Virus record (IMG/VR): IMGVR_UViG_3300008266_000002 | DNA: 64,000 bases | Direction: 5' to 3' (one strand) | Source: a virus | In this document: piece after piece, positions 1-64,000 of the stretch | Layout: each line of letters begins with the position of its first letter | Numbering within the stretch: the stretch's first letter is position 1 | Notes under the pieces: generated by a model | Told to the model about the DNA's origin: nothing | Databases searched by the model: none | Seen by the model: only the letters and a program-made list of their open reading frames with translations | Position numbers and translations under genes: made by a program

Positions 1-1218
1 CAGTCATGTAAACAAAAAGACGCTTGTGCGGATACTGTTTGTCCAAATGGTCAGATTTGTGTTGATGGAACTTGTCAAGGTTCAAATACAAACACAATTG
101 TTACATCAAACATTACGAATGATGTATATTGGACAAAAGATAAAATCTACGAGATTAACGGACGTGTTACTGTAGTAAGTGGTGCAACATTATTTATTGA
201 AGCTGGTACAATAATTAAGTTTCAAACTGGTACTGGTGCCAATGCATCTGCATTACTTGTAGCAAGAGGTGGTAGTATTGTTGCTGCCGGAACTCCAATT
301 GCACCTATTATAATGACTTCTGTTGCAGATGATATTACAATAGAGCAAGTAGCTAGTGGTAATTTTGCTAGTCCCAATCTACAACCAACTACCTCAGGTT
401 TGTGGGGTGGTTTGATTATTCTTGGTAAAGCTCCAATCTCTGCTTCTGCAAACGAAATTCAAATTGAAGGTATTCCAACAACTGATGCTAACGGTCTTTA
501 TGGTGGTAGTAACCCTAATGATAATTCAGGAATACTAAAGTATGTATCGATTCGACATGGAGGTGCCAATATTGGTAACGGAAATGAAATCAATGGCCTT
601 ACTTTGGGTGGTGTTGGTTCTGGTACAGTTGTTGAAAATATTGAAATTGTAGGTAATCAGGATGATGGTATTGAATTTTTTGGCGGTACTGTGACTGTGA
701 ATCACCTTTTAGTATCTTACTCTGGAGATGATGCTATTGATGTTGATCAATCTTGGTCTGGTACTCTTGATAACTTTTTGGTTGTGTGTGGTCCTGCTAC
801 AGATCACGCATTAGAAATCGATGGTCCGGAAGGTTTATTACTAGGTGCTTGTAATATTAAAAACGGATCTGTGCAAGGTGCATTTGATTCTGAACTAGCT
901 GATTTTAGAGCTTGTCCAAGAGGAACATTTGAAAACATATTCTTTTTTGGCTTCTCAGACCCAGCATTGAATAATAGGGGAGACTTCTCTATAACCAATC
1001 CATCCACATCAACTTGTTCAACAGACAATCTAGCAAATGGAATATTAGTGTTCTCAAACCTACAAGCAATATTACCAATTAATTCTAGTATAGGCTCTAT
1101 ATTCTTGAATGGTATAGATGCGTATGCAACAAGTGTAACTACCAACTCAGTTGGAGGATCTAAATCAGTATTTACTTGGACTTGGACCAGTCAGGCAAAC
1201 TTACTATCAGCATTCTAA
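1..1218 (+). CDS. Bacteroidota-type lipoprotein with beta-helix-like domain (5' truncated by window edge)
   Basis: Frame is open from base 1 (QSCKQKDACADTVCPNGQICVDGTC...) into the track ORF 313..1218. A possible lipobox Cys is followed by a Cys-rich segment and motifs GLWGGLIILG, NEINGLTLGGVG, DDGIEFFGG, DDAIDVD. Confidence 0.7.
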   Translation, partial: QSCKQKDACADTVCPNGQICVDGTCQGSNTNTIVTSNITNDVYWTKDKIYEINGRVTVVSGATLFIEAGTIIKFQTGTGANASALLVARGGSIVAAGTPIAPIIMTSVADDITIEQVASGNFASPNLQPTTSGLWGGLIILGKAPISASANEIQIEGIPTTDANGLYGGSNPNDNSGILKYVSIRHGGANIGNGNEINGLTLGGVGSGTVVENIEIVGNQDDGIEFFGGTVTVNHLLVSYSGDDAIDVDQSWSGTLDNFLVVCGPATDHALEIDGPEGLLLGACNIKNGSVQGAFDSELADFRACPRGTFENIFFFGFSDPALNNRGDFSITNPSTSTCSTDNLANGILVFSNLQAILPINSSIGSIFLNGIDAYATSVTTNSVGGSKSVFTWTWTSQANLLSAF

Positions 1219-1288
1219 AATAAAGTTGCAAAATAACAAGAAAGTCTGTATATTCATTTATACAGACTTTTTTAATCAAATTAGTTAT

Positions 1289-1939
1289 ATGAAAAACAAA
1301 GTAGAGTTATTGGGTTATTATGGTGATGATCTGATCCATGCATGTTCCGCATGGACAAGTACATCAAGAGAATTGACAGAGGAAAAGATACAGAGAGTAC
1401 CTAAACTATTAAAGATGCTCGCACAGGAAGGTCATCATACTCCATTTGAAAAGAGTAGCTTGCACTTTTTAGTGACTGTCGATCAAGCAACACACATTCA
1501 CTTACTTAAGCATCGTATTGGTGTTAGTATAAATGGGGAGTCAGCTAGATATAAAGAGTTGAAGGAAGATAAGTTTTATTTACCTGAAGATTGGACTCAA
1601 ATTCTAATTAAAGATGATGTTAATGGTAACACTTGGGCAACTATGCTTGAAACTATGTCAACTTTAAGTAACAAATGGTATCATCAATGTTTGGAAGAAC
1701 TTACTCCTATACTTGGTAGAAAAAGAGCTAAAGAGTCTGCTCGATTCTTCAAGACTTTCAACTCCCAAATCACAATGGATGTTATGTTTAACTGGAGAAG
1801 CTTTGCTCACTTCCAGCAACTACGTAACAGTGAGCATGCTCAAATAGAAGTTAGAGAGCTGGCACAAATGATGCTAGAGTCAGTTAGAAATATAGAAGGG
1901 AATCCATTTGAACACACAATACAAGCCTTTGGTTTATGA
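1289..1939 (+). CDS. thyX: FAD-dependent thymidylate synthase
   Basis: GHHTPFE, (R/K)HRx7S-ARY motif (LKHRIGVSINGESARY), and LRNSEHAQIEVRELA. Start moved to the ATG at 1289, downstream of a promoter. Confidence 0.93.
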   Translation: MKNKVELLGYYGDDLIHACSAWTSTSRELTEEKIQRVPKLLKMLAQEGHHTPFEKSSLHFLVTVDQATHIHLLKHRIGVSINGESARYKELKEDKFYLPEDWTQILIKDDVNGNTWATMLETMSTLSNKWYHQCLEELTPILGRKRAKESARFFKTFNSQITMDVMFNWRSFAHFQQLRNSEHAQIEVRELAQMMLESVRNIEGNPFEHTIQAFGL

Positions 1940-2073
1940 AAATATCAATCGATCAAGTAATGTGTCAACTATACATTACACCTTATATTAAGATCACCTA
2001 TGACAAGACCTTAACTGGAAATTATGAATTCATAGTAGGCTGGCTTAAATGGCAGTTAACATTATCAATATAA
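1936..2073 (+). CDS. small hypothetical protein (45 aa)
   Basis: ATGA overlap with the thyX stop; MKISIDQVMCQLYITPYIKIT...LSI*. Not in the ORF track. Confidence 0.55.
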   Translation: MKISIDQVMCQLYITPYIKITYDKTLTGNYEFIVGWLKWQLTLSI

Positions 2074-2090
2074 TCACGTCACATAACAAC

Positions 2091-2378
2091 ATGAAGCAGG
2101 AATCACAGGACTCAACTTTTATGGAGTCGTTCATCTCAAAACTTAAAGAACAATCGTTCACCATCATAATACTTGTTGGTGTGATGTACTATCAAAATTA
2201 TCTGTTTATGTCACAGATGGAAGAATATAAGAAGGTAGTGCAGAGCAAAGATGAGCTAATACTAAAACTAACCAATGATGAACGAGCTCGTCTATTAGAA
2301 CGAGAAACTTATCTCATACAACAAAGAGATAAGTTTATTGAGGATCTGAGACAAAAAGAACTAACACCCAACAACTAA
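2091..2378 (+). CDS. hypothetical membrane protein (one TM plus coiled coil)
   Basis: Hydrophobic FTIIILVGVMYY followed by a charged helix; likely ATG at 2091. Confidence 0.6.
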   Translation: MKQESQDSTFMESFISKLKEQSFTIIILVGVMYYQNYLFMSQMEEYKKVVQSKDELILKLTNDERARLLERETYLIQQRDKFIEDLRQKELTPNN

Positions 2379-2390
2379 AATAATTCAGTT

Positions 2391-2687
2391 ATGACATACG
2401 AAAACTTTTTAAAATTAACTCTTGGACTTCAAAAGCAGGATAGAGTTATTGAGGATCTTTACAAACATAAAATCGATGTGCTTGACTTTGTGGATCCATA
2501 TCACGGATTCATAACCCTATTACTAAAAGAGATATACGGAGACGAAGGATATGACTGGTTTAGCTGGTTCTGCTATGAGAATGAGTTTGGACAGAGAGGT
2601 CTAGAGGCATTTGATGAAAATAAAAATAGAATCTGCTACAGTCACGAATCACTTTGGGAATATCTAGAACAAAATTACAAACAATAA
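2391..2687 (+). CDS. hypothetical phage protein
   Basis: Tightly packed operon ORF; DWFSWFCYE. Confidence 0.65.
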   Translation: MTYENFLKLTLGLQKQDRVIEDLYKHKIDVLDFVDPYHGFITLLLKEIYGDEGYDWFSWFCYENEFGQRGLEAFDENKNRICYSHESLWEYLEQNYKQ

Positions 2688-2688
2688 T

Positions 2689-3135
2689 ATGGAATTAGTT
2701 ACAACTTATATATGCAAGACCTCTGACGTAGGTGTGCATGAGAATATTTTTGGAGGAACAATCTTAGGTCTTATAGATCAAAGTGCTGGTGCCTATGCAG
2801 CACAAATATGTGATACTCCTAGAATGGTCACTATCAAGATTGATGAGCTTATCTTCAAGAATGCTGTTAAGGTAGGTAATATTATAAAAATATATGCTAC
2901 AGTAAAAGAGTTTGGTAATACCTCAATCACTCTATACATGGAAGTGAGAAAGCATAACGTGTACACAGGCAAACAAGAAGTGGTAGTATCCACAAACATA
3001 AAATTTGTAAGAATAGATGAAGAAGGTTATCCTATCCCAATCTCTGAGCGTATCAAAAACCGATATAACGAAAGATTAGAGAAACACGGAAAAGGCTTAT
3101 TAACTTCTGAAGAAACTAAAAAATCCAAAAAATGA
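2689..3135 (+). CDS. acyl-CoA thioesterase (hotdog fold, YciA-like)
   Basis: NIFGGTILGLIDQSAG, MVTIKIDELIFK, GNTSITL, FVRIDEEGYPIPI. Confidence 0.88.
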   Translation: MELVTTYICKTSDVGVHENIFGGTILGLIDQSAGAYAAQICDTPRMVTIKIDELIFKNAVKVGNIIKIYATVKEFGNTSITLYMEVRKHNVYTGKQEVVVSTNIKFVRIDEEGYPIPISERIKNRYNERLEKHGKGLLTSEETKKSKK

Positions 3136-3854
3136 TAGTTACATTCATCTCTGACACACATGGCAAACACAATCAAATCACACAAGACTTAAAAGGTGGT
3201 GACTTGCTTATTCACTCTGGTGACATCTCCTCTATGGGATATCATTATGAACTTACAGCATTCTATGAGTGGTTTGATAGTATACCAAACTACACCACAA
3301 AAGTATTCATTGCTGGGAACCATGATTGGGGATTCTTAGATGCTCACAGATACATCCTATATAAGGAAGCTAAAATGCCACAACGTACTCAAGAGCTAAT
3401 TGATTCCTATCCCAATATTCACTATCTACAAGATCAGGCTCTACAAGTTGCAATAGAAAATGAACTTACTATTAACCTATATGGAAGTCCATGGCAACCA
3501 GCGTTTAATAATTGGGCTTTTAATTCGCCAAGAAACGGAGACCAATTAAAAGAGATATGGGATAACATTCCAAATAATACTGATATCTTGATCACACACG
3601 GACCAGCTTATGGTTATTTAGATCAGGTGCTTGGACGATCCGAAAATCTAGGTTGTGAGTTGTTGGCTGAAAGAATTAAGACACTCAAACCAAAAATTCA
3701 CGTATGTGGTCATATTCATAGTGGTCACGGTTACACCTATGATAAAGATACTCACTTTATAAATGCTTCAGTACTAAACGAGTCTTACAACTATGCTAAC
3801 CGACCACTCACTATTAATTGGAACCCAGAAACCAATGATGTAGAATTTTTGTAA
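3132..3854 (+). CDS. calcineurin-like metallophosphoesterase
   Basis: DTH, GD, GNHD, ITHGP and GHIH motifs. Confidence 0.92.
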   Translation: MIVTFISDTHGKHNQITQDLKGGDLLIHSGDISSMGYHYELTAFYEWFDSIPNYTTKVFIAGNHDWGFLDAHRYILYKEAKMPQRTQELIDSYPNIHYLQDQALQVAIENELTINLYGSPWQPAFNNWAFNSPRNGDQLKEIWDNIPNNTDILITHGPAYGYLDQVLGRSENLGCELLAERIKTLKPKIHVCGHIHSGHGYTYDKDTHFINASVLNESYNYANRPLTINWNPETNDVEFL

Positions 3855-3926
3855 CTTTTTTTGTCTAACTGTTGTCTCACGTGTTTTTTTAGCGTATATT
3901 TAGTTATAATTAAAAACACACAAGCT

Positions 3927-4265
3927 ATGACAAATTATCCACCAACAGTCGAAGAGAAACTGGAGTTAGTTAATGATATATTGACTAACATCGACTACAA
4001 GTATCCAGTATACGAACATTGTGTTCGTGAAGTATTTGGTCCTATTTTCTTGCAACAATGGCTCGATGGTAAGGAGGTGGGATTTGAATTAGAAGAGTTC
4101 GAAAGATTACTAAAGTTGACAATCGCTAGAAGTCTTGTTGAAGAGATGAGAGAAGAAGGATTGATTGATACTATTGAAGATCCTGACAGAAATGATGATG
4201 TTGTATTCTTAACCGAGAAAGGAAAAAAGGTTGCTGAATTATTACATAACGTAAATTTAAACTAA
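3927..4265 (+). CDS. hypothetical protein, possible C-terminal winged helix
   Basis: ATG follows the promoter; ends in EEGLI...VFLTEKGKK. Confidence 0.6.
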   Translation: MTNYPPTVEEKLELVNDILTNIDYKYPVYEHCVREVFGPIFLQQWLDGKEVGFELEEFERLLKLTIARSLVEEMREEGLIDTIEDPDRNDDVVFLTEKGKKVAELLHNVNLN

Positions 4266-4266
4266 C

Positions 4267-4653
4267 ATGACACAAGAAGTTACAGCTCAAATCGATCGAT
4301 TCTACGATGACGTTATATTCTTGAAAGAAGATACGTGGCTATCATTTCACAGAGAGCACTACAAAGGACATAAGGATGTTGTGATCATATCTCTTGTAGA
4401 TGGTTTACTAGAAACTACAACAGTATTAGCTACCTATGTGGATGGTGTATGGAAATTTCCTAACCAACGTAGTGCGTCATTATTCTGGAAGTATGCTAAG
4501 GTGTTTGATAGTCGTATGAGACGTATTGTACATAAACTTGTTGTTCCTCTTCCTGAGGATATGACAATGAGAATTACTTGGCGTTGCTTTCAGCGCAAAG
4601 TAAGAATGCAGTATAGATTAATTCGACGAAATATAAAATTATTGTTTAACTAA
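4267..4653 (+). CDS. hypothetical protein
   Basis: Packed ORF of 128 aa. Confidence 0.6.
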   Translation: MTQEVTAQIDRFYDDVIFLKEDTWLSFHREHYKGHKDVVIISLVDGLLETTTVLATYVDGVWKFPNQRSASLFWKYAKVFDSRMRRIVHKLVVPLPEDMTMRITWRCFQRKVRMQYRLIRRNIKLLFN

Positions 4654-4666
4654 AATTCAAAAGGTT

Positions 4667-4966
4667 ATGAACATGAATAGTGAAAGCTTAAAAGCATTAG
4701 GCAAAAAGACATTGAATGTTGTATGGGCAATCTGCCTATTAATTTGTGGTTTTTTTATTGGTCATTATAGTTATATAATACGCGGCTACGATAATGAACC
4801 CAAAGCGGTTATAAAAACTACTAAGGACGTTTCAGTCGCAATTAATGAAAATAATCAGGTTTTAATAATCGATCGAGCTACTGGTCGTTTTGAAACCTAC
4901 TCTGATTCTGTTGGTACAAATATCTTTAAATTGTATGCAGCTAAAATGTATCAGAGTAACAACTAA
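4667..4966 (+). CDS. hypothetical membrane-anchored protein
   Basis: N-terminal TM segment VVWAICLLICGFFIG; lies just upstream of the SLT gene. Confidence 0.6.
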   Translation: MNMNSESLKALGKKTLNVVWAICLLICGFFIGHYSYIIRGYDNEPKAVIKTTKDVSVAINENNQVLIIDRATGRFETYSDSVGTNIFKLYAAKMYQSNN

Positions 4967-4976
4967 AACATGACGA

Positions 4977-5510
4977 ATGTATAAAATTAAAACAGCAATA
5001 TTAACAACCTCCGTACTTGTATTAACTATCTTCACCACAAACTATTTATATCCAGAGCAACTATCTCACATTGAGGTACCTACACCAAAGTTAATTGATC
5101 CAAACGATCCACCATGCATTCAGATGTATTATTGTATTAAGCACTACGCAAAAGAATATAACATTCCAGAAACGTATGTCTTTGCAATTGCCTATTATGA
5201 AACGGGATATCAAGGCCCAGCACATTGGAAGTATGATCATGCTTTGGGTAAGGAAGGAGGTGCTGCAGGACCAATGCAAATACTCCCAATAGCAGATAGA
5301 GCAATTAACAAGAAGCCTAACTTTAATCGATTGAATAATGATATTGAATACAATATTGTAACAAGTGTGAAAATACTACGTGTACTTCACGATCGTTATA
5401 AAGACTGGCCTATAGTATTTGGATTTTACAACACTGGAAGACCACAGGTAACTAATTATTCTAGATTGATTTGCAACTTTCAACTTGATACAAAATGGAT
5501 ACGATGCTAG
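4977..5510 (+). CDS. lytic transglycosylase (SLT domain) with N-terminal signal/anchor
   Basis: Catalytic ET (AYYETGY), GPMQI, YNI..SV.IL and FYNTG motifs. Confidence 0.85.
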   Translation: MYKIKTAILTTSVLVLTIFTTNYLYPEQLSHIEVPTPKLIDPNDPPCIQMYYCIKHYAKEYNIPETYVFAIAYYETGYQGPAHWKYDHALGKEGGAAGPMQILPIADRAINKKPNFNRLNNDIEYNIVTSVKILRVLHDRYKDWPIVFGFYNTGRPQVTNYSRLICNFQLDTKWIRC

Positions 5511-6238
5511 ACCCAACCCAACCAACTCCAACCCGACTTATCGAACAGCGTAATGGCTTTGATATTTCGATTGTACTTCCTAGGTTTACACCAATGTTTG
5601 AGATTACTAAACCTTTGGAAGATCCTACAATATTGTTGACAGGTGGTTGTCATGTTGATCATGAGGGATATGATCTTAATGAGATCGAGCAAGCGTATTA
5701 TAAAAATGAAGGTGTGAGTCTTGTGAAAGATCCGACTTGGTATAAGGATGGTGGTGGTGAAAGAGTTACTACTGCTATCCTTCAACCTTGGATAGAGCAA
5801 CTTAATGAAATAACCTTTGGTCAAGATCAGTTGATATTAGATCACTCACACTATGTATTCAAGTTTCCAATAAGAGGTGAAGCTGAACAGCAAGTAAGAC
5901 AATATGCCAAACAAAGACCTGAGCTATTAAGATTAGTCTCAACTACTTACAAGTGTGGTCTGGATGTGTGTATTGATTTACTAGATGGTGATGAGAATGG
6001 ATCGATCCAGCCTATTGTACATATTGAATGGGACTATGATGATTTCCAGGACATGTATGATGAGGCTATCGTAGTATCTAATATACTTAAATTCACAAAC
6101 TGGCAAGATCACATTCCAACCATCAAAAGATTTAATGAACAAGCCAAGCAAGGAAAGATCGAAGCATTCTTTCAAGCAGACTTCAGAGCTCGCAAGTTAT
6201 TTGGCAAAAAGGCCTACAAACTAATACCCACTCTATGA
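5495..6238 (+). CDS. hypothetical protein
   Basis: 247-aa ORF overlapping both neighbours. Confidence 0.65.
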   Translation: MDTMLDPTQPTPTRLIEQRNGFDISIVLPRFTPMFEITKPLEDPTILLTGGCHVDHEGYDLNEIEQAYYKNEGVSLVKDPTWYKDGGGERVTTAILQPWIEQLNEITFGQDQLILDHSHYVFKFPIRGEAEQQVRQYAKQRPELLRLVSTTYKCGLDVCIDLLDGDENGSIQPIVHIEWDYDDFQDMYDEAIVVSNILKFTNWQDHIPTIKRFNEQAKQGKIEAFFQADFRARKLFGKKAYKLIPTL

Positions 6239-6516
6239 TAGACATGGACAGATATGTAGCTAGTATAGCTTACGGTAAAATAATCATGGAAACCTTAACT
6301 GGAGACTCTCTACCTCCTTTTAGCTATTCCAACACAGACGAAGGATTACTCCAATGGTTTTTAGACACCTTTGACATTGATAGACTTTACAATGATCCAT
6401 TGGCACTAGACTTACAACTCACACTCAATAGATGGGTTGTTGATGGAGAACCAGCTAGTGAAATAAGACAGCAGCTTATAAACATCCTAGTTGATCACTA
6501 CGGATTTTATTGTTAA
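6235..6516 (+). CDS. hypothetical protein
   Basis: ATGA-coupled ORF. Confidence 0.6.
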   Translation: MIDMDRYVASIAYGKIIMETLTGDSLPPFSYSNTDEGLLQWFLDTFDIDRLYNDPLALDLQLTLNRWVVDGEPASEIRQQLINILVDHYGFYC

Positions 6517-6601
6517 TTTTTTTTTAAAAAAAATGTGTTAACTGTTGTCTCACAGCTACAAAGTGTGTATATTTAGTCTGTAATCAAATCACACACAAGT
6601 T

Positions 6602-6922
6602 ATGAAACAAACAACAAAAAGCACTTCCGGAACACACTTCTTAGATGTAACAGTGTTCGCTTCTCACAATGAGATAACTGCTATCTGTGGTAAACCACAA
6701 TCCTCTTCTGATGACTTTAAGTGTCGTTACTGTTGGGACATGGAAACCGAAGATGGTGATGTCTTCACCGTCTATGACTGGAAAGACCTATTCATTAGAA
6801 AAAAGGATGAACCAATCACATGGCACATAGGTAGCTTTGATTACCTTGCTGCTGATACTGCTCGATATGAAATTAATCAAGCCTTAAAACAATTACGAAA
6901 TGAAAAAGAGATACCTTCTTAA
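6602..6922 (+). CDS. hypothetical phage protein
   Basis: Follows a promoter; FTVYDWK...WHIG motif. Confidence 0.7.
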   Translation: MKQTTKSTSGTHFLDVTVFASHNEITAICGKPQSSSDDFKCRYCWDMETEDGDVFTVYDWKDLFIRKKDEPITWHIGSFDYLAADTARYEINQALKQLRNEKEIPS

Positions 6923-7160
6923 AAGAGTGAATGATGGCCAGCAATGGATATCCACAAATATCAAGTATGTCGATTGGGAAGATAACATTTTTGGAGACCT
7001 TTGTGAAGATATTGCTGTTGGTCGATCATGTATGTTGAATCCAGAACGAGGGATGGAGTTTGTATGGTTAACTACTCCAATAAGTAGAATAGACCAGAGA
7101 GCCGATGAAACTCACTTTTTTACAGTTAACAGTCACTATATTCTTAAACAATTAGATTAA
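6900..7160 (+). CDS. hypothetical protein
   Basis: Packed ORF; WLTTPI..I...F.T.NS.Y. Confidence 0.6.
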   Translation: MKKRYLLKRVNDGQQWISTNIKYVDWEDNIFGDLCEDIAVGRSCMLNPERGMEFVWLTTPISRIDQRADETHFFTVNSHYILKQLD

Positions 7161-7167
7161 TAAAGTT

Positions 7168-7389
7168 ATGACACCATCACAAAAAAGAATCCTAAGAGAT
7201 TTTAATAGATTTAATGAGATCCTATTTTTCATATTGCTTACGTTGAAACTCGCACAAGTTGGAGAAGTACAACACTGGTCTTGGTATTATGTTACAATGC
7301 CTCTATGGTTACCGTTTGCTATTTTTTCTATTACTTGGGTCATTTTATCGATACTAATATTTTTTCTTAAACTAATACCAAAAAACTAA
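7168..7389 (+). CDS. small two-TM membrane protein
   Basis: LTLKL...WSWYYVTMPLW motif. Confidence 0.7.
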   Translation: MTPSQKRILRDFNRFNEILFFILLTLKLAQVGEVQHWSWYYVTMPLWLPFAIFSITWVILSILIFFLKLIPKN

Positions 7390-7393
7390 ATAT

Positions 7394-7666
7394 ATGCCAA
7401 ATTTTCGTGTGTTTACTGAAGTAGATATTGAAATAGACGAGATCGTAGATGATCTCAGTCCTTTAGAAGTAGAAGAGCTTATTGATTATCTAAAAGAAGA
7501 AGGGTATCTTAAAAATGGGAAATATAAACACAACTACGATAATGGAAGTGAAAACTTACACGATCGTATGTGGTCTGAGACCTGTAAAAAGCTCTTGGAT
7601 AACAGATTGCAGCTCACTAATGAAGAGCAGGAAATTATTGAAAAGATTGCGTCACGATTTATTTAA
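7394..7666 (+). CDS. hypothetical protein
   Basis: Packed acidic ORF. Confidence 0.6.
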   Translation: MPNFRVFTEVDIEIDEIVDDLSPLEVEELIDYLKEEGYLKNGKYKHNYDNGSENLHDRMWSETCKKLLDNRLQLTNEEQEIIEKIASRFI

Positions 7667-7671
7667 ACAAC

Positions 7672-8160
7672 ATGGGAACAAATTATTATAGAATACCATC
7701 ACAAGAAGAGATGTTAGAACGAAAGGAGCTACTAATTCAAAGAGCTCAGAACTTAGACATTAACTCCTCAAACATTGCATGTGAGTTCCGAAACATTAAG
7801 AAAATGGATCGTGATTGGGATGCATTTAACATGTGGGATGATTTCACTAAGGATATGCTAGTTCATATTGGCAAGCGTAGCTCTGGTTGGAAGTTTCTTT
7901 GGAATTTCAATAAAAAAGCGTATTATAGTGACAGAGAAGAGCTCTTTCAATTTTTACGTAGAGGCAGAGTTGTTAATGAGTACTATGAAGAGATAGATGT
8001 TGAGGAGTTTATTACAATGGCCTTAGAGTGGGGACAACCTGATGGTTATGACCTTAATGCCTATTATAAGAGACATCCAAGACAATACCATTACGATTAC
8101 ATTGAAAAGGAATCCTATATCGATGGGCTAAGAGTTTCACCTTCCACAGATTTTAGTTAA
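7672..8160 (+). CDS. hypothetical phage protein
   Basis: MGTNYY...HIGKRSSGWKFLW...DFS pattern. Confidence 0.7.
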   Translation: MGTNYYRIPSQEEMLERKELLIQRAQNLDINSSNIACEFRNIKKMDRDWDAFNMWDDFTKDMLVHIGKRSSGWKFLWNFNKKAYYSDREELFQFLRRGRVVNEYYEEIDVEEFITMALEWGQPDGYDLNAYYKRHPRQYHYDYIEKESYIDGLRVSPSTDFS

Positions 8161-8178
8161 TAATAAAACATAAACACA

Positions 8179-8493
8179 ATGGCAAAAAGATTATCGAGAG
8201 AGGAAAAAAAAGACAAAGCAATAGTTGATTTGATTAACCAAATGTTTATATTTGCAGGTCACGCAGTAACTTTTGATGACATCAAAGATCGTAAAGATGC
8301 TTGGTATAGTGAATGGACTATAACAATAGAGCAATATGAAGCATGGATGGCATGGGGTCGCAAGTACTTACAGAAAAACTTCAGGTACATGAATAAGACT
8401 TGGGCTACACGTGAGATGGCTATGATTGGTTTGAATTGGGGATTAAAGTTTGACAGAATGCCAACTCCTGAAGATTTTGATAAAATAAATTAG
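8179..8493 (+). CDS. hypothetical protein
   Basis: Packed ORF. Confidence 0.6.
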   Translation: MAKRLSREEKKDKAIVDLINQMFIFAGHAVTFDDIKDRKDAWYSEWTITIEQYEAWMAWGRKYLQKNFRYMNKTWATREMAMIGLNWGLKFDRMPTPEDFDKIN

Positions 8494-8558
8494 CAAAACT
8501 GTTGTCTCGTGTGTAAAAACATAGTATCTTCAGGTATAACAAAAATAAAAGCAATTAT

Positions 8559-8774
8559 ATGAAACCAAACATGAAAGATCCATTACTTCAAGCTCTATAT
8601 GTTGCAACTTATAGATTAGATGATGAGCAGCTAGAGTACATTCTTGAAAATGCTACTGAGGAAGAGTTAAAACACTTTCATGTTATCTCTCAACAAGAGT
8701 TGCCTTCCCATGAACAATTCATCGAAGGATTGAAGGTTAGTCATAAGTACGTGAAACAATATAATCAACTTTAA
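8559..8774 (+). CDS. hypothetical protein
   Basis: Follows the promoter at 8501. Confidence 0.6.
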   Translation: MKPNMKDPLLQALYVATYRLDDEQLEYILENATEEELKHFHVISQQELPSHEQFIEGLKVSHKYVKQYNQL

Positions 8775-8786
8775 AATCATACACAC

Positions 8787-9047
8787 ATGCAAAACACACA
8801 AGTTTCCAGACAACTATCTCAAGAAGAAACATTAGCTAAAAAAATGACAACGGATATCTTACAAGCGCTAAGAGCTTCTGATAACCCAATGGCTATTTTA
8901 ATTGAGAGCTACATTCAAAAACAACTCGAGACTTATCGAGATGAAATCTTCGAAGCTATTGAAGGTGATCCTTTTAGTATTGATAGCAGAACTTACGAAG
9001 AGTATGAGGCTGATACACGATTAGAAAAGGAGGATCATTATGAATAG
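8787..9047 (+). CDS. hypothetical protein
   Basis: ACACAC leader before the ATG. Confidence 0.6.
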   Translation: MQNTQVSRQLSQEETLAKKMTTDILQALRASDNPMAILIESYIQKQLETYRDEIFEAIEGDPFSIDSRTYEEYEADTRLEKEDHYE

Positions 9048-9627
9048 TTTGTCATTTTTAAAAATATTACTCTCTCCTTTCCAACCTTTCAAGGTCAAGG
9101 TGTATTGTGGTAAAACTGCTATAGGTGTTCCTTACTTTTATCCTCGAAAATGGGTGAAGGGTACTCCTAAGTTAGCTCACAAAGCTACACTACAGTATAT
9201 ACAAAAGGAAGAGAACTACAATAAAATGAATCCTAACTATACTCGTACGATACGTCCATATGAAGAGGTGTATCAACAATACTTAGGATATTCGTTTCCA
9301 GTACCTCTCAAGGTTGGGTTTAGTTTCTGTGGCTTAGGATATAAGACTAAATGGTCTGACACTGACTACAGATATGAGTATGGACCTGTATTCTCCTTTG
9401 TATTCTTTGGTTACCAATTAGCTATAACAATTGGTCATAAGCATGCAGATCACTACTGGGAGGCTTGGTTGTATTACGAAAATCATACTGACAAGTCTAA
9501 ATCTAAGAAGGAGAGGATCCAACAATGCATTAAAGAGTACCCTCAGACAGTTACTCGATACTCCGGTAACAAAAAGGAAAAAATTGATTATTATCCACTT
9601 ATATTAAAAACAAAATATATAAAATAA
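9040..9627 (+). CDS. hypothetical protein
   Basis: 195-aa packed ORF. Confidence 0.65.
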   Translation: MNSLSFLKILLSPFQPFKVKVYCGKTAIGVPYFYPRKWVKGTPKLAHKATLQYIQKEENYNKMNPNYTRTIRPYEEVYQQYLGYSFPVPLKVGFSFCGLGYKTKWSDTDYRYEYGPVFSFVFFGYQLAITIGHKHADHYWEAWLYYENHTDKSKSKKERIQQCIKEYPQTVTRYSGNKKEKIDYYPLILKTKYIK

Positions 9628-9628
9628 T

Positions 9629-10030
9629 ATGGAAGATAGAATTCAAATTAATGGTGTTTGGTATATCAAAGCAGAAGATGATAATGATTTATGGAATGAC
9701 GAAGATACGCTAGATGTAGCTTGGTCTAAAAATTGCTTATATGAAACTCATGACTATTGTTGGGAAGCTAGTAGATGCATTACAGATGTTGAGGATTACG
9801 ATTATATGTACGATACTACAATCGACTTCTATATAGATTTCACCGACAAGACCGAAAAACCATGGAAAACAGATACTTGGGATAATCATAGATGGGTACT
9901 TGGAATTCTTGATAACGATCCAGACGCTATGAAAATAGCTAGAAACGAGATGAACGAACAAGGAATCAAAGACTTTAGAAGATTTATCAAACTACTACAA
10001 GACAAAGGATGGATACCAACCGAAAAGTAA
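9629..10030 (+). CDS. hypothetical protein
   Basis: Packed ORF. Confidence 0.6.
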   Translation: MEDRIQINGVWYIKAEDDNDLWNDEDTLDVAWSKNCLYETHDYCWEASRCITDVEDYDYMYDTTIDFYIDFTDKTEKPWKTDTWDNHRWVLGILDNDPDAMKIARNEMNEQGIKDFRRFIKLLQDKGWIPTEK

Positions 10031-10221
10031 CAGTGGAGTTTAATGAGTATGATCATACTTGTGCTGATGGATGTTGTAATAGTTGGGGCTTCGAAGTGAG
10101 AGTGAATGGAGTTGAGTTGGATGCACAAAACCTTGACGTACAAACTCAGGTCAGACAGATCCTAGAACACCTAGGTTATGAAGTCGAGATCATTAACAAA
10201 TATAATGGTGAGGAATATTAA
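10009..10221 (+). CDS. hypothetical protein with CxDGCC motif
   Basis: TCADGCCNSWG. Confidence 0.6.
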   Translation: MDTNRKVTVEFNEYDHTCADGCCNSWGFEVRVNGVELDAQNLDVQTQVRQILEHLGYEVEIINKYNGEEY

Positions 10222-10265
10222 GTAAGTATTGGTCAGGTGGTAGAATTGAAACCATATCATTTGGG

Positions 10266-10291
10266 ACAGCATTTTAAAGCTGTCCTTTTTT
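10266..10291 (+). terminator. intrinsic terminator
   Basis: GGACAGC-attttaaa-GCTGTCC followed by a T-run. Confidence 0.75.
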
Positions 10292-10392
10292 ATTTTAAAA
10301 AAAAATCGTACAAACTGTTGTCTATATGAATCAGAGTGGGGACCTTTAGGTATAATCAAAAATGAAACAGTTAACAATTAAAAAATCAAGTT

Positions 10393-10626
10393 ATGTACAC
10401 TTCAATCGGTCAAGCACTTAAAGCCCTTAGTTACGGAACCTTTGTTAATGAGTCAGGTGAGTATTGCAGAATATCAAGATACTATCTCAAAAACACTCTC
10501 AGATTCCAAATTGTTTTTAGCGAGAATAATAGCATTACTGCTACTAGACCTGCCATCAACACCGTGTCCGAGAGTAAAGTTCTGAAAATATTAAATTCCG
10601 AAAATTTTAAAAATATTTGTGCTTAA
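10393..10626 (+). CDS. hypothetical early protein
   Basis: Has its own promoter at 10317. Confidence 0.6.
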   Translation: MYTSIGQALKALSYGTFVNESGEYCRISRYYLKNTLRFQIVFSENNSITATRPAINTVSESKVLKILNSENFKNICA

Positions 10627-10684
10627 CCGTTGCTAGTCTGGATCCGAGTCGTGATCTTTAGGTATAATCAAAAATAGATACATT

Positions 10685-10846
10685 ATGAAAATTTTAAAAA
10701 CAAATTCTCGTATTGACAATTCAAAAGGATATCTAATTACAAAAAAGGAATATTCTGTTTCAATTGTAAAAATGTTAAAATTCAATTTTGCGTTAATTAA
10801 AATTGGAAATCAAATTTTTACAACCGATTTAGCAAATTTAAAATAA
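10685..10846 (+). CDS. small hypothetical early protein (53 aa)
   Basis: ATG directly after the promoter at 10629; MKILKTNSRIDNSKG...NLK*. Not in the ORF track. Confidence 0.5.
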   Translation: MKILKTNSRIDNSKGYLITKKEYSVSIVKMLKFNFALIKIGNQIFTTDLANLK

Positions 10847-10872
10847 TAATCATAATCAAAAATAGAACAGTT

Positions 10873-11091
10873 ATGAATAATCCAAGTAAAATTCAAGATC
10901 TTAAATCAGTTATCGGTAAAAGAGTTTCACAGAATCAATCTCCTACTGGTACTGCCAAGTTAATTAAGATTAAAGGTGCCTACTGTATCTTTGAAAGTCT
11001 TCAAAGTGAGTACATTAAGAAGCCTAAGTCTATGGTTGGTGTTAAATATAATGTCCCAACTGCGTATGCCTGGAATGCTTACTTTTTTTAA
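10873..11091 (+). CDS. hypothetical early protein
   Basis: Preceded by a leader copy ATAATCAAAAATAGAACAGTT. Confidence 0.6.
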   Translation: MNNPSKIQDLKSVIGKRVSQNQSPTGTAKLIKIKGAYCIFESLQSEYIKKPKSMVGVKYNVPTAYAWNAYFF

Positions 11092-11164
11092 AAATATTTC
11101 CTCAAACAGTTGTCTAGGAAGAAAATTAGTACTATCTTTCATAATAATTCAAAAACACACACAC

Positions 11165-11398
11165 ATGCGAAACGCAATCTTCACCGTTACTTGTCCGAAA
11201 TCTAATGAGGTCGTTAAACAATACGAACTCGAATATGAAACCCTTCAAGGACTAGAAGCCGACTTCTTGGAAAGTCGTCAGGTTTGGTCTGAGTATATGG
11301 TGACTGTTGACGCTGATGAGTGTCATCTTTCTGCTCCTCTCACTTGGAGAGAAGAGGTATGCATTGGTCAGGTGGCGGAATTGGTAGACGCTAAGTAA
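11165..11398 (+). CDS. hypothetical early protein; 3' end overlaps a tRNA-like element
   Basis: ATG after the promoter at 11109 and an ACACACACAC leader. Confidence 0.55.
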   Translation: MRNAIFTVTCPKSNEVVKQYELEYETLQGLEADFLESRQVWSEYMVTVDADECHLSAPLTWREEVCIGQVAELVDAK

Positions 11399-11478
11399 AT
11401 GGGACAAGAAGAAGTTGCTGGAGGACATTCCCAAGTCAAGCAACATTATTCATATGGGTTCGAATCCCATCCTGACTA
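11366..11478 (+). ncRNA. tRNA-like RNA with an ~60-nt structured insert in place of the anticodon/variable arms
   Basis: Acceptor GGTCAGG/CCTGACT+A, D-arm GCG-GAATTGGTAGA-CGC and T-arm ATGGG-TTCGAAT-CCCAT are present; there is no canonical anticodon arm. Confidence 0.7.
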
Positions 11479-11570
11479 CAAGGAGTTCCAATCTCAAGTG
11501 CTGATTAGTTTAAAGACTGTTCGATGAGCCCATCAAAATTGGTGACATCTTGGAAAGACAAGAGCTTTAA

Positions 11571-11641
11571 TGACTTATGGTGTAATGGTAGCACTACAGA
11601 TTTTGATTCTGTCTGTCTTGGTTCGAATCCAGGTAGGTCAA
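11571..11641 (+). tRNA. tRNA-Gln(TTG)
   Basis: Full cloverleaf: TGACTTA/TAGGTCA, ACAGA-TTTTGAT-TCTGT, CTTGG-TTCGAAT-CCAGG. CCA not encoded. Confidence 0.92.
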
Positions 11642-11655
11642 CAAAAACAACAACA

Positions 11656-11973
11656 ATGGACAAAGTAATCAAAGACGGTAAAGTAGCAGTAATCATATCA
11701 ACTAACTGGGGATCTGGTTGGTCAAGTTGGAATCCACAATATCCACAATTACTATTTGAACCAAAGATAGTGCAGATGATATTGGATGATAAACGAGAAG
11801 AGATCACACAGCAATGGTTAATTGATAACTTGGGACTACCTGATGTTTGGATACCTTCACCTGATACCTTAAAGATAGTATGGGTACCACAAGGATCTAG
11901 ATTCTTGATAGACGAGTACGATGGGTCAGAGACACTAATATTGGAGGAAGACTTAAATTTGCATACAGCTTAA
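11656..11973 (+). CDS. hypothetical phage protein
   Basis: GKVAVIIS..WGSGWSSWN...IDEYDGSE. Start set at the ATG after tRNA-Gln. Confidence 0.7.
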   Translation: MDKVIKDGKVAVIISTNWGSGWSSWNPQYPQLLFEPKIVQMILDDKREEITQQWLIDNLGLPDVWIPSPDTLKIVWVPQGSRFLIDEYDGSETLILEEDLNLHTA

Positions 11974-12044
11974 AAAAAATAGGCTAAAGTGTTGCTTATT
12001 GTTAAAAAAGGGTGATCTTTAGATATAATCAAACATACACAGTT

Positions 12045-12626
12045 ATGACACACGAAATTATTAAAACAGATGATTATCTACTTGTTGTAGATGATTCAGA
12101 AATTAAAGAAGGTGATTACCGAATGAACATTCAAAGAGGTTATGTAAAATTAGTTGATGATGCACCTGAATACTATAACCAAAGGAACGATGTTTTTAAG
12201 AGGGTAATTGCTCACCTACCACTCAACAACTCACCAATTTTAGAGGGTATAGATTTATTACCACCACTTGAACAAGAAGATGATGTTGAGAAGATGGCAG
12301 AAGAAGAAGCAAAGAAGTTGCACGATAAAGGCAAACACGAAGACTATGATATATACAATCAACTTGTTTATGAAGATAAAGAGATGATTAAAATTGGCTA
12401 CAACAAAGCCAAAGAGAAGTACAGATGGTCTGATAAAGATGTAATAAGAATAGTAGAAAAAAGTAGAGAGACAGGACTTACTGCTGAATACCTCCTATTA
12501 TCATTATCACAACCAAAATATCCTATTGCTTTTGAACAAGGAAACGCAGTTAATGATAAAACTTACACATCAGTAATAAGAAGAACTGATGGTTTTACTT
12601 TGTGGATCGGAAAATACATTTACTAA
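12045..12626 (+). CDS. hypothetical protein
   Basis: ATG after the promoter at 11991. Confidence 0.65.
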   Translation: MTHEIIKTDDYLLVVDDSEIKEGDYRMNIQRGYVKLVDDAPEYYNQRNDVFKRVIAHLPLNNSPILEGIDLLPPLEQEDDVEKMAEEEAKKLHDKGKHEDYDIYNQLVYEDKEMIKIGYNKAKEKYRWSDKDVIRIVEKSRETGLTAEYLLLSLSQPKYPIAFEQGNAVNDKTYTSVIRRTDGFTLWIGKYIY

Positions 12627-12627
12627 T

Positions 12628-12840
12628 ATGGAAAAACAACAAACACCAGTACAGTGGCTGTTTAATCAAATGGAACAAATGCAGTATTATATTGGCAATG
12701 ATCTCTATGCAGCATACAAAGAGGCTCTAGAAATAGAAAGGAACTCAATACAAAGTGCATACAATCAAGGTGAATTTGATTGTGGTTGTAATGGTACAGC
12801 AGAGGACTATTACAATAAAACCTATAATGAAAAACTATGA
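12628..12840 (+). CDS. hypothetical phage protein (TPVQWL...AEDYY type)
   Basis: Packed ORF, ATG at 12628. Confidence 0.65.
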   Translation: MEKQQTPVQWLFNQMEQMQYYIGNDLYAAYKEALEIERNSIQSAYNQGEFDCGCNGTAEDYYNKTYNEKL

Positions 12841-13052
12841 ATGAAGAGGATGTAGTTTTATTACAAACTTATATGATTGGTTTCTCTGATGAATTGAAAG
12901 GTGAAACAAGGGAATTCCAAGACCCAATTTTAATGAGAGCGTATGAGTTGGGAAAAGTTGATGCCTTTGTTGGTGATGATGTTAGAAGCGTAGATTATCA
13001 ATCTGATGAACATTTATTAAAACGAATTAAAAATTTGAATATTTATATATAG
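12837..13052 (+). CDS. hypothetical protein
   Basis: ATGA-coupled ORF. Confidence 0.6.
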   Translation: MNEEDVVLLQTYMIGFSDELKGETREFQDPILMRAYELGKVDAFVGDDVRSVDYQSDEHLLKRIKNLNIYI

Positions 13053-13072
13053 AATAAAAACTATTTAAGAAT

Positions 13073-13552
13073 ATGGAACTAAGAAAATTTATAAAGACCA
13101 CCATACGTGAATATTTGAATGAAAATATTCAAAATAATAAAAACATCAAAACAATAAATTTTGATGAATTATATCATGGAACAACAATGGATAGGTTTGA
13201 AGGTATATCAAAAAACGGATTTTCAATCGAAAAACAAGGTGAAAAAAGTGGTCATGGTAGTGTTCTTGGTGTGTCAATGACAGCCAATATAGAAATTGCA
13301 AAAGAACATGCAGAATGGGCGGTGGAAAAGTTTGGGGGTGAAGAATATATTGTAACTATTAATTCTAAATCATTAAAAATATTGAGTGGTAGTGATTTTG
13401 CACGTATAGATAATGACTACAATAAAGCGTTTATTTTATATAAAAATAGATTAATTGATGGTGTAGAGTTATGTGATATGGAAACTGGTGATGGATGTGA
13501 AGAATTTGAGGTTTTTGTATTTAATATTAATAAATTAAATCAATTACTTTAA
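13073..13552 (+). CDS. putative ADP-ribosyltransferase-fold protein with N-terminal leader
   Basis: Leader MELRKFIKTTIREYLNE; LYHGT...GVSMT...A..HA...EEFEVFVF pattern. Confidence 0.5.
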   Translation: MELRKFIKTTIREYLNENIQNNKNIKTINFDELYHGTTMDRFEGISKNGFSIEKQGEKSGHGSVLGVSMTANIEIAKEHAEWAVEKFGGEEYIVTINSKSLKILSGSDFARIDNDYNKAFILYKNRLIDGVELCDMETGDGCEEFEVFVFNINKLNQLL

Positions 13553-13717
13553 TTGTGTGGTGAAAAAATAAAACATAAAAATTATAACCACGAAACTTAA
13601 TACGAAGCGATAACGTAGCATTGCATATAACGTCCGATGATAAACAATCGTTTTAATGTTGTTTATCATTTGTTATATTTAGTTGAAAAATCATTTTACA
13701 AAAAAAAGAATAAAAAT

Positions 13718-13924
13718 ATGGAAAACAAAATTGAGTGGGGAAAATTAGGACCACATTACAAAAGAAAGTTTATGATTCCTGTTGGTCGTAGGAAGAGATG
13801 GTGGGAATTTTGGAAGAAGGATGAAAGTAAAAAGGCGATAGAAAAACTTATGTCTCAATATAAACAGGAATTAATATTGGGTGAGGATGGTGATATTTTT
13901 ATTCCATCAAATGACTCAAAATGA
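13718..13924 (+). CDS. cassette 1 hypothetical protein
   Basis: MENKIEWGK... with KRWWEFWKK; the stop lies inside the terminal inverted repeat. Confidence 0.6.
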   Translation: MENKIEWGKLGPHYKRKFMIPVGRRKRWWEFWKKDESKKAIEKLMSQYKQELILGEDGDIFIPSNDSK

Positions 13925-14054
13925 TTTTTTTCAATTGAATATAACGTTGAGCGTATGTGCTGTGCAGCCTTGCACGTACTTTCAACTTACAAAACAGTTT
14001 ATTGGCTGCATAGCATATACGCATTATTGTGCGTAGTGCTTTAATAATTAAACA

Positions 14055-14240
14055 ATGAGAACACCAGACGAAATAATTGACGAAATAATGAAACTGGCAA
14101 TCGAAATTGATGCACTAAAAAAAATACATTCAGAATTGCATTCAGTTGACGATTCAGAAGAATGGGAACAATCGTTTTTAACTTTATCTGTTAAAAATTC
14201 AAGATTAGATGCATTAAGGTGGGTAATGTCTTTTTCTTAG
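14055..14240 (+). CDS. cassette 2 hypothetical protein
   Basis: MRTPDEI...LRWVM; the stop overlaps the inverted repeat. Confidence 0.6.
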   Translation: MRTPDEIIDEIMKLAIEIDALKKIHSELHSVDDSEEWEQSFLTLSVKNSRLDALRWVMSFS

Positions 14241-14324
14241 CATTACGCACAACGTTTTCGGGCTTTGTGTCCGTGCCGTAATAGAAGTAGAAAAGTTCAA
14301 TTAATAACTAAAATTAAATAAAAG

Positions 14325-14666
14325 ATGAAAAGCTCAATTAAAGAACTAAAGCAGGCATGGCACAAAACCCGTGTTATGTGCAGCCTTTTTTACAAAAATG
14401 TTAAGAAAGACGTAAACGAAAGACGAGTTAAGTATTGGTTTCAACAATATTTTGAAGACAATGATTTGCACTCTGGAATATGGCAATTACACCATATCGG
14501 AGTTGTAACAAGTAAAACAGATATTGTTGTAACCATTACACTTGGAAGACCAGGATTATTGATTGGTAAAGGTGGACGAACTATTGACGAAATAACTAAA
14601 CGTCTTTCTGATTGGTTAGAAAAACCTGTCAAAATTAAGATAAATGAGTATAGTGTGTGGTCGTAA
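14325..14666 (+). CDS. cassette 3 KH-domain protein (ribosomal S3-like type II KH)
   Basis: ITLGRPGLLIGKGGRTIDEI...KPVKIKINE with a GxxG loop. Confidence 0.75.
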   Translation: MKSSIKELKQAWHKTRVMCSLFYKNVKKDVNERRVKYWFQQYFEDNDLHSGIWQLHHIGVVTSKTDIVVTITLGRPGLLIGKGGRTIDEITKRLSDWLEKPVKIKINEYSVWS

Positions 14667-14721
14667 GGTTGCACATAACGGTTCTCAGATATACGCAGTT
14701 CTAACGCAAAATTAAATAGAT

Positions 14722-14907
14722 ATGAAAAACTTAAATAATACAGACAAAACTTCGGACAACGCAGAAAAAGAATTGCGTATATCTGATGTTAGCGGACAGT
14801 TAGTTGATTTTCTAACTTGGTATATACACGAATCAGAATTTAGTAAAGATACTTATAGTATTAAATTAATTGTTGATGAATATTTAAAATCAACTAATTT
14901 ACGCTAA
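14722..14907 (+). CDS. cassette 4 hypothetical protein (start codon in the upstream hairpin loop)
   Basis: ...KELRISD|VSGQ... reads through the GTT junction; the stop is the TAA of TAAC. Confidence 0.55.
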   Translation: MKNLNNTDKTSDNAEKELRISDVSGQLVDFLTWYIHESEFSKDTYSIKLIVDEYLKSTNLR

Positions 14908-14944
14908 CTAGGATATACACACCACTCTATAACAACAAAAACAA

Positions 14945-15301
14945 ATGGAAATAAGAAGCATCACATACTCACAAGTGCAAGAGGAATTTAGTCATATCAA
15001 ACCAGACTTACTAGATACACAAGCCGTTTACTTTGGATGCTTTATAGATAATGAACTTGCTGGGATCGTATCATATGTAGAACACCCACACGTCATATAC
15101 CTTTGTCATGCATATGTGAAATCACAATACCGAAATGCAGGGATATATAAAATGCTATGGAATTACAGGGACATTCATATTAAAGATAGTAACAAACAAA
15201 CATATGCCCATTGCAATGTAGATAGCTTAAAGCACTTTATTAACAATGGGTATAGTATAGAAAAGGCCCTCTTTAAAGTAGTAAAGCACTCCTCCCAATA
15301 A
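14945..15301 (+). CDS. GNAT-family acetyltransferase
   Basis: Motif A: YVKSQYRNAGIYKML; N..S.K.F...GY. Confidence 0.75.
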   Translation: MEIRSITYSQVQEEFSHIKPDLLDTQAVYFGCFIDNELAGIVSYVEHPHVIYLCHAYVKSQYRNAGIYKMLWNYRDIHIKDSNKQTYAHCNVDSLKHFINNGYSIEKALFKVVKHSSQ

Positions 15302-15442
15302 TAACATAATAACCCAGTATAACACCCAGTATAGTAGAGGGGGGTCAATAAGGATAAACACTGCGTAATAGAATATCACTAATTAGCTTAGCGGTATATT
15401 TATAAGAGAAATGCATAACGGCTAAAAAAAGAACAACAGTAA

Positions 15443-15781
15443 ATGAAATCACAAACAACATCCAAAAGTAAACTGGCTGAGCTTCGAAAAATAATCAGGG
15501 AGCATGTACGTAAGGTAATACTCAAAGAGCAGGGATCTCTGTACCAAGAAAATAATCAAGAGGATATTATAGACTACTATAAGTCAAGAAACATCATATC
15601 GGTTGGCATGAAAACTAATTTACTATCTAACATGAAGAGTAGATATGATTTTAAGGTCAATGGTGATGAGATCTACTTTTTTGATAAGGGATTCCACTTC
15701 GCAACATTATTCAAAGAAGGTAGCTTTTATGAATTGAAGCATGATGGGACATTAGACCAGTATGGATGGAGAAAGCCTTAA
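15443..15781 (+). CDS. hypothetical protein with N-terminal LRKIIRE leader
   Basis: TATTTAT at 15397; LAELRKIIREHVRKVILKE. Confidence 0.6.
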   Translation: MKSQTTSKSKLAELRKIIREHVRKVILKEQGSLYQENNQEDIIDYYKSRNIISVGMKTNLLSNMKSRYDFKVNGDEIYFFDKGFHFATLFKEGSFYELKHDGTLDQYGWRKP

Positions 15782-15813
15782 AGAGTACTTTTTATAATAG
15801 TATAAACAAACAA

Positions 15814-15843
15814 GGGAGTAACAACAAACATTACTCCCTTTTT
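15814..15843 (+). terminator. intrinsic terminator
   Basis: GGGAGTAA...TTACTCCC followed by TTTTT. Confidence 0.65.
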
Positions 15844-16022
15844 CTATGCCCCTATAGTGTAACAATAGCCCATAGTATATACGATAGTACTCAGTATAGT
15901 ATACAGTATAGTAGACGGGGTAATTGGGGTAGATATAAGATAGACACTTTTATAGCAGGTTACTTAGGTCGTATAAAATAGACATTATGTGGGGAGGTCC
16001 GGAAATGTCTATCTTAGAAAAT

Positions 16023-16067
16023 TCGCGTTTTGATACACAAACACATCGAGACGCGAAATTTTTTTTG
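16023..16067 (+). terminator. intrinsic terminator
   Basis: TTCGCGTTTTGAT...ATCGAGACGCGAA followed by a T-run. Confidence 0.65.
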
Positions 16068-16199
16068 TATAGGAATCAACACTTTTTGTCGATCGTCTAC
16101 CCCCCGCTATCCACACAATCAATACAAAAAATATTATAAAACCGTTGCCTACCCGGATCAAAGGCCGGACCTTTAGGTATAATCAAAAATGAAACAGTT

Positions 16200-16451
16200 A
16201 TGAATATTAGAACATTTGATCGCCAAGCCCTAATGAGTGACAATACTAGAGAAGAGATCCTTGATATTATTTTTGAATTACAGATCCTTGACAACTGTAG
16301 ACCTAATGCCTTGATCAATATGATGTACGGGTTGTTTGATGGGTTTGACTATAGTGAGATGATTAGTAATCATTCCATCCTCGATGAGTTAGAAAGTGAG
16401 TTGGTTGATAGGATTGTTACTGTTGCTGAGACTATCCAAAAATATTTTTAA
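16200..16451 (+). CDS. hypothetical early protein
   Basis: Own promoter at 16144. Confidence 0.65.
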   Translation: MNIRTFDRQALMSDNTREEILDIIFELQILDNCRPNALINMMYGLFDGFDYSEMISNHSILDELESELVDRIVTVAETIQKYF

Positions 16452-16525
16452 AATAATTTTCCCAAACTGTTGCCTAGTGTTTAAAAAGGCGGATCTTTAG
16501 ATATAACAATTAAACAACATAAATT

Positions 16526-16741
16526 ATGAAAAACATTGAAGTAGGTTCCATCGTTAGATATGAAAATGGTTATTACAGAGTAAGTGCCGATAAAGGGTAC
16601 GGTGACAAGAGATGGGTTAACTTGAAGGCTGTATTTGGTAGTAAGATATACCACAAACAAGTTCCTGCCAGCCAGGTAGTTGAAGCTCAAGAAGAATGGT
16701 ATGCTAGTTGGACTAGATCAGAGTCTTACATGTGCATGTAA
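16526..16741 (+). CDS. hypothetical early protein
   Basis: Own promoter at 16469. Confidence 0.65.
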   Translation: MKNIEVGSIVRYENGYYRVSADKGYGDKRWVNLKAVFGSKIYHKQVPASQVVEAQEEWYASWTRSESYMCM

Positions 16742-16829
16742 AAATAATTTAAAAAAAATCCGGTTAACTGTTGCCAGTCTGGATAATGTACCCGATCTTT
16801 AGATATAATCAATTAAAAACGATAACATC

Positions 16830-17030
16830 ATGAAACAGTTAGTTAATAAAGCCCAGAAAGTATTTGATCAGTGTATTATGAATCTAAGACTGCAGGGTAA
16901 AAGTCACAAAGAAGCTCAGGACACTGTACTAGTGATTGTTAGTGAGTTCAAGAAGCCTAACATGTCTAAAGAGGACCTTGTTGATATGATCCTTACCCTT
17001 GAGATGACTTTCCTCGGAAAAAAGTTTTAA
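16830..17030 (+). CDS. hypothetical early protein
   Basis: Own promoter at 16770. Confidence 0.65.
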   Translation: MKQLVNKAQKVFDQCIMNLRLQGKSHKEAQDTVLVIVSEFKKPNMSKEDLVDMILTLEMTFLGKKF

Positions 17031-17116
17031 AAAAAAATCCGGTTAACTGTTGCCTACCGGTAAAAAAGGGTGATCTTTAAGTATAGGAAAAAAGGAAACG
17101 AGTTCTTTAATAATAC

Positions 17117-17186
17117 AGTCAGGTGGTGTAATTGGTAACATAGGTCTTAATTGGCTTGGATGCAGGTTCGAATCCTGTCCTGACTA
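17117..17186 (+). tRNA. atypical tRNA / pseudo-tRNA (anticodon undetermined)
   Basis: AGTCAGG/CCTGACT+A, D-arm GTGT/ACAT and T-arm GCAGG-TTCGAAT-CCTGT. The anticodon arm AGGTC-TTAATT-GGCTT is weak and has a 6-nt loop. Confidence 0.65.
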
Positions 17187-17227
17187 CAAAATTAACAATA
17201 TTCACACACACAATAAAATTTAAGTCT

Positions 17228-18388
17228 ATGTCAAACGTTATTATTGCTAAAGTACAAATGGGCGCTAATGCCAAAGGTGGTCAATCTGTTAGAGCTTATG
17301 AAGCTGTTACTGGAATGGACATCACAAAAGAGATAGTTTATGCCACTTTGAAGAACGCCTACGATGCTGGTAATTGGTTAGAAAACTCTGCTGGTAAGTG
17401 GAAGCAAGTAAGTATTGCTGATGCAGAGCGCTTCTTGAAAGACCTTGAGAATCCCGTCAAATCTTCCGTCTCACAAGAGAAAAATGAAATGGCGATGTTT
17501 CTATCCACTTGCTCTGAGAAACGCCCAGAGAGCTTATTCTGTGAAGATTTAACTTGGAAATTCTTATGCCGCTCAGTGATGAGAGGTAAGAACATATTGC
17601 TTACAGGTCCTACTGGTTGTGGTAAATCACAGACTGCCATTGCGGTAGCAAAGGCCTTAGATAAACCCTTCTTCTATGTTAACTTGGGTGCTACTCAGGA
17701 TCCAAGAGGTACTCTAATTGGTAATACTCACTTCAGTAAAGATGCTGGTACTTACTTCAACGAGTCTGCCTTTGTTAAGGCAATACAAACCCCTGACACT
17801 GTGATACTTCTAGACGAGGTGTCAAGAGCACATCCAGAGGCTTGGAACATTCTTATGACAGTACTTGATCCAGGTCAAAGATACTTGAGATTAGATGAGG
17901 CTGTTAACACTCCTACAGTAAAGGTAGCAGAAGGTGTAAGCTTCATTGGTACTGCAAACATCGGTAACGAGTATACTGCAGTAAGAGTAATGGACAGAGC
18001 GTTACTTGATAGGTTTGTAATCGCAGAGATTCCTTACTTGACTATCGCTCAAGAGACCCAGTTAATCAGTCAGTTATACCCTACCTTGGATGTCACTCTT
18101 GCTAAGAATCTTGCAGAGATTGCTACTCTTACTAGAGCTGAGGTGAAGTCTGACAGTGCTAGAATACAGACTCCAATCTCCACAAGATCGATAGTAGAGA
18201 TGGCTGGTTTGATTAACGATGGCTTCTCCCTTACAGAATGTGCCGAGGTTAGTATCTACCCACTATACTCTCAGGATGGTGGTCTACAATCAGAAAGGAC
18301 CTTTGTAAAGCAATTGGTACAGAAGTTTGTTCCAGATGGAACTAGTGATAGCTTGATGGGTGATGAGAGTGTTGAGAATCCTTTCTAA
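17228..18388 (+). CDS. MoxR/CbbQ/NorQ-type AAA+ ATPase
   Basis: Walker A GPTGCGKS, Walker B ILLDEVSR, TANIG, DRALLDRF, STR. ATG at 17228. Confidence 0.92.
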   Translation: MSNVIIAKVQMGANAKGGQSVRAYEAVTGMDITKEIVYATLKNAYDAGNWLENSAGKWKQVSIADAERFLKDLENPVKSSVSQEKNEMAMFLSTCSEKRPESLFCEDLTWKFLCRSVMRGKNILLTGPTGCGKSQTAIAVAKALDKPFFYVNLGATQDPRGTLIGNTHFSKDAGTYFNESAFVKAIQTPDTVILLDEVSRAHPEAWNILMTVLDPGQRYLRLDEAVNTPTVKVAEGVSFIGTANIGNEYTAVRVMDRALLDRFVIAEIPYLTIAQETQLISQLYPTLDVTLAKNLAEIATLTRAEVKSDSARIQTPISTRSIVEMAGLINDGFSLTECAEVSIYPLYSQDGGLQSERTFVKQLVQKFVPDGTSDSLMGDESVENPF

Positions 18389-18414
18389 TTGATAACCAAT
18401 AAAGTATACAGCAT

Positions 18415-18711
18415 ATGAAACAGACTATAGATAAAGAATTCCTCAAGGTGAAGCGTTTTGTACAGAAGCGCTTCCCAGGAGCGAGAACGGTAGCCAAGCC
18501 AAGTGGAGACACAATGTACTATCAGGTAGTGGATGGCAATGGGTACGCAGTAGTGGATCCCGCATTATTGATCCCACCAGCTACAACGGTCAAACAGGCA
18601 TGGACCAATGCGAAGTATAGTGCATGGTTCTCTAACATGATCCACAAGTCCAACATAGCATTTAGCGACGAGAAAATCATCAAGAAGCTTGCTCGCGAAT
18701 CCGGAGAATAG
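18415..18711 (+). CDS. hypothetical protein
   Basis: ORF between the AAA and vWA genes. Confidence 0.6.
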   Translation: MKQTIDKEFLKVKRFVQKRFPGARTVAKPSGDTMYYQVVDGNGYAVVDPALLIPPATTVKQAWTNAKYSAWFSNMIHKSNIAFSDEKIIKKLARESGE

Positions 18712-18796
18712 TGAAAAATTTTTTTAAAAAAAATCGATAAACTGTTGTCTATTGTTTAGAAAGGGTGATCTTTAGGTATAATCAATTATCACACAC

Positions 18797-20965
18797 ATGA
18801 AAGCTAACAAATCAATCTTCACAAGAAAAACCGCCATCTCGGGGTTCAATACTAAGAAAAACTACTCTTCCTTTTGGATGGATGACGATAGTGATATCAC
18901 CAGTAGATACGGTGGTCTTAGTTCTGAGGTAAGAAGTAGTAGTGACCTATTCAAAGTTATCAAGCTTAACAACTATCGTAGAGCGATAACCAACTTCGTG
19001 AAGATCGTTACTAACATGGATATTCCAGTTACTTGGTTCAGTGGTGGTTCTTATACCGATAGCAAGAGTATCAACCTAACCTCTGACATTAAAGACAACA
19101 ACTTTGACGTGACTGTCGGTCTTGCACTTCACGAAGCTTCTCACATCAAACTTACTGATTTCGGGATACTTCAGGACTTGTATGCAAACGATATTGCAAT
19201 AGTAAATGACCTCGAATCTAAACACCAACGCATGTGTAAGGAGTTAGTTAAGGAGATGCTTAACTGGGTTGAGGACAGACGTATTGACCACTACATCTTC
19301 AGTACTTCTCCTGGATACAAAGCTTACTATCACAAGTTGTATGACTACTACTGGAATGATAAGAATGTTAACAAAGGTTTCAAGAGTACTCAGTTTAATG
19401 ATCCTACCAGTATCCAGAGCTATGAGTTCCACATCATTAACATGTTGAACCCATTATTCGATAGCAAAGCACTTCCAGGTCTAGAAGAGATTACAAAGCT
19501 TATTAACGTAAGAAACATTAGCAGACTAAAGAGTACTTCCGAAGCTCTAGAGGTTGCAGTAGGAGTAGTTGACATTATCTTAACTAACGTTGCCTCTGCC
19601 AAAGCCGAAGGTACAATGGCTCAGGAAGGTGAGAGTGAAGAGTCACAGGAATCACAAGAGCAGGGAGAAGGAGAAGGTCAAGGTGGTAGTGGTGAAGGAG
19701 CAGAGCAAAAGGAAGGTGCAGGTGAGGGTCAAGAGCAAGAGAACACTGAGCTAAGTGATAAGGAGATGAGAGAAGTACAAAAGGCTCTTGATAAAATGAG
19801 AGACTTCTTGAATGGCAAGACTGACAAGAAACGTACTACTAAAGGGCTACAAAAGCAACTAGACAGCACAGCTAACGAGAACATGCAGATACAAGCAGTA
19901 GGTGGTAGTGATGGAGTCAAGAGTATGTCAAGCATCATGATGGATGGTATAACTGGTTCATTATCACAGCTGTTAGCTAACAGTGAGGTATTGAAGGAGT
20001 TAAGAGATGAGAGATACAAACTTCCATACGGTGAGGGACTAAAGAGAGCAGAATTGAACAAGGAGATTGAAAGACTAAGCGAAGCTGTGGAAACCCATGC
20101 AATGAATAGATATTTCCAGGCAAGTACATGGACCAGTAAAGAAACTAAAGAGGCAGTACAGAAGGGACTTGAGATGGGAGCTTTACTTGGTAAGAAGCTA
20201 CAACTACACAACGAAAGTAGAGAGAAGGTAGACAACAGACTTAGAAGTGGCAAAATCGATAACAGACGTCTTGCACATGCAGGTTATGGTATCGAGAGTG
20301 TGTTCCAACAAATCACTATCGATAAGTACAAGAAAGCTAACCTACACATCTCTTTGGATGGTAGTGGTAGTATGAATGGAAGATGTTGGAACTCAGCAGC
20401 ACAAATGACAGCAGCAATCGGTAAGGCAATCAGCTACACCCAGAACATAGAACTACAGGTATCAATCAGAGCAACGGATACAGCAGGTAACGGTGACATA
20501 CCAGTAGTAATCAACATCTATGACTCTCGCAAGAACAACCTTAATCACTTAGTGAAAGCACTTACTAACTACCATTGTGGCTCTAACACTCCAGAAGGAT
20601 TATGCTTCGAAGCAATGCACAAGCAACACCAAATCCTCTCTGGGACTAGTGACATGGATTCCTACTTCTTAAACATTAGTGATGGAATGCCAGGTATGGG
20701 TAACTACGGAGGATACGAAGCAGTAAGACATACAGCTAAGTGGGTTAACAAAATCAAGGCAGACCTTAATGTAAAGGTGCTAAGCTTCTTCTTAGATGAT
20801 AGCTATGGTAGTGAAGATATGGCACAGATGATTAAGAGATTTAACGGCGCATATGGAGCTGGGAACTCATTCAGACAAATGTACGGAAAGGATGCAGCAG
20901 CAGTTAATCCAAGCTCAGTGCTAGACATCGCAAGAGAACTTAACAAGAAGTTCATGAGCAAATAA
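18797..20965 (+). CDS. metallopeptidase-like (HEXXH) plus vWA domain protein, CobT-like partner of the AAA+ ATPase
   Basis: LHEASH and NWVEDRRI; acidic/Gly linker; MIDAS DGSGSM, TPEG, ISDGMP. Confidence 0.88.
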   Translation: MKANKSIFTRKTAISGFNTKKNYSSFWMDDDSDITSRYGGLSSEVRSSSDLFKVIKLNNYRRAITNFVKIVTNMDIPVTWFSGGSYTDSKSINLTSDIKDNNFDVTVGLALHEASHIKLTDFGILQDLYANDIAIVNDLESKHQRMCKELVKEMLNWVEDRRIDHYIFSTSPGYKAYYHKLYDYYWNDKNVNKGFKSTQFNDPTSIQSYEFHIINMLNPLFDSKALPGLEEITKLINVRNISRLKSTSEALEVAVGVVDIILTNVASAKAEGTMAQEGESEESQESQEQGEGEGQGGSGEGAEQKEGAGEGQEQENTELSDKEMREVQKALDKMRDFLNGKTDKKRTTKGLQKQLDSTANENMQIQAVGGSDGVKSMSSIMMDGITGSLSQLLANSEVLKELRDERYKLPYGEGLKRAELNKEIERLSEAVETHAMNRYFQASTWTSKETKEAVQKGLEMGALLGKKLQLHNESREKVDNRLRSGKIDNRRLAHAGYGIESVFQQITIDKYKKANLHISLDGSGSMNGRCWNSAAQMTAAIGKAISYTQNIELQVSIRATDTAGNGDIPVVINIYDSRKNNLNHLVKALTNYHCGSNTPEGLCFEAMHKQHQILSGTSDMDSYFLNISDGMPGMGNYGGYEAVRHTAKWVNKIKADLNVKVLSFFLDDSYGSEDMAQMIKRFNGAYGAGNSFRQMYGKDAAAVNPSSVLDIARELNKKFMSK

Positions 20966-20969
20966 TAAC

Positions 20970-21360
20970 CAATCATATAGGGGGCCTACCTAAAGTGTGT
21001 GTGATAGGGGTAGGCATACATTAGGGGTGCCATAGGGTACCCCTCCCCATATAGTAACCCGTATATACGCAGGGGATCCCTCCCATGTTTTTAGCGTTAA
21101 AACCGGTGTTTTTAGGGGGGGTATAGGGTGCGATAATTACGTGAAAACCGAGAAGGGAAGGTCGATATGCCGCCAGCTAAACGCGTATATATTGCGCGCA
21201 TAATTTTTTTTCCTATAGGCGATCGACACTTGGGGTACACTGCGTGTAAGTGTATATCCTCCCCCCTATGATGCCTATTACCCCCTACTATCCCCCCACT
21301 ACACCTACTACCCCCCCTATTACCCCCTTTCTACTTGACAACTGACAACGCAACAAGGGA
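20970..21360. other. GC-rich non-coding block with G-tracts followed by C-tracts
   Basis: No ORF. G-runs lie at 20979-21129; five C5-7 runs lie at 21261-21327. Confidence 0.6.
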
Positions 21361-21390
21361 CTATTTATAAGGGCAATACACACAGTAAAA

Positions 21391-22203
21391 ATGAAAACAC
21401 TAAAACGCATATTACAAGAATTAGACTACGGGAACACATTGTTTGGGGATCCAAATCCGGAAATCAGTCTTGATATCAACACACCAGCATATACTGACTA
21501 TCTCAAGAGTATTGGGGTAGATGCGGAAGAAAACACACCGGAAGAAAACAAGATCTTTGATGAACTTGCAAGTTATTTACGTTATCCAAAATCATCGCGA
21601 CACTCACAGACTGAACTCGTTAAGTATCTTAAACAATTGTTACCGCTGAAAAGCAAGTTTCCGTTAATACTTGATCCATTACAGGACCGTGAGGTAAACA
21701 ATGATGGCTATGTGTACAGAGGGGCTACAGTAGACACTAAGGATCTTATAGCTCTTGTGAAAGCAGCGAAACTAGATTGGTCTAGTCAAGATACAAGTGA
21801 TTTTGCTAGTATCAATGTGAATGGGAAAACAGTGAGTAGCAGCTCAACAAGAGGCTTTTTATCTTTTACATTCAAAAGACGTATAGCTGAGACATTTGCA
21901 ACTAATACAGAGAAAAGTCAATTATCAAGTAGCGATTTAGCTCGTAGATATCCAGTAGTCCTGCAGTGCAGTATAAACAACCTGAGTGACAAGTTAATAC
22001 TCACTCCATCCCTATTAAATGCCATACAATACATAGAGAATGAAACTCTATATCTAGACACACAAATCCCATGTGACAAAATACTAATCGCACCTCCAAT
22101 GGCGTTTGATAACTTAGGCTCGCCAAGTGATCTTGAGGACAAGTTTGAAGATGATTTACCACCAATATTATGGGATTTTCTTCGAGCAACTAACTATGTA
22201 TAA
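21391..22203 (+). CDS. putative R-S-E ADP-ribosyltransferase-like protein with leader
   Basis: MKTLKRILQE leader; VYRG...GFLSFT...IENETL. Confidence 0.55.
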   Translation: MKTLKRILQELDYGNTLFGDPNPEISLDINTPAYTDYLKSIGVDAEENTPEENKIFDELASYLRYPKSSRHSQTELVKYLKQLLPLKSKFPLILDPLQDREVNNDGYVYRGATVDTKDLIALVKAAKLDWSSQDTSDFASINVNGKTVSSSSTRGFLSFTFKRRIAETFATNTEKSQLSSSDLARRYPVVLQCSINNLSDKLILTPSLLNAIQYIENETLYLDTQIPCDKILIAPPMAFDNLGSPSDLEDKFEDDLPPILWDFLRATNYV

Positions 22204-22218
22204 TAAACACAAATCATA

Positions 22219-22575
22219 ATGAAACTATCACAATTCAAACAAATTATTAGAGAAGAAATCCGTAAGGCTATTAACGAAGCAGGCGGACTAATGGGAACGC
22301 TAGGTGGTGAAACTCCAATGCAAGATTTCGAAATGAGAAAGAAGGTTGTTGAGCCAACACTCGGACCTAACTACAATGCTTACATCATGTTTAAAGATCC
22401 GGAGTACAACCAAATGAAAGCTAAATATCCATACACCGTAACGGAAAAATGGAAACCTCTTTATCGTTCTAGCAACTATCAAGGATACGCTAGCGTGTCT
22501 CCCGATGGCAAAGTGATCCGTGCTGCCATACTAGACAAAGGTGGTATAGTTGGCGCCTTTTATATTAAAAAATAA
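22219..22575 (+). CDS. leader-bearing hypothetical protein
   Basis: MKLSQFKQIIREEIRKAINE. Confidence 0.65.
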   Translation: MKLSQFKQIIREEIRKAINEAGGLMGTLGGETPMQDFEMRKKVVEPTLGPNYNAYIMFKDPEYNQMKAKYPYTVTEKWKPLYRSSNYQGYASVSPDGKVIRAAILDKGGIVGAFYIKK

Positions 22576-22587
22576 AAAACAAACACT

Positions 22588-23019
22588 ATGAAACTAACGC
22601 AACTAAAAAAGATTATAAAAGAGGAGATCAAAAAAGTATTATCTGAGACAGTAGATAATATGCCACAATTAATTAAAGAGATGCCATATACTATAACAAG
22701 CGAAGGGATGTTTATGGCCGCCTATTTTGGTGAAAATGCCCTACGTTATAGATCAAGGGAATATCCAAATATTAATGATGGTGATGAGGTATTAGAAATG
22801 CATATCGATATTCAACCTAAGGATCAAGGAAAAGGTCTAGCTGAAAAAATGATCAAGGTATTTTTATATAAAGAAGGTGGTGTTGCTTTTTTTAACCATA
22901 ATCGCATAACTAATCCCGCCGTATATAAGGTGTTTGATAAAATTGCAACAGACCCTAAATGGTTAGTGCAAGAAGAAGAAGATGGATCACCAGCTGGAAT
23001 AACAATACAAGAAAAATAA
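22588..23019 (+). CDS. leader-bearing GNAT-like protein
   Basis: MKLTQLKKIIKEEIKKVLSE; IQPKDQGKGLA. Confidence 0.6.
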   Translation: MKLTQLKKIIKEEIKKVLSETVDNMPQLIKEMPYTITSEGMFMAAYFGENALRYRSREYPNINDGDEVLEMHIDIQPKDQGKGLAEKMIKVFLYKEGGVAFFNHNRITNPAVYKVFDKIATDPKWLVQEEEDGSPAGITIQEK

Positions 23020-23033
23020 AAACAACAAACACT

Positions 23034-23165
23034 ATGAAACAAGTTATCGCAATCGTATTAGTCGCTGCATTACTAACTGCATGCAAAACGGCACAACCAT
23101 GTCCTTCTTTCAAGGACCAAGCTGACAAATGCCATACATCACAAAAACCTAAATGTTGCAAGTAA
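23034..23165 (+). CDS. small Cys-rich lipoprotein (43 aa)
   Basis: MKQVIAIVLVAALLTA-C lipobox. Confidence 0.6.
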   Translation: MKQVIAIVLVAALLTACKTAQPCPSFKDQADKCHTSQKPKCCK

Positions 23166-23169
23166 CCAT

Positions 23170-23658
23170 ATGAACCTACTACCATTACTTGAAGACTTAC
23201 GTGCCTGGTTTGGATCGGGTGGTAAAGGAGGTGTAGGTGGTGGTGGATGGGATCGCTACAATACTAGTGGAGATCGAGTTGGCAAATGTGGGGATGCTAA
23301 AGAGGGTGATCCATACTCCGCTTGTTTAAGTAAGGAAAAAGCTCGTAAGTTAGGCAAAGCTGGTAGAGCTGCATTTGTGAAAAGAAAAAGAGCAGCTCAA
23401 AACAAAGGTGGCGATGCCAAAAAAGGTGGAGAACGTACCAAAGGTCAAAAACCAATCAAAGTGTCAACTGGCACTAGTGAATCCACATTATTACGCATCA
23501 ACATGCTACTTGAAAAAAACACCCCAACTGATCCACAAAAATGGTCATATTACAAATCACAAGCTAAAAAGAAATTTGATGTGTATCCAAGTGCATATGC
23601 AAATGCATGGGCAGCCAAAAAGTATAAAGCAGCTGGTGGTGGTTGGAGAAAAAATTAA
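23170..23658 (+). CDS. basic phage protein with YPSAYAN motif
   Basis: K/G-rich; KFDVYPSAYANAWAAKKYKAAGGGW. Confidence 0.7.
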   Translation: MNLLPLLEDLRAWFGSGGKGGVGGGGWDRYNTSGDRVGKCGDAKEGDPYSACLSKEKARKLGKAGRAAFVKRKRAAQNKGGDAKKGGERTKGQKPIKVSTGTSESTLLRINMLLEKNTPTDPQKWSYYKSQAKKKFDVYPSAYANAWAAKKYKAAGGGWRKN

Positions 23659-23680
23659 TATTTATTAGCAAAATCATCAC

Positions 23681-23926
23681 ATGAAACTATCAAGAATTAG
23701 ACTACAAGAAATCGCTGGCTTAGAGCCGGATAACATTGAGGAAACACGTGCTTTCACTCTTCATGAATTAGAGCAAGATGCAATGGAATTGCTCGCAAAA
23801 ATAGGTATGAAAAACCCAACAAACGACCAATTGAAATCCGTAGTGCAAATGATAGCTGACCTCATTAAAAAGAGCAATGCTGGTGTAATGTTAGCACCGA
23901 GTGTACAATTTGAATCACGTGACTAA
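23681..23926 (+). CDS. hypothetical late protein
   Basis: TATTTAT at 23661; RLQEIAGL. Confidence 0.6.
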   Translation: MKLSRIRLQEIAGLEPDNIEETRAFTLHELEQDAMELLAKIGMKNPTNDQLKSVVQMIADLIKKSNAGVMLAPSVQFESRD

Positions 23927-24095
23927 ACTCATGGACATATTGCAAGGCTATATTAAAGTTAAACACTTTGATCGTGCAAAGTATTATGAAAAACACATAC
24001 GCAATTTGCTACCATCATCATTCACAATTACACGCAAAGATAACAAAATCATCATAACAGTCAAGTAATAATACCCCAACCCCCTGTCAACAATG

Positions 24096-24119
24096 AACCC
24101 GCTTTATGCGGGTTTTTTT
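24096..24119 (+). terminator. intrinsic terminator
   Basis: AACCCGC-tttat-GCGGGTT followed by a T-run. Confidence 0.8.
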
Positions 24120-24281
24120 GGTTTGCTTTGTTATTAAAAATGCTAAGCTGTGAGTTAAAAAATGTTAAGATTGGGGAGGAGGCTCGCGCCGAAAAAAAAA
24201 TTTAAAAATAATCGTGTAAACTGTTGTCTATTGTTTAGAAAGGGGGATCTTTAAATATAATTAAAAGATAACGATAATCAT

Positions 24282-24485
24282 ATGAAAACTAACAAATTCA
24301 ACTACAACAAATCAAGTCACTACGATTTCAAATCCAAAGAATTAGAGTTTGAATTAGGGCATGAAACTAAGGTAAAATCTTCTGACCCTGTTTTGCGTTT
24401 TGGTAAATATCAAGGACAGAGATTGTCTGAAACTCCAATGTCTTATCGTATTTGGTTAAAGTCACAATCTTGGTGGAAAGGATAA
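24282..24485 (+). CDS. small protein with FGKY motif (DUF3820/ExoX C-terminal-like)
   Basis: LRFGKYQGQRLSETP.SY..WL. Confidence 0.65.
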   Translation: MKTNKFNYNKSSHYDFKSKELEFELGHETKVKSSDPVLRFGKYQGQRLSETPMSYRIWLKSQSWWKG

Positions 24486-24570
24486 AAAAAAATTGCACAA
24501 ACCGTTGCCTCAACGGTAAAAAAGGAGGACCTTTAGATATAATTAAAAAACACTTTAAAATTTATCACAC

Positions 24571-24915
24571 ATGAAAAACTTAATTCTTGCTTTTTTGCTT
24601 TTTGCTAGCACTGTTTTATCTGCTCAAACTTACTACTGTGTACAGATTATGAGTACCCAAAATCCACAACTTTTAACTAAAGAACATGTGGAATTTACTG
24701 GTGACCCTGCCTTCTTTGAAATGGTCGTAGTTAACAATGTTACATACTATAGAGTAATGTTTGTATACACTGATGAGATTGAAGCTAAAGTTACGTTAGA
24801 TTTAGTGTCTGGAGCAGGTTATCAGTACTCGCTTATATGCACTAGAACTAAGGAGCAAATTGCGAAAATGATACCCGTATTTACGCTTAGTATGGTGAAT
24901 CCCGATAACCAATAA
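24571..24915 (+). CDS. secreted protein, possible SPOR-like domain
   Basis: Signal peptide; YCVQI...YYRV...EA. Confidence 0.5.
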   Translation: MKNLILAFLLFASTVLSAQTYYCVQIMSTQNPQLLTKEHVEFTGDPAFFEMVVVNNVTYYRVMFVYTDEIEAKVTLDLVSGAGYQYSLICTRTKEQIAKMIPVFTLSMVNPDNQ

Positions 24916-24950
24916 TTTATATTTTTTAACTCTTTAAACTAGTATTTTTT

Positions 24951-25163
24951 ATGAGAATTGTTGATGCTTTTTGGCTTGGTGGTGTTGGTTTTGTTAAGGT
25001 TAGTAACAACTTTGAAACCAAGGTTTTGGTTGGTGTTGTACAAGGAGTAAATGAGACGTATGACACAGAATTTATCGCTAAAAACGGTGTTATTGTTCCT
25101 CCAGGTTCCTTGTTAAGATTCTTGGAAAATGACTCTTACAAAGATGAATACGTACCCGAATAA
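24951..25163 (+). CDS. hypothetical protein
   Basis: Packed ORF. Confidence 0.55.
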   Translation: MRIVDAFWLGGVGFVKVSNNFETKVLVGVVQGVNETYDTEFIAKNGVIVPPGSLLRFLENDSYKDEYVPE

Positions 25164-25194
25164 CTCTTTTTTTCACACACACAAATATTTATAT

Positions 25195-25446
25195 ATGACT
25201 AAGTTTTTTGCATTTATCACTACTACTTTATTACTTATTTCATGTGGTAAATCTTCCCAACTTGAAGAGTACACTCGTGACGTAAAAAAAGGCGTAATTG
25301 TTGAGATTTTTCGTAAAAATCCTTGTGGAATTCATGAGGAAATTAGTCCAAAATTTTATGCAATTACACATGAAAGTGATACGGTAACTTGCACTCGTTA
25401 TAGTAAAATTGGAGATTCGGTATACTTTATAAAATATAGCAAATAA
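25195..25446 (+). CDS. lipoprotein
   Basis: MTKFFAFITTTLLLIS-C lipobox. Confidence 0.6.
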   Translation: MTKFFAFITTTLLLISCGKSSQLEEYTRDVKKGVIVEIFRKNPCGIHEEISPKFYAITHESDTVTCTRYSKIGDSVYFIKYSK

Positions 25447-26201
25447 TGAAATTATCACAACTGAAGAAGATTATTAAAGAGGAGATCGCAAACGTAATGC
25501 AAGAGGGAGTTTATGATCCAGGAATACTAAAAGCTGTGTTCTTAGCAGGAGGTCCTGGAAGTGGAAAATCTACAGTAGGAAACGCTCTATTTGGTGTGAC
25601 AAAAGCAGGGTTTTCTATGGAAGGTTTGAAGAATGTAAACAGTGATAAATTCTTTGAATTTTTGCTCCAAAAAGGTGGATTTTCATCTAATTTGGCAGCT
25701 GCCTCAAAGGAGGATTTTTTAAAGATTACTACCGGTGAAACATCGCCTAGAGAGCGTGCAAAAGTAATGTCAAATAAGGCGTATGCTTCCTACTTAGTAG
25801 GTCGTTTAGGAGTGTTGATTGACGGTACTGGGGATGATCCTAATAAGTTAATAACTAAGGCTGAAATGCTAAAAAACGACTTTGGATACGATGTCTGTAT
25901 GGTGTTTGTAAACACACCTTTGGAGAAGGCTCAAGAGCGTAATTTAGGTCGTGATAGAAAATTACCTGCCAGTACAGTTGAGGAGATTTGGAATGCTGCT
26001 CAAGCCGCTAAAAAGGTGTACGAAGGTTACTTTGGAAACGCGTTTATGGAAGCTATAAACGACAAGGATTCTGCACCTGGCCAACCTATTTCAATCGATC
26101 CTCAAGTGGAAAAATTTGCACGTTCTTTCATGCGTAAACCAATACAAAATCCAGTTGGGAAAGAGTGGGTATCTCAGCAATTAGCCGCTAAAAAACGATA
26201 A
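25446..26201 (+). CDS. leader-bearing zeta-toxin-like P-loop kinase
   Basis: MKLSQLKKIIKEEI leader; AGGPGSGKS, VNSD, LIDGTG, ERNLGRDR lid. Confidence 0.75.
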   Translation: MKLSQLKKIIKEEIANVMQEGVYDPGILKAVFLAGGPGSGKSTVGNALFGVTKAGFSMEGLKNVNSDKFFEFLLQKGGFSSNLAAASKEDFLKITTGETSPRERAKVMSNKAYASYLVGRLGVLIDGTGDDPNKLITKAEMLKNDFGYDVCMVFVNTPLEKAQERNLGRDRKLPASTVEEIWNAAQAAKKVYEGYFGNAFMEAINDKDSAPGQPISIDPQVEKFARSFMRKPIQNPVGKEWVSQQLAAKKR

Positions 26202-26854
26202 TGATAAAACTCAAAAAACTACTACGAGAACTAGCTTATTACGACCTTACCAGTGAAGATCCTGATAAGGTCTTTGCTCGTAGTAATGATGAGTTTGGAC
26301 TGCTGATTTCCCGTGATATTGTTAATGCCTTCAAGAGAGGTGATAAGAAATATTACAAAGAAATCTACTTGGATAGAGCTGGGGACTATGCTGAATTTCA
26401 AGTCAAAGCTCGCTTTATAAAACGTCCAAAACAAGAGTATAGCCACTCGATTGAGGGTGGTGGTAGTTCTGAATATCTAGAGTTAATTATTGAATACAAT
26501 CCTAAGATGTTTCCAGCTGCAATGAATAAATTAATTGCTGAAATTAAAGAAACAATTGTGCATGAATTAGAACACGTAGGTCAGCAAAACTTTGAGGATA
26601 TGTTTGTAGTTGCTGGTCGTAATCACCATGATTATGCTCAATACCTTGTAGATGCTGAGGAAGTTCCTGCCTTTGTTAAGGGACTTATAAAACGTGCTAA
26701 AGTTACAAAACAATCCCTTGATGCAACAATGGAAGATTGGTATCGTGATAATATAAGGCAGTTTGAATTCCATAATGTTAGTTGGCCGTCAATTAAAAAA
26801 GTGTGGATGGATTGGGCTCAAGCAAACAAAGATAAAATTAAAAAATTTGCATAA
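26201..26854 (+). CDS. leader-bearing HEXXH metallopeptidase-like protein
   Basis: MIKLKKLLRE; HELEHVGQ...Y....EEVPAF. Confidence 0.6.
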   Translation: MIKLKKLLRELAYYDLTSEDPDKVFARSNDEFGLLISRDIVNAFKRGDKKYYKEIYLDRAGDYAEFQVKARFIKRPKQEYSHSIEGGGSSEYLELIIEYNPKMFPAAMNKLIAEIKETIVHELEHVGQQNFEDMFVVAGRNHHDYAQYLVDAEEVPAFVKGLIKRAKVTKQSLDATMEDWYRDNIRQFEFHNVSWPSIKKVWMDWAQANKDKIKKFA

Positions 26855-27396
26855 TGATAAAGTTGATGTCCCTTCTTAGAGAGGCTTTTTCTGATGACTA
26901 TAATAAGAACGTGTGGGTTGAATTACCTCGCCAAAAGGTCTTAGATTATGCTGATAATATTGCGGATCTAATATCAAATGCTTACGCTGCAAAGGGTGGT
27001 AATTTTGAGATTCAAACAGGCGCCGATTTAAAAAATTCAGATGTAACTTACTGGGTTGCTAATGACCTAGATCAGGATCCTGAAGCAGATGTTGTGGTGG
27101 GAGGTAAGAAAACTTCAGCTGGCACAAAAATGACAATGTTAGGTCAAGATGGCTCTGCAGAAGCAAAAAAAGAGGCTATTGTTAAGATGGTTCGGTTAAT
27201 GAAACAGAGAGGCTTTTATGCTGAGATGGATCCAGATTTAGCTGAGAAACTAGGCTTACCGCATGTTGATGATGAGGCTACTATACGTAAAGTAATTAAT
27301 AAAGATCTTACAATGAATCCTGATGGTAGCTATACAAGACTAATATCAGGTACCCACAAACATATAAAAGTATTAGTTGGTATTCCAAAGGTATGA
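26854..27396 (+). CDS. leader-bearing hypothetical protein
   Basis: MIKLMSLLRE. Confidence 0.65.
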   Translation: MIKLMSLLREAFSDDYNKNVWVELPRQKVLDYADNIADLISNAYAAKGGNFEIQTGADLKNSDVTYWVANDLDQDPEADVVVGGKKTSAGTKMTMLGQDGSAEAKKEAIVKMVRLMKQRGFYAEMDPDLAEKLGLPHVDDEATIRKVINKDLTMNPDGSYTRLISGTHKHIKVLVGIPKV

Positions 27397-27992
27397 TAAG
27401 ACTTACAAACATATTAAACGAAATCGGAGAAGGTGTTAAGCCATTCCCTTTTAAAGTATGGACTGGTAGTTCAACTCCTGAATCATGGCTGAAAAAAATC
27501 TATGCGGACGATATGCTAAACCGACTTGGATTAGAGCCACCAATCGCTTATTTGTTTAGTAGTGATCAGGCAGATTATGTAGTCTACATAAATGGTGATG
27601 CAGCTAGTGAAAGCTTCCTCAAAGATATGGGAAAAGTTCCTGAGGATGCAACACTCGATCATCAGTATGAAATTAGACTTGAAGTAGCTTTTGATGTTAA
27701 GGGCTCCGGAGAACAAAAACTCACCAACTTTGGTGAGCAGTTTCGTGTTATATCTACAGTAACCGAGTGTGTAGTTGATACAGTGAAAAAACTAGTACAG
27801 GATAAGAATATATGGGTAAAAGAGGTTCACATTGGGCCTAAAAAGGAAAAAGGTGAAGGCTTACATAATGCTGATGAAACAAAACGTGGTCGCTTATATT
27901 TAGCTTATATCAATAAACAACTATCACGTTTTGAAGGTAATTGGAGAGTGCGTATTGATCGGCATGAATTTGTCTTAATAAGAGAATCATAG
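27393..27992 (+). CDS. leader-bearing hypothetical protein
   Basis: MIRLTNILNE; KRGRLY. Confidence 0.65.
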   Translation: MIRLTNILNEIGEGVKPFPFKVWTGSSTPESWLKKIYADDMLNRLGLEPPIAYLFSSDQADYVVYINGDAASESFLKDMGKVPEDATLDHQYEIRLEVAFDVKGSGEQKLTNFGEQFRVISTVTECVVDTVKKLVQDKNIWVKEVHIGPKKEKGEGLHNADETKRGRLYLAYINKQLSRFEGNWRVRIDRHEFVLIRES

Positions 27993-28003
27993 CCATCAAA
28001 GAT

Positions 28004-28075
28004 ACGGTTAGGACCGTTTGCCGTTACGGCAATTTTTAACCACTCAAGTGTCGCTACCTGGGTGGTTATTTTTTT
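28004..28075 (+). ncRNA. three-hairpin structured element ending in a terminator
   Basis: ACGGT-TAGG-ACCGT; TTGCCG-TTA-CGGCAA; TAACCACTCA...TGGGTGGTTA followed by a T-run. Confidence 0.45.
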
Positions 28076-28127
28076 GTTACCTATTTATTATAGTAACATT
28101 GCTAATCTAGCACCATCATAACGTACT

Positions 28128-28289
28128 ATGAATAATAAAGATTTAATTGAAGAGATGCTATGGGTTGCTTTTAAAAATGGTGTTGGAGTTGAGTTAGCAG
28201 AAGCAGCTGGACAATATATCCGAATTGAAAAGCTAACTCGCTTAGAAGCTTACACCAAGGCCTTTGCAGAACTTAACCTAAAACTATAA
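28128..28289 (+). CDS. small hypothetical protein (53 aa)
   Basis: MNNKDLIEEMLWVAF...KL* after TATTTAT at 28082. Not in the ORF track. Confidence 0.55.
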   Translation: MNNKDLIEEMLWVAFKNGVGVELAEAAGQYIRIEKLTRLEAYTKAFAELNLKL

Positions 28290-28292
28290 TCT

Positions 28293-28589
28293 ATGAAAAA
28301 ATTACTCGAGCGCATTGATAAATTTTCTTTTGCTCAGATGACTTCAAACGAATCTGGAAAAACCTCTGCATCAGGTACAATGGGTGTTATTATTTGTACT
28401 ATTGGCACACTATGTTTTTTAATTGGATGTCTCGATAAGGTATTTGTGAGTAAGGATATTGACATTATTACGCAAAGTATTATCTTTGTTGGTATAGGAG
28501 CCAGCTTACTTGGATTAAGAAAGTTTACCACAGCCAATAGCTCTATTGACAACACCCAAGAGGAAAAATCTCCCGAATCTTTAGGATAA
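28293..28589 (+). CDS. two-TM membrane protein (holin-like)
   Basis: GKTS followed by two hydrophobic helices and a charged C-terminus. Confidence 0.5.
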   Translation: MKKLLERIDKFSFAQMTSNESGKTSASGTMGVIICTIGTLCFLIGCLDKVFVSKDIDIITQSIIFVGIGASLLGLRKFTTANSSIDNTQEEKSPESLG

Positions 28590-28626
28590 CGTTGTCTAAA
28601 TAATTTTATTTTGCTATATTACTAGC

Positions 28627-29133
28627 ATGAATAAAATATTATATACACCATGGCAAATCGAGGATGTAGTTGATGGTATTGCTACGCATCTTAACACCCT
28701 CTATAATCAAGAAAACGAAGACGAGGTCGTTTTTGCACCAATCCTTCAAGGGGTTGTGCCTTTTTTCTCTGATATTAGTAGAAACCTGCTCTTTAATCCA
28801 TACGTGGATTATATAGGCGTAAGTTCTTATACTGGTGAAGAGCAAACCGAATTTAATCTATACAAAGCTCCAGATCCAACTATCGTAAAAGATAAAGTTG
28901 TATGGTTGTTTGATGATATCGCTGATTCAGGTAAGACACTCGAATTTCTTCAAACCCTACTAATATCCTTAGGTGCTAAAGAAGTTAAAACATGCGTTCT
29001 TTTGAAAAAGAGTCATTGTCCTTTTCCAGTAGATCTTTATGGCTTTCCTATGAATGATGAGTGGGTTTGGGGATATGGCATGGATGCTCCTGATGGAAGA
29101 GGAAGACTCTTAAATGCTATATTTTGTAAATGA
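28627..29133 (+). CDS. hpt: hypoxanthine phosphoribosyltransferase
   Basis: ILQG, VSSY, PRPP loop LFDDIADSGKTL, LLKK, WVWGYGMD. Confidence 0.85.
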   Translation: MNKILYTPWQIEDVVDGIATHLNTLYNQENEDEVVFAPILQGVVPFFSDISRNLLFNPYVDYIGVSSYTGEEQTEFNLYKAPDPTIVKDKVVWLFDDIADSGKTLEFLQTLLISLGAKEVKTCVLLKKSHCPFPVDLYGFPMNDEWVWGYGMDAPDGRGRLLNAIFCK

Positions 29134-29483
29134 AAAAACACAGCTTTAACATGTTAGTTTTAATATCTCTTGTGCTATTTTTCATTGCCCAAATGATAGC
29201 ATGGATCCAGATTAATGGTCAGTTTGTTTGGCCTTGGATGAAGAATTATAAATTTCTTATTAGCTTGTCAGGAGTGCCAATTAGCTACCTTTTAATGATA
29301 GCAACTGACTATGCATACGAAGGCATGAATGGTAAAATTTGGCCTGGAAGACTTATGGCTTTTGCAGTTGGCATTCTCGTGTTTACCATTTTCACAAACG
29401 TGTTTCTAGGTGAGGGCATTGATACAAGAGCTGCTGTGAGTTTAATATTAGCCACTATATTATTAGCAATCCAGATGATATAA
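29130..29483 (+). CDS. four-TM small membrane protein (DMT/SMR-like)
   Basis: Four hydrophobic segments; FLGEGI. Confidence 0.55.
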   Translation: MKKHSFNMLVLISLVLFFIAQMIAWIQINGQFVWPWMKNYKFLISLSGVPISYLLMIATDYAYEGMNGKIWPGRLMAFAVGILVFTIFTNVFLGEGIDTRAAVSLILATILLAIQMI

Positions 29484-29512
29484 AAAAACCCTCTTTTGAG
29501 GGTTCTTTTTTT
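29482..29512. terminator. bidirectional terminator
   Basis: A-run-AACCCTC-tttt-GAGGGTT-T-run between convergent genes. Confidence 0.8.
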
Positions 29513-29897
29513 AGATGCTTGGTTGTAGGATGGTTACTGAATCCGGAAGAAATACCTCCATAGTTAGTTTTTCAATAATGGGCACACCACCAATACTAAC
29601 TTGTCTCACCAAATTTGGCATAGTAATTACTAACACTCCATTTTCCAATTTTGCTACGTGATCATATCTTCCTGCGGTAGCCAATGAACCTAATATAGAT
29701 TCGCTAACATTTGACTCAATTGTAAGATAAATACGTAGATAGCTATTATTCCAGTTCTTTATAACCTTCGAGCATTCAGTTTCAATAGCAACCTGGTTTG
29801 AAGAGTTAACAAAAGATTTAATAAACGTCTTGCTTGATTGGGCTTGACCAGTCACCGAAGCAAAAAGCAAAAGTCCTCCTAAAATAAACTTTTTCAT
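29511..29897 (-). CDS. secreted hypothetical protein
   Basis: Signal peptide MKKFILGGLLLFASVTGQA; TATTTAT upstream on the - strand (29927-29933). Confidence 0.65.
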   Translation of the reverse strand: MKKFILGGLLLFASVTGQAQSSKTFIKSFVNSSNQVAIETECSKVIKNWNNSYLRIYLTIESNVSESILGSLATAGRYDHVAKLENGVLVITMPNLVRQVSIGGVPIIEKLTMEVFLPDSVTILQPSI

Positions 29898-30031
29898 AAA
29901 TTATAAGTTTTAGTGAATTATATATCATAAATATAGACCTTTTTCATTGAAATACAAATTATATTCTGTTAAAATAAATTTTATAATAGCTGTTGTTTTT
30001 TGTTTTAAGTTGGTGTATATTTATATTATAA

Positions 30032-30404
30032 GGGGATGAATGGAATCGACAGATAGATGCGCTCTTTGAAATGATGCAAGTAAGGTTAGATGGAAACCTT
30101 TGACGACCTATCGCAAAAATATTCGGCAACGAACTTTCTGATTGGACCTGGGAAGATGCTATGGCATTCGTAGGTGCAGATTTAGCAATTGCAGCTTAGT
30201 CTCTCTCGTATCACTCACGAGACCTATTAAATGAAGTGAACCAACCGCTTTTGTAATTTGAGCTTGTCAAATAGCCTACAGTTTGCAAGTAGGAGTAGCA
30301 ATACAAACTTGATATTTTGTTCGTTAAGAAAAACGTACTAAACTTGTGAATGAATTTTACTTGATCGACTAGACTGGACGTGGGTTCGAATCCCACCATC
30401 TCCA
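30032..30404 (+). ncRNA. ssrA: tmRNA
   Basis: GGGGATG/CATCTCC-A acceptor with G3.U70; GGAATCGAC; T-arm GTGGG-TTCGAAT-CCCAC; tag ORF 30125-30199 GNELSDWTWEDAMAFVGADLAIAA*. Confidence 0.92.
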
Positions 30405-30486
30405 CAAAAAAAGCAAACGTGTTGCCTACACAAAAAAAAGGTAGTATATTTATTATTATTAGTTAATTAACAAAACAATTTTTAAA

Positions 30487-30645
30487 ATGAAAAGATTTAT
30501 GTTCGCTGCATTGGTAGTAGCTCTTTTAGCAAGCTGTAGTTCTAAAGCTACCGAAGAAACAACAACTACAACAACTGATTCAACCTCTGTTGATTCTGCT
30601 ACAGTGGTTACTGATTCAACAGCTACTACTACAATCAGCAAGTAA
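30487..30645 (+). CDS. small Thr/Ser-rich lipoprotein (52 aa)
   Basis: MKRFMFAALVVALLAS-CSSKATEETTTTTTDSTSVDSATVVTDSTATTTISK*; promoter at 30421. Not in the ORF track. Confidence 0.75.
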   Translation: MKRFMFAALVVALLASCSSKATEETTTTTTDSTSVDSATVVTDSTATTTISK

Positions 30646-30698
30646 CTTTTATGTTACTTTTTCTACGAAATATGGCGTAAAAGTAACTTTTATGTTAC
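30640..30698. repeat. 18-bp direct repeat of a palindromic unit
   Basis: AAGTAACTTTTATGTTAC at 30640 and 30681. Confidence 0.7.
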
Positions 30699-30727
30699 AT
30701 TTTGTAGCTTGTGTGTGTGTTAAATTT

Positions 30728-30754
30728 GGCCGGTCTTTATGATCGGCCTTTTTT
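30728..30754 (+). terminator. intrinsic terminator
   Basis: GGCCGGTC-tttat-GATCGGCC followed by a T-run. Confidence 0.8.
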
Positions 30755-30798
30755 GTTATATGATATTTATATACAGTAACAATTAAATATCATACGTC

Positions 30799-30942
30799 AT
30801 GTCAGCAAAAACAAAAGTTCAAACTACAGTTAAATTCAAACTCAAATCTAAAAAAAGACGACCAGGAATACACGCTAAAACCAAACAGAGTACTAACAAA
30901 TCAAATAAAAATTATGTCAAAGTTAGCGTAGGTCAGGGTTAA
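30799..30942 (+). CDS. small basic protein (47 aa)
   Basis: MSAKTKVQ...KRRPGIHAKTK...VGQG* after TATTTAT at 30764. Not in the ORF track. Confidence 0.65.
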   Translation: MSAKTKVQTTVKFKLKSKKRRPGIHAKTKQSTNKSNKNYVKVSVGQG

Positions 30943-31014
30943 AAGAGTTGACTTTTTGCGCAAAAAACCGTATGTTACATATTATAAATTTTTTACAATT
31001 TTAAAATAAAAGTT

Positions 31015-31308
31015 ATGTTATTTATTACTATTAGTGTTCTATCCTTTATTGGATTTTGTATTTTAGGCTTCTGTGTTTATGATTATCGCAATAAAGCAAT
31101 TGATTGTAAAATCAAATACAACTCAACAAAGGATTTTGCTGAAAATGCTGCAAAAAAGATTTTAGAGCTAGAAGCAGTAAAATCTGAAATGGCTGCAAAG
31201 CTTATTGAAAAAGATCGAATTATAACTAAATACGAAGCTGGAAAAGAAGAGGTAAAAAAGGCTATGAAATCGATAGCATCTACACCACCTCGCAATGATA
31301 ATAATTAA
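31015..31308 (+). CDS. TM plus coiled-coil protein
   Basis: N-terminal hydrophobic helix. Confidence 0.6.
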   Translation: MLFITISVLSFIGFCILGFCVYDYRNKAIDCKIKYNSTKDFAENAAKKILELEAVKSEMAAKLIEKDRIITKYEAGKEEVKKAMKSIASTPPRNDNN

Positions 31309-31320
31309 ACACACTGGATT

Positions 31321-31743
31321 ATGGGATGCTTTGAAAAATTAGTCAAATCGAAGTTTTTAACAAACATCTCCAAAGAGTTAGATATGGCTCGTGAGGCTGT
31401 TAAGTCCATGAGCCTAACTCATCTCCCACCCCAAATCTTACCAAACAAAAAAGATAGAAAAGCTCTCTACGATGAATACGTTTATGAGCTTATGTTACTA
31501 GAAGAGATAGAGGACACTATACTCGAAGGTATGGATCCTAAGTTTGTTTACTATATGCAGGCTGATCAGTTTCTATTTGTATATAGCCAAAATCAACAGC
31601 TAGTCAAGGATGCTATTGTGTATGCATACAATCTAAACGGTGATTGGCCGATCTACAAAGCAAGACATCGATTTGGCTCTGTAACTATTCACGCAGTATT
31701 ATTAGATACACGTTTTGAATTTATTCCAGCCTCCCCTAACTAA
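31321..31743 (+). CDS. hypothetical protein
   Basis: Packed ORF. Confidence 0.6.
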   Translation: MGCFEKLVKSKFLTNISKELDMAREAVKSMSLTHLPPQILPNKKDRKALYDEYVYELMLLEEIEDTILEGMDPKFVYYMQADQFLFVYSQNQQLVKDAIVYAYNLNGDWPIYKARHRFGSVTIHAVLLDTRFEFIPASPN

Positions 31744-31800
31744 AGTTGCTTGTTTGTATTTTTATACCTATATTTATCGAATAATAAAATATATCAAAGT

Positions 31801-32229
31801 ATGGGTATAACATTAGAATGTATGAAATGTGGGGTGACAATGCCTAATAGAAGCACGGGTGCTACTGCCGCAATATGCTGGCAATGCGTTAATGAATCTA
31901 TGAAGGAGTTTAATCAGCCCATCAAAACAAAACAGGCGCCTGCGCAAGGTTTTCCAAAGGGTTGGAGGTTTATGAAAGAGTTTGTTCATGCTAATGGTAC
32001 GGTGTATCATAAAGGTGTTGAGCAACCGGATCTTAAAGATACATTAACACCAACACCACTACAACCAAAAACGCCAAAGGTTAAAAAATCTAAAGTTCAG
32101 AAAGCAAAGGAAAAAGCTGAGATAGCAAAACAATATGCCGATCTGAAAAAACAGTTACAGAAAGAGACTCGAAAGACAGTAATCCGTAAGATTGAGTCCC
32201 AATTAAAAAAGTTACAAAAACACATCTAA
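31801..32229 (+). CDS. zinc-ribbon protein
   Basis: CMKC...CWQC; GFPKGWRF; basic tail. Confidence 0.65.
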   Translation: MGITLECMKCGVTMPNRSTGATAAICWQCVNESMKEFNQPIKTKQAPAQGFPKGWRFMKEFVHANGTVYHKGVEQPDLKDTLTPTPLQPKTPKVKKSKVQKAKEKAEIAKQYADLKKQLQKETRKTVIRKIESQLKKLQKHI

Positions 32230-32230
32230 T

Positions 32231-32989
32231 ATGAATTACACAGCAGAATTATTGCAAGAAAACTATGACCAACTTTTAGGTTATATAGACAAGTACATTA
32301 CAGGTATAAGAAAAGATCAACTCAAACAACTCTATGTAGATCATGCTGAGCGTATAATGCTTATGCCAGCCTCTAGTGTGGATCATCATCATAACGCTTT
32401 TCCAGGTGGATATGTTGACCATATCAATCGTGTTATTGAGTGTGCTCTTCAACTCAAAGCTTTATGGGCTAATATGGGTGCTTATATTAACTATACTGAT
32501 GAAGAGTTAGTATTTGCAGCTATGAATCACGACTTAGGTAAAATAGGTACAGAAGAAGCTGAACAATATATACCTAATGATTCAGAATGGCATAGAAAAA
32601 ATCTCGGTAAGTTGTACAAATACAATGCAAGTAATCCTTTTATGCCAGTACCCGATAGAAGCTTGTTTTTATTGCAGCAAAGAGGTATTCGAGTTTCATT
32701 CAATGAGTATGTAGCAATTAAGACTCACGATGGCTTGTATGATGAAAGTAACCGACCTTATTTTATATCATCCACAAAAGAATCTAAATTACGAACAAAT
32801 CTACCCATCATACTTCACCATGCCGATCATATGGCATCTCGTATAGAGTTCGAGATGTGGGATCGTAACAATGGCAGTACCGAAAAACCTAAGCCAGTTG
32901 AAAAACGTACAAAACCAACCATTCCAGCAGATCTTAGTCAGACAGAGAAAGATGATTTAATTAACGTGTTTAATAATTTATTCAAATGA
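32231..32989 (+). CDS. HD-domain phosphohydrolase (YhaM-like)
   Basis: PAS..HHNAFPGGYVDH, NHDLGKIG, HDG, HHADH. Confidence 0.85.
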   Translation: MNYTAELLQENYDQLLGYIDKYITGIRKDQLKQLYVDHAERIMLMPASSVDHHHNAFPGGYVDHINRVIECALQLKALWANMGAYINYTDEELVFAAMNHDLGKIGTEEAEQYIPNDSEWHRKNLGKLYKYNASNPFMPVPDRSLFLLQQRGIRVSFNEYVAIKTHDGLYDESNRPYFISSTKESKLRTNLPIILHHADHMASRIEFEMWDRNNGSTEKPKPVEKRTKPTIPADLSQTEKDDLINVFNNLFK

Positions 32990-33297
32990 TTATAGTAGTT
33001 ATAATATTAGTATTGATAATAGCTTTCCTCAGCTATTTGTTGTATATTAACTTTAGAAGAGCAGAACGTGCAGAAGATTATTGCGAAGCTTATATTCGCT
33101 TTGTATCAGCTTTATTTTTCCGATTTCAATCTACTAGAGATCAAATGAAAGAGATTGATCGTTTAGGAGCATTTCAGGCTGATGATGAGGTAGGTTCTAT
33201 TTTTAAGGAGTTAGATAATTCAATTGAAGATCTTTATGAGTTTATTACAAGATATGTCAACACAGAAACCGAAGAAAACAAGAAAACCGAAAACTAA
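32986..33297 (+). CDS. membrane-anchored hypothetical protein
   Basis: N-terminal TM; GAFQADDEVG. Confidence 0.65.
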   Translation: MIIVVIILVLIIAFLSYLLYINFRRAERAEDYCEAYIRFVSALFFRFQSTRDQMKEIDRLGAFQADDEVGSIFKELDNSIEDLYEFITRYVNTETEENKKTEN

Positions 33298-33979
33298 AAG
33301 AATGTACTTCGGTCCCGAAGTAGATTTGAGTATTGTAAAGTATAATGCTACAGATAGTGAAACAGAACGTAGTTTGATTTATCAACATGAAATTCGCCCA
33401 GCTTTTGAGAAGTTAGTTGAGAATATCATTCACACATTCAAATTTTACTACACAGACGGACAATCGTTTAAACAAGTACAACATGAGGTTGTAAGTTTTC
33501 TTGTTGAAAAACTACCTAAATTTAAACAGGATAATGGTAAGGCATTTAGTTACTTTAGTATTGTAGCAAAAAACTACTGTATATTAAAAAACAAAAACAA
33601 CTACAAAAAACTAACCTCTCACGATAGAGTTGATGTTATGGATGAGGTTAGTTTAGAATGTCCTGATAGTGTTGAGGAAGAAGTTATTAACCTTACAGAT
33701 TTTATTGATCGATATGTCATCTATTGGGATGATAATCTTGAAAACACCTTTACTAAAAAAGGAGATCGTGAATTGGCAGGTGCAATTATTGAACTCTTTA
33801 GAAAGCGAGAAAAAATTGAACTTTTTAATAAAAAAGCATTGTATATTTATATACGTGAAATGACTGATGCAAATACTCAGCAAATCACCAAGATGGTTAA
33901 AACCATGAAGGATAAATATCGTGCAATGTTTATGGATTATCTCAAGTATAATTGTATACCACCTAATAAAAAATATTAA
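33254..33979 (+). CDS. phage sigma factor (T4 gp55-like, late transcription)
   Basis: Region-2-like LPKFKQDNGKAFSYFSIVAKNY; YF at the N-terminus; sits ahead of the structural genes. Confidence 0.65.
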   Translation: MSTQKPKKTRKPKTKRMYFGPEVDLSIVKYNATDSETERSLIYQHEIRPAFEKLVENIIHTFKFYYTDGQSFKQVQHEVVSFLVEKLPKFKQDNGKAFSYFSIVAKNYCILKNKNNYKKLTSHDRVDVMDEVSLECPDSVEEEVINLTDFIDRYVIYWDDNLENTFTKKGDRELAGAIIELFRKREKIELFNKKALYIYIREMTDANTQQITKMVKTMKDKYRAMFMDYLKYNCIPPNKKY

Positions 33980-34224
33980 TGTTAGTTTTATTCTCTAAAG
34001 AAAAGTTGCAGCAATTTTTACAAGAGGAGATAAAATGTTGGGAAAGCGTTGGTGGTGGTCCAAACCTCAACGCTTTTTCGTTTGATCCTAAAAACACTGA
34101 TCCAGCTGTATTACGTGAGCTTGGTTATTACGATAATAGAGACTCTTGGATTGCTGGAGCGCGTATAAAACAATTGGTTGAGCTTATTAACGAATTAGAA
34201 TCCCTTCCACAATATAAAAAATAA
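33979..34224 (+). CDS. hypothetical protein
   Basis: TAATG-coupled ORF. Confidence 0.55.
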   Translation: MLVLFSKEKLQQFLQEEIKCWESVGGGPNLNAFSFDPKNTDPAVLRELGYYDNRDSWIAGARIKQLVELINELESLPQYKK

Positions 34225-34227
34225 CGT

Positions 34228-35898
34228 ATGAAACAAGTTTTACTATCTATTACACTATTCATCCTTACAACGACTTCTTACGCTCAGTCTTGTACATCAA
34301 CCACTTACTATGATAATATGGAAACCTATACTTGGTTTGGTGATTGGTGGTTGTATAACTTTTCTAATTATTATACGAACTTTTCAGTAAGTCCATCAGT
34401 GAGTGCTGTTCATTATGGTAGTGGTGCTAGTACGTCAGGAATAGAACAAGATTGGTATACTATGCCAGTAATTAACGGTCTTAATCCCAACTACACTTAC
34501 AAAGTGAAATTTCGTTTAGCTTCCTATACAATCACTTCACCTACAGCAACCACAAGAGGAGTTGATGCTGCTGATTATGTTCAAGTTCAGCTTAGTCGTA
34601 ATGGAGGAGCGTATGTTACTGAGATGACTATCTTTGGTTTTAGTAATCAAACTTGGACATATAATGCAACTGGTATTGCAGCAAAAACAGCTAACGGAAC
34701 AAATACGAACTATCAAATAGCAGTAGGTGGTGCAAGAACCGATGGGTTTTCAACTGTAGAATTAACCTTACAGCCCAATACAACTAGTGTAGCTATTGAT
34801 TTATATATGAGGTGTAATTCTGCAGGTGAGGAATTTTGGATAGATAATGTTGAATTGATTGAGACAATTCCAACTCCTTCAGTAACTATTAGCGGTACTA
34901 ATAGTGTATGCAGTGGTATATCGACAACCCTAACTGCCACCGGTGCTCAAACATATAGCTGGAGTGGTGGGATATCAAATGGGATTTCATTTACCCCTAC
35001 AACGACAGCTACCTATAATGTCACTGGTACTAATGTTGGTATGGTGAATGGTGTTGGTACTACAAACACATGCAGCTCTACTCAATCAACTACTGTAACT
35101 GTAAAACCTATACCTAACATACCCACTCTCTCAGCAGATACTACTTTATGTTATGGTGAGTTTGCAGTTCTTTTAGCTACTTCTAACATCGGCACTATAC
35201 AGTGGTATGATGCACTATCAGGAGGTAGCTTATTAGGTACTGGGACAAGTTACACAACAAATCCATTACTTACCAATGCTTCATTCTTTGCTCAATCAGA
35301 AGCTTTAGGCTGTGTGAGTTTGAGATCGCAAGTTGATATTATAATTGATGGATGTATATTACCAATTCAATTAAGATCGTTTACTGGAGAGAATGAAGGA
35401 AATACTAATACGTTATATTGGGTAACAGATAGTGAGCATAATAGCTCTCATTTTGATATTGAACGAAGTAAGAATGGTATTGACTTTAACTATATAGGTT
35501 CCATTATCGCTGATCAAAATAATCCATATATGTATGTTGACGAGACACCATATATTGGTACTAACTATTATAGACTAAAAATGGTTGATTTAGATTTTAC
35601 GTATGATTTTTCTAATATCATTGCAATAGATGTTGAACCTCTTTCAAATGATTTTAGATTATACCCCAATCCCTTTGGTGACATTATTACTTATGTTTAC
35701 TATGAGGAGGTACCGGAGGATTTGGATATTTTTATTATAAACGATATTGGACAAGAAGTATATTATAAAACTGTACCATGTCCAGGTTGTTACAATGTAG
35801 TGCATTTGGATACACATGATATTTTGCCAGGACATTACACATTGAAAATCTTACACAAGGCATCAAACATTACAAGACTTATAAAGATTGTCAAGTAA
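34228..35898 (+). CDS. secreted Ig-like-domain protein with T9SS type A C-terminal sorting domain
   Basis: Signal peptide; Ig-like repeats (LTATGAQTYSW, IQWYDALSGGSLL); LPIQLRSF...YYRLKMVD; C-terminal LYPNPF...GHY.L......KIVK. Confidence 0.82.
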   Translation: MKQVLLSITLFILTTTSYAQSCTSTTYYDNMETYTWFGDWWLYNFSNYYTNFSVSPSVSAVHYGSGASTSGIEQDWYTMPVINGLNPNYTYKVKFRLASYTITSPTATTRGVDAADYVQVQLSRNGGAYVTEMTIFGFSNQTWTYNATGIAAKTANGTNTNYQIAVGGARTDGFSTVELTLQPNTTSVAIDLYMRCNSAGEEFWIDNVELIETIPTPSVTISGTNSVCSGISTTLTATGAQTYSWSGGISNGISFTPTTTATYNVTGTNVGMVNGVGTTNTCSSTQSTTVTVKPIPNIPTLSADTTLCYGEFAVLLATSNIGTIQWYDALSGGSLLGTGTSYTTNPLLTNASFFAQSEALGCVSLRSQVDIIIDGCILPIQLRSFTGENEGNTNTLYWVTDSEHNSSHFDIERSKNGIDFNYIGSIIADQNNPYMYVDETPYIGTNYYRLKMVDLDFTYDFSNIIAIDVEPLSNDFRLYPNPFGDIITYVYYEEVPEDLDIFIINDIGQEVYYKTVPCPGCYNVVHLDTHDILPGHYTLKILHKASNITRLIKIVK

Positions 35899-35901
35899 GT
35901 T

Positions 35902-35933
35902 AGCCCCCACCTTGTGTGGGGGTTGTTTTTTTT
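35902..35933 (+). terminator. intrinsic terminator
   Basis: AGCCCCCAC-cttgt-GTGGGGGTT followed by a T-run. Confidence 0.75.
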
Positions 35934-35962
35934 ACTTGTATATTTATTAGAAAACCTGTTAT

Positions 35963-36307
35963 ATGGATAAGGACTCATTACTCTTTGATGACAAATCGTT
36001 TAGTGATCTACTACGCGATGTATACGCAAACACTAAAAAAAAGGAAAATCAGATTAATGGTTTAATTGATCAACTTAAACCGTTAATAAGAAATATGACG
36101 GATGCTTCACTTATGGTACCATTAATTAAAGAGTATCTAGAAGTTTCCGTAAAGAATGATGATAATCTAGTGAGATTAACTGGAATTGTTCAACGATTAT
36201 TAATTGTGAGTTCAAAAACTCCTACCGAAGGGGAATTAGGTTTATCTGAAGCGGAAAGAAAGCAACTACTTGAAGAGGCAAATGCAATATTAGACAATAG
36301 CAAATGA
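35963..36307 (+). CDS. hypothetical late protein
   Basis: TATTTAT at 35941; first gene of the structural module. Confidence 0.7.
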   Translation: MDKDSLLFDDKSFSDLLRDVYANTKKKENQINGLIDQLKPLIRNMTDASLMVPLIKEYLEVSVKNDDNLVRLTGIVQRLLIVSSKTPTEGELGLSEAERKQLLEEANAILDNSK

Positions 36308-37275
36308 GTACATTATTTAAAGGCTTAGGTGATAATTACGGACCCCGATCGACTGGAGGGGGTGGTAGTCAACAGCAACCACCGTTAGTATTTCCTGCGC
36401 ATGTACTTGAGGTATGTACGGATACAAATTCACCACTTTTTGAAACAATAAGGGATATAGGAAAGATTCGATTTCGAGATTTGAATTACGATATCAATAT
36501 TCCAGAAAGCAAGCTTACTAGTGTCGCTTACCCATTAGATAGATCATTTATTAGATACCCATATCCTGGAGAGCAGGTTATGGTATTTTATGCGTTTAGT
36601 GAGACACTCGATCCAAGTAGTACTGTAATGCAAAATGCTTTCTTTTACTCTTTTGTTGTTAGTTCTTTCCATAATATATCCTACAACCAACATCCTTTTT
36701 TAGGTGTGGATGTGAAGCACTTGGATCCAGATAATCCTTTTGTTAGTTACGACAATGCAAAATCACGCTTCGATAAAAGAACAAGCGATGTTAATTCTGT
36801 TAAGGATGGATCTAATAGAATAAAGATTTATAAACAGCTTGAACCACAGGAAGGTGATTACATCATTCAGGGCCGATTTGGTACAAGTTTAAGGTTCAGT
36901 TCAACAACCCCATCAGCAGACGGTCAGACTCCATGGAATAGTAATAATCCATCAGGAGTGTCAGGAGATGGTATTATTGTTCTTCGAGCAGATCGTGATT
37001 TTACAACTGAAGAAAAATCAATGCTAACAAACGAGAACATTGATACAGATGACTCATCGATCTATATGTGTACGTCTCAAAAAGTCGAAATGTCTTTAGC
37101 ATGTTCTAAAAAATTACTCAGTTGGAGAGCTCGTTATGATTTACCTGATCAAGGAACTAGCGAAGCTGAGGGAATTGTGGGTACAACAAAGGATACATCA
37201 CAACTATGGCAAAAAGTTGTTGACTCTACACAACCGATTGCTAACTCTTATCAAAATCCATCAGGAGCACAATAA
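36304..37275 (+). CDS. putative baseplate hub/spike N-terminal part (gp5/VgrG OB-fold-like)
   Basis: IGKIRFR...YP.PGEQV.V; EGDYIIQGRFGTSLRF; position in the module. Confidence 0.45.
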   Translation: MSTLFKGLGDNYGPRSTGGGGSQQQPPLVFPAHVLEVCTDTNSPLFETIRDIGKIRFRDLNYDINIPESKLTSVAYPLDRSFIRYPYPGEQVMVFYAFSETLDPSSTVMQNAFFYSFVVSSFHNISYNQHPFLGVDVKHLDPDNPFVSYDNAKSRFDKRTSDVNSVKDGSNRIKIYKQLEPQEGDYIIQGRFGTSLRFSSTTPSADGQTPWNSNNPSGVSGDGIIVLRADRDFTTEEKSMLTNENIDTDDSSIYMCTSQKVEMSLACSKKLLSWRARYDLPDQGTSEAEGIVGTTKDTSQLWQKVVDSTQPIANSYQNPSGAQ

Positions 37276-37281
37276 CCTTAT

Positions 37282-38211
37282 ATGTCATATACAACCCCAC
37301 CATCACTTAATCCCAGCTTAAAGCAAGATCTTGATACACTAGTATCAGTAGTTAAGGCTAATGTAACGGCTATTTCACAAAAGATGGTAGAGAGAGCTAT
37401 CACCTCTGCAGGAATTGTATCGGTACCAACAATAAGCATACCACCACTGACTAGACTTATAGAAAATATTATTATACCAACAACCCATTATTGGGAAGGA
37501 ACTTGGAGTGATCATCCTAGCGATTCTGGTGGTGCTACAATGAGAGGTGTAATTCTTGTAACGCTATGGTCAACATTTGACGATGTGCTAATCAATACTG
37601 GTATTCCTGCTGTTTCAAATGCAGCTATAAATTTCAATAATAGGCAGCCAACTTGGAAAAAAGATAAACAAGTTGGTAAACAAGTGTTATATGCACTACT
37701 CTCAGATGAGAAGATTGCTGGTTTATGGTTGTATAAATTTCTCTCAGACAAATACTGTAGATTTCCATTAGCCATAATGACTGAGGATCCCTTTTTAGGA
37801 TGGTTTATTTCAGAAGGAGTTTGGGGTTCTGGTGCTGGTTTATTTAGTAATGGTGGGTTTGATGAGGTGGCGAGGTCTTTTGGTTGGAATGGTAATATTG
37901 GTCAGTTTCCAACTTGGTGTATTAGTTTAGGAGATCGTACTCCGGAATTTGCTGTAAAGTTGATCGAAAGACGAGTTCAATATATATTAGATATAAGTAA
38001 GCCTGGCAGTAAAAATGCTGTTTTTCGAACTGGGTGGTTGAGGCGATTGGTGAATGATCCAAAGTATTCAAACGTAGCTACTTTAGTAAAAATAAATGAA
38101 ACTTTTTGTTTAAACTTGAAAGGTGAGTATCAATTATCACAAGCAGAATTACAGCATCTAAAAGTAAAAGCTGAGATATATAAAACTCTCTCAATTCAAA
38201 TACCTGGATAA
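37282..38211 (+). CDS. glycoside hydrolase family 108 lysozyme-like protein
   Basis: WEGTWSDHPSDSGGATMRGV; C-terminal VFRTGWLRR (PG_binding_3-like). Confidence 0.75.
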   Translation: MSYTTPPSLNPSLKQDLDTLVSVVKANVTAISQKMVERAITSAGIVSVPTISIPPLTRLIENIIIPTTHYWEGTWSDHPSDSGGATMRGVILVTLWSTFDDVLINTGIPAVSNAAINFNNRQPTWKKDKQVGKQVLYALLSDEKIAGLWLYKFLSDKYCRFPLAIMTEDPFLGWFISEGVWGSGAGLFSNGGFDEVARSFGWNGNIGQFPTWCISLGDRTPEFAVKLIERRVQYILDISKPGSKNAVFRTGWLRRLVNDPKYSNVATLVKINETFCLNLKGEYQLSQAELQHLKVKAEIYKTLSIQIPG

Positions 38212-39119
38212 TGGCAGAAATAAATTATGGTCAATATAAGCAAGCACTTGAATCTAATGGTGGTTTAGCGCAAGCACCAACTGATCAGGCTAATCCAGCT
38301 GGAACTCCAGTACAAGGTACCTTTGCTGGTAATGTAAACATAAGTGTACCACAATTACCTAAGATTGAGTTTCCTTTAGAGGATTTAACTTTTTCTACTA
38401 CCTTACCAGGAGCTAAACAGGATTTGAATGTATTGCTTAGTTTAAAAGATGGGAAGGGTGTTAAACAAAATAACTTTGGTGGTAGTCAGGTTTTAATTAA
38501 TTCTGATAGAATTATATTAAACTCACGTGCTGATTATTTAATGCTCTTTGGTGAATCAGGTATTGCTATTTCATCTCCTGGTAATGTGAATATTGATGCG
38601 GATGATGCTATAACAATATATGGTGATGATGGTTTGTTTTTAGGAGTGCCTGGAAAAGGTGCATCGACTGGTAATACGAAATCTCCAAGTACAAAGGCAG
38701 AAGCCACAATCGATAATGAATATGAACCTTTAGTATTAGGTACTAAGCTCGCTAATATACTCGAAGACTTGCTTGTGATTATAAAAAATGCAACAATACT
38801 GACTCCAGTTGGAAAGGCTTATTTTCGCGAAGATACTATGTATGAACTAGCTTGTCTTCAATCAAGAATACCAGAAATGCTTAGTACATATGGGTATGTA
38901 GATGGTATTAGTCACGAGGCTGTTGATCCACCACCAACACCACCTAAGATAGTAACTGAACCTCCAACCACTATTACCGGAACTGTGGCTGGTACGTTTA
39001 CTGGTACGGCTTCTGGTGATAATACTACAGGTAGCGGAGCATCAACTACAATCGCAAGTCCATTAGCTAATCAGCCGGACTTTTTTGAAACACAAACATT
39101 ATATAACGATACACTATAG
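38211..39119 (+). CDS. putative baseplate spike beta-strand-repeat part
   Basis: GSQVLINSDRIILNS...IAISS.GNVNIDA; EPLVLG. Confidence 0.45.
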   Translation: MAEINYGQYKQALESNGGLAQAPTDQANPAGTPVQGTFAGNVNISVPQLPKIEFPLEDLTFSTTLPGAKQDLNVLLSLKDGKGVKQNNFGGSQVLINSDRIILNSRADYLMLFGESGIAISSPGNVNIDADDAITIYGDDGLFLGVPGKGASTGNTKSPSTKAEATIDNEYEPLVLGTKLANILEDLLVIIKNATILTPVGKAYFREDTMYELACLQSRIPEMLSTYGYVDGISHEAVDPPPTPPKIVTEPPTTITGTVAGTFTGTASGDNTTGSGASTTIASPLANQPDFFETQTLYNDTL

Positions 39120-39122
39120 GTT

Positions 39123-40490
39123 ATGGCAAGTATAAAAAACAGATGTGTACAAGTTGGACAAGCAGTTGTATTTGAAAATGCTCAACGAGATTTTGATCAA
39201 ATGGCTCGTGCTTTACAAAACGATAAAGGAGTATTGTTAACAATTAAAACTAGCTATTTTTCTAAATACGATGTAGCAGATGAGTTAAGAAAAATAGTAA
39301 AAGATAAAACAGAAAAACCACCAGTAGAGGTAAGAGGGTTATTAGATCCCTCTAAACCAATGGCCGATATTGTTAGTAGTACCGGTAGTTTTGATGAGCT
39401 GAAAAGATATTTAGATAGTTTATCAGATGCAGATTTTGAACCACCACTAATACCTCTTCCAACCATTTCACCCATTCCTGCTTTAGCAGCACTTCAGACT
39501 TGGCCTGGTAGAGTAATATCATACGATATACCAACTAAAATTGACACAGATCCTCGCAGAACTGGACGATTGATAATTCCAGACTCTGCAGAGGTATTTC
39601 GAAGTACTGAAGTTCAGAAATGGTTATTAAATAATAGTGTGAAGTATGGTTTTGTGATCTATTTAGATAAAGGCTTATACTATTTGGGTACAAATGAAGT
39701 TAGAAATCAAATAACATCAGCAGCTAATAAACAAGAGGAATTGAGAAAGATTGTTTCTCGACATCTCAAAGGTGCTTTAACGCTATCAAGTTTTAGTACG
39801 ACAGCGGAGCAAGTACTTGCGGTCACCCAACCAACTGTAAATAGCTCCTCTGATCGTGGTAACCTCGAAACTGTAATTGGTGCAAATAACATTCTTTCAA
39901 ATGATAGAAGGGTTCTCGATTTAGTTGTTGTTAATAGACAACCGGTGTGGAGACCAGTTGCACTTGCTTTTCTGGATATGAAAGATGAAGCAAGTAGACA
40001 AGGAATAAACTTAGTTGTAGTTTCTGGTTTTCGTCCTGCGTTTGGTCCAAATACTACTGCTCGTACTTCGGCTGGAAATACTATAACAATTGTTACACAA
40101 GAATCATTGCGTAGGGATAGGAGTCGATGGGTTGGTAGAACTACTTATGCCGGTACTGATGAGGACTTTATATTTAGAGCAGGAGCCAGCCAATATAATG
40201 CTGCAACAGCAGCACCAGGTACATCGAATCATGGTAGTGGTATTGCAATTGACTTAAACACTGGTAGTCGAAACACTCCAGGCTTTCCAGCCTTGAACTC
40301 GACAATATACTCATGGCTTATCAAAAACTCATATAAGTTTGGATTTATCCGTACGGTAAGATCTGAGGAGTGGCATTTTGAATACTTACCAGATAGAGCA
40401 AGAAATGGTCCGTATGCATCAATACAAGGTACAAATGCAAATAGATTTTATACAGATTTAGGTTTAGCACAAGGACAGTTTCCTATATAA
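39123..40490 (+). CDS. M15 (VanY-like) D-Ala-D-Ala carboxy/endopeptidase
   Basis: SGFR, APGTSNHGSGIAIDL, EEWHFEY. Confidence 0.85.
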   Translation: MASIKNRCVQVGQAVVFENAQRDFDQMARALQNDKGVLLTIKTSYFSKYDVADELRKIVKDKTEKPPVEVRGLLDPSKPMADIVSSTGSFDELKRYLDSLSDADFEPPLIPLPTISPIPALAALQTWPGRVISYDIPTKIDTDPRRTGRLIIPDSAEVFRSTEVQKWLLNNSVKYGFVIYLDKGLYYLGTNEVRNQITSAANKQEELRKIVSRHLKGALTLSSFSTTAEQVLAVTQPTVNSSSDRGNLETVIGANNILSNDRRVLDLVVVNRQPVWRPVALAFLDMKDEASRQGINLVVVSGFRPAFGPNTTARTSAGNTITIVTQESLRRDRSRWVGRTTYAGTDEDFIFRAGASQYNAATAAPGTSNHGSGIAIDLNTGSRNTPGFPALNSTIYSWLIKNSYKFGFIRTVRSEEWHFEYLPDRARNGPYASIQGTNANRFYTDLGLAQGQFPI

Positions 40491-40491
40491 T

Positions 40492-43485
40492 ATGCCATAC
40501 AACTTTGAAAGCACATTTACTCAACCTCTCTTAACTCAGCTTGATAATGGACTTATCGATGGGGCAGATAGTTGGGCAGAAGCTATAACTGAAGCATATG
40601 TAAACACAATTAAAACAGGCTTACCACAAGGTGTTCCAGTTACACTCCCAGCACCAGGCCTCAATCCAACAGCACCGCCCCCTTTTCCAATTGGTGCTTC
40701 ATCTTTTAACACTGCAGATAGTAAAAAGCAAGTTATGTACAACATAATTAGAGCCTACTATCTAGCAAAAGAGTTTTCATTGGATAAAGCTTCGATTGAA
40801 GGTTTGATTGTAACTGTCAAGCAGCTTATTGAAAAGATCAAAGTAAGATATGGTCAAGTTAGAGCCCTAATTACACAAGTTCAACTCATCACCAAAGAAG
40901 TTGCTGAATTACCAAGACGTATTGCTGAAATTATAAAAGATATAGAGGATGAAATAAAAGAGCAAATAGAAAATGTAAAGGGTATCTTTCGTATAATTGA
41001 TGGCTATAAAGTTGAGTTTGGCGAACAAGAGTTTCGTACTATATTTGCAGAAGAGTTAAGATTGTTTGAGACTTTTAAAAATTTTAAGTTAACTAATGTT
41101 GCTGCTATTCGTGATCTAACTTTGTTTGTAGTACAACACGCACAACAAGTAGAGAGAAGGTTATCTGTAAATACTCCTCAACAGATTGCTAAAAAGTATC
41201 TTAGAGATCGCTTATTTGCTATAGCAAAGGAATTTTTAAAGTTTGCAGAAGCCGTTATTGATCCTACAAAAATTATCGATTTTTTGAAAGGGTTAGCTTC
41301 TGGAAGAGATAGGATAAAACGTGTTTATGAAAAAGTAAGACGATTTGATTTTTTTATACGATATATTCAACCTAAACTAAAACTATTAGAAAAACGCGTT
41401 AAAGATAAAATTAAAGAAATCCGTGATAAGTTACAAAAGAAACTCATAGATGTTCAGAAAAAGGTGCAAGATAAGATTGCAGAGTCTCTTAAAAAGAAAA
41501 AGGATAGTAAAGCGCAAAATCTATATAAGAACGCTAAAAAGAATATTGATGATTTAAAAAAACAGAACAAGGAAAAAATTAAAAAAGTCCAATCTAGTAT
41601 TCGTTTAGGTATTAAGGGTATACAGTTAACAACTACTATGGTTGGTAAAGTAACCTCTTTAGTAGAGGGAGCTAAGTTAGAATTCGAAACGATTAAGAAA
41701 GAAATTTTAGATTTCCAAAAATCTATTGAACAACAAATACAGACAATAAGTCAAGCTGGTCAAAATATTATCTCAAATGTGGCTGCTATACAACCACCTA
41801 CAGCACCATCAATCACCAACCTTCCAACCAGCTTACCTCAAAACATTAGTCAGTTTAATAGTATCTTAGGTCAGTTGGATGTAAAAAAATTAATTGCAGA
41901 AGTAAAAAAAGCAAAAGATTACTTTGAGCAATCTGGATTGGGAGAATTTGCAAACCTTGTAGCATTAGTAATGACGCAAGCTAAATGCACATTTCAAACC
42001 TTTAAGAAATTTTTTGAAGCAAAGAGAGATACTATTAAACAGTATGTAAAGGAGATTACTGACTTAGAGCGTGATTTTAAAAAAATTATTAATATAATAA
42101 AAGAGTTTCAAGATCCTGAAAAAAAGAATCAGTTGGATGTTGATAATACGCGTGTTGCTAATTGGCTATCAGATCGTGTTGATTCAGTATTTGAATTTTT
42201 AAAGTTTGTGATTAAATGGTTGAAACCAAAACTTAAAAAAGTTGAGAAGTGGTTTAAAAAGAAAGTAAAAGAGCTTAAAACTTTTATAACTGAAAAGTTG
42301 AAGAAATTTGGTAACGACTTGAAAATATTTGCACTCAATCTTATTCCACTAAAGAGTGATGTGCAAGATCCTAAAGACAAAGTTGCTGTAGCAGAAGATA
42401 AGTTAAATAAACTAAAAGATAAGATCGAGCAAGTAAAGAGTCTAATTACTAAGGTATCGTTTATAGTTAAGATGTCTGTTGGAGGTTTTGGCTTTGTATC
42501 TAATATTATAGCTGGAAGATATAAGTTTTCCGATAACCAATCAAGTATACAAAATTTTCTCGATGGTTATTATTCTTATAGATCAGATGGACAACCTCCA
42601 GCAGTGCAAGAGCAATTACAACAAGAAAAAGCTAAAGTTCGGGATGATCTTAATGGTTTAATAATAATTGAAACAGTAGCTTTTGGTGTTATAGAAACTT
42701 ATAAAGATTTTGAACAGAGTGATTTTTTAAAAGAACTAGAAGAGTTTGTTAATACCCTAGAACAAAATTATCCAGGTAAGCGTTCATGGGAAAGGATACT
42801 CAATATTTTCAAACAACCACCAACTAGTATTAAGCAAGTTGTTGATTTAGCAAATACACTCACTCTAGATTTATTGAATGATGTTAATATTTTAACTAAG
42901 TTAGTAGATTTAGAAACACGTTATCTTAGAAGAAGTAGAGAGGCAATTAAATCTCTATGTGATATAAAAAGACTTGAAGGTACAAAAACAGAAAAAGCTC
43001 TTCTAAAGATCAAGGACGTACTTGAGAAAAATCAATCCTTTATTTTGACTGGAATAAAATTGCTACAAGAACAATTAAAAAAATTATTTAGGTTTATTGG
43101 GTCAAAATTGAAAAAAATTACTGATAATATAAAAAAGAAGCTTCAGAAGAAAAGAGAGAAAGTTGAAGAGAGATCAAAATTAGAATTAGATAAAATTAAA
43201 GAAAAGAAAATTAATATCGAAGCTCCTATTATGACATTTACATTTGACTTAGCGGCAAGATTATTTTGGACTGGGGCTACTTGGACTGGGCAAACTGGAA
43301 CTCAACATGTTGTATTCACTATTGGTCCATTTACACCTATCAAAGCTAAATCAACTGATGGGGCATCCGCAATGATTCGTGAAATAGCAAAAGGTTTCGA
43401 AAACCAACTACCATCGATGACCGGATTATTAACTCCTCCGGCAAATACTGGAATACCTCCTATCCCATTTACCGGATACAATTAA
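40492..43485 (+). CDS. large coiled-coil virion-associated protein
   Basis: 997 aa; K/E-rich helical centre with Pro-rich termini. Confidence 0.6.
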   Translation: MPYNFESTFTQPLLTQLDNGLIDGADSWAEAITEAYVNTIKTGLPQGVPVTLPAPGLNPTAPPPFPIGASSFNTADSKKQVMYNIIRAYYLAKEFSLDKASIEGLIVTVKQLIEKIKVRYGQVRALITQVQLITKEVAELPRRIAEIIKDIEDEIKEQIENVKGIFRIIDGYKVEFGEQEFRTIFAEELRLFETFKNFKLTNVAAIRDLTLFVVQHAQQVERRLSVNTPQQIAKKYLRDRLFAIAKEFLKFAEAVIDPTKIIDFLKGLASGRDRIKRVYEKVRRFDFFIRYIQPKLKLLEKRVKDKIKEIRDKLQKKLIDVQKKVQDKIAESLKKKKDSKAQNLYKNAKKNIDDLKKQNKEKIKKVQSSIRLGIKGIQLTTTMVGKVTSLVEGAKLEFETIKKEILDFQKSIEQQIQTISQAGQNIISNVAAIQPPTAPSITNLPTSLPQNISQFNSILGQLDVKKLIAEVKKAKDYFEQSGLGEFANLVALVMTQAKCTFQTFKKFFEAKRDTIKQYVKEITDLERDFKKIINIIKEFQDPEKKNQLDVDNTRVANWLSDRVDSVFEFLKFVIKWLKPKLKKVEKWFKKKVKELKTFITEKLKKFGNDLKIFALNLIPLKSDVQDPKDKVAVAEDKLNKLKDKIEQVKSLITKVSFIVKMSVGGFGFVSNIIAGRYKFSDNQSSIQNFLDGYYSYRSDGQPPAVQEQLQQEKAKVRDDLNGLIIIETVAFGVIETYKDFEQSDFLKELEEFVNTLEQNYPGKRSWERILNIFKQPPTSIKQVVDLANTLTLDLLNDVNILTKLVDLETRYLRRSREAIKSLCDIKRLEGTKTEKALLKIKDVLEKNQSFILTGIKLLQEQLKKLFRFIGSKLKKITDNIKKKLQKKREKVEERSKLELDKIKEKKINIEAPIMTFTFDLAARLFWTGATWTGQTGTQHVVFTIGPFTPIKAKSTDGASAMIREIAKGFENQLPSMTGLLTPPANTGIPPIPFTGYN

Positions 43486-43516
43486 TTTATTTAACTATTT
43501 ATATATAAAACCGATT

Positions 43517-43975
43517 ATGAAGGCGACTGAATTTGTAAACATCATGCGTAAGGTTATTCGTGAGGAAGTTCGATCAATAATAAAAGAAGAACTAAAACCT
43601 CTGAAGCTTATGGTTGAAGGTAAAACTGCAACAACACAAATAAATACTGTAACTAAGCAGGCACCACAACCGGTCAAGAAGAAGGTTGTACCTCCACAAA
43701 TCAAAGGAATTAAAGGTCCATTAGCCGATATCCTAGCTGAGACCTATATGGCTATGCAACAAGAAGCTCCGTACGAAGATCCTGAAGCAGAATGGCCAAG
43801 TATGGACGAAATGTTTACATCAAAGCACGTTCCTCCCAGCTTTATGCCTCAGCAAACTATATCGCAAAACGAAGTTAGAGCTGCTATGACGGGAGATCCA
43901 ACTCAAGCGTTAATGAAGGATTATTCCAGCCTCTTAAAAAAGGCTGATGCAATTGCAAATAATACAAGAATTTAA
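43517..43975 (+). CDS. hypothetical late protein
   Basis: TATTTAT at 43496; MKATEF...RKVIREEVRSIIKEE. Confidence 0.65.
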   Translation: MKATEFVNIMRKVIREEVRSIIKEELKPLKLMVEGKTATTQINTVTKQAPQPVKKKVVPPQIKGIKGPLADILAETYMAMQQEAPYEDPEAEWPSMDEMFTSKHVPPSFMPQQTISQNEVRAAMTGDPTQALMKDYSSLLKKADAIANNTRI

Positions 43976-44400
43976 TGGCAATCGAAATTAAAATACATCC
44001 ATTAGATTTTGAACCTGATATAGCTATTGGTGTTGATCTACCAATGATGACTAGTACAGGGGCTGGATTTCAGCAAACGTATACTACAATCGATCAGGCA
44101 GTAGCAAATTCAAAAAACCTACTTTACACAAATAAAGGTGAGAGAATTATGCAGCCAGACTTTGGTTGTGATTTACGTTCGTTACTATTTGAAAATATTT
44201 CAGATGATCTACTTCCAAAGATAGAGGATACTATAAGAAGTAGCTTTGATTATTGGTTACCTTACATATTTATTAATGAGCTCACTATCACAACTGATCC
44301 AGATCGTAATCGAGTTTTTATAACAATGAGAATAAGCTTAGAAGGTAATAAATTCGATACTAGATCAATTCAGGTAGAGGTGATAAATAACGCAGCATAA
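43975..44400 (+). CDS. baseplate wedge protein, gp25-like
   Basis: NLLYTNKGERIMQPDFGCDLRSLLFE...WLPYI. Confidence 0.88.
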   Translation: MAIEIKIHPLDFEPDIAIGVDLPMMTSTGAGFQQTYTTIDQAVANSKNLLYTNKGERIMQPDFGCDLRSLLFENISDDLLPKIEDTIRSSFDYWLPYIFINELTITTDPDRNRVFITMRISLEGNKFDTRSIQVEVINNAA

Positions 44401-44401
44401 C

Positions 44402-46294
44402 ATGGCCAATATTTCAAAAACAACATCTAAGGATATTAAGTATTTTGGTAGAGATTTTGATTCACTCAAAAAGGGTCTAATCGATTTTGCTAGAATATAC
44501 TATCCAAATACATACAACGACTTCAATGAAGCTTCCCCAGGAATGATGTTTGTTGAAATGGCTGCTTATGTTGGTGATGTTTTGAATTACTATATTGATT
44601 CTCAATTCAAAGAAAATTTATTACTACACGCTACTGAAAGACGGAGTGTTTTATCTATTGCAGCTGCAATGGGATATAAACCAAAAGTAAGCGTACCATC
44701 TATCGTAGATATCGATATTTTTCAACTACTACCACCATCTGGAAGTAGTACTGCGGTTGTACCTGACACAAGGTATGCGGTAAAAATTAATCCAGGAATG
44801 CGTGCTAGAAGCTCGGCAGGCAATATCGAATTCATAATACAGAATAAAGTAGATTTCTCTATTAATAATATTTTTGATCCAACAACCATCTCTGTATACA
44901 GCATTGATGGGAGTGGCGCACCAAATTATTTTTTAGCTAAAAAAACAGTAAAAGCTATCTCAGCTATTCCAGTTACAACTACGGTTGAGATTACTGGAGT
45001 TACTAAATTTTATAAGTTTTTAGTTGAAGCAGAAAATCTAATAGGAATCCAATCAATCATTGACTCTGACGGAAACACTTGGTATGAGGTACCATATTTA
45101 GCTCAGGATACTATATTTGAGCAGGTACAAAACACAGCTTTTAATGATCCGGATGCTGCTGTATATAGTAATGATACACCGTATCTTTTAAAATTAAAGA
45201 GAGTTCCAAGAAGGTTTATAACAAGAGTAACGGATAGGGGTATTGAGGTTCAGTTTGGATCTGGGATAAGTTCTAATGCTGATGAGGAGTTACTAGCCAC
45301 TCCAGAGAATATTGGATTATCATTACCAACTGGAAAAGATGATATTGATTGGTCTATTGATCCAGCTGCTCCAGTAATTACAGGTGCGTATGGTATTGTA
45401 CCAAGTAATACGACACTAACGGTAACGTATTTAGTAGGTGGTGGAATTTCAGCAAATGTACCAAGTAATACGATCACAGAAATTACAGCCATTGATACTA
45501 GTGCATCTAATTTACCAACTACAAATCCTGCACTTAATTCGACTATATTAAATTCAGTTGCAGTAAACAATCCTACATCGGCAACTGGAGGTAGAGGGTC
45601 GGAAACATTAGAAGAAATTCGTCAAAATGCAATTGCACAACTTGCATCGCAAAATAGAGCGGTAACAAGAGAAGATTATATAGTAAGAGCATATGGCATG
45701 CCAAATGTATTTGGTAGCGTAGCAAAGGTGTTTATTACTCCCGATGAACAAAATAATATTGGTACATCTGAGGTGAATGATACTGTTGCAAACCCATTAG
45801 CATTAAACATGTATTTGTTAGGTTATGATAATAATAAAAACCTAACCACCGTTAATAGAGCTGTAAAGGAAAATTTAAAAAATTACCTTAGTCAGTATAG
45901 AATGTTGACGGATAGTATTAATTTAAGAGATGCTTATGTTGTTAATATTGGAGTTGATTTTGATATTGTAACTTTACCAAACTTCAATGCAAATGAGGTG
46001 TTATTAAATTGCATTAACTCCCTTAAAAGCTTTTTCGATAATGATAAGTGGCAAATTAACCAACCAATTATCTACAGTGATATAATTAATACAATCTTAA
46101 CAATCAAAGGAGTTCAGACGGTTGTAGATGTGCAAGTTAAAAATCTTAATGATGAATTAGCTGGTTATAGTAATATAGCTTATAGCATTAGTGAGGCAAC
46201 AAGAAATGGCATTGTATATCCTAGCTTGGATCCAGCAATGTTTGAAGTCAAATACCCTAACAACGATATTAAAGGTCGTGTAGTAACATTCTAA
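44402..46294 (+). CDS. baseplate wedge protein, gp6/baseplate J-like
   Basis: RDFDSLK, MAAYVGDVLNYY, VQFGSG, GGRGSETLEEIR, QNRAVTREDY. Confidence 0.85.
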   Translation: MANISKTTSKDIKYFGRDFDSLKKGLIDFARIYYPNTYNDFNEASPGMMFVEMAAYVGDVLNYYIDSQFKENLLLHATERRSVLSIAAAMGYKPKVSVPSIVDIDIFQLLPPSGSSTAVVPDTRYAVKINPGMRARSSAGNIEFIIQNKVDFSINNIFDPTTISVYSIDGSGAPNYFLAKKTVKAISAIPVTTTVEITGVTKFYKFLVEAENLIGIQSIIDSDGNTWYEVPYLAQDTIFEQVQNTAFNDPDAAVYSNDTPYLLKLKRVPRRFITRVTDRGIEVQFGSGISSNADEELLATPENIGLSLPTGKDDIDWSIDPAAPVITGAYGIVPSNTTLTVTYLVGGGISANVPSNTITEITAIDTSASNLPTTNPALNSTILNSVAVNNPTSATGGRGSETLEEIRQNAIAQLASQNRAVTREDYIVRAYGMPNVFGSVAKVFITPDEQNNIGTSEVNDTVANPLALNMYLLGYDNNKNLTTVNRAVKENLKNYLSQYRMLTDSINLRDAYVVNIGVDFDIVTLPNFNANEVLLNCINSLKSFFDNDKWQINQPIIYSDIINTILTIKGVQTVVDVQVKNLNDELAGYSNIAYSISEATRNGIVYPSLDPAMFEVKYPNNDIKGRVVTF

Positions 46295-46296
46295 CT

Positions 46297-47406
46297 ATGA
46301 TATTAAAATTCTATCCTACAAGAGACGCTACAATTTATGAACAGTATCCAAATAGAAATACTGGGTTGGATGCTATTCTAGAAATTAGCAAAAATATCAT
46401 TGCTACTGGTAGTGCTGCATCGGGTAGTTATAATTCTAGAGTCTTATTGGATTTTGATTATACGGCAATATCATCAAGTATTGTGAGCTTAGGATATAAT
46501 CCTAATAGCTTCAAGTATAATTTAAAAATGTATGTGGCAGAAGCGAAAGAGGTTCCTGTCAATTATACACTCTATGCATATCCAATTAGTGGTAGTTGGA
46601 ATATGGGAATTGGTCGCTATGGTAATATTCCACAAACAACTGCAGGAGTGAGTTGGAGATATAGAGAATCACTTGACGATCTAAACTCAGCATGGCCTAC
46701 TAGTTCACATGCAGCAACAGTCACAGCGTCATGGTCAACAACAGCAGGTGGTGGTACATGGTTTACATCAAGTGTAGCCAGCCAGTCCTTTAATTATACC
46801 ACATCCGATGTGGATATGGATATCACACCAATTGTTAATCTAGTGCAATCTGGGTCTATAAGCTTCAATGGTATTATAATTAAAAAATCAGATGCTGACG
46901 AGTCATCAACAAACGTATTCAATAGTCTTAAATTTTTTAGTAAGGATACCCATACCGTCTATCTACCAGTTATAGAAGCTAAATACGATGATAGTATATC
47001 AACTGCTACACTAACCCAAATTAATACAGAAGATGATTTTAACTTGGTGTTTACAAATTTAAAATCTTCTTATAGTGAGAGCTCAACACCAAAAATTCGC
47101 ATAGCACCAAGATATAGATATCCTACTCCAGTTTTTCAAACCTCGTCACTCTATCTAACATCATACAGACTACCAACTGGATCACAGTATGCTGTTTATA
47201 GTGCTCATAATGATGATATAATAATCAACTTTAGTGATTATACTAAGATTAGTGATGATGGAACAAGTAACTACGTGAAACTTCATTTGGATAGTTTTCA
47301 ACCTGAAAGATATTATAGAATGTTGATTAGAGTACCAAATTCTGGATCAGTGAATACTTATCAGGTATATGACGATAAATGGATTTTCAAAGTTACTAGA
47401 AGCTAA
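46297..47406 (+). CDS. putative virion structural protein
   Basis: DATIYE...NTGLDAILE; follows the baseplate genes. Confidence 0.6.
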   Translation: MILKFYPTRDATIYEQYPNRNTGLDAILEISKNIIATGSAASGSYNSRVLLDFDYTAISSSIVSLGYNPNSFKYNLKMYVAEAKEVPVNYTLYAYPISGSWNMGIGRYGNIPQTTAGVSWRYRESLDDLNSAWPTSSHAATVTASWSTTAGGGTWFTSSVASQSFNYTTSDVDMDITPIVNLVQSGSISFNGIIIKKSDADESSTNVFNSLKFFSKDTHTVYLPVIEAKYDDSISTATLTQINTEDDFNLVFTNLKSSYSESSTPKIRIAPRYRYPTPVFQTSSLYLTSYRLPTGSQYAVYSAHNDDIIINFSDYTKISDDGTSNYVKLHLDSFQPERYYRMLIRVPNSGSVNTYQVYDDKWIFKVTRS

Positions 47407-50400
47407 TGAGATTTCCCGATCAATCCTTAATAGGCGATTTAAACGACAACACAACACCAAGAATAACTACTGGTGTATTTCCGTCTATACCTACATCAAC
47501 AACAGACGAAAATGATACAGTTTATGATCTACTACCCGTAATCATAAATCGACCACCAGTCATTACTAAACCAATAACAGAAGCTTCAACACCACAGATA
47601 AAACCTTACTCAACTGCTAATGCAACTGGAGACTTTATGTACCTCTTTCCGGATGGTACAGTGAAAGTTAATATAGGTTCAACTTTTAAAATTGCTATTG
47701 AAGCCGAGCAACCAAATATACTAAATGTAGAAAATGGTATTTTAAAACTCATACCACCAAGCTCTAGTTTAACATTTATCTGGAGGAAAGATAGTGAAAT
47801 TTTAAACTCATCAACAAGCGACTCACTACAATCATCAGTAGTTGTGAGTGGTAGTGTAATTGAATTCAATAGTGTACAACCATCTTCTGCAGGAACATAC
47901 TTATGTGAAATTTCAAATGATATAGGTACAACAATAAGTGAGACAATTACCTTAGAAATACTTAATCTAGATTTTGATACGTTATTCTATAGAAATCTTG
48001 TTAAAAATCCAACAGGAGCTGATGGAGTAAACGAATGGAATGCAAATAATTCTGATTTTATATCGAAACCATTTTCAAAAATACCATCACAAGATTTTAT
48101 ACGACCTAATAGAGTAGATTTATTTGGATATACAATGGATATGATGCATCCAAGACCTTATCAAATTGATATGGGTGCTATTCAAAATTTTGATATGACT
48201 CAAACGTATCTCAATAATCCTTACTATTTTACTCGCACGAGATATAAATTTGATCGTAAGGGTGGTACATTCCAAGTAAGAGCATATCAAGATATTGACC
48301 TTACGGACATTATACCTTTGATAAAAGGAGGTATATATGGTGTCGAAGGTGTTAGGGCATTGTTTAGTTGCTACATTGGTAATGGTTTATCCCAATATAT
48401 TCCGGTAGAAGAATTAGTTGATCCAAGACGCAGATTAGATCCATTAAGCTACTATCAATCGTATGCAAGGTTAAGTTTAGTAAACTTCCTTACAGCAGGT
48501 CCTGCAGATAAAGTTGTAGAAAAAGCATATGTAACAATTGAAGAATTTGATAATGAAACGAGAGTGCCAACAACTCTGTTAGTTAGTAATCAAGGCGCCA
48601 CCCAAACATATAATTCACGTATTACTCTCTCAGATCCATGGCAAAAACGTATATACGACCCAGCTTTTCAAGTAAGCGTGTATCCTATCGATATATATGG
48701 ACTTCAAGAAACATCGCCAAACGACCCTAGAGACCTGATATTAAATGTAGCGAATAATTTGTATCCAGATCAGCGATATCGATACACATATGGACAGTAT
48801 GTGGAATTTAATAAACAAATTATTGAGAGACTTAATCCAAAGACAACTAAGGTTCGAATTTCGTTAAATTTTGATTCTACTGACTGGAGAATTTTTGAAA
48901 CGTATACGGACTTAGTAAATGATGCGGATGAAATTTTTGAAGTATTGAGTTGGGAGACACCGTACAAAAAAAATAAATTTAGTAAGCCACCACTTAGTCC
49001 AACATATAAACCAATATATCAACGTATAAAGGAGTATTCTGGAAGTCTAGATAAGACGCCTTCAGAATTTTTCCCTACTGCACAAGATCCACGAGTGATG
49101 GTGACTGGATTAAACTTGGCTCTATTACCAATATTAACACAACAAAACCAAGTCACAGACTATTATACTGGAATATCTTTAGTAAGAAATCTAACTCCGA
49201 CTTCATCGTTCCCTTCTGGATTAACTGGCACTCGAATATATGATCCATTAGGAACACTCTCAAAAGCATTAACGGTGACATTCAAATATTATAGTGAAGG
49301 AGTACCAACACTAGATAATCTAGGTTACTTACAAACACGAGATAGGATAGAGTTACGATTAAAATTATCAAGTCAGCCAGGATCACCAAATACACAAAAT
49401 GCATCGTCATTTGTAGACTATCAAATCACCAATGGCGCATTATTTCCATTTGTGCAAAACTCAGTTATTTCCTATGAAGGAGCTATAGAAAATGCTATTA
49501 CTCCAAACGATATACAATCATTTACACCATTTTTTGATTATGTTAGATATAGGTTATTAGATCCATATCAATCAGATAGAAATTCACGTACACCTAATTT
49601 TAGCACAACTGCAAATACTTTAGCTGATAATGGTTATGTAGTTTGGGGAATGAGTGGTAGCATATCACCATCACAATATCCAGAGATAGAAAGACCATGG
49701 ATAAATAAAGCAAGGTATATAATAACTTTTGGGATAGTAAATGCTTCCAATCCATCAACCCCTCCTGGTACACAAACAAGATTAACCACTAGTCAAATAG
49801 GAGGGTCTCAAAATGATACACAAGCCATCCAGTCGTATTATTTAGACTTTGATTTTACAAATCCAGCAGATACAAAGGTAACATTGGCTAGACCAGCTAG
49901 TTTTATTTCACAATCTATCAATGTAGGTAATTTATTTTCTACTTCCGTAGTAGCAGGATCTTCTGGTAGTAAGTATATTGGTAAGGGTACTACAACCAAT
50001 CCAATTGAATTAGAACACTCAATTGATCCATATGGTGTATTACAATCCACAATACCGGCTGAGTTTAAGTTTACCTCTATGAATAATGGTGGCTTTGGAT
50101 TGGGTGGCTATCAATATCAGTTTGAAGTTAGAGAAAGATCCCTTATTAAATTAATTACAGCTTTACATGTTAATCTTGGTAATTACACAAGAGTATCTTT
50201 ACGAGCTAATCGATACTATCAAAGTAGAGTTGAGCAAGCGTTATCTTTTTACGATAGTGAAATTCAATTTGCACAAAATAATCCAACTTTAAACGTATAT
50301 ACACTAAACGGGGTAACTGTTAATGACTTGCAAGATTTTCGTCAACAGTTGGTGGATTATGCATACGATATTCAAGAGGTGCCAAATCAAACTCAATATG

Positions 50401-50894
50401 CTACAATTCTAAGAATATTTGAAAATAATCAAGCAGGTATATCTAGATTCTCCATTAACATTTTCAATCCAGCTTTCTACCCGTCACAGGCTGATTTAAG
50501 TAATCCACAAACACAACTTCGTGTTATTGATCAATATATTCGAGATACGGTTGGAGGATCATTAGGAACTCCTCAATATCAAACTCTCAATTCTAGAATA
50601 TTCAACGACGCACAAGTTACTGATTATACTAATACAACTTTAGGATTGCAGATTGCAGGCGGTACTGTATTTCCATCAAACTTAAATTTATTTAGAGAAG
50701 TACCACCACATCTCTTGAATATGAGGACATCAATACAAAAAATCGAATTATTATCAATTAGACCCTCAGATATTAACTTTGGTCCTGGATCTCCAGCTGC
50801 TGGTTCTACAGCGGATGGTACAAATTATAAAATATATTATACACCACTACAAGACACAAACGAAGGTAATTATATTCCAAGTTCACAAGACTAG
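47406..50894 (+). CDS. Ig-domain virion protein (tail/baseplate appendage)
   Basis: FIWRKD...AGTYLCEISN Ig motif followed by NLVKNP. Confidence 0.65.
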   Translation: MRFPDQSLIGDLNDNTTPRITTGVFPSIPTSTTDENDTVYDLLPVIINRPPVITKPITEASTPQIKPYSTANATGDFMYLFPDGTVKVNIGSTFKIAIEAEQPNILNVENGILKLIPPSSSLTFIWRKDSEILNSSTSDSLQSSVVVSGSVIEFNSVQPSSAGTYLCEISNDIGTTISETITLEILNLDFDTLFYRNLVKNPTGADGVNEWNANNSDFISKPFSKIPSQDFIRPNRVDLFGYTMDMMHPRPYQIDMGAIQNFDMTQTYLNNPYYFTRTRYKFDRKGGTFQVRAYQDIDLTDIIPLIKGGIYGVEGVRALFSCYIGNGLSQYIPVEELVDPRRRLDPLSYYQSYARLSLVNFLTAGPADKVVEKAYVTIEEFDNETRVPTTLLVSNQGATQTYNSRITLSDPWQKRIYDPAFQVSVYPIDIYGLQETSPNDPRDLILNVANNLYPDQRYRYTYGQYVEFNKQIIERLNPKTTKVRISLNFDSTDWRIFETYTDLVNDADEIFEVLSWETPYKKNKFSKPPLSPTYKPIYQRIKEYSGSLDKTPSEFFPTAQDPRVMVTGLNLALLPILTQQNQVTDYYTGISLVRNLTPTSSFPSGLTGTRIYDPLGTLSKALTVTFKYYSEGVPTLDNLGYLQTRDRIELRLKLSSQPGSPNTQNASSFVDYQITNGALFPFVQNSVISYEGAIENAITPNDIQSFTPFFDYVRYRLLDPYQSDRNSRTPNFSTTANTLADNGYVVWGMSGSISPSQYPEIERPWINKARYIITFGIVNASNPSTPPGTQTRLTTSQIGGSQNDTQAIQSYYLDFDFTNPADTKVTLARPASFISQSINVGNLFSTSVVAGSSGSKYIGKGTTTNPIELEHSIDPYGVLQSTIPAEFKFTSMNNGGFGLGGYQYQFEVRERSLIKLITALHVNLGNYTRVSLRANRYYQSRVEQALSFYDSEIQFAQNNPTLNVYTLNGVTVNDLQDFRQQLVDYAYDIQEVPNQTQYATILRIFENNQAGISRFSINIFNPAFYPSQADLSNPQTQLRVIDQYIRDTVGGSLGTPQYQTLNSRIFNDAQVTDYTNTTLGLQIAGGTVFPSNLNLFREVPPHLLNMRTSIQKIELLSIRPSDINFGPGSPAAGSTADGTNYKIYYTPLQDTNEGNYIPSSQD

Positions 50895-50908
50895 TATATT
50901 TAAAATAA

Positions 50909-53398
50909 ATGGCACGTAGAAGTATACGATTATCATCATCCGCACAGGATACAGCTATAAGAGCAGGAGAGTTTCAATTACTACCATCTCCTCCTGCCCT
51001 ACCATTTATTGCATCACAACCAATTAATAACTTTGTTCAGTATAGTTGGATTATAGGTTTTGATAATGGATTACCATTATATCAAGAAATCAAACCAAAG
51101 TTTAATGTTGTTCGTGCATTACAAAATACTGCGTTTAGCTTTGAGGTAAGGGTGACAGATCCATCTAATGTTAACGACCGTAACAGTTTAGATAATATAT
51201 CATTTGTATGGAAAAAAGATGGTGCTACGGTTTATTCTCTAAACAGATTAAATGGGGGAGTTGGAGTATCTGGATTGTCAGTGTCACAGCAAAATAGTAG
51301 ACCAGATCTTAGTGGTGTTTATACTTGTGAAGTTTCAAATAATTTTGGAACCACTACTACTCAACCGCTAGAGTTAGAAATTGTAGATCCTCTGCAACAT
51401 CCAAAAATGTTTAAGAATCTTATCTTAAATGGAGATGGTGAGGGTGGTTTAGATAACTGGATAGGAGATGGTCAGATTGTTGTAGACACCTTCCAAATGG
51501 ATATTACAACTAGTCGAAAATTTGGTAGTTTCAATTTAGGTAGGTTTAATACAGCAGATTATAACGAAGCTTTTCAAGAAGCTGTATTACCGCAATTCCG
51601 GTTTAGCGCAGCTGGACAACAAGGGGCTTTTTACTTGTGGTATCGAGAGAGATCTAGATTAGAAGGCACTAATTTTACTGATATAAACACCAAATCAATT
51701 CCAAATACATCTTTTCCAGAATGGGTAGCCTATAATACACAACCGCATCTAGTACCAAACGAGGATTTTTATGCAAATGGAGGTCCGTATGATATTCAAA
51801 ATAAACTACCAGCAGCCTTTTTTCCAGGTGTTAGATGGATGGATTTATATAACCAAAATACTGGATCGGCTTTAATAGGTCTTCGAGCAGAGATTGAAAA
51901 TCAGACTCCAAACTATTTTACGAGAAGAAAAATTAAATTTGAAAAATTTGGTGGTAGAGAAATAACGTCAATGAATCAAACAATCGATTTGAATGATGTT
52001 GCTGATTACGTTGATGGTTATGTGTATGGAGTAAAGTATATGACATCTCAATTCTTTGCTTATGTTGGAATTGGTATTACCGATTATAAAATAAAGTGCC
52101 AAACAACCGAAGGTGAAAAAACCTTCAATTATTTTATAAAAGATAGTGAAGAGGTGTATGATAGCATTGTGAGAAAAAGTAATGAGTACTTTCCTGATGT
52201 ACGAGCTGAACAGCGAGGAGATTCAAAATACACACTTTTACCAAATACCGATATTGAAATCATACCTCAATGTAACGACTTAACAAATATAACAATTTCA
52301 TATCTTGATTCTCTTAGTAAAACACTAAAAGAAGAGGTTATTCCAGGACCTACTGTTGAGGATATTTGGGCATTAAAGGAAAAGGTTTATTTTGTATTAA
52401 CATTATATGCTGTTTATGAATACCTTATTCCAAACGGAAATAATGCAATAAAAGTATTTGGACAGAAGTTTACAGACACAAATGCAATGCAAGCGTTCTT
52501 TGCAGCTGGATCCGGATTATTTGGAAGAGAGTATTATAGAACACAAAATGCTTTACCAGCAAATTTAACAGACGTTACTGCAAAACATTTTTTAAACAAA
52601 TATAGATACACACCAATTACTGGAAGTGATGATGATTGGCGAAAAGGAACTGTATATCCAGGTTATATATGGTATGGAGAAAAGTCCCGTTCAGATGCAG
52701 TTCCGCCAGTAAACAATCCGTATTGGTATTACAAAGCTTTGCCTGATTACGGAGGAGCTGCAATGATTGGGGTAGGAAAGGATATCATCATACCATCACA
52801 AACACGATCTGTTAGAATAAAAGTTGATTTTATTCATACGTCCCAAGTCATAAAGGATGTTGATAGTAGATTAAAGGGTTGGACAAGTCAAGAAATATAC
52901 AGCGATATATATGGCAATACATCAAACACTAGTGCAAGAGTAGTTGAATATGGTAATCCTAGATGTGGAATAACTAAGATGAAGTTTATTCTAGCTCCAA
53001 ATAATATACAGATATCGGATCAGTATGTTACTTATAATATACCACCATTAGCATCAACTGTATTAGGATGGCAAAAAGCTAGACTGCAATTGCGTGATGA
53101 ATTTAACACTGCTAATCAACAATCCTTTAGATATACACTTGTGAATCCATATATAAGTGTTCCACAACCGCCTCAAGTGGCAAGTCCATTCCTATCTTTA
53201 CAGGATCTATCAGCGTATGAAGCACAGCAACAAAACCTACTTAACCAAGCTAACGTAGATGTACCACCTGATGCACAAGAGACACTAAATATGCCAGGAA
53301 ATAATACAATCACAGAAACCGAAGATAGAAGCTTTGTTGCAGGAGAATTAAACAATTCGCTAGGAATAACAAGCCAGCAGGCAGAGAGATATCAATAA
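50909..53398 (+). CDS. Ig-domain virion protein, paralogue of the upstream gene
   Basis: FVWKKDG...SGVYTCEVSN; NLILNGDG. Confidence 0.65.
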   Translation: MARRSIRLSSSAQDTAIRAGEFQLLPSPPALPFIASQPINNFVQYSWIIGFDNGLPLYQEIKPKFNVVRALQNTAFSFEVRVTDPSNVNDRNSLDNISFVWKKDGATVYSLNRLNGGVGVSGLSVSQQNSRPDLSGVYTCEVSNNFGTTTTQPLELEIVDPLQHPKMFKNLILNGDGEGGLDNWIGDGQIVVDTFQMDITTSRKFGSFNLGRFNTADYNEAFQEAVLPQFRFSAAGQQGAFYLWYRERSRLEGTNFTDINTKSIPNTSFPEWVAYNTQPHLVPNEDFYANGGPYDIQNKLPAAFFPGVRWMDLYNQNTGSALIGLRAEIENQTPNYFTRRKIKFEKFGGREITSMNQTIDLNDVADYVDGYVYGVKYMTSQFFAYVGIGITDYKIKCQTTEGEKTFNYFIKDSEEVYDSIVRKSNEYFPDVRAEQRGDSKYTLLPNTDIEIIPQCNDLTNITISYLDSLSKTLKEEVIPGPTVEDIWALKEKVYFVLTLYAVYEYLIPNGNNAIKVFGQKFTDTNAMQAFFAAGSGLFGREYYRTQNALPANLTDVTAKHFLNKYRYTPITGSDDDWRKGTVYPGYIWYGEKSRSDAVPPVNNPYWYYKALPDYGGAAMIGVGKDIIIPSQTRSVRIKVDFIHTSQVIKDVDSRLKGWTSQEIYSDIYGNTSNTSARVVEYGNPRCGITKMKFILAPNNIQISDQYVTYNIPPLASTVLGWQKARLQLRDEFNTANQQSFRYTLVNPYISVPQPPQVASPFLSLQDLSAYEAQQQNLLNQANVDVPPDAQETLNMPGNNTITETEDRSFVAGELNNSLGITSQQAERYQ

Positions 53399-53431
53399 GA
53401 AGTTTTTTTAATATATTTATATTAAAAATAG

Positions 53432-56400
53432 GTGCCTAATAGAAATATACTTAACGTCAATAACACAAACCTTAGTAATGGACCACAAAGTACATTACCG
53501 GAAGCTGTTGAGAGAGGTGCTACTACTGGCATAGTACGAGAGACACTACAAACAGTGTTAACTCAAGCAACCCAGCAATCACTCGTTACCCCATGGGGAT
53601 TATATAACAACACGATTGCTAACTATCCAAATGATGTAGTTCGTTTGGATGTAATTAATGCCAATAATCAATATCTTGAATCTAACTACAGAGTAACTAC
53701 TTTTGAACAAGTCTTAACGAGAGTTACTGTAGATCCAGAAAGAGACCTTTTTAACTTAGGTTATATTTCCGGAAAATATAGAGTTGTTTATAAATTTCAC
53801 AGAAACTACCTTGGATCAGGTGATGGCCATAAATTACAAATTCAAGAAATTAGTGCAGATGGTCTTGAAATAAGAGTTATACCTGCTGTTTCTACAACAC
53901 TTGATAATACTAGTTTTTTACAAAACTTTGGAGAAAGCTTTTTTGCAATTCCTAAATCGCAAGTGTTATCTAATCTTGTTTTGTTTAAGGATGCAAATAC
54001 TGCAATGCGAGTATTTGATTATGTACAAGATAAGTTTACTTTTCCAACAACTCCATATAGCATAATTTTTAAGTTATCTGCACCAGCACCTGATGGAGTT
54101 ATACTGGGGGACTTTTTATGGTTAGCACAGCAAGTAAGTGATGATCTAGTTGATACTATAACCATAGTACCACCAAAAAGAAGAGCAAGAACAAGAGCAA
54201 TTGCAGGACCAAACTGGGATGCTATAAACAAAGAGCAAACTGCATTTGCAACACAGTATAGAGATTGGGAAGACTTACTATCAACCAACACACAAACATC
54301 ACAAGACATTGTAAACTCACTATTGAGTAGTTCTTTCTTAGAAGGTGTCCCATTAAACATAGATTATAAAGAGTTTAAGAATTTTATCAACTTTAGCTCA
54401 GCATATGAGCGATTGTTGAATTTTAAATACAAGATGCAATTGTTAGAGGGTTATAATGCACGTATTGCAACTCTAACGACAAACTTAAATGGGTTACCAA
54501 GTAGTAGTGTTTCTAGTAGTGTCTATTTTCTAAATAATGTAAATGACGCTACAACAAAAAAAGCAGCACTTATAGGATCGCTGGATGGATATGAGAAATA
54601 TCTCTACTATGAATCTAGTAGTTATGTGACAAATAGCTTTGGTGAGTTCTATCCATCAACTTGGCCAAAATCAACATCCACATTACCATACGTTAATTAC
54701 TCGTATACATCATCGCAAGTAGAAACTTGGTTTGATGGAATATTGACATCTGCAAGTTTGTATGACCAAAATAATGAGAAGGCTTTATACAAGCTGATCC
54801 CAGCACACGTACAAGAAAACGACGCAAATGAAGGATATGTGCTCTTCACACATATGATTGGACACTACTTCGATTTGGTGTTTGCTTATGTGAAAGCAAT
54901 GAGTGATATTAATAATAGAGATCAGTCATTACTTGAAGGATTTAGTAAAGAGCTTGTGTTTCATGTTGCACAAAACTTAGGTGTTGATTTTGAAAATGGT
55001 ACGTCCTTAGAGGAATTATGGAATTATGCATTGGGGACTGATGTGACTGGATCGCTTTCATCAACATATGGAATAACAACTCAAGACAAAACACGAGAGA
55101 CTTGGAAACGTATTATTAATAATCTTCCATATCTACTGAAAACAAAAGGAACGGAGCGTGGTGTTCGAGCATTAATTAATTGCTTTGGTATTCCACAAAC
55201 AATATTACGTATTCGTGAATTTGGAGGTGCAGAACCAGACTTTGATACAAAGACTGATTATGTACATGAAAGGTTTTTCTATGCAACTAGAGTAGGGCGA
55301 ATAACAGGATCAGCATTTCAATATCTATCTACACCATGGGAAAGTTTACCACAAAATTCTCTTAAACCAATGACCATTGAGGTAAGAGCTAAGATGGCTA
55401 AAAACCAGACTGGTGATAAAGTGTTAATGGGAGTAAAAGATCAGTGGTTAATTAAAGCATTTCAAAGCGGTAGTGGTGATCATTTAGGATTTTTTCTAAA
55501 ACAGAGTGGTAGTAGTGTGTGGGTAACTTCAAGTTTTAGTTGCTCAGTGTATGATGGTAACTGGTACCATATTGCATTACAAAGAGAAAATAAAACTGAT
55601 GTAGCAACTCAGAATCAAGTTTATAAGTTGGTTGCAAAGCGTGTTAACTACGAAAAGGTAGTAGCTACCTACTCAGCATCGTTCACAGTTACGGGATCGA
55701 CACCTGCAGGTGTTGCATATAATAGAAGCTTTTTGAGTGGATCATCTCATAATGCTGGTATAAGATTAGTAACAACCGATCCAACGGGTTTTCCAACAAC
55801 TTTCTATCCAAGTTCATCATGGACAGGTAGCATTCAAGAAATAAAGTTCTGGTCAGAGACGCTGAATAATAGCATATTAGACAATCATGCTCTAGCACCT
55901 ACAAGCTTCCAAGGTAATACAGATGGTGTTTTTACTGGAAGTACTTCTAGCTTCTATACCTTAGGTGCCAGATTTACTTTAGGAAGTGATAACATAAGAC
56001 AAAACTATAATATATCGTCTAGCATACAATCAAGACATCCTGATCAAAGTAAGCGCTTATACACTGGTAGTTTTCCAATCAGTGCATCTATTTTGCAAAG
56101 TGGTAGTTTATCAAATTATAGTGGAAGTTTGTCGTTGTTCTTTGAGCCAGTAACAGAAATACACTCTTTAGAATGGCCAGATCTTGGAGCAAATAGAAGT
56201 ATAAGTAATAAAATACGTATTGATGAGACCTTCTTAGCGGGACAAAACCAATTACGTAGAGATAGTAGTGTAGTACGATCATCAACAGATAATTATCCAC
56301 CAGAGAGTTCAAGATTGGGTATTTACCTATCCCCAACAAACGAAGTCAATCAGGACATCGCTGAGCAGTTTGGTGGTATTAGTATTGATGATTATATTGG

Positions 56401-57949
56401 AGATCCATCAGCGTTATCACTAGATCATTATCCAGACCTGCATGAGCTCCAATATGAATACTTTAAAAAATTCACAACTGGAAGAAGAACACCTCAAAAT
56501 TATATAAGGTTATTAAGACACTACGATTCAGCACTATTCAAGTTAATTAAGAAGTTTGTACCATATCGTGCAAACACTCAAGTTGGTCTAGTTATTGAAC
56601 CACACCTATTAACAAGAGCTAAGTTACCAGTCAAGTTACCAACTTTTGAGGATTTACAATATTCATCGTCTATAGATTTAAGACCTGCTATGGAATATAT
56701 TATGCCAGGTGGGTTTGTTCAAGATGGAGATGGTGAGCCTTTCAGAAATGGACCAGATTACGTTGATGAGGGGGTGGTTAATGCAACCTATTTGATTGGC
56801 ATCCAAAGCGAACCACAGCAAATCATACAACCAACGCAAGATACTAGCGTAAACATAAACATTACACCAACTATTCCAACACAATCATATAATATGGTTG
56901 TGATAGATGGTACTGCATTAAATGGTAGCGCTACCTCTTTATTAGATAGTTACGCTAACGAATTTAACAGAACGGGCATTGACGATAATCCATCAACTAG
57001 TGGTAGCATGGCTGCTCAACTGGATTTAGGCATAACAGCATACGGTAGGGATGTGAGAGTTGATGGATCTCAATATATATTCTACAGCTACTATCAAAGC
57101 GGTAGTCAATGGTTAGGTTATACTAGTAGCCGTTATGATTATCACGAAGCTATCAATCCAGTTATCTTAGATAATTCCAGAAGCGCTATTAGTAATAATG
57201 GATTGTCAACATACGATAGTGATATTTTCTTTAATAAAGCGTTTGCAAATTATTTTACGGCATCATACGATGTTGCTTTAACTGGGTCTGGTGTTATAGG
57301 TGATCCATGGTTAGAATATTATGGATTAAGATTGCTTACATCTAGTTATACTAACGCTTACTGGAAAATGTCAAATACAAATGGACTGATGTTATACTGG
57401 ACAGGAAGTGGTATAGCTGGTTCTGCTCTACAACAGAGAGCATTACTTAATGCATTCTTTTACGATGTTGACGAACCATGGACACAAAACTTACTATATG
57501 AAGTGAAGGTGGTTGCAAAACGAGATTCTACTACAATGGAGGCTGACTCGTATTTTAAACTTGCGTTCGGAGGATTATCATTATCATCTACAGAAGATTT
57601 ATCAAGTATAGGCACCACTTACCAAACTTATACGTATACGGTACAACCAAACGGACCACATCTAATAATAAGTGGTGGAATAGATTCATCTTTATCGAGT
57701 AATTTTTACGCAATAAAAAATTTATCAATTAAGTGCTTAAACTATAGAGCGCAAATACAAGATTTTCATTTGCATGATAGTTATGGTATGAGGAATGCTC
57801 GATACGATGGATGCAAGCTTACTTCGGCAGATTGGAATGTACCAAGTACAGACACAGTTGATAATGGCCCAGTAGTTGAAGTAACAATAGGAGGTGGATT
57901 ACAAGTAAATGTTAGTCCAAATTCAGGAGGAAATTTACAAGTATTATAA
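53432..57949 (+). CDS. large baseplate/tail protein with LamG-like domain
   Basis: 1505 aa, GTG start; LLKTKGTERG..ALINCFGI; DGNWYHIAL...GSIQEIKFW. Confidence 0.65.
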   Translation: MPNRNILNVNNTNLSNGPQSTLPEAVERGATTGIVRETLQTVLTQATQQSLVTPWGLYNNTIANYPNDVVRLDVINANNQYLESNYRVTTFEQVLTRVTVDPERDLFNLGYISGKYRVVYKFHRNYLGSGDGHKLQIQEISADGLEIRVIPAVSTTLDNTSFLQNFGESFFAIPKSQVLSNLVLFKDANTAMRVFDYVQDKFTFPTTPYSIIFKLSAPAPDGVILGDFLWLAQQVSDDLVDTITIVPPKRRARTRAIAGPNWDAINKEQTAFATQYRDWEDLLSTNTQTSQDIVNSLLSSSFLEGVPLNIDYKEFKNFINFSSAYERLLNFKYKMQLLEGYNARIATLTTNLNGLPSSSVSSSVYFLNNVNDATTKKAALIGSLDGYEKYLYYESSSYVTNSFGEFYPSTWPKSTSTLPYVNYSYTSSQVETWFDGILTSASLYDQNNEKALYKLIPAHVQENDANEGYVLFTHMIGHYFDLVFAYVKAMSDINNRDQSLLEGFSKELVFHVAQNLGVDFENGTSLEELWNYALGTDVTGSLSSTYGITTQDKTRETWKRIINNLPYLLKTKGTERGVRALINCFGIPQTILRIREFGGAEPDFDTKTDYVHERFFYATRVGRITGSAFQYLSTPWESLPQNSLKPMTIEVRAKMAKNQTGDKVLMGVKDQWLIKAFQSGSGDHLGFFLKQSGSSVWVTSSFSCSVYDGNWYHIALQRENKTDVATQNQVYKLVAKRVNYEKVVATYSASFTVTGSTPAGVAYNRSFLSGSSHNAGIRLVTTDPTGFPTTFYPSSSWTGSIQEIKFWSETLNNSILDNHALAPTSFQGNTDGVFTGSTSSFYTLGARFTLGSDNIRQNYNISSSIQSRHPDQSKRLYTGSFPISASILQSGSLSNYSGSLSLFFEPVTEIHSLEWPDLGANRSISNKIRIDETFLAGQNQLRRDSSVVRSSTDNYPPESSRLGIYLSPTNEVNQDIAEQFGGISIDDYIGDPSALSLDHYPDLHELQYEYFKKFTTGRRTPQNYIRLLRHYDSALFKLIKKFVPYRANTQVGLVIEPHLLTRAKLPVKLPTFEDLQYSSSIDLRPAMEYIMPGGFVQDGDGEPFRNGPDYVDEGVVNATYLIGIQSEPQQIIQPTQDTSVNINITPTIPTQSYNMVVIDGTALNGSATSLLDSYANEFNRTGIDDNPSTSGSMAAQLDLGITAYGRDVRVDGSQYIFYSYYQSGSQWLGYTSSRYDYHEAINPVILDNSRSAISNNGLSTYDSDIFFNKAFANYFTASYDVALTGSGVIGDPWLEYYGLRLLTSSYTNAYWKMSNTNGLMLYWTGSGIAGSALQQRALLNAFFYDVDEPWTQNLLYEVKVVAKRDSTTMEADSYFKLAFGGLSLSSTEDLSSIGTTYQTYTYTVQPNGPHLIISGGIDSSLSSNFYAIKNLSIKCLNYRAQIQDFHLHDSYGMRNARYDGCKLTSADWNVPSTDTVDNGPVVEVTIGGGLQVNVSPNSGGNLQVL

Positions 57950-57990
57950 TATTTACTAAACACGATATATTTATATAAAACAATCAATCC

Positions 57991-58764
57991 ATGGGATATT
58001 TAGACAATTCAACCGTCACAGTAGATGCAATTCTTACTAACAAAGGTCGTGAGATCCTTGCAGCTGGTGGCAGATTAAACATTACAAAATTTGCTTTAAG
58101 CGATGATGAGATCGATTATGATCTTTGGAATCCAGCACACACCTTAGGAACAAACTACTATGGTGCTGTAATTGAAAACATGCCAGTATTAGAAGCATTA
58201 CCAGATGAAACTCAGATGCTTCGCTACAAGCTAGTAACATTACCAAAAGATGTTATTGGTATCCCAGTAATAAGTGTGGCGCCAGCATCAGTGTCGCTAA
58301 CCTCATTAACACAAACCGTAACTATAACACCATCTACATTAAATTTACAAGGTGGTAATAGTGGTTTAGGTTATACAGCGGTTCTTTCAGATGATACAGT
58401 AGCCACTTTAGAGGTAGCTCCAGATGGTGCTGTTGCAATCACATCACAAGGAGCTCTTGCAACACAAAATGCAGCGGCAGTTGTAGAAGCTGCAAACGTA
58501 GGTGGTGTAACTGGATTCTTGGATGATGAGGTAACAAGTGTAACAACAGCTGGTAGAACAGTGGTAAGAATTGGCACTAAGTTTACAATAAGAGCAAGAC
58601 CACAAGCAAACTTAACAACTATAAGACGTGCATTGTTGACTATTATAGGTAATGAAACGGGTGGATTTAAGACAGTATCTATCACAGTTGATCCAAGTCA
58701 ATTTAATACATTAGACGTTCAAACTGGCGCAACTGGTTTAGGTGGTTCTGCAACAGCATCATAA
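57991..58764 (+). CDS. virion structural protein
   Basis: MGYLDN..VDAILT.KGRE...ITKFAL.DDEIDY. Confidence 0.65.
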   Translation: MGYLDNSTVTVDAILTNKGREILAAGGRLNITKFALSDDEIDYDLWNPAHTLGTNYYGAVIENMPVLEALPDETQMLRYKLVTLPKDVIGIPVISVAPASVSLTSLTQTVTITPSTLNLQGGNSGLGYTAVLSDDTVATLEVAPDGAVAITSQGALATQNAAAVVEAANVGGVTGFLDDEVTSVTTAGRTVVRIGTKFTIRARPQANLTTIRRALLTIIGNETGGFKTVSITVDPSQFNTLDVQTGATGLGGSATAS

Positions 58765-58784
58765 AATAAAAACTTAAAATAAAA

Positions 58785-59834
58785 ATGGCTGAAATTTATA
58801 AACTCTTTACACCTGATGATATAGTTCAAGGGGACGTACAAACGATATCTCAACCAATTTGGTCAGAGAATCTTAACCCACTATCATCATCTATATCTGG
58901 AGTTGGGTACTTTACATCATCTGCGCAAGCATCGCAATCAGGAGATTATTACCTAAATATATACCATAGGAATCCATCAACAGCAACCAATGCAGCAATT
59001 CAATTTGCGCTTGCATATGGTCATCGTTTAGGTAGTGGATCTTATGGTGATGCTAACACAGTTGGAAACAATGCTAACGATACACCAACAAGAGCAATCT
59101 ATTCACAATATAGAAACATGTTACTTCCGCCAACAGATCAAGTGTTTACGTTTGGAGGTACTAATTCAGATGAAATTATTGTAATAAATGTAGCTCGTTC
59201 AAGATTCCGTCAAAAAATAGATCCAGGAAACTGGGAATTGCGAATTGGTAGTGGATCTACGGGAGGTAGTACAGCAGCCTACTCAAGCTTTATTGATGCA
59301 AGTGGTGCTGGTGTCAATCCATCAATTAACGAAGCAGGTCGTATATTTGGAATTTATTCTGGTTCTGGTGGTGTAACTGCATCTTCAACACAATATGGAT
59401 TATTTTATCCAGACCAAGGAGTGTTTGTATTCCATGCTGGCTTATTGAGATCAAACTTAGGTATTCCATTTAATAGTGCATCTGCAACAACTTTATCATC
59501 AGCAGGAACACAACCAAGAAACCATGTAACAATGTCTCGCCACATTTCTGCTTCAGGATATTTTGCAGCTAGAAGTGAAGAAAAAGTGACATCAACACAC
59601 TACTTTGTTCGTGTAACAAATAGACAATTTAACTTCTCAAATAACCCAACCTTTGTAACTGGTAGTACTGGAACATTCTTACACTCAAGTATGCTTCGTA
59701 ATCCAAGTGTTTACATTACCACAATTGGATTATTCGATGATAGAAATCGTCTAGTGGCAGTTGCAAAACTTAGCAAGCCGTTATTAAAGTCATTTAATCG
59801 CGAAGCGTTGATAAAAGTTAAGTTAGATTATTAA
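58785..59834 (+). CDS. virion structural protein
   Basis: C-terminal YITTIGLF....LVAVAKLSKP...KVKLDY. Confidence 0.65.
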   Translation: MAEIYKLFTPDDIVQGDVQTISQPIWSENLNPLSSSISGVGYFTSSAQASQSGDYYLNIYHRNPSTATNAAIQFALAYGHRLGSGSYGDANTVGNNANDTPTRAIYSQYRNMLLPPTDQVFTFGGTNSDEIIVINVARSRFRQKIDPGNWELRIGSGSTGGSTAAYSSFIDASGAGVNPSINEAGRIFGIYSGSGGVTASSTQYGLFYPDQGVFVFHAGLLRSNLGIPFNSASATTLSSAGTQPRNHVTMSRHISASGYFAARSEEKVTSTHYFVRVTNRQFNFSNNPTFVTGSTGTFLHSSMLRNPSVYITTIGLFDDRNRLVAVAKLSKPLLKSFNREALIKVKLDY

Positions 59835-59862
59835 CATCCCTTTAGATAGTATCTATAGACCG

Positions 59863-59894
59863 ACCCTCTATTTATTATAGAGGGTTTCTTTTTT
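59863..59894 (+). terminator. terminator hairpin containing TATTTAT
   Basis: ACCCTCTA-tttatta-TAGAGGGT followed by a T-rich tail. Confidence 0.6.
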
Positions 59895-59912
59895 GGTGAT
59901 AATTATATTCAT

Positions 59913-61292
59913 ATGGCAGGAGTATTTAAAAGTTTAGACAAATCTGATATTAGAGTAGTTCCATTTCGTGCGCACAAACAGTGGGTGAATGATCTTAGTT
60001 ATACGTTAACACCGACACCAACAGCATCGGTTACTCTTAGTGGGAATAATTTAAAGTTTTTACAAACAAACTTTTCCCAGAGTATTAACTTAAAAAACAA
60101 CTATTATTACTATCAAGGAGAAGGTAATAATATTAATCTGGTAGATGGTAACGATAGTTTTGCATTATTAGCTCAAACTACAAATGCACCGAGTCTTAAT
60201 CAAATACCTTTCCTTAGCTCAGCAGGACCCAACCAAAATTACATAATGTATTACGAAGGTAATTCATCAACCATGAATGCTCAGAATGCGAGTGATTTAA
60301 GTGATGAGGATGTTGGTACATTTTCGGTCGGTAGTACAACTTATACACACCTATCATGGATTCCAGGTGCAAACATGTTGTTGCTTTCAGGTCTAGAGTC
60401 GTCACCAACACTTGGTTTAACTAGTATTTTATGGGACGTTGCACAGACAAAATTTGATTCTAGTAGTTTTATGAATACAGATCCAGATACAAACTACTTA
60501 GGAACTACGTTTGCAGTAAGAAGTGGTAGTAGCTCTAATTTTTTTGCTGCTCTTACAAGCACAGCTACAACAGACACAGTATATTTTGAATATAAAAATC
60601 AGAGTGGTTCGCGCATAGGTGACGCATCATCGCAATCTCAACTAGCATACAGCCCAACTGCTGTAAAGGATTTTGTAAGTAATGGAAAAGCGAGAAACTT
60701 GAATGCTTTTGCGACCATGAAAGGTGGTACAGGTTTATGGATAATTAGCGGTAGTAGCACACTACAGTATACAAAGTATGAATATGACGTTGTCCGATTA
60801 TTGCAAGACAAGGATTTATATAGAAATGGAACATATAGTACAGCAAGAACATTTGCAGTGTTACGAAATGGAATAGTGTTAGTGGATTTATATGCTGATG
60901 ATAGAGGTTATGGTTGGGAAGATGTAATTGATGCTCAAAGATGGGTAGGAAGTGGTCAAGTCATTGCAGCAACCATTAATAAAAATGTTGATTTATTATC
61001 CTCAACAGAACCTTTGACAATAACTATGTATGCAACAACAAATTTAACATACAAGGCACCTATTGTTGTGTTTCATATTAACCTCAATACGCAGGAGATA
61101 TCAGATCCAATACACTTAGGTTGTCATAGTACAGAGGCTGCTTCACCCTACTTAGGAGATGATGGAAATCGCTCGGTTAATTTTATTGGAGATAATAGTG
61201 TTAATAAGGTTGTGGGTTTAATGTATCAAACAGATAACACCGAGATTATTAGTGGAAATGTTTATAGTCAAATTTACACATTCAATACATAA
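59913..61292 (+). CDS. putative virion structural protein
   Basis: S/T/N-rich, 459 aa. Confidence 0.6.
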   Translation: MAGVFKSLDKSDIRVVPFRAHKQWVNDLSYTLTPTPTASVTLSGNNLKFLQTNFSQSINLKNNYYYYQGEGNNINLVDGNDSFALLAQTTNAPSLNQIPFLSSAGPNQNYIMYYEGNSSTMNAQNASDLSDEDVGTFSVGSTTYTHLSWIPGANMLLLSGLESSPTLGLTSILWDVAQTKFDSSSFMNTDPDTNYLGTTFAVRSGSSSNFFAALTSTATTDTVYFEYKNQSGSRIGDASSQSQLAYSPTAVKDFVSNGKARNLNAFATMKGGTGLWIISGSSTLQYTKYEYDVVRLLQDKDLYRNGTYSTARTFAVLRNGIVLVDLYADDRGYGWEDVIDAQRWVGSGQVIAATINKNVDLLSSTEPLTITMYATTNLTYKAPIVVFHINLNTQEISDPIHLGCHSTEAASPYLGDDGNRSVNFIGDNSVNKVVGLMYQTDNTEIISGNVYSQIYTFNT

Positions 61293-62941
61293 TGAGTACG
61301 TACACAATATATAAAGCCGACTATAATCCAATATCTAGTTTACCAACCTCAAACCCACTTCAAGTGAGTTTTGATCAAGGTAATGATGCACTCACCTCAA
61401 CAGAGTTGCTAACTGCAAACGGGAAATATCAACGTATTGTGCATAGATCAGTTGATCACCTCTACTACCGTGATTTTCTAAGTAATAACAAAGCTTCTTT
61501 TGGAAGTGGTAATATTAATAGCCAAGAAAGATGGTTAGAAGATCAGGCTTATATTATAAGCGTACCACAATCCAAATTTGGTGAAGCGTTAATGCCTGAG
61601 TCAGTAATCATATCAATGAGTTATACTATGGCTCCAGCATCTGGTACCTATACTGGTACCTATGCTGTAGGAACTTGGACAGTAGAAGATGATGGTTTAG
61701 GTAATTTGTTTATAACAGGAAGTTCTTTCTATTCGCCTTATGGTCAGTTTGTTGGCGGAGCTTTTACAAACTACTCATCATCTGTAGATAAAACTCTTGT
61801 AGGTATGTGGCCACAAGATGATCTATATCGATACACAAACGCATCATATGTAAATATTACACAAAGTTTTAATAAGGGTTTGTGGCAAATGGAATCGTTA
61901 TATAGTAACGTAGCCGCTACATACCAGAGTGGTTCTAATTATACACTAGAGGAGAAAGACTTTCTTGGAGCTACCTGGAATTTTACAGCATCTTTGAGTT
62001 CAAGTCTTAGAATTAAACCAAATGTCAGTAAGGATTATAATCAAAAGTATAACTTCCAAAATGATAACTTTTCAATAAACATGGTGGTGATACCATCACA
62101 GGAACCAACCCACCCATCCGGATCAATACTTTTGTCTAAACAAGGACCAGTTGAGGAAGTGAGAATTGACTTAAATGGTAATCCATATACATACGATATA
62201 CCTAACAAAACGCCATATAGATTAAGCTATATGTCGGGAAGTTTAAAAATAAAATTTGAAAAAGACAATGGAGCAGAGCAGTTTGTATTAACTAGTAGTG
62301 CAGTTGCATATGTTGATACAGTAAGCCATGTTACACTAACACGTTCCGGATCACAATACTCTCTACACGTGTTTAACTATGCAGATTCATCGGTCAATTC
62401 AGGATCATCGCTATTATCGGACAACTTGTGTGCGAATTTATCTGACATATATATTGGTAATTCTTATGATGGAGTTCGAGGTTTTAGTGGAGTTATTGAT
62501 AACATAAAAATATACAAAGACACTCTTACAGCCAACGATATAAACATCCTCCGACACACAATGGGTGTTGGAAATTTGCATATTGGAAATGTATTTTATA
62601 ATCATGGTATGATGGTATTATCGTCCATTCCATCGAAGTTTGGCGAGATATTATCAGTGACCTCTAGAGGAACTCATACAATCTGGGAAACGGAGATAAG
62701 TTGTACAGTTGGTCCTGGTGAGTTTGGAATGAGTTGTAATCCAACATTGCAGGAATATGATCCAATCTATAACGATTTTGTTTACAGATCCTTTGTTACG
62801 AGCTCCTACTTCAAACCATATGTAACGTCAGTTGGATTGTATGATGATTATGGTAACCTCTTAGCAATCGGAAAACTTAACACACCAATCCAAACACCAA
62901 ATAACGTTGATACAACATTTATAGTTCGTTTTGATAGATAA
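61292..62941 (+). CDS. LamG-like virion protein, C-terminus paralogous to 58785..59834
   Basis: FSGVIDNIKIY; PYVTSVGLYDD...LAIGKL..P...FIVRFD. Confidence 0.65.
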   Translation: MSTYTIYKADYNPISSLPTSNPLQVSFDQGNDALTSTELLTANGKYQRIVHRSVDHLYYRDFLSNNKASFGSGNINSQERWLEDQAYIISVPQSKFGEALMPESVIISMSYTMAPASGTYTGTYAVGTWTVEDDGLGNLFITGSSFYSPYGQFVGGAFTNYSSSVDKTLVGMWPQDDLYRYTNASYVNITQSFNKGLWQMESLYSNVAATYQSGSNYTLEEKDFLGATWNFTASLSSSLRIKPNVSKDYNQKYNFQNDNFSINMVVIPSQEPTHPSGSILLSKQGPVEEVRIDLNGNPYTYDIPNKTPYRLSYMSGSLKIKFEKDNGAEQFVLTSSAVAYVDTVSHVTLTRSGSQYSLHVFNYADSSVNSGSSLLSDNLCANLSDIYIGNSYDGVRGFSGVIDNIKIYKDTLTANDINILRHTMGVGNLHIGNVFYNHGMMVLSSIPSKFGEILSVTSRGTHTIWETEISCTVGPGEFGMSCNPTLQEYDPIYNDFVYRSFVTSSYFKPYVTSVGLYDDYGNLLAIGKLNTPIQTPNNVDTTFIVRFDR

Positions 62942-62942
62942 T

Positions 62943-63344
62943 ATGGCAAAAGCAAGGTTTACAAAAAGACAGGCAGCTGTCAAACATGGTTATAGAAGTG
63001 GCTTAGAGGAACAACTGGATAGTACGCTAAAGACTCATGGAGTTGATGGTCAGTATGAACAACATACAATCAAGTACATTATACCAGCTTCGGAGCATAC
63101 TTACACTCCTGATTTTAAACTACCAAATGGAATTTATATAGAAACTAAAGGTAGGTTTGTGTTAGAGGATAGAAAAAAACATATCCTAATCAGAGAGCAA
63201 CATCCACAACTAGATATTAGATTTATTTTTCAAAACTCAAAAGGCAAACTTCGTAAAGGGTCAAAGACAACTTATGCTGATTGGTGTGTAAAACATGGAT
63301 TTTTATATGCCGATAAGACTATTCCACAAGAGTGGCTAAAATAG
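62943..63344 (+). CDS. T7 endonuclease I-like Holliday junction resolvase
   Basis: YRSGLEE, YTPDF, IETKGRF, DRKKH, LDIRFIFQ, TTYADWC. Confidence 0.92.
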   Translation: MAKARFTKRQAAVKHGYRSGLEEQLDSTLKTHGVDGQYEQHTIKYIIPASEHTYTPDFKLPNGIYIETKGRFVLEDRKKHILIREQHPQLDIRFIFQNSKGKLRKGSKTTYADWCVKHGFLYADKTIPQEWLK

Positions 63345-63368
63345 AAAAATAAGTTGTATATTTGCAGT

Positions 63369-64000
63369 ATGAGTACAAACATACAACAAGCTAAACACAT
63401 TTTGGATGAACATTTAGGCTCAAGTGTTCAACATAGAAAGGATGGTGAGATCAGTTATCACTGTCCATTTTGCAACCATTATAAGCCAAAACTGCAAGTC
63501 AATCTTAACACACAAAAGTGGCATTGTTGGGTTTGCGATAGCAAGGGACAAACTCTATTATCGCTACTCAAGAAAAGTAATGCGCCAGTTCCCGTCTTTT
63601 CAAAGATTAGAGAAATATATGGTGAAACGCGGTTCAATTCTGCTCCAGAGTATGGACGAGAGTTGGTTGGATTACCTGAAGGCTATAAACCACTCTACAT
63701 ACAACAAAACACTCCAGATTATCGTAATGCCCTCCATTATGTGTTGAATACAAGAAAGCTAACTCCTATTGATATACTACGTTATCAGGTGGGTTATTGT
63801 GAGGAAGGACCTTATGCTGGGATGGTTATTATACCAAGCTACAACGAAGATAATTCAATCAACTATTATGTAGGTAGAAGTTATTATAGTAATGCACAAA
63901 TAAAACACAAGAACCCACCAGTCTCTAAAGATGTTGTTGGTTTTGAGAATCAAATCAATTGGAATGAACCAATTATAATTGTGGAAGGTGCTTTTGATGC
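63369..64000 (+). CDS. DNA primase (3' truncated by window edge)
   Basis: Zn finger CPFC...WHCWVC, YYVGR, TOPRIM IIIVEGAFD. TATATTTG at 63357 upstream. Not in the ORF track. Confidence 0.88.
   Translation, partial: MSTNIQQAKHILDEHLGSSVQHRKDGEISYHCPFCNHYKPKLQVNLNTQKWHCWVCDSKGQTLLSLLKKSNAPVPVFSKIREIYGETRFNSAPEYGRELVGLPEGYKPLYIQQNTPDYRNALHYVLNTRKLTPIDILRYQVGYCEEGPYAGMVIIPSYNEDNSINYYVGRSYYSNAQIKHKNPPVSKDVVGFENQINWNEPIIIVEGAFD

Follow-up and report, generated by a model that had tools for sequence, protein, structure and literature searches.

What is a row of four small genes, each enclosed by a pair of complementary arms and set apart from the next by a hairpin, doing in the genome of a phage? 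The textbook example of a device that captures and reorders genes is the integron, known as a bacterial system run by one specialised integrase. The locus in question lies at 13632-14908 of a 64,000-nucleotide stretch of the viral record IMGVR_UViG_3300008266_000002 (the whole stretch is called the window below), and a preliminary description of that stretch had called it integron-like. With a probability of roughly three in four, judging by sequence comparison, we read it as an orphan array of four cassettes belonging to an integron-like gene-capture system of large phages. We draw on the anatomy of the array, the covariation and strand bias of its stems, the adjacency of a recombinase gene in relatives, and exact breakpoints between phages.

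The array spans 1.3 kb and consists of four small single-gene cassettes, with hairpin-forming sites between them. From left to right, the array and its flanks contain the following parts.

13073..13552, + strand: upstream gene, weakly PARP/ADP-ribosyltransferase-like (Pfam PARP E=0.0039, short of the cut-off)
13618..13631, + strand: GCATTGCATATAAC, the 3′ arm of the upstream unit with its TAAC core; bounds the array on the left
13632..13671, + strand: hairpin B0, opens cassette 1; spacer GTCC, 12-bp stem 13636-13647/13659-13670, 1-nt spacer T
13672..13945, + strand: cargo unit A1; 5′ arm 13672-13696, 3′ arm 13919-13945
13946..14025, + strand: hairpin B1, opens cassette 2; spacer GTTGA, 19-bp stem 13951-13969/14004-14022, 34-nt loop
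14026..14253, + strand: cargo unit A2; 5′ arm 14026-14040, 3′ arm 14239-14253
14254..14372, + strand: hairpin B2, opens cassette 3; spacer GTTTT, stem 14259-14277/14354-14371, spacer T
14373..14679, + strand: cargo unit A3; 5′ arm 14373-14387, 3′ arm 14665-14679
14680..14787, + strand: hairpin B3, opens cassette 4; spacer GGTTC, 18-bp stem 14685-14702/14769-14786, spacer T
14788..14908, + strand: cargo unit A4; 5′ arm 14788-14810, 3′ arm 14887-14908
14909..14944, + strand: putative terminal (attI-like) site and leader, TAAC followed by TAGGATATACACACC..., aligned with 11 recombinase-proximal junctions and with locus L184
14945..15301, + strand: GNAT acetyltransferase gene (Pfam Acetyltransf_1 E=2.9e-6), in the position of the relatives' recombinase

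The region 13632-14908 is a continuous chain of eight stems, in which four long-range ones (GTTA...gene...TAAC) alternate with four local hairpins, and the minimum free energy fold of 13600-14950 reproduces the chain without interruption. All four arm pairs reported in the preliminary description are confirmed, every unit opening with a sequence reverse-complementary to its 3′ end, and the stop codons do overlap the terminal repeats, falling within or touching the 3′ arms in four units out of four. The sites between the genes had been noticed as well but under-described, as each spacer is itself a strong hairpin (B0-B3). In a helix scan of the whole 64-kb window, helices with scores of 46, 41, 39, 36, 34, and 33 all lie within 13671-14786 and the remaining 62 kb has about two of similar score, so that the array holds six of the approximately eight strongest long-range helices. 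The clustering of stems is far above chance, and it is local to the array.

ORF1 (13718-13924, 68 aa) in unit A1 and ORF2 (14055-14240, 61 aa) in unit A2 have no assigned function. An orthologue of ORF1 in a related locus (L164) has 49% amino acid identity, and the arms show a compensatory change (TA to GG / TA to CC). The core of A2 is degenerate, with ATTG in the 5′ arm and CAAC in the 3′ arm. Unit A3 carries a KH-domain ORF (14325-14666, Pfam KH_2 E=4.6e-8; alternative start at 14376) whose ATG lies in the loop of B2, and the loop of B3 contains the start of ORF4 (14722-14907), from its ATG through codon 22. In tblastn searches, residues 23-61 of ORF4 match locus L190 at 79% identity and residues 1-27 match other loci; ORF4 is a chimera, in which residues 23-61 are a piece of the longer ORF present in L190. 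Among the hairpins, B0 has an invariant loop, TCGTTTTAATG; the stem of B1, with the top helix score of the window (46), has two G.T pairs and no A.C; and B3 is 82-94% identical to modules of about 17 other phage loci and of LR756500.1, with the homology bounded by ..TAAC and GTTA.

The upstream gene at 13073..13552 is a degenerate first unit that has kept only its 3′ arm. Its N-terminus, MELRKFIKTTIREYLNE, is conserved, and leader plus N-terminus (13025-13123) are 87% identical to three loci (L164, L239, L175). The orthologue in L164 has both arms (8237-8250 and 8953-8966), the 3′ arm at 13618..13631 is the same as that of L164, and the homology between the window and L164 ends exactly past TAAC.

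How general is this layout? The order between units is fixed: TAAC, a spacer of 4-5 nt, a stem of 17-24 bp, a spacer of 1-2 nt, and GTTA (hairpin stems measure 12-19 bp in the window array vs. 17-24 bp in most relatives). In a survey set of 132 non-redundant junctions, 116 have a 5′ spacer of 4-5 nt; on the 3′ side, the spacer is a T for 93 and 2 nt long for 28; and the junction lengths fall into groups of 40, about 79, and about 117 nt. The attC sites of integrons are imperfect palindromes (R′′-L′′...L′-R′) of 57-141 nt with AAC / GTT cores. The phage sites are similar in form; the distance between their cores, from TAAC to GTTA, is 40-128 nt, and the R′/R′′ 7-mers fit GTTRRRY only sometimes. 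Conserved elements are the 4-nt cores and the asymmetric spacers; the stems vary freely in sequence. The stems covary: in 77 hairpins retrieved via the B0 loop, covariation is seen in 11 of the 12 stem pairs, with 178 compensatory cells vs. 38.9 ± 5 in shuffles. Some hairpins are hybrids, in which two arm families meet at the invariant loop. The hairpin loops of L184 contain tRNA-like strings, which ARAGORN does not call as tRNAs.

Which strand folds? Using strand-symmetric detection, we counted 474 G.T vs. 47 A.C mismatches on the sense strand of 401 GTTA..TAAC units, and 215 vs. 9 in hairpin stems; the window array alone has 6 vs. 1. An excess of about 10:1 to 24:1 on the sense strand indicates that it is the sense strand that folds upon itself. 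This goes against the integron-type strand that the integron analogy had implied, since by these counts it is the coding strand that folds and not the bottom strand. The folding energy of 13600-14950 is -337 kcal/mol for the + strand vs. -288 for the - strand. GC skew is positive over the entire window, which is compatible with the + strand being more often single-stranded.

Selection for mRNA structure would produce the identical G.T bias, and an RNA role of the stems is compatible with it. One may thus propose that the long-range stems enclose the cistrons of a polycistronic mRNA, with hairpins between them, for processing, stability, or insulation, and that the modules are shuffled by ordinary homologous recombination at conserved hairpins, the recombinase of the relatives having another job. 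RNase III stems are known around rRNAs and in T7 early mRNA. Such a role would account for the 10-24 to 1 excess of G.U over A.C on the transcribed sense strand, for the roughly 50 kcal/mol by which the + strand fold is the more stable, for the covariation, and for the stops within 3′ arms and starts within hairpin loops, and the hybrid hairpins that meet at a conserved loop suggest that there has been some homologous exchange. It leaves unexplained why 4-nt cores and asymmetric spacers are conserved beside free stems; moreover, an Rfam search of the whole window reports only one tmRNA and two tRNAs, and the array region has no family match.

On the neighborhood of the array, the relatives are informative. 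Directly downstream of their arrays, and co-oriented, is a gene for a Xer-type tyrosine recombinase of 265-295 aa, as at 4001-4795 of locus L267 (IMGVR_UViG_3300044846_003029). One intact copy is present in 12 of 50 contigs bearing the motif, and in 12 of those 12 it shares the strand of the array and follows the last unit directly. An independent set of 17 loci was found through the recombinase itself; 15 are informative, that is, they include the 5′ end of the recombinase and upstream sequence, and in all 15, TAAC and then TA..TATAT stand about 50-60 nt upstream of the ATG. The array lies upstream in these loci wherever the sequence reaches far enough. Against TIGR02249 and NF011946 these recombinases fall below the cut-offs, each match being split over two separate stretches, and about 48 aa are missing between IntI4 residues 182 and 258, the site of the IntI-specific insert. 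With XerA (4a8e), on the other hand, they align in one stretch from end to end. A recombinase of Xer type, with no IntI insert, places the array family outside the integrons sensu stricto; of the original label, the cassette logic survives and the canonical integron does not.

The window has no recombinase of this kind. A tblastn search finds no tyrosine recombinase in its 64 kb (E>0.08). The window does keep, at 14909..14944, a sequence like that found directly 5′ of the recombinase gene in relatives. Locus L184 has at this place a stump of about 22 codons of the recombinase N-terminus and then a GNAT with 70% amino acid identity to that of the window. A GNAT in the recombinase position makes the window array an orphan. 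The recombinase gene was probably lost in the window's phage, leaving GNAT after the terminal site, and the array would then be mobile only with a recombinase supplied in trans. Of the five array-bearing phage records that are nearly complete, three have no intact recombinase gene.

The other informative evidence is where closely related phages stop being alike. The sequences compared are mostly metagenome assemblies, in which long-range linkage across repeats may be chimeric and junction k-mers must exist in reads. Near-identical phages differ in cassette content, and the point at which they diverge is exactly the TAAC core. One pair of loci (L277/L278) is 100% identical over 1229 nt from TAAC onward and unrelated before it; another (L269/L270) is 99.65% identical over 4850 nt from TAAC onward and likewise unrelated before it. 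A third pair (L119/L192) shows a cassette replacement, and gene order is not fixed, as L164 has orthologous cassettes in a different order. More generally, BLAST HSP ends accumulate at the TAAC and GTTA cores, where blocks of homology stop sharply. Relatives show cassette change beside the recombinase-adjacent (attI-like) site, the site that the window keeps at 14909-14944.

The variable segment in L277/L278 has a TAAC boundary at both ends, so that a cassette is made up of a hairpin and the gene that follows, and neither the ORF from 14325 nor the one from 14722 crosses a cassette boundary. Cassettes thus begin at the hairpin rather than at GTT. Not every exchange is so clean. Few pairs of near-identical loci have a clean indel, and two (L209/L223) are unrelated in-gene indels; in the L106/L126 swap the right breakpoint is within an ORF, which together with the hybrid hairpins indicates that exchange is not always at the core. 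Still, the breakpoints at TAAC and the recombinase downstream of the relatives' arrays support the earlier suggestion of site-specific cassette shuffling with a recombinase encoded elsewhere. They also demote the RNA role, which we now consider unlikely: it offers no reason why, in all cases examined, a tyrosine recombinase should follow the final unit directly, nor why phages that are 100% identical downstream should differ abruptly at TAAC next to that gene.

Could these be regulatory cassettes instead? In T4-type phages, PeSLs are units of promoter and terminator stem-loops that are swapped by homologous recombination, with circles proposed as vectors (PMC2839356, PMC4122927). A PeSL-type origin would place the array in a T4-like hyperplastic region, with shuffling and mini-circles arising by homologous recombination and no dedicated recombinase. 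The resemblance is real, in that both have conserved, non-coding intergenic stem-loop modules around variable small ORFs in the accessory, hyperplastic regions of large phages, with exchange at the modules; shuffling and circles are documented for PeSLs, relatives of the window's phage have no array at the syntenic position, and a few leaders contain TTG-N20-TAnnTTTG. Yet the Bacteroidota -7 motif TAnnTTTG, which is a host-type motif and not a phage-specific promoter, is not enriched in the leaders (1.28 per kb vs. 1.0 per kb in the background); only 9 of the 132 hairpins have it, and the window's cassettes lack it altogether. Neither the window array nor the junction set has T-runs after the hairpin stems. 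PeSLs have no long-range stems around genes and no linked recombinase, whereas the phage array has long-range arms, fixed 4-nt cores and a dedicated linked recombinase, with breakpoints at the core and not anywhere in the repeats. We regard this origin as quite improbable. Finally, MITE-like miniature transposons, inserted independently by a duplex-recognising transposase, would also be bounded by inverted repeats (GTTA at the start, TAAC at the end), but they are hardly credible here, as the arms vary from unit to unit, with covariation inside each, when a transposase would need conserved ends, a 10:1 asymmetry of G.T to A.C is not expected of duplex repeats, inspection of the array finds no target-site duplication around the units, and the linked enzyme is a tyrosine recombinase.

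The gene-capture array is not peculiar to one phage. The B0 23-mer has exact matches in at least 120 IMG/VR stretches, and a search of 596 Gb of bacterial genomes yields just 5 short MAG contigs that contain it. The matching architecture is found in many unrelated large phage contigs. A DNA search of isolated and GenBank phages gives a single short match, LR756500.1, a 462-kb phage without the window's ATPase, which has one 4.3-kb array in an otherwise ordinary genome; its junction pieces are 75-85% identical to those of the window and its ORFs are different. Relatives of the window's phage identified by the AAA ATPase are plentiful and have no array near the ATPase gene, so a comparison by synteny is not usable, and protein-based locus searches with the KH-domain and the ADP-ribosyltransferase-like ORFs report no relatives.

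How might such an array work? A cassette would consist, in order, of the folded site (4-5 nt spacer, hairpin, 1-nt spacer), the GTTA core, the 5′ arm, the gene, and the 3′ arm ending in TAAC; in relatives, the array would close at a terminal site TAAC|TAnnnTATAT... with the Xer-type recombinase gene immediately after it. We infer that the sense strand folds when single-stranded, and that the recombinase exchanges strands on this substrate at or beside the TAAC core. Cassettes would presumably leave as circles and re-enter at the recombinase-proximal terminal site. In a circle, the cassette's own arms could form a long stem beneath the hairpin, a bipartite attC-like site, and this closure would explain the complementarity of 15-25 bp between the start of each unit and its end. 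Predicted circle-junction sites have energies of -21 to -28.5 kcal/mol (DNA parameters) vs. -12 to -18 in the array context. Within the array, pairing of neighboring arms is limited to the 4-bp core (extension 1.30 observed vs. 1.31 shuffled, p=0.53), and core-only pairing implies a weak folded site for excision, unless the own-arm stem and the adjacent hairpin cooperate.

Beyond this locus, we think it somewhat better than an even bet that large phages, probably of Bacteroidota, possess a gene-capture platform of their own, an analogue of the integron and possibly of independent origin, with a minimal Xer-type recombinase and coding-strand hairpins. Cassettes would be added at the terminal site beside the recombinase gene; own-end complementarity of 15-25 bp would pre-pair the ends of a cassette, so that excision joins the right partners; small accessory genes would spread among unrelated phages; and the window would hold a fossil array. 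We found no description in the literature of Xer-run cassette arrays in phages. If true, virulent-type giant phages have a parallel to the integron that is built on a plain Xer-type recombinase, coding-strand hairpins, and long own-end pairing, and that accounts for the exchange of single genes in hyperplastic accessory regions across unrelated lineages of large phages. It would be a second, simpler case of recombination at a folded single-stranded site, with a bearing on the evolution of IntI from Xer (PMC4792948), and its minimal pair of recombinase and site would be open to direct test. The window alone is more modest: four small genes in an array that has no recombinase, one of the genes being a chimeric fragment.

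With integrons and CALINs the array shares mostly single-gene cassettes in rows and imperfect-palindrome sites of attC-like form with AAC...GTT cores, whose structure is conserved and whose sequence is free. In both, the first bases of a cassette are complementary to its own far end, and a tyrosine recombinase of the Xer/IntI group sits beside the terminal site, the place at which cassette content varies. A classical integron, read along its recombinogenic bottom strand, runs from array to terminal site to integrase in sense direction; the folded strand of the phage system has the same order, with its recombinase in sense. The differences are as clear. The phage recombinase (265-295 aa) has no IntI insert and is XerA-like along its length, and it lies downstream of, and co-oriented with, the cargo genes. 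The array folds on the coding strand, so that cargo genes are sense on the folded strand. Its stems are near-perfect and have no conserved extrahelical bases, the asymmetry being that of a 4-5 nt vs. a 1 nt spacer; own-end complementarity is 15-25 bp vs. 6-7, and the array has an R-box core of 4 bp. Finally, the carrier is a large phage instead of the chromosome or a plasmid of a bacterium.

Orphan arrays are common in the phage system, as CALINs are among integrons. Clusters of attC-like sites without an integrase have been found in virulent phages with IntegronFinder/HattCI (PMC9892861), and to that extent they resemble the arrays described here; they differ in being detected by canonical attC models and, for some, in being recombined by IntI1, and the report makes no mention of Xer, Bacteroidota jumbo phages, or sense-strand sites. 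A CALIN is defined, by IntegronFinder calls, as two or more attC sites within a few kb and no integrase nearby; in structure, the window array has four attC-like sites and no recombinase. Another precedent is the attP(+) hairpin of the CTX phage, where XerCD acts on a site made by intrastrand folding of one strand. By analogy, the phage arrays may likewise pair a Xer-family enzyme with a folded single-strand site, the difference being that in CTX a whole filamentous phage integrates at the host dif by means of host enzymes, whereas here it is gene cassettes that would move, in a dsDNA phage, through a recombinase of the system's own.

The genes of the window lie on the + strand throughout, over all 64 kb, and its GC content is ~35%. 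A tmRNA and two tRNAs are present, as in large phages. The features are:

11571-11642, tRNA-Gln
13632-13671, + strand, hairpin B0
13672-13945, + strand, unit A1
13946-14025, + strand, hairpin B1
14026-14253, + strand, unit A2
14254-14372, + strand, hairpin B2
14373-14679, + strand, unit A3
14680-14787, + strand, hairpin B3
14788-14908, + strand, unit A4
14945-15301, + strand, GNAT gene
17117-17187, another tRNA, overlapping the start of the AAA ATPase ORF, with an odd anticodon by ARAGORN
17228-18385, + strand, AAA ATPase
30032-30407, phage-borne tmRNA (Rfam, 71.6 bits)

The preliminary description gave four arm pairs, which bound units A1 to A4; all are found at their coordinates. The stretches between them (B0 to B3) are strong hairpins too, so that the minimum-free-energy fold of 13600-14950 is a single chain of eight stems, in the order B0, A1, B1, A2, B2, A3, B3, A4, and the fold of the + strand is ~50 kcal/mol better than that of the - strand. 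When the whole window was scanned for helices, the six with scores of 33-46 were all inside 13671-14786, and comparably strong ones are rare elsewhere. The array of paired arms is real and not a chance pattern. Outside the cassette system, G-run palindromes (GGGGGTATCCCCC and relatives) pair 21113-21130 with 21302-21319; they recur in the phage's relatives (L003 2480-2528, L004 2071-2119, L008 11476-11546).

A strand-symmetric search of 1.27 Mb of comparison loci, mostly metagenome assemblies, gave 401 GTTA...TAAC units with a median span of 273 nt. The 132 non-redundant junctions, that is, the stretches between consecutive units, have one layout in common: TAAC, 5′ spacer, stem, loop, 3′ spacer, GTTA. 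The 5′ spacer is 4-5 nt long in 116 of the 132 (GGTT, GTTTT, GTCC and similar), and the 3′ spacer consists of one T in 93 and of two nucleotides in 28. The near-perfect stem measures 12 bp in junctions of the 40-nt class and 17-24 bp in those of the longer ones. Junction lengths cluster at 40, ~79 and ~117 nt; the hairpin modules (loci L106-L245) are quantised in steps of ~38-39 nt.

A search with the loop TCGTTTTAATG gave 77 hairpins, in which 11 of the 12 stem pairs vary on both sides, with 178 compensatory cells observed vs. 38.9 ± 5 in shuffles, and the slid controls collapse. The long arms behave alike: ORF1 (13718-13924, in A1) and its orthologue in L164, at 49% amino acid identity, have arms that differ in sequence yet pair in each, a change of TA to GG on one arm being matched by TA to CC on the other. 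Empty GTTA...TAAC hairpins, with a 9-bp stem, the TCGTTTTAATG loop and no gene, occur in L121, L151, L115, L184 and L270. Since these have the same loop, arm stems and short hairpins look like one structural family, with the cargo in the apical loop. Hybrid 40-nt hairpins (L180, L190, L215, L265) combine the 5′ and 3′ arms of two families, which do not pair and are joined at the invariant TCGTTTTAATG; they point to exchange now and then inside the loop, in addition to that at the cores. Strings resembling a tRNA T-arm (GGTTCGAnTCC) stand in a cassette and in a hairpin loop of L184 (3400-3530 and 3830-3950, oriented), where ARAGORN calls no tRNA.

Which strand folds can be read from transition mismatches in stems detected without regard to strand. 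Long-range arms have 474 G.T vs. 47 A.C, hairpin stems 215 vs. 9, and the window's own stems 6 vs. 1. This excess indicates that pairing is selected in the single-stranded coding strand, as DNA or RNA, and it excludes duplex terminal repeats.

The cores are also where related phages differ, as the preliminary description had anticipated for a shuffled array. L277 and L278, from different samples, are 100% identical over 1229 nt starting at TAAC, and L269 and L270 are 99.65% identical over 4850 nt; both pairs are unrelated before TAAC. One member of the latter pair has a gene where the other has an empty hairpin. In L119/L192, one cassette is replaced by two between identical flanks, and L164 has orthologues of the window's units in a different order, with homology ending at TAAC|. 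Over all loci, BLAST alignment ends pile up at cores (91 at +3 relative to the G of GTTA, only six over -1 to +2), and some exchanges are not at cores. The variable segment of L277/L278 has TAAC| at both ends, so that a cassette is hairpin first, then gene. Here the earlier unit boundaries must be revised: they split the ORFs from 14325 (KH domain) and 14722, which hairpin-first cassettes 3 and 4 contain whole.

Relatives found via the AAA ATPase lack an array of this kind in the vicinity of that gene. LR756500.1, a 462-kb phage without this ATPase, has one array of 4.3 kb, built in the same way, and its genome is otherwise ordinary; its non-coding junction pieces share 75-85% identity with the window's, and the ORFs are different. 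A 23-mer of hairpin B0 has exact matches in at least 120 IMG/VR stretches, on contigs of up to 460 kb and in several copies in some, among the matches listed; in 596 Gb of bacterial genomes it occurs in five short MAG contigs only. The array is not syntenic, yet widespread, and the element is phage-borne.

Twelve of 50 motif-bearing records encode a single intact PF00589 protein (265-295 aa), in all 12 directly downstream of the last unit and on the same strand, and preceded in 11 by an evident ..TAAC|TA..TATAT.. junction (L254 differs). Among 17 loci retrieved through the recombinase alone, the same junction is present in all 15 that include the recombinase 5′ end and upstream sequence; an array lies upstream wherever there is enough sequence, and none of the 17 has one downstream. 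The protein has SAM-like and catalytic domains; in NCBIfam it matches archaeal XerA best, at a score below the cut-off, and it aligns with P. abyssi XerA in one stretch; against IntI4, ~48 residues are missing exactly at the IntI-specific insert. Judged by sequence, it is an Xer-type enzyme and not an integron integrase. As expected of a cassette-shuffling system, a tyrosine recombinase does adjoin the arrays in relatives, but of Xer type and without the IntI-specific insert. No intact copy is present in three of five nearly complete records with arrays, nor in the 462-kb LR756500.1. That phage carries, ~350 kb from its array, a 72-aa fragment (48608-48808, - strand) that shares 46% identity with residues 36-107 of the array-linked enzyme.

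An RNA-only role for the stems would account for the bias, as G.U pairs, and may coexist with a DNA role; it leaves unexplained the adjacent recombinase, the fixed cores and the exact breakpoints. A reading as PeSL-like promoter-terminator cassettes (PMC2839356, PMC4122927) is weakened in that no promoter signal was found. MITEs are ruled out by covariation and strand bias.

In the more probable reading, cassettes would recombine as folded single strands. The order on the folded strand is array, terminal site and recombinase in sense, and each cargo has its hairpin on the 5′ side. A cassette leaving as a circle would close its own two arms under its hairpin, forming a bipartite site. The predicted circle sites of the window's four cassettes, folded with DNA parameters, have -21 to -28.5 kcal/mol, and the same sites in array context -12 to -18 kcal/mol. 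Neighbouring arms pair through the 4-bp core only, so the long complementarity belongs to each cassette's own ends, as originally described.

In the window, the sequence after the last TAAC (14909-14944) corresponds to the terminal site plus leader found ahead of the recombinase in relatives, and the GNAT gene follows directly. In L184, the same terminal site is followed by a stump of ~22 codons from the N-terminus of the recombinase, and this by the same GNAT gene. There is no recombinase within the 64 kb. The upstream ADP-ribosyltransferase-like gene has kept its 3′ arm and has no 5′ arm. ORF4 (14722-14907) is a chimera, residues 1-22 being the B3 hairpin-loop start module common to several loci and residues 23-61 a fragment of a longer ORF (~170 aa) in L190 (2350-2900, - strand). 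The window's array is an orphan, partly decayed. The 3′ arm of ORF4 is complementary to internal coding sequence of the L190 ORF. The leader and first ~17 codons of ORF 13073 (13025-13123, MELRKFIKTTIREYLNE) have 87% DNA identity to no fewer than 17 other phage loci, whose proteins are different beyond this part, which indicates a conserved N-terminal module fused to variable bodies; by analogy with packaged phage proteins it may, as a guess, be a targeting or cleavage tag. The body of ORF 13073 has weak PARP/ADP-ribosyltransferase similarity (E = 0.0039).

CALINs in a few phages, detected with canonical attC models, are on record (PMC9892861); the present system is not described there, and our literature searches turned up no report of phage cassette arrays run by an Xer enzyme. 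A classical integron has the order array, terminal site, recombinase on its recombinogenic bottom strand, and in canonical attC sites it is the bottom strand that folds. Here, in contrast, the coding strand folds, and the cargo is sense-oriented.

Follow-up and report, generated by a model that had tools for sequence, protein, structure and literature searches.

In E. coli and Salmonella, DapZ and CpxQ are sRNAs derived from mRNA 3′ UTRs and 3′ETS-leuZ is an sRNA derived from a tRNA trailer; DapZ carries a GcvB-like G/U seed. The RegA repressor and the RegB endoribonuclease of phage T4 are proteins, and RegB cuts GGAG Shine-Dalgarno sites. The c4 of phages P1 and P7 is an antisense RNA that targets one operon and has its own Rfam family. 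To our knowledge, Hfq is absent from Bacteroidota, and we know of almost nothing on post-transcriptional control in the phages of this phylum. The enterobacterial sRNA GcvB, through its G/U-rich R1 seed, silences C/A-rich enhancers with ACA/CA motifs (PMC3879156), and the Bacteroides sRNAs GibS and FopS combine a single-stranded seed with a terminator and base-pair at the translation start regions of their targets (PMC11697453). In Bacteroidia, start regions depend on an unstructured, A-rich state, and Shine-Dalgarno pairing is unused there (PMC6847099).

The DNA analyzed here is a viral stretch of 64,000 nucleotides (IMG/VR record IMGVR_UViG_3300008266_000002), hereafter the window, which is part of a large tailed phage and encodes tape-measure and baseplate proteins. 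Its ORFs lie almost all on the + strand and its promoters are of the Bacteroidota style with a TAnnTTT(A/G) box, in keeping with a T4-like phage of Bacteroidota; a search of the GenBank phage collection gave no match to a named phage. The initial annotation had singled out a GU-rich element in front of a terminator as a candidate phage sRNA that is antisense to the CA-repeat leaders of early genes, and had compared it to GcvB. We describe this element as part of a module composed of a hairpin (P1), an unpaired UG tract and an intrinsic terminator.

By analogy, the nearest mechanism would be that of GcvB, and the nearest biogenesis that of the sRNAs derived from 3′ UTRs and tRNA trailers. The likeness to GcvB consists of an unpaired G/U-rich stretch set against CA-rich enhancers upstream of the start codons of many mRNAs, with translational repression of a regulon as the expected outcome. 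This comparison stands as an analogy of mechanism but not as family membership: the module has no match to GcvB (RF00022), whether at the gathering threshold or with E-values up to 10 allowed, and no homology to it in sequence or structure, it is phage-encoded, tiny and located at the 3′ end of another gene's transcript, and its candidate targets are the phage's own genes, in a host phylum without Shine-Dalgarno pairing. With DapZ, CpxQ and 3′ETS-leuZ it shares the arrangement in which the regulatory stretch, here a putative one, uses the terminator of the parent and changes less than the remainder of the 3′ region, and in relatives it is, like 3′ETS-leuZ, a literal tRNA 3′ trailer; it differs in standing behind two unrelated parent genes, in a Bacteroidota phage, and in that its processing is our proposal. 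What it would have in common with RegA, RegB and c4 is that a product of the phage is directed at ribosome-binding regions in a class of its own early mRNAs, whereas the GGAG Shine-Dalgarno sites of RegB are unused in the host system of the module, and c4, with its single target operon, has a model in Rfam (C4) that the module does not match. GibS and FopS come from the same host phylum, pair with translation initiation regions and need no Hfq (PMC11697453, PMC7366714), but their seed lies at a primary 5′ end made from their own promoter, whereas the seed of the module follows a hairpin and no promoter of its own is evident; there is no homology either. No Rfam family matches the module at its gathering score, and among the Bacteroides sRNA families in Rfam only BTnc201 was returned (14.7 bits vs. 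a gathering score of 105). Matches to RprA, MicF, SorX, MicA and RyhB at loose thresholds are far below their cutoffs and reflect the generic hairpin-plus-terminator shape, not kinship.

About 16 promoters of the window, on the + strand only and between 1224 and 31744 (1.2-31.7 kb), form a family with the consensus TGTTG(T/C)(C/T)T, N17-19, (T/G)A(T/C)(C/A)TTTA, often followed by gTATAAT (in short, TGTTGYYT-N17-19-TAnnTTTA). Sites at 3870, 6543, 10316, 16468, 18743 and 24222 are examples, the family is kept in the relatives G001 and G006, and a short G-poor leader lies downstream of these promoters. The TGTTGYYT upstream box bears a loose resemblance to the T4 MotA box (TGCTT). Two promoters of the family precede the module (Table 1), and transcription of the unit that the module's terminator closes probably begins at the one at 29991. 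Since the promoters at 29991 and 30420 are upstream and no terminator-like hairpin was found between the tmRNA gene and 30728, the flagged element stands at the 3′ end of a unit whose promoters belong to the class that also drives the CA-leader genes. The tmRNA gene, which was missed by ARAGORN, occupies the same relative place in L002, L005 and L023 and lies 1 kb above tRNA-Met in these and in L166, and the tmRNAs of relatives encode the tag ANVDYSTEY(Y/F)AVAA.

In the window phage the module is the 3′ UTR of a 52-aa lipoprotein ORF, which has a weak LPAM_1 match. Comparable small lipoprotein ORFs are found at the same place in L010, L011, L012, L014, L018 and L019. Such small lipoproteins, present in many relatives, have quickly changing sequences; the window copy has a Thr/Ser/Asp-rich tail and an early-type promoter, and the protein is a candidate for superinfection exclusion or surface modification. 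The two GTAACTTTTATGTTAC repeats in this 3′ UTR are specific to the window phage and are missing from its relatives; their hairpins compete with P1 for pairing and could modulate the exposure of the UG element. On the downstream side, the TATTTATA box, which stands 8-35 nt before many gene starts in the window, and the 47-aa gene behind it directly follow the module in all relatives. Nearly all relatives share the very basic 47-aa protein (50-67% identity), possibly a virion or late protein that binds DNA or RNA.

Table 1. Features of the window that bear on the UG module and its candidate targets (energies are predicted for the duplex with the module).
Feature	Position	Strand	Details
Candidate target (best), leader and start codon of gene 3927	3911..3930	+	−19.3 kcal/mol
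Candidate target, leader of gene 6602, CACACACAAGUUAUG	6588..6605	+	−19.1 kcal/mol
Candidate target (weaker), leader of gene 8787, AUACACAC AUG	8779..8789	+	−18.1 kcal/mol
Candidate target, (CA)5 leader of 77-aa ORF starting at 11165	11153..11167	+	Exact 12-nt complement
Candidate target, leader of 722-aa gene (start 18797)	18787..18799	+	−19.5 kcal/mol
Second UG repeat hairpin, 16-nt loop showing GUGUGUGUG	20984..21015	+	After the 722-aa gene
Promoter of the TGTTGYYT-N17-19-TAnnTTTA class, before the tmRNA gene	29991..30031	+	Motif family
tmRNA gene, full length	30032..30407	+	Rfam RF00023, 71.6 bits vs. gathering score 47, model positions 1-374/374
Second promoter of the same class, before the small lipoprotein ORF	30420..30452	+	TGTTGCCT-N17-TATATTTA
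52-aa lipoprotein ORF	30487..30645	+	Translation: signal peptide, LLASC lipobox, Thr/Ser-rich tail
16-nt palindrome GTAACTTTTATGTTAC, present twice in identical form	30642-30657 and 30683-30698, 41 nt apart	+	Extra hairpins in the 3′ UTR
Hairpin P1	30694..30708	+	GUUACA/UGUAGC in the window, GCUAUG/CAUAGC in relatives
Flagged UG element TAGCTTGTGTGTGTGTT	30705..30721	+	Direct reading; just ahead of the intrinsic terminator
Intrinsic terminator ending the unit	30728..30754	+	8-bp stem with 6 G-C pairs, then TTTTTT
Downstream boundary: late-type TATTTATA promoter box and gene of a 47-aa very basic protein (30799-30942)	30764..30942	+	Context, outside the module

The sequence features on which the initial annotation was built are reproduced: direct reading and pattern search place TAGCTTGTGTGTGTGTT at 30705-30721, just before the terminator at 30728-30754, the reverse complement of TAGCTTGTGTGT (30705-30716) occurs without a mismatch at 3916-3927, a stretch leading into the ATG at 3927, and 30710-30721 is the exact complement of AACACACACACA at 11154-11165. 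The terminator is of the intrinsic kind: a G+C-rich stem-loop with a U run behind it closes the unit. TAGCTTGTGTGT is also complementary to 6591-6602 with one mismatch, and sites complementary to it with at most one mismatch number three where 0.49 are expected, which was reached by 2 of 100 shuffles; ACACACAC occurs 7 times vs. 2.3 expected. The first four bases of the element (UAGC) belong to the predicted 3′ arm of P1, and the open stretch is 30709-30721 (UUGUGUGUGUGUU), the predicted unpaired seed.

A single fold is found for all variants of the module: the 6-bp hairpin P1, then 10-13 unpaired nucleotides (UUGUGUGUGU and following), then a terminator stem of 7-12 bp. The variants are more stable than expected by z = −3.7 to −6.8, and the 3′ UTR of the window reaches z = −7.3. 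In P1, two of the six pairs are changed on both sides between the window and its relatives and 98% of the cells of our alignment of the variants (A2) are paired, and the terminator stem covaries as well, with two pairs changed on both sides and 100% of cells paired. Over the whole of A2, 99% of cells are paired with four compensatory pairs (two per helix), a result reached by 1 of 500 shuffles, and when the structure was slid along the alignment as a control the paired cells fell to 24%-54%. The UG tract is unpaired in the minimum free energy fold of every variant, with a predicted probability of being unpaired of 0.93-0.98 in the short forms and 0.29-0.77 in the folded full precursors; this difference fits, rather than proves, a processed fragment as the active form. 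A run of ACA/ACU threonine codons in the lipoprotein ORF (30540-30580) can pair in cis with the UG tract of the full-length mRNA, an interaction that takes its predicted accessibility down from 0.98 to 0.43.

Relatives were gathered through the neighboring 252-aa protein (24 loci) and by word scans, and eight sequences with seven variants carry the element (the window, L002/L008, L005, L023, L166, L010, and L014). Exact-word scans of IMG/VR and of metagenomes returned chiefly chance matches, from which a context filter left one new variant, L166. As to conservation in relatives, a check proposed with the initial annotation, the 14 nt at 30705-30718 (TAGCTTGTGTGTGT) are invariant in all eight sequences and form the longest invariant block of A2, in which the mean column identity is 63%. 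The flanking proteins of the carriers are only 30%-80% identical to those of the window and fall into three lineages in the tree of the neighbor protein, and the spacer, the loops, the terminator stem and the upstream gene all diverge, with the UG tract varying from 9 to 12 nt. The module has the position of a 3′-end-derived sRNA, on the same strand as the parent gene and between its end and the shared terminator, with an unpaired seed that is better conserved than the surrounding 3′ region. Its description as a 3′-UTR element applies to the window and two relatives (L010 and L014), where the upstream gene is the lipoprotein ORF; in L002, L005, L023 and L166 the module lies 16-20 nt past a tRNA-Met and is a tRNA 3′ trailer instead. 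Because the same module trails either a lipoprotein ORF or tRNA-Met, we regard it as a portable unit at transcript 3′ ends and not as a feature of one mRNA. It is also dispensable, since L011, L012/13, L018 and L019 keep the lipoprotein ORF and the terminator and do without P1 and the UG tract. A covariance-model search recovered zero further copies of the module; its sole match was the mirror-image leader at 6602, on the minus strand.

The other partner of the proposed interaction is a CA run in front of start codons. Of the leaders named in the initial annotation, those at 3927, 6602, 8787, 18797 and 24571 (and also 11165) do carry the run directly before the ATG, whereas 17228 and 25195 are weaker cases: at 17228 the run ends 16 nt before the ATG, just past a tRNA, and at 25195 a late-type TATTTATA box stands between the run and the gene, and the run is probably outside that gene's own leader. 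The tRNA-like gene at 17117-17187 (46 bits in Rfam) has an odd two-base anticodon loop in ARAGORN, a promoter of the family before it and (CA)5 directly after it. When the first ATGs of ORFs with 40 aa or more are taken as gene starts, 7 of 36 CA runs of at least 6 nt fall within 12 nt before one, where 0.94 would be expected from random placement, with no more than 6 in any of 2000 trials (about sevenfold); TG, GA, TC, CT and AG runs gave 0 in the same test. The runs belong to the translation start and not to the promoter, since they stand at a set distance of 0-4 nt from the ATG and at a varying distance from the promoter box (13 nt in the window, about 23 nt in G006). Of the genes with this type of promoter, only roughly one in three carries a run; the leaders at 16468 and 24222, for instance, are without one.

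Leaders with CA runs are also present in relatives, six in G006 and three in the module carrier G001, and ACACACACAAU precedes the AUG of the G006 ortholog of the 722-aa gene (53% aa identity). No CA leaders accompany the few promoters of G005, a relative lacking the module, but these are too few to count. A pattern search of IMG/VR found no homologs of gene 3927, and its orthologs came from the protein database. The leader of this gene is nearly invariant in five orthologs (L182-L186), and its promoter and leader together (3852-3926) are ~90% identical in sequences whose proteins are only 64%-88% identical; by this comparison of sequences, constraint is stronger on the control region than on the gene. 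The single change in the target, C to U at −2, keeps the pairing with the invariant seed as G-U. The 6602 leader is identical in two orthologs. For both genes the conservation spans the entire promoter-leader block, beyond the CA run.

A search for pairing, the kind of check that had been suggested, was run with the seed region against the whole + strand of the window (64 kb), and four of the six best sites are start regions (6602, 11165, 18797, and 3927); the other two are inside genes, and UG repeats are promiscuous through G-U pairs. At −18 kcal/mol or below, 5 of 112 start regions are found vs. 0.41 expected (p = 6e-5), and at −16 kcal/mol 6 vs. 1.2 expected, an enrichment that is not independent of the association of CA runs with start codons. 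As a control we used 6000 random target windows; dinucleotide shuffles leave a UG repeat almost unchanged. The predicted duplex with the 3927 leader has 12 exact pairs, or 15 with G-U, covers −11 to +4, and needs P1 to open. No covariation between seed and target is possible, since the seed never varies, and the independent support for an RNA directed against leaders is the conservation and display of the UG tract. The module-bearing records from the word and neighbor scans end short of where the best candidate targets lie. Read as its reverse complement, the module of relatives gives CACACACAAGCTATGA, identical to the 3927 leader, its start codon and the next base, which suggests that the module originated by inverted duplication of a leader.

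From sequence, conservation, fold, covariation and enriched complementarity we infer a course of transcription, processing, pairing in the cell, repression and timing as follows. We assign a probability of roughly 0.5 to the reading that the module is a 3′-end-derived sRNA that masks translation start regions in a host without Shine-Dalgarno pairing. P1, about 12 unpaired nucleotides of UG repeat and the terminator would be the functional 3′ end of transcripts made from TGTTGYYT...TAnnTTTA promoters, the parents being the tmRNA and lipoprotein mRNA in the window and tRNA-Met in relatives, and the active form could be the full transcript or, more likely, a stable processed fragment of ~50-110 nt. 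The UG tract would pair with CA tags at about −12 to −1 of 3927, 6602, 11165 and 18797, and more weakly of 8787 and 24571; at 3927 and 6602 the pairing would extend through AAGCUAUG by opening P1 and so reach the start codon. In Bacteroidia, ribosomes make no use of Shine-Dalgarno sequences and require a start region that is open and A-rich, and such a UG-CA duplex should therefore block the 30S subunit and lower translation. The sRNA proposed at the outset is backed in silico by a conserved GU tract exposed at the 3′ end of a unit, by conserved CA leaders and by enriched predicted pairing, but not in its timing: a late switch-off of early genes does not follow, as the module and its proposed targets are driven by the same promoter class. 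Such co-expression is an odd design for a shut-off switch and counts against the reading. Given the shared promoter class and the protection offered by the terminator hairpin, the RNA would accumulate and produce a delayed negative feedback, that is, a pulse of protein.

The strict invariance of the primary sequence suits a protein site as well as a seed, and the strongest competitor, which we consider rather doubtful, takes the UG tract to be a site for an RNA-binding protein of the RRM or cold-shock type, from host or phage, that stabilizes, processes or localizes the 3′ end or is itself titrated, in which case the CA runs would themselves be translation enhancers and the complementarity would merely follow from both sequences being simple repeats. 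CA/ACA motifs do enhance translation without any sRNA (PMC3879156), an RRM protein, RbpB, binds Bacteroides sRNAs (PMC11697453), and A/C-rich, G-poor leaders are general in the window phage, late genes included. Against this reading, the match at 3927 and 6602 runs past the repeat into AAGCUAUG, a second UG repeat is likewise displayed unpaired, and we know of no candidate protein.

The architecture and conservation that favor a seed against the phage's leaders are the same for a base-pairing sRNA aimed mainly at host mRNAs, or for a sponge or decoy of host RNA, and the tRNA 3′ trailer position in relatives recalls the 3′ETS-leuZ sponge of E. coli. Published phage sRNAs often act on host genes (bioRxiv 10.1101/2024.10.31.621285). 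We nevertheless judge this unlikely in view of the enrichment of strong sites in the phage's own start regions.

A role at the DNA level, in which an inverted copy of a leader plus ATG serves as an operator or recombination site, or in which P1 is a DNA signal of a promoter that makes an RNA of ~45 nt from the UG tract, is quite improbable. It could draw on the identity of CACACACAAGCTATGA with the 3927 leader and start, and on the 5′ arm and loop of P1, which read TAnnTTTT, like a −7 box, with TATGTTTT and TACATTTT resembling TAnnTTTA, but the compensatory changes keep P1 paired, the covariance model found zero further copies, and a −33 TGTTGC element is missing at the right distance, with the box spacing broken in L014 and L023; a promoter inside P1 was judged unlikely. 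A minus-strand gene starting from the mirrored ATG was rejected: in L010 and L014 its frame meets a stop after 3 codons, and the window lacks the ATG. A micro-ORF from the AUG in the 5′ arm of P1 was also rejected, because relatives with different repeat lengths put it in different frames and the window is without this AUG. That the region is an ordinary terminator with a functionless, slippage-prone TG microsatellite, as the variable tract length and the relatives that do without the tract might suggest, is hardly credible with a 14-nt block invariant while the spacer, terminator stem and upstream gene diverge over three lineages, with P1 kept by compensatory change, and with (TG)4 or longer occurring only three times on the + strand of the 64 kb, two of them in conserved unpaired RNA settings.

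In the second UG repeat, ACCTAAAGTGTGTGTG and the hairpin at 20990 are kept in G001 with a changed stem sequence, inside a conserved non-coding region of 400 nt that is 75% identical in G001, the only relative that a scan for this element found. The UG loop at 20990 may be a sister regulator. The non-coding region at 20966-21390 is rich in G runs and C runs, matches the start of G001 and has no Rfam match; candidates for its role are a structured RNA and a signal for replication or packaging.

Returning to an RNA that masks start regions, we tentatively suggest, as something possible but short of an even chance, that T4-like Bacteroidota phages place a private CA tag before the AUG and carry a portable hairpin-(UG)5-terminator RNA, on the ends of tRNA, tmRNA or mRNA transcripts, that masks the tag; by analogy, and with the same reserve for both together, such a mini-RNA would be an RNA-only counterpart of T4 RegA/RegB for a host without Shine-Dalgarno pairing. 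If this is true, a simple CA tag would mark a class of genes and one RNA stretch of 12 nt would control the whole class, and regulators could ride on the 3′ ends of tRNA or mRNA transcripts and arise through inversion of a target leader. The tag and its anti-tag would then also make a compact pair of parts for tuning translation in Bacteroidota.
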